Assembly: GCA_964594935.1 (NCBI GenBank)
Contig: CAZQOE010000002.1
Location: 1,358-31,445, forward strand
Reading direction: 5' to 3'
Length of the DNA stretch: 30,088 bases
From: an uncultured Rhodospirillaceae bacterium
GTDB lineage: Bacteria > Pseudomonadota > Alphaproteobacteria > UBA9219
Numbering within the stretch: position 1 is the first letter of the stretch; every line of letters starts with the position of its first letter. The position numbers and the translations under genes are program-made. Positions 1 to 30,088 of the stretch are shown piece by piece. The notes beneath the pieces are model-generated. The model was not told the DNA's origin and did not search any database. It saw only the letters and a program-made list of their open reading frames with translations.

Positions 1-52
1 CAGCTGACTCTTAATCAGCGGGTCGGGAGTTCGAGCCTCCCATCGCCCACCA
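1..52 (+). tRNA. tRNA-Lys(CTT), 5' end truncated by window edge
   Basis: Anticodon arm GCTGA-CTCTTAA-TCAGC (anticodon CTT at 10-12), T-arm GGGAG-TTCGAGC-CTCCC, ends in CCA at 50-52. Confidence 0.95.
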
Positions 53-80
53 TTATTCAAACGCTTCGCGTTTGAATAAT
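52..80. terminator. Perfect 13-bp hairpin directly after tRNA-Lys (terminator or processing stem)
   Basis: ATTATTCAAACGC-TTC-GCGTTTGAATAAT; no clear U-tract follows. Confidence 0.55.
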
Positions 81-113
81 GCCGCGCCGAAGCCCGCAGG
101 GCAAAGGCGGGCC
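81..113. repeat. Small palindromic repeat, CGCCGAAGC..AAGGCGG family, copy 1
   Basis: GCCGCGCCGAAGCCCGCAGGGCAAAGGCGGGCC; related copies at 1413-1440 and 24208-24231. Confidence 0.6.
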
Positions 114-260
114 GATTGTCTGTAAAAATAACCCCTCCCCATTATCCAAATTTTATAACGATGTCCTTGCTTAACCGCAGGCCCTTGGCTTTCACCCTAT
201 ATATGTGCGATTATGCGAAATATTATGGCTTAGTTCTTTAACCTATATATCGGGGGATTA

Positions 261-968
261 ATGGAACCGTCAGGCACGCTTAAAGCGCGGCAAATTAAGG
301 CCGGCAGGGCTCTATTAGATTGGTCGCAAGAAAATTTGGCCTCTGCCACGTCGCTATCGATCGCCACAATCAGAAAATTGGAAGCAGGAAACATTTCGCC
401 GCGGGGAAAAACCCAGAATTCCCTCCGATCCGCTTTTGAAGACGCCGGTTTGGAATTTTTGGATCCGGACGGTGTACGCCATAGGCCGGAAGAGATAAAA
501 ATTTTTTAAGGCCCCGAAGGCGCCCGCGCTTTTTACGACGATGTGTATCATTCGCTAAGCAAAGACGGCGGCGAATTAGCGACCGTCGTTATCGACCCGA
601 AGACGTTCTGGGGCGCGATGGGAGATTACGCGGAATTTCACCGCAAAAGAATGGAAGCCATCAAGCATAAAATCACGGCCCGCTGCTTGCTTTCGGAAAA
701 TCCGTCTTTCCTACCGGCCACATCCTACTGCGAGTACCGTATTATTTCCAAATCGTATGTCAATTCGGTTCCTTTCTATGTGTACAAGGATAAATGCGCC
801 ATCCGCACCATCAAGGCCGACCCCGCTCCGAAGATTGTCGTCATTCAATCTTTGTCGGTCGCTGACTCTTTCCGGTTCCAGTTCGATTCCATGTGGGACA
901 AGGCAACCCCTTTAAACAAACTCGATAAAGAAGAAGGCCTTTCAAAGAAAATGCGCGGGCGCAGATAA
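261..968 (+). pseudogene. XRE-family HTH regulator with C-terminal effector-like domain, split by a single in-frame TAA at 507-509
   Basis: ORF 261-509 carries an XRE HTH (RQIKAGRALLDWSQENLASATSLSIATIRKLEAG). ORF 543-968 is in the same frame. Reading through gives EEIKIF*GPEGARAFYDDVYHSLSKDGGE with no other stop. Confidence 0.75.
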
Positions 969-1094
969 AGGGCGCAGGAGCTTGTTTTATCGGCTCTCGA
1001 CTCCGTGTTTTATTCTGCTATAAAGACCGGCCTTCGCGTTTTTCCTTGCCCAAAGGCGGAAAAAAGTGTTTGTTTTCAACGACCAGAATAATGC

Positions 1095-1184
1095 GGAGAG
1101 GTGGCTGAGCGGTCGAAAGCGGCGGTCTCGAAAACCGTTAAGGGTGTATGCCCTTCAAGGGTTCGAATCCCTTCCTCTCCGCCA
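1095..1184 (+). tRNA. tRNA-Ser(CGA)
   Basis: 90 nt, GGAGAGG acceptor stem, anticodon loop CTCGAAA (CGA at 1129-1131), long variable arm AAGGG-TGTATG-CCCTT, GGTTCGAATCC T-loop, encoded CCA. Confidence 0.97.
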
Positions 1185-1186
1185 AT

Positions 1187-1218
1187 AAAAAAGGGCCCCC
1201 AATCGGGGGCCTTTTTTT
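1187..1218. terminator. Intrinsic terminator after tRNA-Ser, bidirectional-looking
   Basis: A-tract, GCCCCC-AATC-GGGGGC stem, T7 tract. Confidence 0.9.
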
Positions 1219-1220
1219 AT

Positions 1221-1472
1221 TGGCTGAAGGGGAGGCAGTGAACGAACCCTTAGTTCGACAAAACGCGACGGTCAGGAGCGTTTTGGACGGAGGCGCAAAA
1301 GCGCCGACGCCCGCAGGGGCAAAAATGCGCAACAAGCGCATTTTTGATCACCATTTTTAAGAGCGACAAGCCCGACGGGCGCAGGCGCGACTAAAAAATT
1401 GCCACTTTGCGAGCCGCGCCGAAGCGCAGCGAAGGCGGGCGCTGCAAAGAAATCTCCTCCTCTCCGCCCAAT
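1221..1472. repeat. tRNA-associated palindromic element bounded by degenerate tRNA-Ser 3'-end sequences
   Basis: The reverse complement of 1221-1251 begins AAGGGTTCG and ends GCCA, like the tRNA 3' end. 1451-1472 AATCTCCTCCTCTCCGCCCAAT resembles 1166-1186. There are several internal hairpins. Confidence 0.55.
1413..1440. repeat. Small palindromic repeat, CGCCGAAGC..AAGGCGG family, copy 2
   Basis: GCCGCGCCGAAGCGCAGCGAAGGCGGGC; first 13 nt identical to 81-93. Confidence 0.6.
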
Positions 1473-1563
1473 TAAGAACTTCGGCGCGTAGCGCCGGCAA
1501 AGCACCTCTATAAACAGAAATTTGATGAAGACTAAAAAGCGTGATAATATTCGGCATAGAAAC

Positions 1564-1851
1564 ATGACACAGAATTTAGAAATTCGCTGGGAACAGCACG
1601 CCGTATCGGCAGCCAATGTACGAAAAGTTGATTTTTCATATGTAATAAGAGAAATCAATAATTCACCTTTTATCGAGTCTGGAAATTGTAACTTAAGAGA
1701 AGTTTTTATTTTGAAGGCCCCAAGAGACGGGTCATTCTATCCTATAGCTGTTCCTGTTTCCGCAGCAACTGATGGGCAAAAAGAATGGATGACTATTAAG
1801 TCCATTATTCCAAAAAGAGAGTATAAGTCTTTATTTTCTTCGATAAGATAA
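1564..1851 (+). CDS. AT-rich hypothetical protein, weak resemblance to DUF4258/RelE-fold proteins
   Basis: Open frame from ATG 1564 (track starts at TTG 1522). IRWEQHAVSAANVRKVD resembles the x-x-x-H-A-x6-R start pattern of DUF4258. Visibly AT-rich. Confidence 0.55.
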   Translation: MTQNLEIRWEQHAVSAANVRKVDFSYVIREINNSPFIESGNCNLREVFILKAPRDGSFYPIAVPVSAATDGQKEWMTIKSIIPKREYKSLFSSIR

Positions 1852-1896
1852 AAATTTCCCTTTGCTTTTTCTCCCCTCCCCCCCCATCATTTACCC

Positions 1897-3276
1897 ATGC
1901 ACGCCCACACGCGCGAAAAACAAAACGTCGCCATAAGCTCGATGATCGCCAGCGCCTTGATGACGGTCGGCAAGCTTATTGTCGGGTTGATGACGGGCAG
2001 CCTTGGCCTTCTGTCGGAAGCACTGCACAGCCTGCTTGATTTCGGCGCGACGGTCATCACTTTTATGGCCGTGCGCGTGAGCGACAAACCCGCTGACGCC
2101 GACCATCCCTACGGCCACGGCAAAATCGAAAGCGTCGCGGCCTTGGCCGAAACCGCATTGCTTTTTATCACCAGCTTCTGGATCATCAACGAAGCCGCGC
2201 ACCGCATCCTTTCCGGCAAGATTGAGGTCGAAGCGACGTGGTATTCGATCGCGGTAATCCTTGCCTCCATCGCCATCGATTTTTCCCGCGCCCGCGCGTT
2301 GAAACGGGTTGCCGAAAAAACAAGGAGCCAAGCACTAGCCGCCGACGCGCTGCATTTCAGCTCGGATATCCTATCTTCGACCGTTGTTCTGGTCGGCCTC
2401 GGCTTCGTCGCCATCGGCTGGCCCATCGGCGACCCCATCGCCGCCATCGGCGTTTCGATATTTGTTTGCCACGCCGGTTGGGTTTTGGGCCGCAGCACCA
2501 TCGACACGCTGGTCGATGCGGCCCCGCGTGGCGCGGTAAGCCGCGTTACATCTGTCATCGGCGGGGTCGAAGGAGTTGCGGGCGTCGATCGCGTGCGCGT
2601 AAGGCCTGCAGGCAGCGTTCTTTTCGTCGAAGCGGATATCGCAGTAGGGCGCAGCTTTTCCCAGCCGCAGGTCGCCGACATTCGCAAAAAAATCGCCGAG
2701 GCGGTGAAGAACGAAATGCCCGAAGCCGAAGTATCCGTCGCGACGCATCCTTTGGCGCTCGACAGCGAAACGGTTCATCAGCGCGTAATGGCGATCGCCA
2801 ACAATCGGGGGGCGAATGTGCATCATGTTACGGCGCATCGTTCCGGCGAAACGCTCTTTGTCAGCTTCGACCTCGAGGTCGAGGAAAAACTCTCGATCCT
2901 CAAGGCTCACGAAATCGCCTCGCGCCTCGAGGCCGACATTCGCGGCGAATTCGGCAGCGGAATCGAAGTCGAAACGCACATCGAACCGTTTCAGGACGAA
3001 GGCGTGCGCGGCGACAACGTCGACGAAGCGGAACTTGCCAAAATCTCGGTCTTGCTCGAGGTGCTGATAAGGGAAACCGGCATTTTAGGCGGCATGCACA
3101 AAGTGCATGTGCGAAAAACGAAGCACGGATTGATTGTCATTTTTCATTGCCGCACCGCACCGGATCGAACCGTCGCCGAAGTGCATAAAGTCGTCGATGC
3201 GTTGGAATGCAAGTTCCAGACGGCGTACCCGGGCGTCTGGCGCATCGTCGCGCACACCGAACCGGAACTCGGGTAA
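1897..3276 (+). CDS. Cation diffusion facilitator (FieF/CzcD family) with three tandem C-terminal dimerisation domains
   Basis: SEALHSLLD (TM2), DHPYGHGKIES loop, ADALHFSSD (TM5); three repeats ending in VATHP, ETHIEP and AHTEP. Confidence 0.93.
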   Translation: MHAHTREKQNVAISSMIASALMTVGKLIVGLMTGSLGLLSEALHSLLDFGATVITFMAVRVSDKPADADHPYGHGKIESVAALAETALLFITSFWIINEAAHRILSGKIEVEATWYSIAVILASIAIDFSRARALKRVAEKTRSQALAADALHFSSDILSSTVVLVGLGFVAIGWPIGDPIAAIGVSIFVCHAGWVLGRSTIDTLVDAAPRGAVSRVTSVIGGVEGVAGVDRVRVRPAGSVLFVEADIAVGRSFSQPQVADIRKKIAEAVKNEMPEAEVSVATHPLALDSETVHQRVMAIANNRGANVHHVTAHRSGETLFVSFDLEVEEKLSILKAHEIASRLEADIRGEFGSGIEVETHIEPFQDEGVRGDNVDEAELAKISVLLEVLIRETGILGGMHKVHVRKTKHGLIVIFHCRTAPDRTVAEVHKVVDALECKFQTAYPGVWRIVAHTEPELG

Positions 3277-3280
3277 CTCT

Positions 3281-4207
3281 TCATAAACAATCAAGGCCGG
3301 CGCAGGTGTATTGCGGCATCGGTCTTCTGCTTAACTCACGCGCGGTCACAAGCGGCATAACGTGACGTACGTTGTCGTGAAATTTTTCGATTGTTGCGTC
3401 GGAAAAACCTGCCGCCCTTAACGCGGATTCCTGTCGTTCGTATCTGTTGTGCTGCCTGTAGGCCGGATGGTCCTCTAAAATCGGATAATCGCTTCCCATA
3501 ACAATTCTGTTAAGCAATTCAGGATGCTCACGCGCAGCCTCGTACAACAACTGTGCTTTTTCCGGATACGCCAGACAAGAGGTCTCAAGATAAACATTGG
3601 GATGCGCCATGGCCGCGGTCATCATCTCTTGCACCAAATCCCTTAACTCATTCGCATACTCGGGTCTAAAGCGGGGATGATCCTTAAATTGTGGCGCTCC
3701 GTAAGCTCCGGCATGCATCGCAACAATAGCAACATCAGGATAAGCTTCCGCAAGCTTTGCGATCAGAATCCCTCGTGAACGAGTGAGATTTTCATCTTCC
3801 GAATGGAAAAGAACGGGGATTTTTTTCTTCTCTGCGACGTCCATAACTTTTCTTAAATTTTCTACCGTCGCATCCTTTCTTTCAATCATCGGGTGGATTT
3901 TGATGCCTTTGGCAAAGGACGGAATAGTGGGTTTGCCCCAAGCGCGCTCCCAATAGATGGGCGAGACTTCTGCGACGTCCAACAATGCCGCCGCGCCAAT
4001 TCGTAAGTATTCGGCGTTATCGCAAATGGGGCAGATCTGCGCCAATCCTTCCGATTGAATGCGATCCCGCATATCCTCGATCGTGGTGGGCTTGATGGAG
4101 TGGATGCGGCGGCCAAGCTCTTCCCGCTTGGCTTTCTTGGCTTCGCCCCGAAGAGCCCAATAGGGATCAATGACTCCCAAGTGGATGTGAATATCCCGTC
4201 TTTGCAT
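3281..4207 (-). CDS. Amidohydrolase-2 family metal-dependent hydrolase
   Basis: DIHIH, GIKIHP, VLFHS, MHAG, NVYLETS and VMGSDYP motifs in TIM-barrel order. Confidence 0.85.
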   Translation of the reverse strand: MQRRDIHIHLGVIDPYWALRGEAKKAKREELGRRIHSIKPTTIEDMRDRIQSEGLAQICPICDNAEYLRIGAAALLDVAEVSPIYWERAWGKPTIPSFAKGIKIHPMIERKDATVENLRKVMDVAEKKKIPVLFHSEDENLTRSRGILIAKLAEAYPDVAIVAMHAGAYGAPQFKDHPRFRPEYANELRDLVQEMMTAAMAHPNVYLETSCLAYPEKAQLLYEAAREHPELLNRIVMGSDYPILEDHPAYRQHNRYERQESALRAAGFSDATIEKFHDNVRHVMPLVTARELSRRPMPQYTCAGLDCL

Positions 4208-4274
4208 AATTCAGAAAACATAGGGCGACGGCGCACACTTGTCCACGCGCAGAGAGATAAAATTCAGGATTATT

Positions 4275-5783
4275 TTAGAAAGCCTGACCGCGCTTCAATA
4301 CTGTCGGAATCGTCTTAAGCATAATCACGATATCCAGCCACAAACTCCAGTTACGCGCATACCAGGCTTCAAGGGCCACGCGTTCTTTGAACGTAAGCTG
4401 GCTACGGCCGCTGACCTGCCACGGGCCGGTAATGCCCGGGCGCACGGATTCGTACGAGCTGAAGTCTTCGGCGTAGAAGTCTTCCTGCCCTTCCATGCAT
4501 GGACGCGGGCCGACAAGGCTCATATCGCCCTTAAGCACGTTGATAAGCTGCGGCAGCTCGTCGATGCTCGTGCGGCGCAAAAATTGCCCGAACTTTGTGA
4601 CGCGCACGTCGTTCTTAAGCTTCTGGAATTTTTTCCACTCTTCGGCAGCGTCAAGGTCTTGAGCCAACGTACGCTTCAGGACTTCCTCGGCGTCGATGCG
4701 CATCGAACGGAACTTGTAACATTGGAATAGCCTTCCGCCCTGCCCTACGCGCGGCTGTTTGAAGAAGGCGGAACCTCCGTCGCGGCGGATAATCAGAGCA
4801 ACAACGACAAAAAGAGGTAAAAGGCACAGAAGCGCGATGCTTGAAAGCGTCAAGTCGACAAGGCGCTTGACGAAGCGCGGCACGGGCAGCTTCAGGCAGT
4901 TGGTGTCGTGCAGCATCATGATGTCCTGCATCACGAAGTGATGCGGCGTCATCGTGCTTGAAGGCAATCCAAGCCAAGGCGGAACGATAGAAAGAGGAAC
5001 GCGCGCGCGCGGCAACGACTTAAGGGCCGTTTGATAACGTTCGATGTCGCTGCCTTCAAGCGCCAGAAAAACGTATTGCGCGTCGTGCATCATCAAAACT
5101 TGCTTCCACGCAGGCGTCTTCTTCATGTTCGAAAGAACCGAAGGCGGCAGTTGATCGACAATCGTAAAACCAAGGGTCTTTTCACGCGTCAACGTACGCA
5201 TGGCTTCCATCGCGGTCGGCCCGTCGCCGATAAGGATCGCAGGAATTTTCCAGACGCCTGCTTTGTCGAGATATTGGCGCACAAGCATGCGATTCAAGAG
5301 TGAAAACAGCGCGAACAGAACCCAGCAAAGAGCGACCCAAAGGCGCGAACTGATATTGTGCGAGGCAAATTCGATAAAGCCGCTTGTAACAAACGCGACG
5401 CTGGTTGCGCCAAGAACGTTTCCGACTCTTTCCCAATACGGCAATCGCTGACGATAGTGGCCGCAGCTATCGAGCCACAAAATCACAGCCAATCCCGTCG
5501 CCCAGAAAATCATGAAGCTTTGCGGCAGAATGAGATTGAAAAGATCCAGAGGAACCGTTCCTTCGGCCAGCGTCCGGCGAACCAGAATCATCAACATGCC
5601 GCCGAGATACGAAAACAGAAGGGCGCAAACATCAGCCGCCAGCATCCAACGGCCCGTCGTGCGCATGCGGCTTTGAAAATCCGGGAAAGCTTGAGGCACA
5701 ACGAAAAAAGCGTCTTTCCGACCAAAATCGGAAACAAACGTCTTCTCGGCTACGAAAGCTTTGTCAGTATGAAGTTGAAACAT
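4275..5783 (-). CDS. wbaP: Undecaprenyl-phosphate sugar phosphotransferase (WbaP-type)
   Basis: Four N-terminal TM segments, ILIGDG Rossmann-like segment, [62 protein letters not shown]. Confidence 0.88.
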
Positions 5784-6047
5784 AATTCCTCAGTAAAGTT
5801 CGTTTTTCAGCAAAAAGGTCTTTTTGTTCGTTTATTTACCAATATTTCACAATAATTAACCAAAACACCCTTTTTCAGCCATTTTTTGCCCTGTTTGTTA
5901 ACCTATATACCACGAAAGCATTAACTTCTCAACTGAAAGCGCCGTTTCGTGGGGTGCCCCTATACACTATCACACAACCGCATTCAAGCTATCTTGTTAT
6001 TACTAAAGATATATTTTTTTATTATCCTTAATTATCCACAGAATTTT

Positions 6048-6824
6048 TTAGGCTTGGGCTTCGTCAGGCCTTTCGGCGCTTCCTGCTTCTTTTTTATAAA
6101 ATTCTAAAAGCCTTTGGCGCGCCTGCGGAAGGTCTCCATCGCGGGAGATCAAAATGCGGGAATGAGGGTTGGCAAACACATGGCGGGACAAAAAATGCCC
6201 CGTCATTTCGAGCCCCTGCAAAATATCCGAGGCGGTCCACGTGCCTCCGCCGAGCAGAAACGCGGGCAAAGGAAAAAGTTTTTCGCGGTAAGGCTCTCCG
6301 GCTTTGCGGGACACGGCGCGGCCCGTGCGCGGACTGACGTATTCAAGATTTTCGGTGTCGCCGCTCGCGGCGCATTGGGTAAGGTCGAGTCCGTAGCCAA
6401 GCGCCTGCAACAACGCCATTTCCCATTTGATATAAACAGGAGCCCACAAATCGGGATCTTGCAAAGACAACAACGTCGCAAGGCCAGCGTAAACCCCCGG
6501 CATCGGCTGGCGTTCGGGCAAGCTTGCTTCCGTAACGGCGCAGGCGCTTGCGATGATCGAGATAATTTCCGGCGCATCGAGCCAAGCAGCAGCCTGCGCT
6601 GCGGCAAGCTCGAGCGTATAGTTGCCGAGATGGTCGACAAGCCGCGCACGCCATTTGGCTTGCACGCGATTACCCGATTGCAGGACAGGCCTTTGGGCGC
6701 GCCCCTGCCCGCCCGGCACAAGCCCAGCATGGCGTCCGTGCGCCGCGGTCAATAACGTCACAACAGCCGCATTTTCGCCGTGGGGACGCGCCGAAAGCAC
6801 AATTCCTTCGTCAATCCATTCCAT
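6048..6824 (-). CDS. recO: DNA repair protein RecO
   Basis: MEWIDEGIVLSARPHGE, LQSGNRVQAKWRARLVDHLG, GYGLDLTQCA, YVSPRTGRAVS: alphaproteobacterial RecO pattern. Confidence 0.95.
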   Translation of the reverse strand: MEWIDEGIVLSARPHGENAAVVTLLTAAHGRHAGLVPGGQGRAQRPVLQSGNRVQAKWRARLVDHLGNYTLELAAAQAAAWLDAPEIISIIASACAVTEASLPERQPMPGVYAGLATLLSLQDPDLWAPVYIKWEMALLQALGYGLDLTQCAASGDTENLEYVSPRTGRAVSRKAGEPYREKLFPLPAFLLGGGTWTASDILQGLEMTGHFLSRHVFANPHSRILISRDGDLPQARQRLLEFYKKEAGSAERPDEAQA

Positions 6825-6897
6825 GAAGAGACCCTAGCAAAGAAGCTTCAGGGCCGCTATAGATGAACTCCCACGATTTTCATTCCAGTAGTTTTTT

Positions 6898-8580
6898 ATG
6901 TCTATCGCTGTCCACTACACATCCATCAAACCGCGAAACGGGACCGGACGCGAGGTTTTTGGCTTGCAGGTGGCGATTGCGGATTTGCTCAAAGCGTATT
7001 TGCGGTATGCGAAGACCGAAAAATTTTCGTTCCTGATCGGAACCGAGGAAGAGCAAAGGGAAATTCACGATTTTGCGGCGCAGGCCGGGATCGATGCGTC
7101 GCGTCTTGTGATGATGGACAGGCGTTTTCCAGAGAAAAACCTCCCGCTGCTCTCCACCGTTTTCCGCACCGAACCCGATACGCGCGATGTGTTGTGGCAA
7201 AGGCAGTTAGGAGGAAATTTTAATTTTTGCGGCCTTGCGCATGCCATCAGCGGCACGGAAGCAGGCCTTGTTTTGCAGGATTACTGCCTTTCGCCGTCGG
7301 AAACGACGGATGCGATCATTTGTCCGTCGCGCGCCGTAAAAAGCGCCATCCGCGCTTTTTGGGATTCTTACGGGGATTATTTGGCCCGGCATTTCGGCGC
7401 TTCGTATCGCTGTCCGGTTCAATTGCCAGTCATTCCTCTAGGCGTCGATGTTGAAAAATTCGCGGCGCGGACGAAACCCGAAAAACGCGCCGTGCAGCGC
7501 AAAGTCCTTGGTGTCGGCGAAAACGATATCGTTTTGCTATGGGTCGGAAGACTAAGCGCGGCAATCAAGGCGCATCCGCTGGCGATGTTCCAAGCCGCAG
7601 AACGCGCGGCTACTCTCTCAGGCGCGCCTGTGCATCTGGTTATGGTCGGCTATTTCGTTCCCGACGAAGCCGAAGCTCAATTTAAAAAACTTTCCGCCGA
7701 CGTTTGTTCAAAAGCCTCGGTTACCTTTATCGCCGCCAACGATCCGCGTTTTCCCGACGGGCTATGGGCCGCAGGCGATATTTTTCTCTCGCTGATCGAC
7801 AATATGCAGGAAAGCTTCGGCCTCACGCCCATCGAAGCGATGGCAGCCGGTTTGCCCCGCGTTGTAAGCGATTGGGACGGCTATCGCGATTGCGTCGCGG
7901 ACGGCGAAGACGGCTTTTTGATACGCACGACGCAGCCGCCCGCCGGAAACGGATTTGAACTGACCGCGCAAGTGCTTGCCGGACGCGAGATGTACGGCGG
8001 ATTTCTGGCCAAAGCCGCGCTGACGGTCGCCGTCGACGCCGAGCAAGCAGGAGACAGGATTGCCCAACTGATCGCGGATAAAAATCTGCGTTTATCAATG
8101 GCCGAAAAAGCACGGGCGCGGGTTCAAACGAACTATGACTGGAAAAACATCATTCCGGCGTATGAAAATCTTTGGAGCGAACTGGAAACGCAACGCAAAA
8201 CCGAAAACACAAAGGCAAAGAAAAAGGATTATGCATCGGCGACGCCCCTCCTGCCTGACCCTTACACGATGTATAAGGCTTATCCTTCGGCAACATTGGG
8301 CGAGAACGACCGCTTATCGCTGGGCCCCGCCGCCGATCAGGTGCGCGTCCTGCTGCAGCATGATCTAAACGCCTACGCCCATGATGTGCTGATACCGCCT
8401 TTTGATATTTCTACGCTTCTAGGATGGATGGGAGAAAATTCAGGCGCCACGATTGCCGACGCCTTCGCCCTTTTTCCATCCGCCGACAAACCCAGTCTCT
8501 GGCGTACGATCGCATGGTTACAAAAATTAGGAATAGTTAAAATTCAGCTTGCCAAGCCATTCAAGGTGGGTAAAGTCTGA
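6898..8580 (+). CDS. Glycosyltransferase family 4 (GT-B fold) with C-terminal extension
   Basis: VIPLGVD, LLWVGRLS, ESFGLTPIEAMAAGLPRVVSDWDGYRDCVADGEDG. Confidence 0.9.
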   Translation: MSIAVHYTSIKPRNGTGREVFGLQVAIADLLKAYLRYAKTEKFSFLIGTEEEQREIHDFAAQAGIDASRLVMMDRRFPEKNLPLLSTVFRTEPDTRDVLWQRQLGGNFNFCGLAHAISGTEAGLVLQDYCLSPSETTDAIICPSRAVKSAIRAFWDSYGDYLARHFGASYRCPVQLPVIPLGVDVEKFAARTKPEKRAVQRKVLGVGENDIVLLWVGRLSAAIKAHPLAMFQAAERAATLSGAPVHLVMVGYFVPDEAEAQFKKLSADVCSKASVTFIAANDPRFPDGLWAAGDIFLSLIDNMQESFGLTPIEAMAAGLPRVVSDWDGYRDCVADGEDGFLIRTTQPPAGNGFELTAQVLAGREMYGGFLAKAALTVAVDAEQAGDRIAQLIADKNLRLSMAEKARARVQTNYDWKNIIPAYENLWSELETQRKTENTKAKKKDYASATPLLPDPYTMYKAYPSATLGENDRLSLGPAADQVRVLLQHDLNAYAHDVLIPPFDISTLLGWMGENSGATIADAFALFPSADKPSLWRTIAWLQKLGIVKIQLAKPFKVGKV

Positions 8581-8696
8581 AACGCAGCCGCGCAGGTTGC
8601 AAGGGTCTGTTTTTGTTTCCTGTTCCCCTTGGTAAATACAGGGATTGAAAACAGGAAATTCAACACTACATATTATCGAGTTCCAAGGAGAATCCA

Positions 8697-9023
8697 ATGG
8701 GTGCGAATACGAAAGCCGTAACGGATGCGAATTTTGAGGCTGAAGTTCTTAAATCAGCTCTGCCCGTCGTGGTTGATTTTTGGGCCGAATGGTGCGGCCC
8801 ATGCAAAATGATTGGCCCCGTTCTCGAAGAAATCGCAGCCGAGCTTCAGGGACAAATAACAGTTGCCAAGGTCAACGTCGATGAAAGTTCTGTAGTGCCC
8901 GGTAAGTACGGCATTCGCAGCATTCCGACGCTCATGATTTTCAAGAACGGTCAAGTTGTCGCGACCAAAGTCGGCGCCGTGCCAAAAGCCGCGCTACAGA
9001 CGTGGATTAAGGAAAACGCTTAA
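8697..9023 (+). CDS. trxA: Thioredoxin
   Basis: [31 protein letters not shown]; AAGGAG RBS upstream. Confidence 0.98.
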
Positions 9024-9025
9024 GG

Positions 9026-9529
9026 CTATCCGCGAGCTTTCTTAGGCTGCACGACTTTGCCGCCCACGCGCACGGGCCGTTCGGCGAAGCCGCCAAGGCT
9101 GATCATCCGGTCATAAATGACTAAAGCCCCCGCGATGCCGACGTTCACGCAGAACTTCATCGGAATTTTCACGACAAAGTCGCAGCGTTTGACCATTTCG
9201 GGCGACAAACTGCCCTTTTCGGGCCCCAAGACGTAAGCCGCGCGCAGGGGATGATGAAAGCTGGGCAAATCGGTTGCATCGTCGATAAGCTCGACGCCGA
9301 CCAGCGAACAGTCTTTGGGAAGCGTAAATTCATTTATGTTTTTGTAGGCGTAAAACGGCATATGAATATCGGCGTGCGACGTATCCGTCGATTTGATTTC
9401 GGCGTAATTAACCGACGACCCAACGGTGAAAAAGAAGCTCCCGCCGAATGCGTGCGTCGTGCGCACCAGATTTCCGAGATTAAAGCCTTTGCTGATGCCC
9501 TCAGCGCCGACGGCAAAATAACCGCGCAT
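9026..9529 (-). CDS. TrmH/SpoU-family RNA methyltransferase
   Basis: NLGNLVRTTHAFG, GVEL, LGPEKGSL, KIPMKFCVNVGIAGALVIYDR (SPOUT motifs). Confidence 0.92.
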   Translation of the reverse strand: MRGYFAVGAEGISKGFNLGNLVRTTHAFGGSFFFTVGSSVNYAEIKSTDTSHADIHMPFYAYKNINEFTLPKDCSLVGVELIDDATDLPSFHHPLRAAYVLGPEKGSLSPEMVKRCDFVVKIPMKFCVNVGIAGALVIYDRMISLGGFAERPVRVGGKVVQPKKARG

Positions 9530-9874
9530 TTAGTTAACCTGACGGGCGGTGGCTTGATCATAAATGTCCTGAATCGTCACGCGCTGCTTGACGCGGAACG
9601 AGATGCGGTCCTGCACTTGTTTGGGAAGCTCCGTCATCTTGATGATGTTCTTTTTCAGCAAAAGCATGATCACGTCTTCGACCGCGCGCGCCATTTCTCC
9701 GTCGGTGCGACGCAATTCGTTCAGGGCCGTTTCGACCAGCTGCGGATCTTGCCCCCGCTGCCGCAAGAAGGACATGACTTCGGGATTGTTATGCGGCACC
9801 AGCTCGCCCCCGGCTAAAGAGCGGGCGCTGATTTTAACGATTTTCCCGTTTTCGTTTCGAAGAATATACGGCAT
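9530..9874 (-). CDS. Conserved hypothetical protein (from recall, the family often mislabelled tryptophan synthase subunit beta-like)
   Basis: MPYILRNENGKIV start and LRRTDGEMARAVEDVIMLLLKKNIIKMTELP core; its stop abuts the methylase start. Confidence 0.75.
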   Translation of the reverse strand: MPYILRNENGKIVKISARSLAGGELVPHNNPEVMSFLRQRGQDPQLVETALNELRRTDGEMARAVEDVIMLLLKKNIIKMTELPKQVQDRISFRVKQRVTIQDIYDQATARQVN

Positions 9875-10007
9875 GGCAGACTTCGCCTTTCCTCAAGAAA
9901 GATTCCTTTAATCCTATAGCAAGAAAAGGCTCATGGGAATTTATTTTCTCAGGATTCATCCGGCCGTCTGCATTAGAAGCTGACACCCCACATTTTGGAG
10001 CAGAACA

Positions 10008-10274
10008 ATGACTCACGAGACAAAAGAAGCAAACACAGGCGGCGTTTCCGGCGAAAGACTGCGTTCCATAATCAAGCGGATAGAAAAGCTTGAGGAAGAC
10101 AAGGCCGCCGTGGGCGAAGACCTGAAAGAGGTCTATGCCGAGGCCAAAGGAACAGGATTTGACGTAAAAACCATCCGCCATATCGTGCGTTTGCGCAAAG
10201 TAGAACTTGAAAAACGCCGCGAAAGCGAGGAACTATTGGAACTATACAAGGCCGCCATCGGCATGGAGGAATAG
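10008..10274 (+). CDS. gapR: Nucleoid-associated protein GapR (DUF2312/UPF0335)
   Basis: RLRSIIKRIEKLEEDKAAVGEDLKEVYAEAKGTGFDVKTIRHIVRLRK; GGAG RBS. Confidence 0.95.
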   Translation: MTHETKEANTGGVSGERLRSIIKRIEKLEEDKAAVGEDLKEVYAEAKGTGFDVKTIRHIVRLRKVELEKRRESEELLELYKAAIGMEE

Positions 10275-10283
10275 CGTCGGGGA

Positions 10284-11078
10284 ATGTCTTTCGTTCTATC
10301 CAAGGTTCTGTGGATATTTTTGGCTCCGGCAAATCTTCTTATAGCTTTGCTTGTCGCCGGACTTGCGCTTGAAGCGTCACCACGGCAGACGTTGAAAAAA
10401 ACCGGAAGGTTTTTTTGCTTCTTCGTCGTTTTCTGCCTCGCCGCCGTCGCGATTCTTCCTATAGGAACTTGGGCGACAACGCCTCTTGAAAACCGTTTTG
10501 CCTTCAATCCTCCCGCGCGTATCGACGGCATTGTCGTTCTGGGCGGCGACGAACAGACCGAAATTTCGGACAGGCGCGGCCAGCCGACGGCCCACGATTC
10601 GATGCGGCGTTACGTTTTGTTTAAAAACCTGTCCCGGCGTTATCCTGACGCCAAGCTCGTCTTTACGGGTGGATCTGGCCATTTGCGCCCCTACAAGGAC
10701 AAATTCGAAGCCGACATCGCGCGGGACATTATGGAATCCATGGACGTCCCGACAAAACGGGTTGTTTTTGAAAACAAATCTCGCAATACCAATGAAAACG
10801 CGCGTTTTGCCGCCGATCTTGTGCATCCCGGCGTTTTTGAAAACTGGCTTCTTGTGACGAGCGCCGTACACATGCCCCGCGCGATGGGTTGCTTTCGCCA
10901 AGAAGGATGGAATGTTTTCGCCGCTCCTGCCGGTTATTTCACGAACGGCGCCTATTCATTATATTTTCCGTTCCGCTTTGAAGAGCAGATGCATCTGTTG
11001 ACCATCGCTTTTCACGAATATGTGGGCCTTATCGCCTATCGGCTTATGGGAAGGACGAACGCCCTATGGCCCGGATAG
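10284..11078 (+). CDS. YdcF/ElyC/SanA family (DUF218) membrane protein
   Basis: N-terminal TM helices, GIVVLGG, LVFTGGSG, ENKSRNTNENA, LLVTSAVHMPRA, HEYVG. Confidence 0.93.
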   Translation: MSFVLSKVLWIFLAPANLLIALLVAGLALEASPRQTLKKTGRFFCFFVVFCLAAVAILPIGTWATTPLENRFAFNPPARIDGIVVLGGDEQTEISDRRGQPTAHDSMRRYVLFKNLSRRYPDAKLVFTGGSGHLRPYKDKFEADIARDIMESMDVPTKRVVFENKSRNTNENARFAADLVHPGVFENWLLVTSAVHMPRAMGCFRQEGWNVFAAPAGYFTNGAYSLYFPFRFEEQMHLLTIAFHEYVGLIAYRLMGRTNALWPG

Positions 11079-12043
11079 CCCCGTATTTTTTGATTGTCGC
11101 TTGGATCGCCTTTTTTGCGCCGTGCGCCTTTGCGACGCCCTTGCGCACCAAATCCGAAGTCGAATGGATTGAAGAAATCCAGCAGCAAGCCATCGAAAAA
11201 GGAATTTCTCCCGACATCGTGCACGACGCCTTGGACGACTTTAAACCCAACCCGCGCGTTCTCGAACTGTATCAAAGGCAGCCCGAAACGACGATTTCGT
11301 TCGCGGCCTATCGCCGCGCTTCCATCACGCCCGGACGCATCAAGAAAGGCGCCGAGCTGATGCGTCTTTATGCGTCGGAGCTGGATGCCATCGAAGCGCG
11401 CACCGGCGTTCCCCGGGAAATCATTATTTCCCTGTGGGCGGTCGAAAGCAGCTTCGGGCAGAATATCGGGGATTTTGACGTTATCGACTCGCTTGCGACT
11501 CTCGCCTTCGAAGGCCGACGCGCGGATTTTTTCCGCGCCCAGCTTTTCGCCGCGCTTCAAATTCTTGAAAAAGAAAACATGTCGAAGGACGACCTGCACG
11601 GATCGTGGGCGGGCGCTCTGGGCCAATGCCAATTCATGCCGTCGATTTATCTGAAATACGCCGTCGACGAAAACGGAGACGGCAAGCGCGACATCTGGAA
11701 CGACCCCGTCGACTCGCTTGGCTCCATCGCCACATATCTTGCCGCGGAAGGCTGGAAACGAAATGAAACGTGGGGACGCGAGGCCGAAGGTGGCGAAGAA
11801 GAACCCGCTTTTGACGGAAATCTTGGAAGAGTCATTTCCCTTCAGGAAAGGGGAACGGACGACGCCCTGAACGGCCTTGCCGTTGCAGAGCGAGCACCCA
11901 CGGCTACCGTCGTTCAACCGGACGGCGAAGATGGCCCAACCTTCCTCGTTTACGATAATTACCGTGCTCTTATGCGGTGGAATCGATCGACGTACTTCGC
12001 CCTTTCCGTCGGATTGTTAGCGGATAAGATGAAAGCATTTTAA
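11066..12043 (+). CDS. mltB: Lytic murein transglycosylase, MltB/SLT_2 family
   Basis: LWAVESSFG (catalytic Glu), LATLAFEGRRADFF, GSWAGALGQCQFMPS, AVDENGDGKRDIWN, WNRSTYFALSV. Confidence 0.93.
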   Translation: MARIAPYFLIVAWIAFFAPCAFATPLRTKSEVEWIEEIQQQAIEKGISPDIVHDALDDFKPNPRVLELYQRQPETTISFAAYRRASITPGRIKKGAELMRLYASELDAIEARTGVPREIIISLWAVESSFGQNIGDFDVIDSLATLAFEGRRADFFRAQLFAALQILEKENMSKDDLHGSWAGALGQCQFMPSIYLKYAVDENGDGKRDIWNDPVDSLGSIATYLAAEGWKRNETWGREAEGGEEEPAFDGNLGRVISLQERGTDDALNGLAVAERAPTATVVQPDGEDGPTFLVYDNYRALMRWNRSTYFALSVGLLADKMKAF

Positions 12044-12128
12044 CTTTATTTTCCCGTTTTGAGTGTGCTATGTACAGAATTCTGAACGGTTTTTTGGTTC
12101 TGATATTTTTGGTTAGTGGGTCATTATT

Positions 12129-12908
12129 ATGGATTTTGAAACGTCTGTGGGCGCCGTGGAATTTTCCGGCGAAAAGCCCTTTATCACCGAGCAACAGTTT
12201 TTAAGCGGACGACTTCCCCCAATTGCCGACAAAACCAAACAAAAAAATATTAGCGACGCGCGAAAGGCCTTGGTTTTATTTAAAACGGCCAAAGGTTCCG
12301 TTCGTCATACCGTTAAGAAAATCGATCGCGAAGAGCGCCATGTTCGCAACATGATCCTCCATACGGGTTTATGGGACAAGAAGCTTCCCCCCGAATTTGA
12401 CGAAAGCATCAGACATGCCGCCCAAGAATGGAATTTCCGCTGCGCCATGGAAAAACTTAAGGCGCTCCGGACGATCAACAAGGATACAACGCTTTGCGAT
12501 CTGGAAAGCACGAAGCTGGAAGAAGAATGTATTTTCGACCCCATCGAAGAATTCGGCGTAACGATTTCTCCGAAAACGGCAAACAAGCTTAAAATGGTCG
12601 CCAAGGACTACCATCGCACGATTCACGACGGCGCTCTCAATGGTCAAGAATCCGCGAAGAGCTATATCAATCATTACCGCGAGAATATCTTAAAATGCGG
12701 ACAAGAACTTATTGATCAGTTTTTTGCCGCCGGATTCGATGTGTCGCCGGACCTCTTTAAAGAAATTACAGCCATAAACGGATTCCTGACCGAACTTAAC
12801 AACAAGGCGATAAAATCGGCGGGTTCTTTCGCTTCGGAAAAAAGCCTTCCCGGCAAGCGTAATTCCGGCTGGAAAAACGGGCAAAATCTTTCTCAAGCGA
12901 CGCTTTAA
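12129..12908 (+). CDS. Hypothetical protein (orphan)
   Basis: 259-aa ORF filling the mltB-rlpA gap on the same strand; no motif recognised. Confidence 0.7.
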   Translation: MDFETSVGAVEFSGEKPFITEQQFLSGRLPPIADKTKQKNISDARKALVLFKTAKGSVRHTVKKIDREERHVRNMILHTGLWDKKLPPEFDESIRHAAQEWNFRCAMEKLKALRTINKDTTLCDLESTKLEEECIFDPIEEFGVTISPKTANKLKMVAKDYHRTIHDGALNGQESAKSYINHYRENILKCGQELIDQFFAAGFDVSPDLFKEITAINGFLTELNNKAIKSAGSFASEKSLPGKRNSGWKNGQNLSQATL

Positions 12909-12986
12909 CCCGCGATAGACTTTCTGATCCGGTTTATGTTAGCGTTTGTGCGTCGTTAACATTTTCCGAATCTCTGGTCTGTCCCC

Positions 12987-13913
12987 ATGAATTATTCCCT
13001 CGTTGTTCGCGTTATTGCCCCCTTGGCCCTTTGCGCTTTGGTCTCGGCCTGCGCCAGCCGTCCTTCGGGCGGAAGCGCAGCGGGCGGCGTCTATAAAGTT
13101 GGGCAACCTTATCAGATTAACGACCGGTGGTATTATCCCCGCGAGGATTATAGTTACGACGAAACCGGCATCGCGTCGTGGTACGGCGCCGATTTTCATG
13201 AGCACAAGACCGCCAACGGCGAAATCTATAACAAGGACGAGCTCACCGCCGCCCACAAAACCCTGCCTCTGCCGTGTCTTGCGCGCGTCACGAACCTTGA
13301 TAACGGAAAATCTATCGTCGTGCGCGTGAACGACCGCGGTCCTTTCTCCGGCTCCCGCATTATCGATCTTTCCCAACGATCGGCCCAATTGCTCGGTTTT
13401 GAAGATCAGGGAACGGCCAAAGTTCGCGTTCAAGTTCTGGCCGACGAAAGCAAGGCCATCGCCGACGCCATGCGCCGTTATGGCAAGCCGGTGCAAACGG
13501 CTTCCGCCGCGCCAGCCGAGATCATTTTCGCGTCGGAAACGATTTCTGAATCGCCCCTGTCCATATCCGGCACACCTATCGAATCGGAAACGCTGCATCC
13601 CGTCCGTTCGACCCCCGAAACGCATCGCGAATTGCTGGAAACCAAGCCCCTGCCCGAAGTTGTGCAGTTGCCCGTCACCGGCAGAAACCGCATCTTTATT
13701 CAGGCTGGCGCGTTTACGGTTCCTGAAAACGCCCAAAAGCTGCAGGCCAACCTGTCGCGTCTTGGAAACGCATCGGTTTCAACCACCGTTATCAACGGCA
13801 CGAAATTTTACCGCGTCCGCCTTGGCCCCGTCGCGAACGTTCCGCAGGCTGATGCCCTTCTTCTTAAAGTGAAAAAGGCGGGAGTTTTAAACGCGCGCAC
13901 CGTTGTCGATTAA
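12987..13913 (+). CDS. rlpA: Septal ring lytic transglycosylase RlpA with C-terminal SPOR domain, lipoprotein
   Basis: Lipobox LVSAC, YKVGQPYQI, GIASWYG, TAAHKTLPLP, VRVNDRGPF, RIIDLS; SPOR IQAGAF...YRVRLGP. Confidence 0.96.
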   Translation: MNYSLVVRVIAPLALCALVSACASRPSGGSAAGGVYKVGQPYQINDRWYYPREDYSYDETGIASWYGADFHEHKTANGEIYNKDELTAAHKTLPLPCLARVTNLDNGKSIVVRVNDRGPFSGSRIIDLSQRSAQLLGFEDQGTAKVRVQVLADESKAIADAMRRYGKPVQTASAAPAEIIFASETISESPLSISGTPIESETLHPVRSTPETHRELLETKPLPEVVQLPVTGRNRIFIQAGAFTVPENAQKLQANLSRLGNASVSTTVINGTKFYRVRLGPVANVPQADALLLKVKKAGVLNARTVVD

Positions 13914-13925
13914 TTAAGGATAATA

Positions 13926-15065
13926 ATGATGAGATTTGGACTCGCTCTTGTTTTCTTTTTTTCTTTCTTGAGCGTCGCATCGGCGCAAGCTGTTTCTCCC
14001 CCCGACGTAGACGCCAAGCAGGCCTTTCTTGTCGACGCCGCGACGGGCGCCGTTCTTTTTGCCAAAGACGCCGACAAGCAGATGGCGCCGTCGTCGATGA
14101 GCAAGATGATGACCATGTACATGGTTTTCGACGCGCTCAAGTCCGGAAAACTGAAGTTGGACGATACGCTTCCCGTCAGCGAGCGGGCGTGGCGGCAAGA
14201 AGGGTCGCGCATGTTCCTGAACGTCGGCGAAAAAGCCAAAGTCGAGGACCTTATTCGCGGCGTCATTGTGCAATCGGGAAACGACGCGTCGGTCGTGTTC
14301 GCCGAAGCGTTGGGATCGGGTTCGGAATCCGGCTTTGCCGATCTGATGAACAAGAAGGCCGAGGAGCTTGGCCTTGAAAACAGCCATTTTGTGAACGCGA
14401 CGGGATTGCCCGATCCCGCCCATTATATGACGGCGCATGATCTGGCAACGCTGGCCGTCGCCCTGCAGCGCGATTTTCCCGATTACTATCACTATTTTTC
14501 TGAAATTTCTTTCAAATACAACAACATAGAACAAGGGAACCGTAATCCCCTGCTCTATCGCAACATGAACGTCGACGGGCTAAAGACAGGACACACCGAA
14601 GCGGGCGGTTTCGGCCTTGCCGCTTCGTGCGTACGCGACGGGCGGCGCATGGTGCTGGTTTTGAACGGCATGAAGAATATGCAGGCGCGCGCCGATGAAT
14701 CGGCCAAGGCTTTTGACTACGGGTATCGCGAATTCGGCCTTTACCCAATTGCGAAAACGGGCGATGTCATGGCGAACCCTTCCGTGTGGCTCGGCAAAAG
14801 CAAGAGCGTCCAGATTGTCGCGGGCAAAGACGCCGTCGTCACCCTGCCCCGCGCCGCCCGCAAGGGTTTGAAGGCTGTGGTGACCTTTGTGCAGCCGATC
14901 CCCGCGCCCGTTGTGAAAGGCGAGGAAGTCGGCCGGATGGTCATCACCGCCCCGGGCATGGAGGACAAAATTATTCCGCTTGTGGCGTCAACGGATGTCG
15001 AACGGGTTGGTTTTTTCTCGCGCGTTATCGAGAAGCTTGGCGTAATTTTTGGGAAGAAGGCATAG
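13926..15065 (+). CDS. dacA: D-alanyl-D-alanine carboxypeptidase (peptidase S11)
   Basis: Signal peptide, SMSK (SxxK), SGN (SxN), KTG. Confidence 0.95.
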   Translation: MMRFGLALVFFFSFLSVASAQAVSPPDVDAKQAFLVDAATGAVLFAKDADKQMAPSSMSKMMTMYMVFDALKSGKLKLDDTLPVSERAWRQEGSRMFLNVGEKAKVEDLIRGVIVQSGNDASVVFAEALGSGSESGFADLMNKKAEELGLENSHFVNATGLPDPAHYMTAHDLATLAVALQRDFPDYYHYFSEISFKYNNIEQGNRNPLLYRNMNVDGLKTGHTEAGGFGLAASCVRDGRRMVLVLNGMKNMQARADESAKAFDYGYREFGLYPIAKTGDVMANPSVWLGKSKSVQIVAGKDAVVTLPRAARKGLKAVVTFVQPIPAPVVKGEEVGRMVITAPGMEDKIIPLVASTDVERVGFFSRVIEKLGVIFGKKA

Positions 15066-15073
15066 TTTTTAGG

Positions 15074-15214
15074 GCTTCTCACATAACCCGCTCTGGCGAG
15101 GGGAATGCGAGGAGCGAGGAGCGCAGGACCGGAGCGTACTTTCTTCGTACGTGAGGATCCGAGCACCGCAGCGACGAAGCAGTCACCCGCCAGAGTTAGG
15201 GTTATGCGAGAAGC
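15074..15214. repeat. RPE1-like long palindromic element between dacA and tmk
   Basis: Terminal inverted repeats GCTTCTCACATAACCC..CTCTGGCG / CGCCAGAG..GGGTTATGCGAGAAGC. Core GAGCGCAGGACCGGAGCGTAC..GTACGTGAGGATCCGAGCACCG matches the RPE1 core as I recall it. Confidence 0.75.
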
Positions 15215-15216
15215 TT

Positions 15217-15846
15217 ATGAAAAGCGGAAAGTTCATAACGTTTGAAGGCGGCGAAGGCAGCGGCAAATCCACGCAAGTGAAGCTGCTATGCGATTTTCTG
15301 CGTAAAAAGGACCTTGATGTCGTCCAAACCCGCGAAGTCGGCGGCGCGCCCTCCGCGGAAGCAATTCGCGAGCTTTGGCTGGCGCCAAAGGACGGCCATT
15401 GGGATCCTTTGACCGAACTTCTGCTCATCAGCGCCGCGCGGCGCGAGCATCTCGTCAAGACCGTCTTTCCGGCGCTTGATCGCGGCGCATGGGTCGTTTG
15501 CGACCGTTTCGCGGATTCGACCCGCGCCTATCAAGGCATCGGCTTGGGGCTCGGGCTCGACGTCGTCGAGGAGATTTATCAACGCATCGCGCCGAAATTC
15601 GAGCCTGATTTGACGTTGCTGCTGGACCTGCCTGTCGAGATGGGCCTGTCGCGGATGAGAAAGCGGGGCGGACAGGACGACCGGTACCAGCAGAAGAACC
15701 TCGATTTTCACGTCGAGCTGCGCGAGGCCTATTTGACGCTTGCGCATACGTTTACGGATCGTTTTCGGATTATCGACGCGTCGGCAGACGAAGCGGGCGT
15801 CGCCGCGTCCATTGAACACGCCGTGCGCGAGAAATTCGGGTTATGA
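15217..15846 (+). CDS. tmk: Thymidylate kinase
   Basis: FITFEGGEGSGKSTQ, TREVGG, CDRFADSTRAYQG. Start placed at ATG 15217, not GTG 15151, which lies inside the repeat. Confidence 0.97.
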   Translation: MKSGKFITFEGGEGSGKSTQVKLLCDFLRKKDLDVVQTREVGGAPSAEAIRELWLAPKDGHWDPLTELLLISAARREHLVKTVFPALDRGAWVVCDRFADSTRAYQGIGLGLGLDVVEEIYQRIAPKFEPDLTLLLDLPVEMGLSRMRKRGGQDDRYQQKNLDFHVELREAYLTLAHTFTDRFRIIDASADEAGVAASIEHAVREKFGL

Positions 15847-16814
15847 ACGAGCTGCAACTTCCTTTTGTCGGACATGCCGACGCTTTGCGCGAGGTTCGGG
15901 ACGCTTTCGCCTCGGGGCGCATGCCGCACGCGTGGCTGATTGCGGGCGTCGAAGGCATTGGCAAGGCGGCGCTTGCCAAACATATCGCGCAATTCGTTCT
16001 GGCCAACGGCACGGGCGAGCTGGGCAGGCCCGACCCCGAAGGACGCGTGGCAAAATTGGTCGATGCCGAAACGCATCCCGATTTGTTGATTATCCGCCGC
16101 GGTACGGACGAAAAATCCGGCGTGCTTAAAAACATTATTCCCGTCGAAGACATTATGCAGGTCGCGCCGTTCTTTCATAAAACGGCTTCACATAACGGCT
16201 GGCGCGTTGTCATTATCGACGAAGCTCAAGCGTTGAATCGCTTCGGGCAAAACGCGATTTTAAAAATCGTCGAGGAACCGCCTTCTCGCGCCCTTATTCT
16301 GCTGACGGTGACCACCCCCGGTCTTTTGCTGCCGACCATCCGGTCGCGCGCACGGACGCTGCAGCTTTCGCCCCTCAGGCCCAACGATATGCGCGAGCTT
16401 TTGCGCGTTACGGCGCCGCAGGCTTTGCCTCAGGATATCGATGCGGTGATCGAACTGTCCGGCGGCAGCGTCGGTTTTGCCCTTAAAATCCTGCGCACCG
16501 AAACGCTGCCCCTCTACCGCGAAATGCTGGGGATTCTGGACGCGATGCCGCAAATGGATATTGCGCGTTTACACAAGCTTGCCGACCAGATTGCGCGAAA
16601 ATCCGACGCCGAGAGCTTCGATGTGTTGAGCTCATTGCTTGTCGAAAGGCTCCGCGCGGCGGCGCATGACGAAGCCAAAAAAATGGGACAGGTCGATGTC
16701 GCCCTGCAGCTTTGGGACAAGACGCGCGCCACGTTTGCCCTGGCCGAAGGCGCGAACCTCGACAAGAAACTGGCGTTCATCAACGCGATGAGCGACATCC
16801 GCGCAGCAATGTAA
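15843..16814 (+). CDS. holB: DNA polymerase III subunit delta'
   Basis: HAWLIAGVEGIGK, HPDLL, IIDEAQALN, NAILKIVEEP, LPTIRSR; ATGA overlap with tmk. Confidence 0.95.
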   Translation: MNELQLPFVGHADALREVRDAFASGRMPHAWLIAGVEGIGKAALAKHIAQFVLANGTGELGRPDPEGRVAKLVDAETHPDLLIIRRGTDEKSGVLKNIIPVEDIMQVAPFFHKTASHNGWRVVIIDEAQALNRFGQNAILKIVEEPPSRALILLTVTTPGLLLPTIRSRARTLQLSPLRPNDMRELLRVTAPQALPQDIDAVIELSGGSVGFALKILRTETLPLYREMLGILDAMPQMDIARLHKLADQIARKSDAESFDVLSSLLVERLRAAAHDEAKKMGQVDVALQLWDKTRATFALAEGANLDKKLAFINAMSDIRAAM

Positions 16815-16816
16815 AA

Positions 16817-17242
16817 TTATAATCCGAAAACGTGCTTCCTTGCGGCGAAGAAATTAAAAAACATGCCTGCCGCCGTGCCCCCCAGCAACCCGATGACCGG
16901 ATAGTCGTAAACAAACGGTATCGTGCTGACCAAAAGGCTATAAGTTCCGCGGTTAAAAACAAGGCCTATCGCGCAAACGACCGCGAATTTGACAAGTTGT
17001 TTGGCTGCGGGCATCGGCGCGGCTTCAGGAAACGTGAATACGCGGTTGCCGATCCACGTCGAGGTGACGGCAAACGGAAACGAAAACAATCCCGCCGCGA
17101 TGCGTCCCAACCCCAAAACGCCGATACCGAAATACAGCATCACGGTATCGACGCCAAAGCCGACCGCGCCGACGATGCCGAATTTGAAAAACTGCCGTGC
17201 TGTTTCGATCCAGTAGTCGGAAAAATATTTTTTAAGCATCAT
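16817..17242 (-). CDS. GtrA-family small flippase-like membrane protein
   Basis: RQFFKFGIVGAVGFGVD, TWIGNRVFTF, FNFFAARKHVF; four TM helices. Confidence 0.92.
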   Translation of the reverse strand: MMLKKYFSDYWIETARQFFKFGIVGAVGFGVDTVMLYFGIGVLGLGRIAAGLFSFPFAVTSTWIGNRVFTFPEAAPMPAAKQLVKFAVVCAIGLVFNRGTYSLLVSTIPFVYDYPVIGLLGGTAAGMFFNFFAARKHVFGL

Positions 17243-18177
17243 CTGTCGGCATCATTTATTGTTTGCGGTGCGGGAACATTCAAATACCGCATACGCTTCA
17301 TTTCGCGCCGCCCGCGCGTAACGGTATCGAGAATAAGCCCGCACGTCAGCGATAGGAACGCAACAATCACAAGCCCCATGGCCATGACTGCCGTCGGCAA
17401 GCGGGGAACAAGCCCCGTTTCCATATAGGTGACGACGATGGGCACCATCAGCACCGCCGATAGCGAAACAAAAAGAAGAGCCAACAGAAGGAAAAACTGC
17501 ATCGGCCTTTCTTCCTTCACCAACACGATAATGGTCCACAATATGCGAAAGCCGTCCTTGAAAGTGCTGAGCTTGCTGGCCGAACCTTCGGGGCGGTCTT
17601 TGTACGGCGTCGGAATTTCGGCAATCGGCATATGCAACTCAAGCGCATGAACCGTAAGTTCCGTCTCGGTCTCGAATCCCGACGAAAGGGCCGGAAAGCT
17701 TTTGACGTAGCGGCGCGACATCACGCGATAGCCCGACAGCATGTCCGAAAAACGGCTGCCGAAAATCCACGACACCATGCTCGTCAAAAGCCAGTTGCCG
17801 AAGCGGTGCCCGGGACGGTACGCCTTTTGAATATCCGTCACGCGCGCGCCGTTCACCATGTCGAGCGACTCGTCGCACAGAAGCTTAACCATTTTGGGCG
17901 CTTGCGAAGCGTCATACGTCGCGTCGCCGTCCACAAGCACGTAAATGTCGGCTTCGACGTCCGAAAACATACGGCGCACGACGTTGCCCTTGCCCTGCAG
18001 CGGTTCTTTGCGAACGATGGCGCCGGCGTCGCGCGCGACTTCGATAGTCCGGTCCCGCGAATTGTTGTCGTATACATAAATTTTTGCGTCGGGCAACGCG
18101 TTGCGAAAATCGGACACCGTTTTGGCGATGGCCGCTTCTTCGTTGTAGCAAGGGATGAGAACCGCGATTTTGTTCAT
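17239..18177 (-). CDS. GT2 polyprenol-phosphate glycosyltransferase (GtrB/DPM1-like)
   Basis: LIPCYNEE, YVYDNNSRD, QGKG, VDGDATY (DxD), DMLSGYR, GFETETEL, two C-terminal TM helices. Confidence 0.94.
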   Translation of the reverse strand: MNKIAVLIPCYNEEAAIAKTVSDFRNALPDAKIYVYDNNSRDRTIEVARDAGAIVRKEPLQGKGNVVRRMFSDVEADIYVLVDGDATYDASQAPKMVKLLCDESLDMVNGARVTDIQKAYRPGHRFGNWLLTSMVSWIFGSRFSDMLSGYRVMSRRYVKSFPALSSGFETETELTVHALELHMPIAEIPTPYKDRPEGSASKLSTFKDGFRILWTIIVLVKEERPMQFFLLLALLFVSLSAVLMVPIVVTYMETGLVPRLPTAVMAMGLVIVAFLSLTCGLILDTVTRGRREMKRMRYLNVPAPQTINDADR

Positions 18178-18187
18178 AGGAAACCTG

Positions 18188-19825
18188 CTATTTTGAATCC
18201 AAAGGACATAAATTCAACGTACTGTTATCGAACAATTTGTCTATCACAGGTAAGCAGTCTTTTGTGACAACTTTTAGGCCGAAAAAGGCCACGGCATCGC
18301 CCGCCTCTTTCATCTGCCAGTTCGGGGTCAACACCATGAAGCGCCCCCCTTTTTGCCGGTGCGCGTCGACGCGTTCATGAAGCAGCTTATTGATGCCTTT
18401 ATCCTGTTCGGGGCTTGAAAAATTGCTTTGAATGCGCACGAACGAGACGTCCGGCGGAAATTCGGGAACGACGTGCGAATACGGCTCCATGCCCGTCATC
18501 AAAACCATCAAATCCGACGTATTGCCCAAGGGCGGAACCTGCGCCTCGACAAACCGGTCGAGCCACGCCTCGCGGCGCGTCCAGTTGCCCGCCTGAACCG
18601 AACCCGCGACGATAAGAAGAAGGACGCTGGCAATTATCGCCCGCGTTTTCATTTTGAACGGCATAAGCCCCGCCGCAAGGACGATCAGCAAGGGCGCAAC
18701 CATCTCAAGCGTCACGGCGTAGCGGTAAATCGAAAACATGACGAGCCATGTGACATACGCCAACGAAAAACTCGCCAAAAGATATCGGGTCGCCTGCGGC
18801 GTCGAGAAAGAGTCAGCCGATATTTTGCGTCTCAAGAAAAGACGAAGGACGACCGCAAGCGGCAGCAACACATAAAGAACGGGAATACGCCAATCGCGCA
18901 GTTCGATCTCGCCGACGCGAAACGCGCTTTGCGCGAAAAGAAACGGCATCGCAAAATAATCGCTCAAGCTATGCGGGGCATATTGCAGGTCGCGCGCGCT
19001 GGTCAGCGGCGCAAGCGGCGATTTGAAGAAATCGTTGAAATAAGGAAACAGCGGACTTCCGAAATGCGTTTGCAAAAACGCCATCCAAGGACCGAGCGTT
19101 ACGGCACAGCCGATCAAAACGCCGATGCCAAAGGCGAAACTCAACGCAAAGCCGCGGCGCCAATCTTTTCCCGCAAACAACAAGCCGCCGCATAAACCGA
19201 CGGCGTAAATGACGGCTGGCAATTTAAGCCCCATCATCAATCCCGAGGGAACGCCAAAAAATAGGGCCAGAATAAAGGCCTTACGCAAAGGGGTTTCGGA
19301 AAGCTTGTCCCAGAAGCCAACGACCAAGACTGCCGAAAAAAGCGCGCCAAGGCTTGTTATGTTGTCGCCGAAAGTCGTGCCAATTTGCGCGATGCCGCCG
19401 CCGCCGAGCATCCCCAGCGCCGCCAATACCTTGCAAACAAAAACCTTGCGCCAAGTGTTTTGAATCGTAAGCGCGGCATTGGCGATGCAGAAAAGAAGGA
19501 CAAAATTGATCCCCTGAACGAAGCCGAGAAAAAAGCCGACCGCGCGCGCCGAGGCGTGCTGGGCCAGAACAAAGAACGGCACGTCCATAAGCGGATTATA
19601 GAAATACGGCGTCTGCGAAGGCAGCAAGTCCTGCGCATAGCGGTCATTCAGGAAGGCATAGGCGTTGTAATAGTGGTAATTGCGCAAATCCCAATTGGCA
19701 TCCTGCCCCAGCGCCAGCGCCAGAAGCCCGAAGGCAAAAGGCGCCAAACACAAAAGCATCACCGCGAATAAACGCACACGATCCCCTCTCGGAGGCAAAA
19801 AGGGATCAAAAGAAAGGGCGACCAT
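18188..19825 (-). CDS. Polytopic membrane protein, putative GT-C fold glycosyltransferase (GtrC-like)
   Basis: About 11-13 hydrophobic segments; acidic first loop GQDANWDLRNYHYYN; GLKL and YRY motifs; soluble C-terminal domain; operonic with GT2 and GtrA. Confidence 0.7.
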   Translation of the reverse strand: MVALSFDPFLPPRGDRVRLFAVMLLCLAPFAFGLLALALGQDANWDLRNYHYYNAYAFLNDRYAQDLLPSQTPYFYNPLMDVPFFVLAQHASARAVGFFLGFVQGINFVLLFCIANAALTIQNTWRKVFVCKVLAALGMLGGGGIAQIGTTFGDNITSLGALFSAVLVVGFWDKLSETPLRKAFILALFFGVPSGLMMGLKLPAVIYAVGLCGGLLFAGKDWRRGFALSFAFGIGVLIGCAVTLGPWMAFLQTHFGSPLFPYFNDFFKSPLAPLTSARDLQYAPHSLSDYFAMPFLFAQSAFRVGEIELRDWRIPVLYVLLPLAVVLRLFLRRKISADSFSTPQATRYLLASFSLAYVTWLVMFSIYRYAVTLEMVAPLLIVLAAGLMPFKMKTRAIIASVLLLIVAGSVQAGNWTRREAWLDRFVEAQVPPLGNTSDLMVLMTGMEPYSHVVPEFPPDVSFVRIQSNFSSPEQDKGINKLLHERVDAHRQKGGRFMVLTPNWQMKEAGDAVAFFGLKVVTKDCLPVIDKLFDNSTLNLCPLDSK

Positions 19826-19848
19826 GGTTTCCCTTTGCGGAAATAGTC

Positions 19849-20538
19849 TTATTTTCCGTCGCCGCTAAGAATGACGGGTTGCGTGCCCAGCGGCGCATCG
19901 GCCTTTGGTTGAGCCTCGCCCTGTTGCGCACGCGTCGGCACCGCCGTCACGCCATAAACCGGCGCGGCCGCGATGAAATTGGACATATGCTCATGGATTC
20001 CGGCTTCAAGGTTTTCACCCAAATCCTTCATCAACCCATTAAGGATCAGCATATAGGCCGCCTGCTTTTCGCTTTCCGTCGGACTTTCCGGCAGCGTAAC
20101 CGCGCGCGTCGCCGAGGCGTCCGTCACCGCAAATCCGTTTTTGCCGTTCGCCTCGATCGAAACTTCGGCGCGGGCGACGTATTTGCTGCCCTGCTCGCGC
20201 GTAAACCAGCCTTCGACGCCGTCCTTGATCGGAAGCGGCTGAGCCGAAAGCGAAGCCTTCTTGATCAGAACGATCGCCTGTCCCGATTGCCCGTTGGCTT
20301 GCAAGCGATCCGCAGCCCATTGCTTGATCGCATCCGTGATGGTCGGCGAAAAATGATTGCCGTTATAAGGCGAATCCGACGGCTGCAAGCCGCTGCGATC
20401 CGCAAGGCTGATGACCCTGACGTCCATCGCGATTTTCGGCGATAAAATCTGGTTGACCGCGACGGGGGGCGGCGTCTGGGCGGACGAACACGCGGCAAGA
20501 ATAAGCATCAAGCCGAAAGCGGCGACGGTCTTTTTCAT
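19849..20538 (-). CDS. Conserved hypothetical lipoprotein
   Basis: MKK + hydrophobic stretch + LAAC lipobox; QWAADRLQANG and GWFTREQGSKY core. Confidence 0.85.
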   Translation of the reverse strand: MKKTVAAFGLMLILAACSSAQTPPPVAVNQILSPKIAMDVRVISLADRSGLQPSDSPYNGNHFSPTITDAIKQWAADRLQANGQSGQAIVLIKKASLSAQPLPIKDGVEGWFTREQGSKYVARAEVSIEANGKNGFAVTDASATRAVTLPESPTESEKQAAYMLILNGLMKDLGENLEAGIHEHMSNFIAAAPVYGVTAVPTRAQQGEAQPKADAPLGTQPVILSGDGK

Positions 20539-20858
20539 AATTTTTAAACTCCGGGAATTGAATCGTTTTCAAGAGGTTAGTGCAGAATGGCCTTCGGTTA
20601 AATATGAATCCTCCGGCAAGCCAAAAAATTATACAAAACAGCGCGCTAACGGGGAATTAGGGCGCCTGCTTTGCGAGGCAATATCCCTATTCCCCCTCCC
20701 ATGAAAGCATTGCATTAAGCATAATGGATTGCGATTATGCGGGATAAGAAACCCCTAACGGGCCATTTAAAGGAAACGCTTCCTTAACTAAACGCGAACC
20801 GTTTTTTAAGTTAATTCCGGTAGATAGTATAAGCTCTTCGTCTTTTAGGTTAGTTGAA

Positions 20859-23387
20859 ATGTACCTTGGCATCGATCTCGGCACGTCCAACAGCGCTATC
20901 GCGGGTATCGTCGATGGCAAGGTCCGCATTTTCCGTCCGGCGGACGGCGGCGAGGTTTTGCCCTCCATCATCTATTTCGACAAACGCGGCCATCGCCTCT
21001 ACGGACGCCGCGCCCATGACCAGTCCCTCGTCACGCCCGAAAACGTCGCGGCGGGCTTCAAGCGCCTTATGGGAACCTCGACCCCCATCGAGATTAAAGG
21101 CGTGGAACAGACTTTGACCCCCGAAGAATGCTCGGCCGAAATCATTCGCCAGCTTTTGGGCCAGGCGGCGACCGAAACCGGCGAAACCAAGATTACCGGC
21201 GCCGTCATCACCATTCCCGCCGCGTTCAATCAGATGCAATCCGAAGCGACGTTGCGCGCCGCGAAATTGGCCGGATTGGAACGCGTCGATCTGTTGCAGG
21301 AACCGATTGCGGCCGCGCTTGCCTCCATGGAAGGCGCGAAGCGTTCGGGGCGTTTTCTGATTTACGACTTGGGCGGCGGCACGTTCGACGTGGCGTTGGC
21401 TCAGGCCATCAACGGCGAAGTCAAGATTGTCGCCCATCAAGGCATCAATATGCTCGGCGGGCGCGACTTCGACCGCATGATCGTTAACGAAGTCGTGCGC
21501 CCGTGGCTGGCGGAAACTTTCGACCTTCCGGATAATTTCCAGCGCGACCCTTCGTATCGCCGCCTGATCCGCATTGCGCAACTGGCCGCCGAAAAGGCCA
21601 AAATCGATCTTTCCACGCAGGACAAAACGTCTATCGTCGCTTCCGACGAAGAACTGCGCATGAACGACCAGAACGAGATGGAAATGTATCTGGACGTTCC
21701 CCTGACCCGCGCGCGTTTTGAGGAACTGATCCGCGAACCCATCCAGAAGACCATCGAGCTGATCCGCACGATGCTGAACGAAAACAACGCAAAGAGCGAT
21801 GAAATCGACCGTATCGTCTTTATCGGCGGGCCGAGCCGCATTCCTTTGGTCAGAAAGATGGTTTCGGAAGAACTGGGCATCGCCGCAGACCTGAAAACGG
21901 ACCCCATGACGGCAGTCGCCGCTGGCGCCGCCTATTACTGCGAAGGCCGCCAATGGAACAAATCGAACGTTAGCGAACCCAAGCCCGTGACCGCTTCGGC
22001 CCCCGTGCCCGCCGCAAGCAACGTCACCTATTCCTATACAGCGCGGACGCCCAGCGATAAGACGGTGGTAACCGTCCATGTTTCGGGCGCCGCGTCCGAC
22101 GACCGCAAGATCAAGATCGTGGGCAAAGACTGGGATTCAAGCGATTTGCCGTTGGCCGATAGTTTGACGATTCTTGTGCCTTTGGAAGAACCCGGCGAGC
22201 ATCAATTCACCGCGCATATTCTGGACAACAAGGGCAACGTTCTGGAAAAGCACGACCAGAAGATTTCCATCACGCGCCTTGTCGCTTCGACCGGAAGCAT
22301 TCCGGCGGCGCAGACCATTGCCGTCAAGGTTTTAAACCACATGCATGCGCAGGAAAACGCGCTGATGGCTTTGGTCAAGAAGGGCGACATTCTTCCCGCG
22401 CACGGACGCGTGAAATTCACGAGCGCCCGCGAGCTTAAGGCGCGCGAGGCGGGACATATAAGCTTCGAGCTTTTCCAGATCGAATACGAAGACAGGATCG
22501 ATTTAAATTTGTGCGTCGGCGTTTTCCGCATCGGCGGAGAAGATCTGCCGGAAAACTTCGTTTTAAAGGAAGGCGCTTCGCTGACTTTCGACTGGAAGAT
22601 GACCGACAGCGGCATTTTACAGGCGACCGTATCCGTCCAGAACGAAGACGGCTCGGTCTTGGAGCTTAAGGCGCCGCGTTTCTATGCGCCGCAGGCGGGG
22701 CAAGTCTCGTTTGCGGGCGAACAAGGCGTCAAGTTCGCCTCGGCCATCGTCAAGCAAGGCGAAGAAGAATGGGGCGATCTGGCCGCCGCCGTCGGCCCCG
22801 AAGGCGGCCCTGAAGTTCATTTGCTCAAAATGCGTTTGCAGGAGCAAAGCGAAGTTTTAGGCGAATCCGCGGACGATCCTGAAGCCCTGCGCCGCGCGGC
22901 GGAAGAAGCCCGCTTTGTGCGGCAGGATATCGCCCGCATCGGCAAGAAATACCGTCCCGCATTGTTGCAGCGCCGCTTGGGCAAGATGTCCGCCGTCTTC
23001 AACCGCATTGCTCGTGCGCACGCCTCGAAGTCCGAAAGCGAGCGTTTCGACAACCACGCCTCAAAGGTGCAAGAGATCATCGACAACGGCAAGGCCGAGT
23101 TTTACGACGACGCCGATTTGCATATGTCCGAAATGCGCGATTTGTTCTTTGTCGTCGCGTGGCGCGACGGCGGTTATGTGGCCGCGTGGTTCAAGCGCCT
23201 GTCCGGCGAGCCTTTCCTGTTCCCCGACGTCGAGGAATTCCAGAATTTGGTCAAAGAAGGCGCCGCGCTTGTTTCTTCGCGGGACCCCGAAGCGCTGCGC
23301 ACCGTCGTCAAACGCATGCTGTCCGCGCGCATCGCACTGGGCGCAAGCGACACCGCCGGCGAATTGGCGACGATCGTAAAAGCGTAA
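20859..23387 (+). CDS. Atypical Hsp70-family protein (842 aa)
   Basis: GIDLGTSNS, TIPAAFN, QEPIAAA, YDLGGGTFDV, LGGRDFD, AEKAKIDLS, FIGGPSRIP; no DVLLLD linker; divergent SBD-like segment from about residue 480. Confidence 0.93.
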   Translation: MYLGIDLGTSNSAIAGIVDGKVRIFRPADGGEVLPSIIYFDKRGHRLYGRRAHDQSLVTPENVAAGFKRLMGTSTPIEIKGVEQTLTPEECSAEIIRQLLGQAATETGETKITGAVITIPAAFNQMQSEATLRAAKLAGLERVDLLQEPIAAALASMEGAKRSGRFLIYDLGGGTFDVALAQAINGEVKIVAHQGINMLGGRDFDRMIVNEVVRPWLAETFDLPDNFQRDPSYRRLIRIAQLAAEKAKIDLSTQDKTSIVASDEELRMNDQNEMEMYLDVPLTRARFEELIREPIQKTIELIRTMLNENNAKSDEIDRIVFIGGPSRIPLVRKMVSEELGIAADLKTDPMTAVAAGAAYYCEGRQWNKSNVSEPKPVTASAPVPAASNVTYSYTARTPSDKTVVTVHVSGAASDDRKIKIVGKDWDSSDLPLADSLTILVPLEEPGEHQFTAHILDNKGNVLEKHDQKISITRLVASTGSIPAAQTIAVKVLNHMHAQENALMALVKKGDILPAHGRVKFTSARELKAREAGHISFELFQIEYEDRIDLNLCVGVFRIGGEDLPENFVLKEGASLTFDWKMTDSGILQATVSVQNEDGSVLELKAPRFYAPQAGQVSFAGEQGVKFASAIVKQGEEEWGDLAAAVGPEGGPEVHLLKMRLQEQSEVLGESADDPEALRRAAEEARFVRQDIARIGKKYRPALLQRRLGKMSAVFNRIARAHASKSESERFDNHASKVQEIIDNGKAEFYDDADLHMSEMRDLFFVVAWRDGGYVAAWFKRLSGEPFLFPDVEEFQNLVKEGAALVSSRDPEALRTVVKRMLSARIALGASDTAGELATIVKA

Positions 23388-23433
23388 ATCACCCTCGCTT
23401 TTTCCTCTTTCCCACTCGGTATTATTCTCTTTT

Positions 23434-23487
23434 GTCATTCCGGAAATCGCGTTTTTGCACATGCAAATGCGCGATTGTCGGGAATCC
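23434..23487. repeat. GTCATTCC...GGAATCC-type REP-like palindrome
   Basis: GTCATTCCGGAAATCGCG-TTTTTGCACATGCAAATG-CGCGATTGTCGGGAATCC folds into one long imperfect hairpin. Confidence 0.65.
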
Positions 23488-23625
23488 GGATTAAATTTTT
23501 TTGATTTTTCGTCATCCCTGTTATCGGCCCGCCTTTTTAACCCGCACCATGCTTAGGAAAAATCACAGGAACATCAAAGAGTTATGATATATCCCAATTA
23601 TTTTATAAATTATGTGATTTTTCCG

Positions 23626-23654
23626 TTGACATTCAATGAAACAGGGGCTATATA
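23626..23654 (+). promoter_or_regulatory. Strong sigma70-type promoter
   Basis: TTGAC-N17-CTATAT (equally TTGACA-N17-TATATA), matching the alphaproteobacterial housekeeping consensus. Confidence 0.8.
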
Positions 23655-23660
23655 CACGTC

Positions 23661-23808
23661 GCACCCTTAAAAAAGGTGCGTTGGTTCCAGTCTGGGGCCC
23701 TCCCGAGTTCTCGAGAACGCGGAGGAAATCGGCCCGTGACCGAACCGGCAGGCTTCATGTCGCCGCCTTGTATTTTCAAGGTCGCGGGAAGCGCGCTTCC
23801 TATTTTTT
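23661..23808 (+). ncRNA. Structured RNA resembling the speF / alpha-r45 motif
   Basis: Follows the promoter. Blocks GGTTCCAG, GGAGGAAATCGGCC, ACCGAACCGGCAGGC, TGTCGCCGCCTTG..CAAGG match the speF motif as I recall it. Hairpins GCACC/GGTGC, GGTTC..GGGCC/GGCCC..GAACC, CCTTG/CAAGG, GGAAG/CTTCC + T-tract. Confidence 0.65.
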
Positions 23809-23888
23809 AGAAAGTGTTTTTTGATTATTATTTTTAAGGAGATTGAAAAAATGAGTTAGGCGAACGGAAGTGAAAAACAAACAAAGAA

Positions 23889-24089
23889 TTACGCGATAAT
23901 ATCAGGCAAAAGCTTGCTTTCGATGCGGATGATCTCGTCGCGCAGGGTGAGCTTTTTCTTCTTCAGGCGCTGGATTTGAATCATATCGGGCGTGGCGCGC
24001 TGCGACAACGCGTTGATCGCGTCATCCAAATCGCGGTGCTCGGCCTTCAACTGGGCCAGAAGTTCCTGAAGTTTTTCTTGCTCGTTCAT
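23889..24089 (-). CDS. DUF465/YdcH-family small coiled-coil protein
   Basis: LKAEHRDLDDAI, QIQRLKKKKLTLRDEI, ends LLPDIIA. Confidence 0.93.
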   Translation of the reverse strand: MNEQEKLQELLAQLKAEHRDLDDAINALSQRATPDMIQIQRLKKKKLTLRDEIIRIESKLLPDIIA

Positions 24090-24207
24090 ATAATTTCTTT
24101 TGTGCCTAAACGATTCTTATACCAGAAAATCGGCCTTTTTTCCACGTTTCAATGAATACAAAGACTTTTTAAAATCACATAGAGCTTGTTACAGCGATTT
24201 GCCCTGT

Positions 24208-24231
24208 CCGCCGAAGCCTTGGCGAAGGCGG
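24208..24231. repeat. Small palindromic repeat, CGCCGAAGC..AAGGCGG family, copy 3
   Basis: CCGCCGAAGCCTTGGCGAAGGCGG. Confidence 0.6.
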
Positions 24232-24267
24232 AAGCCCAAGATCACGAGATCATACAGGCTTTCTCAT

Positions 24268-24298
24268 AAAAAAGGCGGGGACTGCTCCCCGCCTTTTT
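24268..24298 (-). terminator. Intrinsic terminator after rplL
   Basis: AAAAAGGCGGGG-ACTGCT-CCCCGCCTTTTT, 21 nt past the rplL stop. Confidence 0.92.
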
Positions 24299-24319
24299 CG
24301 TAACTGACAAGTAAGTCGC

Positions 24320-24691
24320 TTACTTGAGCTCGACGGCTGCGCCGACGGCTTCAAGCTGCTTCTTGAACTTCTCGGCATCGGCCTTGCTGACGCCTTCCTT
24401 AAGCGGCTTCGGAGCGGCTTCGACCAAGTCCTTGGCTTCCTTGAGGCCCAGACCCGTGATCGCGCGGACTTCCTTAATGACTTCGATCTTCTTGTCGCCG
24501 GACTTGGCGAGGACGACCGTGTATTCGCTCTTCTCTTCAGCGGCGGCGGCGGGGCCGGCAGCGGCTGCGGCAGCGGCGACCGGAGCGGCGGCGCTGACGC
24601 CCCACTTGGTTTCCAAAGCCTTCGACAATTCGGCGGCTTCCAAGACCGTCAGCGTGGACAGCTCTTCGACCAGTTTTTCAATCTTCGACAT
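24320..24691 (-). CDS. rplL: 50S ribosomal protein L7/L12
   Basis: [43 protein letters not shown]. Confidence 0.99.
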
Positions 24692-24769
24692 CTTACTTTC
24701 TCCTTTGTTGAACCTAGTTAGTTAATAAAAAACTTCCCTTTCGCCGCCGACGCGGCGAAAGAAAACTTG

Positions 24770-25306
24770 TTAAGCGCTCTGCCTTCCGCGGGCGGCCAGA
24801 ACACGGGCCACCTGCCCCGCCGGAGCCTGAAGAATGCGGGCGATTTGCGATGCGGGCGTCTGCAGCAAGCCGGCGATCTTGGCGCGGAGCTGATCAAGCG
24901 ACGGCAACGCCGCCAGAACCTTGATCTGGGCTTCGTCCATGACTTCGCCGTTCATGATGCCGCCGACGACCTTGAACTTGTCGTTTTTCTTTGCGAATTC
25001 GACCGAAGCTTTGGCTGCGGCGACGACGTCCTTGGAATAAGCCAACGCCGTCGGGCCGTGCAAAAACTTTTCAAGCGCGGCGAACTTGCCTTTTTCGATG
25101 ACGTGCTTGACGAGCTTGTTCTTCGCGACCCTGAGCCCGACGCCTTCTTTGCGCATCGCCACGCGCAAAGCGCGTGTCTGATCGGCGTTAAGGCCGAGCT
25201 GCTGGTTGACGATGATGATTTCCGAATCCTTGATCTCGGCGTCGATGGCCGTGATCTTCTTGCCCTTAATCAGGCGATTGGGGCTTTCGTGCGTCTTCTT
25301 GTTCAT
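24770..25306 (-). CDS. rplJ: 50S ribosomal protein L10
   Basis: LRVAKNKL, GPTALAYS, LAALPSLDQLRAKIAGLLQTPA; true start ATG 25306 with AAGGAG RBS. Confidence 0.97.
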   Translation of the reverse strand: MNKKTHESPNRLIKGKKITAIDAEIKDSEIIIVNQQLGLNADQTRALRVAMRKEGVGLRVAKNKLVKHVIEKGKFAALEKFLHGPTALAYSKDVVAAAKASVEFAKKNDKFKVVGGIMNGEVMDEAQIKVLAALPSLDQLRAKIAGLLQTPASQIARILQAPAGQVARVLAARGRQSA

Positions 25307-25437
25307 GCGTCGCTCCTTCAAAACAAAAACACACCGCGCAAAAAAGCGCGGCGAAAAAATCCAGTTTGTCAGAGGGAAGATGAGAAAGACAACGCGCCTA
25401 AAACGCGGGATGCCCGCGGAAGCGCCTTTTGTCTTGT

Positions 25438-25495
25438 CCCGTCTATTGCTGGCGAATTTTAAGCTTCCGAAGAAGCGCCCGCAGTCTCTGACAGG
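25438..25495 (-). promoter_or_regulatory. rplJ (L10) leader core, autoregulatory RNA
   Basis: Minus strand CCTGTCAGAGACTGCGGGCGC..GCTTAA..CCAGCAATAGACGGG, the usual proteobacterial L10-leader pattern as I recall it. Confidence 0.8.
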
Positions 25496-25524
25496 TTTGC
25501 CTTGTTGCGCAAGGCAGGCAGGGG

Positions 25525-25553
25525 TTGTAGCCCACACCTTCGAACAAAAGCAA
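25525..25553 (-). promoter_or_regulatory. Candidate sigma70 promoter for rplJL
   Basis: Minus strand TTGCTT-N17-CTACAA, about 30 nt upstream of the L10 leader core. Confidence 0.45.
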
Positions 25554-25585
25554 ACAATTTCTCGCCTTTGCCCGTCGCTTTCTTC

Positions 25586-25617
25586 AAAAACACGCCCTCC
25601 GAAGAAGATGTGTTTTT
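25586..25617 (-). terminator. Candidate intrinsic terminator after rplO
   Basis: Minus strand AAAAACAC-ATCTTC-TTCG-GAGGGC-GTGTTTTT: C(UUCG)G-capped stem followed by a U-tract, 18 nt after the rplO stop. Confidence 0.7.
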
Positions 25618-25635
25618 GTTAACAAACCCAAAGAC

Positions 25636-26124
25636 TTATGCAGCCTTTTCTTCTTTCGGCTCGACCTTGACCGTAATCGTGATCTTGCCGCCAGCCTTTT
25701 CAATCGCGGCGATAGCGGATTTGGAAGCTCCCGCAACCGTCACGTCGATCTTGGCCTTAAGTTCGCCTTTGCCGATGATGCGAACGCCGTCGCGAGCCTT
25801 CGAGGCCACGCCGGACGCCATCAGGCTTTCGGACGTAATGGGCTTCGAAGCGTCGATTTGGCCCTTGTCGATCGCGGCCTGCAGACGAAGAAGATTCACG
25901 GCCGAATAATCCTTGGCGAAAATGTTCTTGAAACCGCGCTTGGGCAAGCGGCGGGCGAGCGGCATCTGGCCGCCGATGAACCCCTTAAGGCGCACGCCCG
26001 TACGAGCCTTCTGGCCCTTGACGCCGCGGCCGCAGGTCTTGCCCTTGCCGGAGCCGATGCCACGGCCCACGGTAATGCGCGTTTTGCGCGCGCCGGGATT
26101 GTCACGGAGATCGTTGAGCTTCAT
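25636..26124 (-). CDS. rplO: 50S ribosomal protein L15
   Basis: [38 protein letters not shown]. Confidence 0.99.
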
Positions 26125-26128
26125 TTTC

Positions 26129-26344
26129 TTAATCCTTCTTTTCTACCACGGTCACCAAATGGCGAACGCGGGTAATCATGCCGCGAACGGCCGGCGTGTC
26201 TTGCAATTCGCGCGTCTTGCGGACGCGTCCAAGGCCGAGGCCGAGCAGCGTTTCTTTCATTTTCGGGCCGTTGCCGGTCGTGCCGCCGATTTGCGTCACG
26301 AGGAGCGTCTTGCCCGATTTCTTTGTCTGAACCTTGGTTGTCAT
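26129..26344 (-). CDS. rpmD: 50S ribosomal protein L30
   Basis: [33 protein letters not shown]; position between rpsE and rplO. Confidence 0.96.
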
Positions 26345-26919
26345 TTCACGTCCCCGTATTCCTTAGCGACTTCCTCGGCCTGTTTCTTGCCGAGAATTTC
26401 GTTGACCTTCTTGCCGCGGCGCACCGCGACCGAACGCGGGCTGGCGACCTGATCGAGCGCGGCGAACGTCGCCTTGATCATGTTGTGAGGATTGCTGGAA
26501 CCGACGGACTTGGCGACCACGTCGTGGATGCCCAGAGCTTCGAACAGCGCGCGCATCGGGCCGCCCGCGATGATACCGGTACCCGCAGGAGCCGTGCGCA
26601 AAACGACCTTGCCCGCGCCGTAGCGGCCCAGAACGTCGTGATGCAATGTCCGGCCTTCGCGCAACGGAATGCGCTTCATATTGCGCTTGGCGGCGTTCGT
26701 CGCCTTCGAAATCGCTTCGGGAACTTCGCGAGCCTTGCCCGTGCCGTAACCGACGCGGCCTTTGCCGTCGCCGACGATCACCATCGCGGCCATCTTGAAG
26801 CTTTTGCCGCCTTTGACGACCTTGGTCACGCGGTTGATGCCGACGAGCTTTTCGATAAGCTCGCTGCCTTCGCGTTCGTCTTTGTCTTCGCTCTTTTTTG
26901 ATCTTTCGGGCTTCGCCAT
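26341..26919 (-). CDS. rpsE: 30S ribosomal protein S5
   Basis: [33 protein letters not shown]. Confidence 0.99.
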
Positions 26920-26938
26920 ACTATTTTCCTCTGTTTAA

Positions 26939-27301
26939 TTAGAAGGACAGGCCGGCGCTGCGCGCGGCCTCGGCCAATTCCTTGACGCGGCCGTGGTAGA
27001 TGTAACCGCCGCGGTCGAACACAACTTCCTTGATCCCCGCCTTGATGGCGCGTTCGGCAACCAGTTCGCCGACGGCCTTGGCCGCCGCCTTGTTGGCTCC
27101 CGTCTTGAGCTTCTTTTTAAGAGCCTCTTCGAGCGTCGACGCGGCGACGAGGGTCTTGCCCGCCTTGTCGTCGATGATCTGGACGGAGATGTTTTTCTCC
27201 GAGCGATGCACCGACAGGCGCGGACGGCCGTGCGCGTTCTTCGCTATGTTGTAGCGGGTGCGCTTGGCGCGGCGTTCGTGGAGTTCTTTTGCACTTAACA
27301 T
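26939..27301 (-). CDS. rplR: 50S ribosomal protein L18
   Basis: [37 protein letters not shown]. Confidence 0.99.
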
Positions 27302-27322
27302 GTTAGCCTCTGTTCATTTCCT

Positions 27323-27856
27323 TTATTTCTTCTTGCCTTCTTTGCGGCGGATGACTTCGCCTTGATACATAATGCCTTTGCCCTTGTAGGGTTCCGGCTT
27401 CTTCATGCCGCGAATTTCCGCTGCGACTTGGCCGACTTGCTGCTTGTCGATGCCCGTAATTTCCAGCACGGTCGGCTTTGCGGCCTTGATCGTGATTCCC
27501 GCCGGAGGCGCAAAGCGCACTTCGTGGCTGAAGCCGATTTGAAGGACCAGATCCTTGCCCTGCATGGCCGCTTTAAAGCCGACGCCTTCGATTTGAAGCG
27601 TCGTCTTGAAGCCTTCGGTCACGCCCTTGACCATATTGTTGATGTTGTTGCGGGCCGTTCCCCACAAAACGCGCGCGCGAGGAGAATCATGGGCCTTGGA
27701 AACGGCGATTTTGCCGCCTTCGACCTTAAGGCCGATTTCTGACGGAACGGTAAGGCTCAGGTTTCCCAGCTTGCCCTTAACGGCAATGGTCTGGCCTTTC
27801 ACTTCCGCCGTAACGCCTTGCGGCAGAGCGACGGGATATTTGCCAACGCGTGACAT
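27323..27856 (-). CDS. rplF: 50S ribosomal protein L6
   Basis: MSRVGKYPV, GVGFKA, KPEPYKGKGI. Confidence 0.99.
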   Translation of the reverse strand: MSRVGKYPVALPQGVTAEVKGQTIAVKGKLGNLSLTVPSEIGLKVEGGKIAVSKAHDSPRARVLWGTARNNINNMVKGVTEGFKTTLQIEGVGFKAAMQGKDLVLQIGFSHEVRFAPPAGITIKAAKPTVLEITGIDKQQVGQVAAEIRGMKKPEPYKGKGIMYQGEVIRRKEGKKK

Positions 27857-27894
27857 TTTCTTACCTCAAACTTTCGTGACTCATCACTCTCGAA

Positions 27895-28296
27895 TTAAAA
27901 CACCCGACAAAGGACTTCTCCTCCGACGTGTTGCGCGCGCGCTTCGTTGTCCGAAAGCACGCCACGCGGCGTCGAAAGAATGGATATGCCAAGTCCGTTG
28001 AAAACGCGGCCCAGATCCTTGATGCCGGCGTAAACGCGGCGTCCGGGGGTCGAAACGCGCTCAATTTTACGAATAGCTGGCGAGCCTTCGTGGTACTTCA
28101 GTTCGATTTCGAACTGGGCTTGCGCCGTCCCCTTTTTCACTTCCGTATAGCCGCGGATATAGCCTTCGCGGATCAGCGTTTCGAGAACGTCCTTGCGGTG
28201 TCTCGACGCCGGACAGCCTACGACCGCCATATTCGCCATCTGACCGTTACGAATGCGGGTCAGCATATCGCCAATTGTATCGGTTACTACAGACAT
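27895..28296 (-). CDS. rpsH: 30S ribosomal protein S8
   Basis: DTIGDMLTRIRNG, RVSTPGRRVY, GISILSTPRGV; start at ATG 28296. Confidence 0.99.
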   Translation of the reverse strand: MSVVTDTIGDMLTRIRNGQMANMAVVGCPASRHRKDVLETLIREGYIRGYTEVKKGTAQAQFEIELKYHEGSPAIRKIERVSTPGRRVYAGIKDLGRVFNGLGISILSTPRGVLSDNEARAQHVGGEVLCRVF

Positions 28297-28309
28297 ATGG
28301 GCCCCTCCC

Positions 28310-28615
28310 TTACCAGCTCGACTTGACCACACCCGGGATCTGGCCCGAAGAGGCCAGCTCGCGGAATTTAATGCGGCTAAGTTTGAATTTGCGATAGTTG
28401 CCGCGGGGACGTCCCGTCAGCAAGCAGCGATTGTGTTGGCGAATCTTCGCGCCGTTGCGCGGCATTTCCGCCAGCTTCATGACAGCTTCGAAACGCTCTT
28501 CCATCGACGTTTCCTTATTATGGATCGTGGCGTTAAGGGCCGCGCGGCGTTTCGAGAACTTCTTCTCGAGCCGTTTGCGCTTGCCTTCCTTTTCGATCAT
28601 GCATTTTTTAGCCAT
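28310..28615 (-). CDS. rpsN: 30S ribosomal protein S14 (long, Zn-independent type)
   Basis: [27 protein letters not shown]; 101 aa. Confidence 0.99.
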
Positions 28616-29195
28616 TCGTTTTTTCTCCTTGCGCCTGGAAGGGCATGTTGAAAGCGCGTAGCAATTCGCGCGCTTCGTCGTCGGTTTTCGCGGTCGTGCA
28701 GATCACGATGTCCATGCCGCGGATTTCGTCGATCTTGTCGTATTCGATTTCGGGAAACACGATCTGTTCCTTAAGGCCCAGCGCGTAGTTGCCGCTGCCG
28801 TCGAAGCTCTTGGCCGAAACGCCGCGGAAGTCGCGCACGCGCGGCAGAGCGATCGTAATCAGGCGGTCGAGAAATTCGTACATCTTGTCGCGGCGAAGCG
28901 TGACTTTGCAGCCGATGCCCAAGCCCCCGCGCAATTTGAACGCAGCGATGGCCTTGCGCGATTGGGTGATGACGGGCTTCTGACCCGCGATCAGCGCAAG
29001 TTCTTCAGCCGCGTTCTTCGTCTTCTTGCTGTCATTGACGGCTTCGCCCACGCCCATGTTGATGACGATCTTGTCAAGGTGCGGGATCTGCATGGCGTTC
29101 TTGTAGCCGAATTTCTTGGTCAGGTCGGCTTTCACCGTGTCCTGATAGAGCTTCTGCAAGCGCGGAACGTATTTATCTTTTTTCGCTGCAACCAT
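28608..29195 (-). CDS. rplE: 50S ribosomal protein L5
   Basis: [34 protein letters not shown]; start at ATG 29195. Confidence 0.99.
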
Positions 29196-29205
29196 TTTAA
29201 ACCTC

Positions 29206-29511
29206 TTAAACTTCTTCGCCGGAGCGACGCGCAACGCGCGTTTTGACGCCCTTGACGAACTTGTAGCCGACGCGCGTCGCCTTGCTGGTCTTGGTATCGA
29301 CAAGCGCGACGTTCGACGCATGAATAGGAGCCTCGCGGCGAATGATGCCGCCCTGTGGATTACCCTGCGAAGGCTTCGTGTGGCGCGCAATCATGTTGAC
29401 GCCCGAAACCGTGACGCGATTGTCCTTAGGATAAACGGACGTGATTTCGCCCGTCTTGCCTTTGTCTTTGCCCGCCAGCACAATCACTTTGTCTTTTTTC
29501 TTGATCTTCAT
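29206..29511 (-). CDS. rplX: 50S ribosomal protein L24
   Basis: [13 protein letters not shown] (KOW), EAPIHASNV. Confidence 0.99.
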
Positions 29512-29521
29512 AGTCCCGTCC

Positions 29522-29890
29522 TCACAAAACTTCTTCGGCTAAAGAGATGATCTTCATAAAGCCAAGGCTGCGCAGTTCGCGCGTCACCGGCCCAAAGATG
29601 CGGGTGCCGATGGGTTCCAGATCCTTGTTGATCAGCACGGCCGCGTTTTTATCGAAGCGGATCAGCGTGCCGTCTTTGCGGTGCAGCGCGTACTTCTGGC
29701 GAACGATGACAGCCTTATGGACGTCGCCCTTCTTGACCTTGCCGCGCGGAATGGCTTCGCGGATCGATACGACGATGATGTCGCCGATCGTCGCCGTCGT
29801 CCGGTGAGAGCCGCCCGGAACCTTGATGCAGCACACGGCTTTTGCGCCGCTGTTATCCGCTACCTCAAGGACTGTTTCCATTTGAATCAT
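29522..29890 (-). CDS. rplN: 50S ribosomal protein L14
   Basis: [30 protein letters not shown]. Confidence 0.99.
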
Positions 29891-29913
29891 GGTTGTTTCC
29901 CTGTTCTAAACCG

Positions 29914-30088
29914 TTACTTCGCTGTCTTCTTGACGGGCTTCGTTTCCGCCTTTTCGTCCACCAGCATCCAACGCTTGCGCTTGCTGATGGGCGCGCATTC
30001 GATAATCGACACGACATCGCCGATTTTGCATCTGTTCTTTTCGTCGTGCGCCGCATACTTTTTAGACTTGCGGATGTACTTTTTATAA
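29914..30088 (-). CDS. rpsQ: 30S ribosomal protein S17, 5' end truncated by window edge (not in ORF track)
   Basis: Minus strand from 30087 reads [43 protein letters not shown]...KTAK*, stop at 29914-29916. Confidence 0.97.

Follow-up and report, generated by a model that had tools for sequence, protein, structure and literature searches.

Placement of an rplJL module behind a secY-less spc operon in an uncultured Rhodospirillaceae bacterium

The r-protein/RNA-polymerase supercluster is a textbook exception to the rapid decay of gene order in bacteria, with the usual orders being rplO-secY-adk-rpsM-rpsK-rpoA and rplK-rplA-rplJ-rplL-rpoB-rpoC. The window analyzed here, a stretch of 30,088 nucleotides from the MAG of an uncultured Rhodospirillaceae bacterium, carries an spc operon that ends at rplO and is followed by rplJ and rplL. 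This is very probably a genuine chromosomal arrangement, in which an rplJL module consisting of a promoter, a leader, two genes and a terminator was moved behind the spc operon, and in which one or more orphan genes between the two units have since been lost.

Organization of the locus

At this locus, rplJ is preceded by rplO and not by rplK-rplA, and rplL is followed by a terminator and a DUF465 gene and not by rpoB-rpoC. On the minus strand, the initial annotation had listed rplO with a hairpin and U-tract behind it, then rplJ-rplL closed by a strong terminator, and finally DUF465; Pfam matches, sequence and folding all agree with that description. The features, in the direction of transcription, are as follows.

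25636..29890, minus strand: spc segment rplN-rplX-rplE-rpsN-rpsH-rplF-rplR-rpsE-rpmD-rplO (Pfam, ORF map)
25636-26124, minus strand: rplO (Pfam)
25555..25645, minus strand: junction segment specific to this genome (blastn homology boundaries)
25586-25617, minus strand: intrinsic terminator after rplO, with A5, a stem with a UUCG loop, and U5 (sequence, fold)
25525-25553, minus strand: candidate rplJ promoter, TTGCTT (25553-25548), 17-nt spacer, CTACAA (25530-25525) (conservation)
24770-25306, minus strand: rplJ (ribosomal protein L10), 178 aa (Pfam PF00466, E 1e-15)
24734-24765, minus strand: hairpin in the rplJ-rplL spacer, 14 bp plus U6 (-23.9 kcal/mol, z -4.5)
24320-24691, minus strand: rplL (ribosomal protein L7/L12), 123 aa (Pfam PF00542 and PF16320)
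24268-24298, minus strand: intrinsic terminator ending the rplJL unit, 14-bp GC-rich stem plus U6 (-27.4 kcal/mol, z -4.0)
23889-24089, minus strand: DUF465 gene (Pfam PF04325)

The canonical rplN-to-rplO order of the spc segment is kept on consecutive minus-strand ORFs identified by Pfam. The last spc gene is rplO, with neither secY nor rpmJ after it, and the contig end lies upstream of the segment. A spacer of 329 nt separates rplO from rplJ, which is present in a single copy in the assembly and is immediately succeeded by rplL across 78 nt, leaving this internal pair of rplKAJL-rpoBC intact. About half of the congeners also have the hairpin in the rplJ-rplL spacer, and its stems covary. Both 25617-25586 and 24298-24268 fit an intrinsic (Rho-independent) terminator: each closes a unit with a GC-rich hairpin and a U-tract behind it. 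The one after rplO has the bidirectional form (-17.7 kcal/mol, z -2.7, for a stretch of 66 nt), and in the congener G020 an analogous A-tract/hairpin/T-tract lies between a convergent rplO and orphan gene. The candidate promoter at 25525-25553, already proposed in the initial annotation, gains support from the positional conservation of both hexamers in 18 congeners, including those that retain rplKAJL, though a generic sigma-70 scan of the window misses TTGCTT-N17-CTACAA.

The reported absence of secY, rplKA and rpoB from the locus was also correct, and all of them were located on other contigs of the same MAG. The secY-adk pair lies on contig C5 behind ubiB, rplK-rplA on C60, and the alpha operon rpsM-rpsK-rpoA-rplQ on C133 behind a histidine-kinase gene, while the N-terminus of rpoB starts on C31 behind an AT-rich spacer of ∼500 nt. 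Each of these pieces is on a separate contig with non-ribosomal neighbors. The units in this genome are spc to rplO, ubiB-secY-adk, rpsM-rpsK-rpoA-rplQ, rplK-rplA, rplJ-rplL and rpoB(C), and the proposed uncoupling of secY and the RNA polymerase genes from the r-protein operons is supported.

Gene order in relatives and alternative explanations

In six congeners (G020, G004, G002, G013, G010 and G011), rplO is followed on the same strand by rplJL after 1.2-3.1 kb, and in three of them (G020, G004 and G011) the whole block is common, from rpsH through four genes past DUF465. The gap between rplO and rplJ in these relatives holds one to three opposite-strand orphan genes, with ORFs 230-275 aa long and weakly related among themselves. 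They have no Pfam match, and the P-loop/TsaE-like leads obtained from the Atlas are weak (score 0.83, TM 0.47). The idea that secY resides inside this gap was rejected; what the gap holds is opposite-strand orphan ORFs. Homology of the relatives to this genome ends at ∼25646-25672 and restarts at 25554/25532 (blastn), and the intervening junction segment is replaced in G020, G004 and G002 by 1.1-1.2 kb with an opposite-strand orphan gene. An exact search for the junction hairpin in metagenome contigs gave 0 matches. One metagenome contig has the same spc-rplJL arrangement. Among 80 metagenome contigs encoding relatives of this L15, secY is the next gene in 59 and rplJ lies at +1.4 kb in one.

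Gene order was surveyed in 71 genomes of the order, in which many of the cases scored as lying on another contig are ambiguous, the contigs being short. In 13 of 14 informative genomes from two sister families, and in 10 from the same family, rplO and secY lie next to or close to each other, against 0 of 18 in the genus; they are uncoupled in all 18 congeners holding both genes and in several sister genera. Adjacent or nearby rplL and rpoB were found in only 6 genomes of the survey, all from other genera of the same family, and rplA and rplJ are uncoupled in a 15-genome subclade in which DUF465 is a conserved neighbor downstream of rplJL. A class-level sample contained 64 loci with the full rplA-rplJL-rpoB order, the exceptions being nearly all relatives of this lineage. 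The initial annotation had named a common occurrence of the rplO-rplJ adjacency in the order or family as counter-evidence, and this was not borne out. Linkage of rplO and rplJ turned out to be rare, occurring in 7 of 21 genus genomes and, elsewhere in the family, in a single genome where rplKA lies between them, with none found in the two sister families. In genus g22, two genomes (G053 and G054) were scored as unlinked, and no conclusion depends on G053.

A quick tree built from concatenated SecY, Adk, L10 and L12, with several unresolved forks, places the rplKAJL-bearing genomes at the base of the genus. A clade of 15 (99%) includes every genome seen with rplJL-DUF465, a clade of 13 (98%) contains all genomes with rplO…rplJ linkage, and this genome groups with G020, G002 and G017 (96%). 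The order and direction of events, as read from this quick tree, suggest nested changes of different ages: the uncoupling of rpoB appears to be near order-wide, that of secY genus-wide and beyond, and the relocation of rplJL confined to a subclade. Two conserved junctions had been described as broken within 2 kb. Both are indeed broken, but by stacked events rather than by one rewiring, and a third junction, rplA|rplJ, is broken as well. The suggestion of a lineage marker is in line with the rplO…rplJ linkage, which within the genus is confined to the 13-genome clade; the direct adjacency is specific to this one genome and arises from orphan-gene loss.

We envision that rplJL relocated as a complete module, with its own promoter, structured 5′ leader, two genes and terminator, to a site behind the spc operon and in the same orientation. 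The fast-evolving opposite-strand orphan genes would then have been lost here, leaving the 329-nt spacer that begins with the bidirectional-type terminator. The two units are directly adjacent because the orphan gene or genes that still separate rplO and rplJ in the closest relatives were lost, and this 329-nt adjacency is documented by a single contig, in a MAG that is fragmented (247 contigs) and has 3.1% contamination. Every breakpoint lies between one autoregulatory unit and the next, and rplJL keeps the rplJ promoter and leader with it. Most spc transcripts would end at the 25586-25617 terminator, and rplJL would be transcribed from its own promoter.

An unlikely alternative is a functional fusion, in which a leaky rplO terminator makes rplJL the tail of the spc mRNA as well, yielding an spc-rplJL super-operon with coupled dosage. 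The two units lie on the same strand only 329 nt apart, the rplO hairpin is of moderate stability (-17.7 kcal/mol, U5), and selection for such coupling would explain why an r-protein unit has been joined twice to the rplO end. The second such junction is in G044, a member of another genus of the family, which has the order rpsH…rplO-rplK-rplA-rplJ-rplL-(1.7 kb)-rpoB on one strand. As in the present genome, rplO is the last gene of its spc operon, secY is missing there, and the L10/L12 genes follow on the same strand; however, G044 keeps rplKA and rpoB attached, whereas here only rplJL is attached and DUF465 comes next. Against a fusion, the rplJ promoter is conserved, and the opposite-strand genes between the units in six congeners rule out co-transcription there.

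It is very improbable that the arrangement reflects an assembly or binning artefact, whether by the joining of unrelated pieces in the rplO/rplJ spacer or by a collapse that removed a real orphan gene. The fragmentation and contamination of the MAG are compatible with such an error, as is the absence of the direct adjacency from all 80 metagenome contigs and from every other assembly examined. However, the order and orientation of spc…rplO, rplJL, DUF465, an Hsp70-like gene and the genes beyond recur in six independent congeners and one metagenome contig, and the complementary ubiB-secY-adk and TPR-rplKA pieces have the same non-ribosomal neighbors in congeners. In addition, the window contains no N's, the junction segment has no repeat of at least 20 nt elsewhere in the assembly, there is no composition step over the junction, and a well-formed terminator is found there. 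The contig is therefore probably not a chimera, and the earlier reading of a real, settled rearrangement is upheld, with each unit having its own terminator and promoter and the same block present in six congener assemblies. Horizontal acquisition of an rplJL cassette, with insertion behind rplO and later loss of a native copy beside rplKA, has a parallel in Haemophilus influenzae Rd, for whose displaced rplJL a duplication or close-relative transfer followed by loss has been put forward (PMC8046335). This explanation is very improbable and was rejected because L10 identity follows the species tree, declining smoothly from 89% to 64% within the genus; moreover, the tree from L10 and L12 concatenated with SecY and Adk has clades with good support, promoter and leader are those typical of the genus, there is only one rplJL copy, and no mobile-element genes flank it.

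The rplJ leader RNA

An L10(L12)4-interacting leader RNA, of the class represented by Rfam RF00557, was reportedly described by Iben and Draper in 2008. The structured rplJ leader in the window most likely senses free L10(L12)4. Its elements are listed below.

25307..25520, minus strand: rplJ 5′ leader, comprising P0, the L10-site hairpin, a variable P3, the long-range P1, a distal hairpin and the Shine-Dalgarno (SD) sequence (fold, alignment, covariation)
25435..25497, minus strand: putative L10(L12)4 binding site (invariant columns, covariation, model R1)
25367..25374, minus strand: 3′ strand of the long-range helix P1, CUCUGACA, pairing with UGUCAGAG at 25493-25486
25320..25353, minus strand: terminator-like hairpin CGCCGCGC-U6-GCGCGGUG plus a U-rich tract (-16.2 kcal/mol, z -3.6)

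The leader folds with an MFE of -90.8 kcal/mol (z -3.4). Its conserved part spans ∼150 nt, and promoter and leader are conserved regardless of the upstream gene context. In the leader alignments, 91-97% of cells are paired and 13-17 pairs show compensatory changes, values matched by 0 of 500 shuffles. The features taken to define an L10 leader, including the kink-turn motif, were those of PMC3616713 (Fu et al. 2013) and PMC4538822 (Yakhnin et al. 2015). Like other members of the class, the putative L10 site lies within the rplJ 5′ UTR, 129-191 nt upstream of the ATG, and combines a sequence pattern that fits a kink-turn (K-turn) with a bulged C in a non-canonical stem. It has a C-stem CCUG/CGGG, a 3-nt bulge UCN, and an invariant GAGAC facing AAUAGA (tandem G·A pairs and the bulged C). 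The K-turn pattern nucleotides (CCUG/CGGG, the 3-nt bulge, G·A and A·G) are invariant, the motif being assigned by eye with a C-stem almost devoid of covariation; because that stem hardly varies, covariation speaks neither for nor against the K-turn. The bulged C, also invariant (position 14 of alignment A2, window 25484), sits between an A-U pair and a UGC/GCA helix. Above the K-turn pattern is a hairpin with the 9-nt 3′ loop UUAAAAUUC, and its invariant unpaired A's (UUAA) are likewise shared with the class: the class is marked by a UAA with two unpaired adenosines in this internal loop, and in the asymmetric loop here U36 and A40 are invariant, and U37, A38 and A39 are at least 90% conserved. 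All five pairs of the 5-bp apical helix above the loop show compensatory changes.

The leader differs from the class in lacking a Rfam model score, in having a variable third stem P3, and in the competition of P1 with a K-turn strand. P1 contains a covarying pair at alignment columns 43/202 (GC 9, CG 5, AU 2), and because it pairs with UGUCAGAG it excludes the K-turn fold. Surplus L10(L12)4 would bind the K-turn/UUAA hairpin (25497-25435) and block the competing P1, and rplJL expression would fall, with the distal terminator-like hairpin or the ribosome binding site as the probable point of control. The distal hairpin and its U-tract resemble a Firmicute attenuator; the hairpin ends directly ahead of the SD AAGGAG (25318-25313), most congeners have one at the equivalent position, and it may serve as an attenuator or cap a stem that masks the SD. 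For masking of the SD by the pyrimidine-rich 3′ portion of the leader, RNAduplex energies were no better than those of composition-matched shuffles in 12 of 16 genomes, with z < -1.5 in the other 4.

The initial annotation had called the L10 leader intact. A conserved, covarying RNA with the published L10-site features is present, but RF00557 (L10_leader) does not match the window even at E≤10. The same model gave no match at E≤0.1 in 19 related loci and none at the gathering score in 11 ordinary alphaproteobacterial loci, and because it also fails on such ordinary rplJ loci, the lack of a match was not taken as absence of the leader. Of 94 alphaproteobacterial loci, 59 have the element ahead of rplJ according to R1, a model built here, with same-strand matches in Inquilinus, Terasakiella, Ferrovibrio, Stakelama and others. 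When the leader model was compared with the 23S rRNA of G020 and G032 as a test of mimicry, the L10 site was not matched and only noise was returned (E>1). By eye, AGAC…UAG and a UUAA occur both in the leader and in helix 42 of the G020 23S rRNA, though arranged differently; no claim is based on this.

Precedents and implications

Published precedents exist for every type of event, and the arrangement is a real lineage trait produced by an ordinary kind of genome rearrangement. In a survey of Gammaproteobacteria and Bacilli, secY was outside spc in one species, Bacillus selenitireducens, and rplJL was outside the rpoBC operon in one species, Haemophilus influenzae Rd (PMC8046335). As in that survey, the gene content and internal order of the units are unchanged here, and disruptions fall between operons. 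It also describes a few foreign genes entering the spacer between two operons ahead of further rearrangement (PMC8046335), and the orphan genes between rplO and rplJ of the congeners look like this pattern. Unlike in the survey, the secY and rplJL departures are genus-wide here and are accompanied by the rplA|rplJ and adk|rpsM breaks and a new spc-rplJL junction.

These genus-wide exits of secY and rplJL at autoregulatory edges, with promoter and leader carried along, support the view that selection keeps the self-regulating module and not the cluster. The view of ribosome synthesis is unchanged, and the locus is a tidy case rather than a surprise. A bolder reading, which we offer only tentatively, is that the order represents a natural experiment in which a near-universal supercluster has dissolved exactly into its autoregulatory modules. 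The joining of an L10/L12 block to a secY-less spc 3′ end in two genera might then hint at selection for co-orientation or co-location over chance, and the rplJ leader might be an uncurated alphaproteobacterial branch of L10(L12)4 sensors in which a covarying long-range helix competes with the K-turn fold as a switch. The nested states (rpoB uncoupled, secY uncoupled, rplJL relocated, spc-rplJL linked, orphan lost) provide usable synapomorphies for a poorly known uncultured lineage, and R1 recovers alphaproteobacterial rplJ leaders that have no Rfam model score.

Gene order around the rplO-rplJ junction

Consecutive minus-strand ORFs of the window were identified by Pfam scans, which bore out the coordinates and gene calls of the initial annotation:

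29890-29522, minus strand, rplN
29511-29206, minus strand, rplX
ending at 28608, minus strand, rplE
28615-28310, minus strand, rpsN
28293-27895, minus strand, rpsH
27856-27323, minus strand, rplF
27301-26939, minus strand, rplR
26919-26341, minus strand, rpsE
26344-26129, minus strand, rpmD
26124-25636, minus strand, rplO
25306-24770, minus strand, rplJ
24691-24320, minus strand, rplL
24089-23889, minus strand, DUF465 gene

The rplO-rplJ spacer is 329 nt long and starts with the U-tract hairpin described after rplO, AAAAA-CACAUCUUC-UUCG-GAGGGCGUG-UUUUU (25617-25586; fold -17.7 kcal/mol, z -2.7). The strong terminator placed between rplL and DUF465 is likewise present, as a GC-rich 14-bp hairpin with U6 3' of rplL (24298-24268; -27.4 kcal/mol, z -4.0). 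Another 14-bp hairpin with U6 lies in the rplJ-rplL spacer (24734-24765, minus strand; -23.9 kcal/mol, z -4.5). Its resemblance to a terminator is odd because each L10 needs four copies of L12. In about half of the congeners (genomes of the same genus) a hairpin is present here, with a covarying interior between the same GUUUUyC…GrAAAGUUUU flanks, whereas the remaining congeners lack one; the element may act as an attenuator or a stabiliser, or may be a small palindromic insertion. On the plus strand, 20859-23387 encodes an 842-aa protein with an Hsp70 ATPase domain confined to its first ~360 residues, and this gene adjoins DUF465 also in the congeners G020, G004 and G011.

The assembly containing the window is a MAG of 1.74 Mb in 247 contigs (completeness 93%, contamination 3.1%), in which secY, adk, rpsM, rpsK, rpoA, rplQ, rplK, rplA and rpoB are each present in single copy. 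Contig C5 carries secY-adk, with a ubiB-type kinase gene upstream and divergent anmK plus tyrS downstream; C133 carries rpsM-rpsK-rpoA-rplQ downstream of an Hpt/HATPase kinase gene; and C60 carries rplK-rplA, flanked by an unassigned ORF on one side and a divergent TPR gene on the other. Contig C31 opens with the first 142 codons of rpoB, preceded by an AT-rich spacer of ~500 nt, an acyltransferase gene and uvrD. Thus secY, adk, rplA and rpoB, whose whereabouts had been in question, all lie apart from the window, and because secY-adk, the alpha genes, rplKA and rpoB are on separate contigs, the classical supercluster is split into at least six units. Relative to the usual orders (rplO-secY-adk-rpsM-rpsK-rpoA and rplK-rplA-rplJ-rplL-rpoB-rpoC), both conserved junctions reported as broken are indeed broken, but the count was incomplete: with rplKA on C60, a third junction, rplA|rplJ, is broken too. 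The Acyl_transf_3 gene upstream of rpoB appears as two overlapping ORFs (L179:1173-2313, with the N-terminal part at 1411-2313 and the C-terminal part at 1173-1487), possibly owing to a frameshift or sequencing error.

The arrangement is real. Strong indirect evidence makes an assembly chimera highly improbable: rplO and rplJ-rplL are co-stranded and 1.2-3.1 kb apart in six independently assembled congeners (G020, G004, G002, G013, G010 and G011), and the same arrangement is found on one metagenome contig. G020, G004 and G011 have in common the entire block that runs from rpsH via rplO, rplJL, DUF465 and the Hsp70-like gene into the genes beyond. The contexts of the dispersed units recur as well: of 17 congeners with the secY region fetched, 12 have ubiB-secY-adk, and the divergent TPR gene is present in both congeners (G003 and G005) whose fetched region extends upstream of rplK. 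Furthermore, no stretch of 20 nt or more from the junction sequence is repeated elsewhere in the assembly, and no composition step was detected across the junction. The window contains no N's, the contig's only scaffold gap lying just before it.

Distribution and order of the rearrangements

rplO, secY, rplJ and rpoB were located in all 71 genomes of the order, spanning three families, and the gene pairs were classified. The surveys also took in the unpublished genome G053, on which none of the conclusions rests. rplO and secY are adjacent or within 3.5 kb in all eight genomes of the sister family f2, and adjacent or near in five of six informative genomes of the sister family f3 and in 10 genomes from other genera of the window genome's own family. 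Within the genus, 18 genomes hold both genes and none has them adjacent; the pair is also unlinked in genera g2, g17, g22 and g25. Proximity of rplL and rpoB is restricted to six genomes, all from other genera of the same family (G055, G066, G068, G044, G045 and G065); rpoB is on another contig even in congeners keeping rplKAJL, such as G005, and in G032, a genome of two contigs, 0.9 Mb separates rplL from rpoB. The sister-family cluster has been rearranged differently, since f2 has rpoB co-stranded with rplJ and 17-19 kb upstream of it, and f2/f3 loci (L050-L054) have a 2-3.5 kb insert between rplA and rplJ. As controls, the full rplA-rplJL-rpoB order was found in 64 of 80 alphaproteobacterial loci found with L10, nearly all exceptions being the window lineage's own relatives, and of the 67 metagenome contigs that extend far enough beyond rplO, 59 had secY next. 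In the sphingomonad Stakelama sediminis (L103), rplJL has neither rplA upstream nor rpoB downstream within the tested distance, so a free-standing rplJL may exist in at least one further lineage of Alphaproteobacteria.

Linkage of rplO to rplJ was found in 7 of 21 genomes of the genus and in G044 (genus g17), and nowhere else in the order. G044 has a related junction, with rpsH…rpmD-rplO-rplK-rplA-rplJ-rplL-(1.7 kb)-rpoB on one strand (L145, G044:C1:586000-604000), a second instance of a secY-less spc operon with an L10/L12-containing cluster joined to its end. The gap in the six congeners holds one to three opposite-strand "orphan" ORFs of 230-275 aa, weakly related to each other, for which no Pfam family was found and no counterparts were detected in the window genome's assembly. 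These ORFs are fast-evolving (for example L035:7693-8517 in G020, with counterparts in L036, L038, L039 and L041), and Atlas leads for them were weak (P-loop/TsaE-like, score 0.83, TM 0.47); the gap behaves like a variable hotspot between two r-protein units. Homology to G020, G004 and G002 ends at 25646-25672 on the rplO side and restarts at 25554-25532 on the leader side, so that ~90 nt in the window genome replace ~1.1 kb. The terminator after rplO has the same two-faced form as the A-tract/hairpin/T-tract terminator between the convergent rplO and orphan gene of G020. Direct rplO-rplJ adjacency was not found in any other of the 71 genomes or among 80 metagenome contigs encoding related L15 proteins, and an exact search for the junction hairpin gave no match. 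Far from being common in the family or order, the tight junction is therefore a recent loss in the window lineage alone.

A quick maximum-likelihood tree of SecY, Adk, L10 and L12 from 28 genomes placed the rplKAJL genomes G003, G005, G006, G009 and G016 at the base of the genus. A clade of 15 (99% support) includes all genomes seen with rplJL-DUF465, a nested clade of 13 (98%) contains all rplO…rplJ-linked genomes, and the window genome groups with G020, G002 and G017 (96%). The tree lacks an independent root and leaves several forks unresolved; as its most economical reading we infer the following order of events: rpoB would have been uncoupled early in the order, and secY-adk before the genus diverged; rplJL would then have split from rplKA and been placed in front of DUF465, this block would have been linked to the spc end with orphan genes between, and the orphan would finally have been lost in the window genome. 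The suggestion that the arrangement could be a lineage marker holds up, in that it gives a useful set of nested markers.

The same kinds of event have been described in Gammaproteobacteria and Bacilli, each in a single species, including relocation of rplJL in Haemophilus influenzae Rd, a secY gene located outside spc in Bacillus selenitireducens and invasion of inter-operon spacers by foreign genes (Brandis 2021, PMC8046335). The finding remains a variant of this known phenomenon, but here the relocations are fixed in a genus, are combined, and come with a new spc-rplJL junction.

The rplJ promoter and leader

When the 330 nt upstream of rplJ were aligned for 19 congeners, TTGC(T/A)T-N17-CTA(N)AA was found at a constant position regardless of the upstream neighbour, be it rplA, an orphan or rplO; the candidate promoter in the window is at 25553-25525 (minus strand). 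Similarity stops just upstream of the -35 hexamer. The rplJL unit moved as a module, promoter and leader included. The case illustrates breakpoints respecting autoregulatory modules.

The promoter is followed by a conserved leader (MFE -90.8 kcal/mol, z -3.4). For two hand-specified structures in an 18-sequence alignment, the share of cells that pair was 91% and 97%, versus 45-57% and 30-50% with partners slid, with compensatory changes at 17 and 13 pairs; none of 500 shuffles reached the observed values. Good support was obtained for three parts: the 5' hairpin P0, compensated at five of six pairs; the central hairpin's apical helix, compensated at all five; and, in the long-range helix P1, UGUCNGAG (25493-25486) with CUCNGACA (25374-25367), one clearly covarying pair (GC 9, CG 5, AU 2).

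The L10(L12)4 site is defined by a kink-turn, a bulged C in a non-canonical stem, and an apical hairpin with two unpaired A's (UAA) in its internal loop (PMC3616713, PMC4538822). The central element can be drawn to match all three features:

25497-25435, minus strand: CCUG/CGGG stem, then a U-C-N bulge; G·A, A·G, G·A and A-U, then a C opposite A; UGC/GCA, G·A and GGC/GCC; a 3' loop of 9 nt, UUAAAAUUC; and, at the top, GCUUC-UUCG-GAAGC

The invariant alignment columns are the nucleotides of the proposed kink-turn, which was assigned by eye and has a stem that does not vary, and UUAA. Rfam RF00557, whose L10-leader alignment includes a terminator (Fu et al., PMC3616713), gave no score on this element and likewise failed on 19 related loci and on 11 ordinary rplJ loci of Alphaproteobacteria. 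With a covariance model of 62 positions made from the genus sequences, 59 of 94 loci gave one match, on the rplJ strand and 130-290 nt upstream of that gene, including Inquilinus, Terasakiella, Ferrovibrio, Stakelama, Enhydrobacter, Elioraea, Pelagibius and Reyranella. The description of an intact L10 leader thus holds in part, on position, bulged C and UAA loop but not on an Rfam score, and we treat the element as a putative alphaproteobacterial form of that leader.

P1 and the proposed kink-turn would be mutually exclusive because they use the same 5' strand. If L10(L12)4 bound the kink-turn fold, CUCNGACA would be freed, together with the pyrimidine-rich stretch that precedes it. Farther downstream, a hairpin carrying a U-rich tail (25353-25320, minus strand) ends at the Shine-Dalgarno sequence, and most congeners have similar hairpins. 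The output could be either attenuation, as in Bacillus subtilis, or Shine-Dalgarno masking, as proposed for E. coli; in a duplex-energy test, masking was not better than in composition-matched shuffles. The leader model did not pick up the 23S rRNA site. In G020 the 23S rRNA match (L261, G020:C2:61280-64741) spans 3462 nt, ~500 nt beyond the 2925-position model, which suggests an intervening sequence or expansion.
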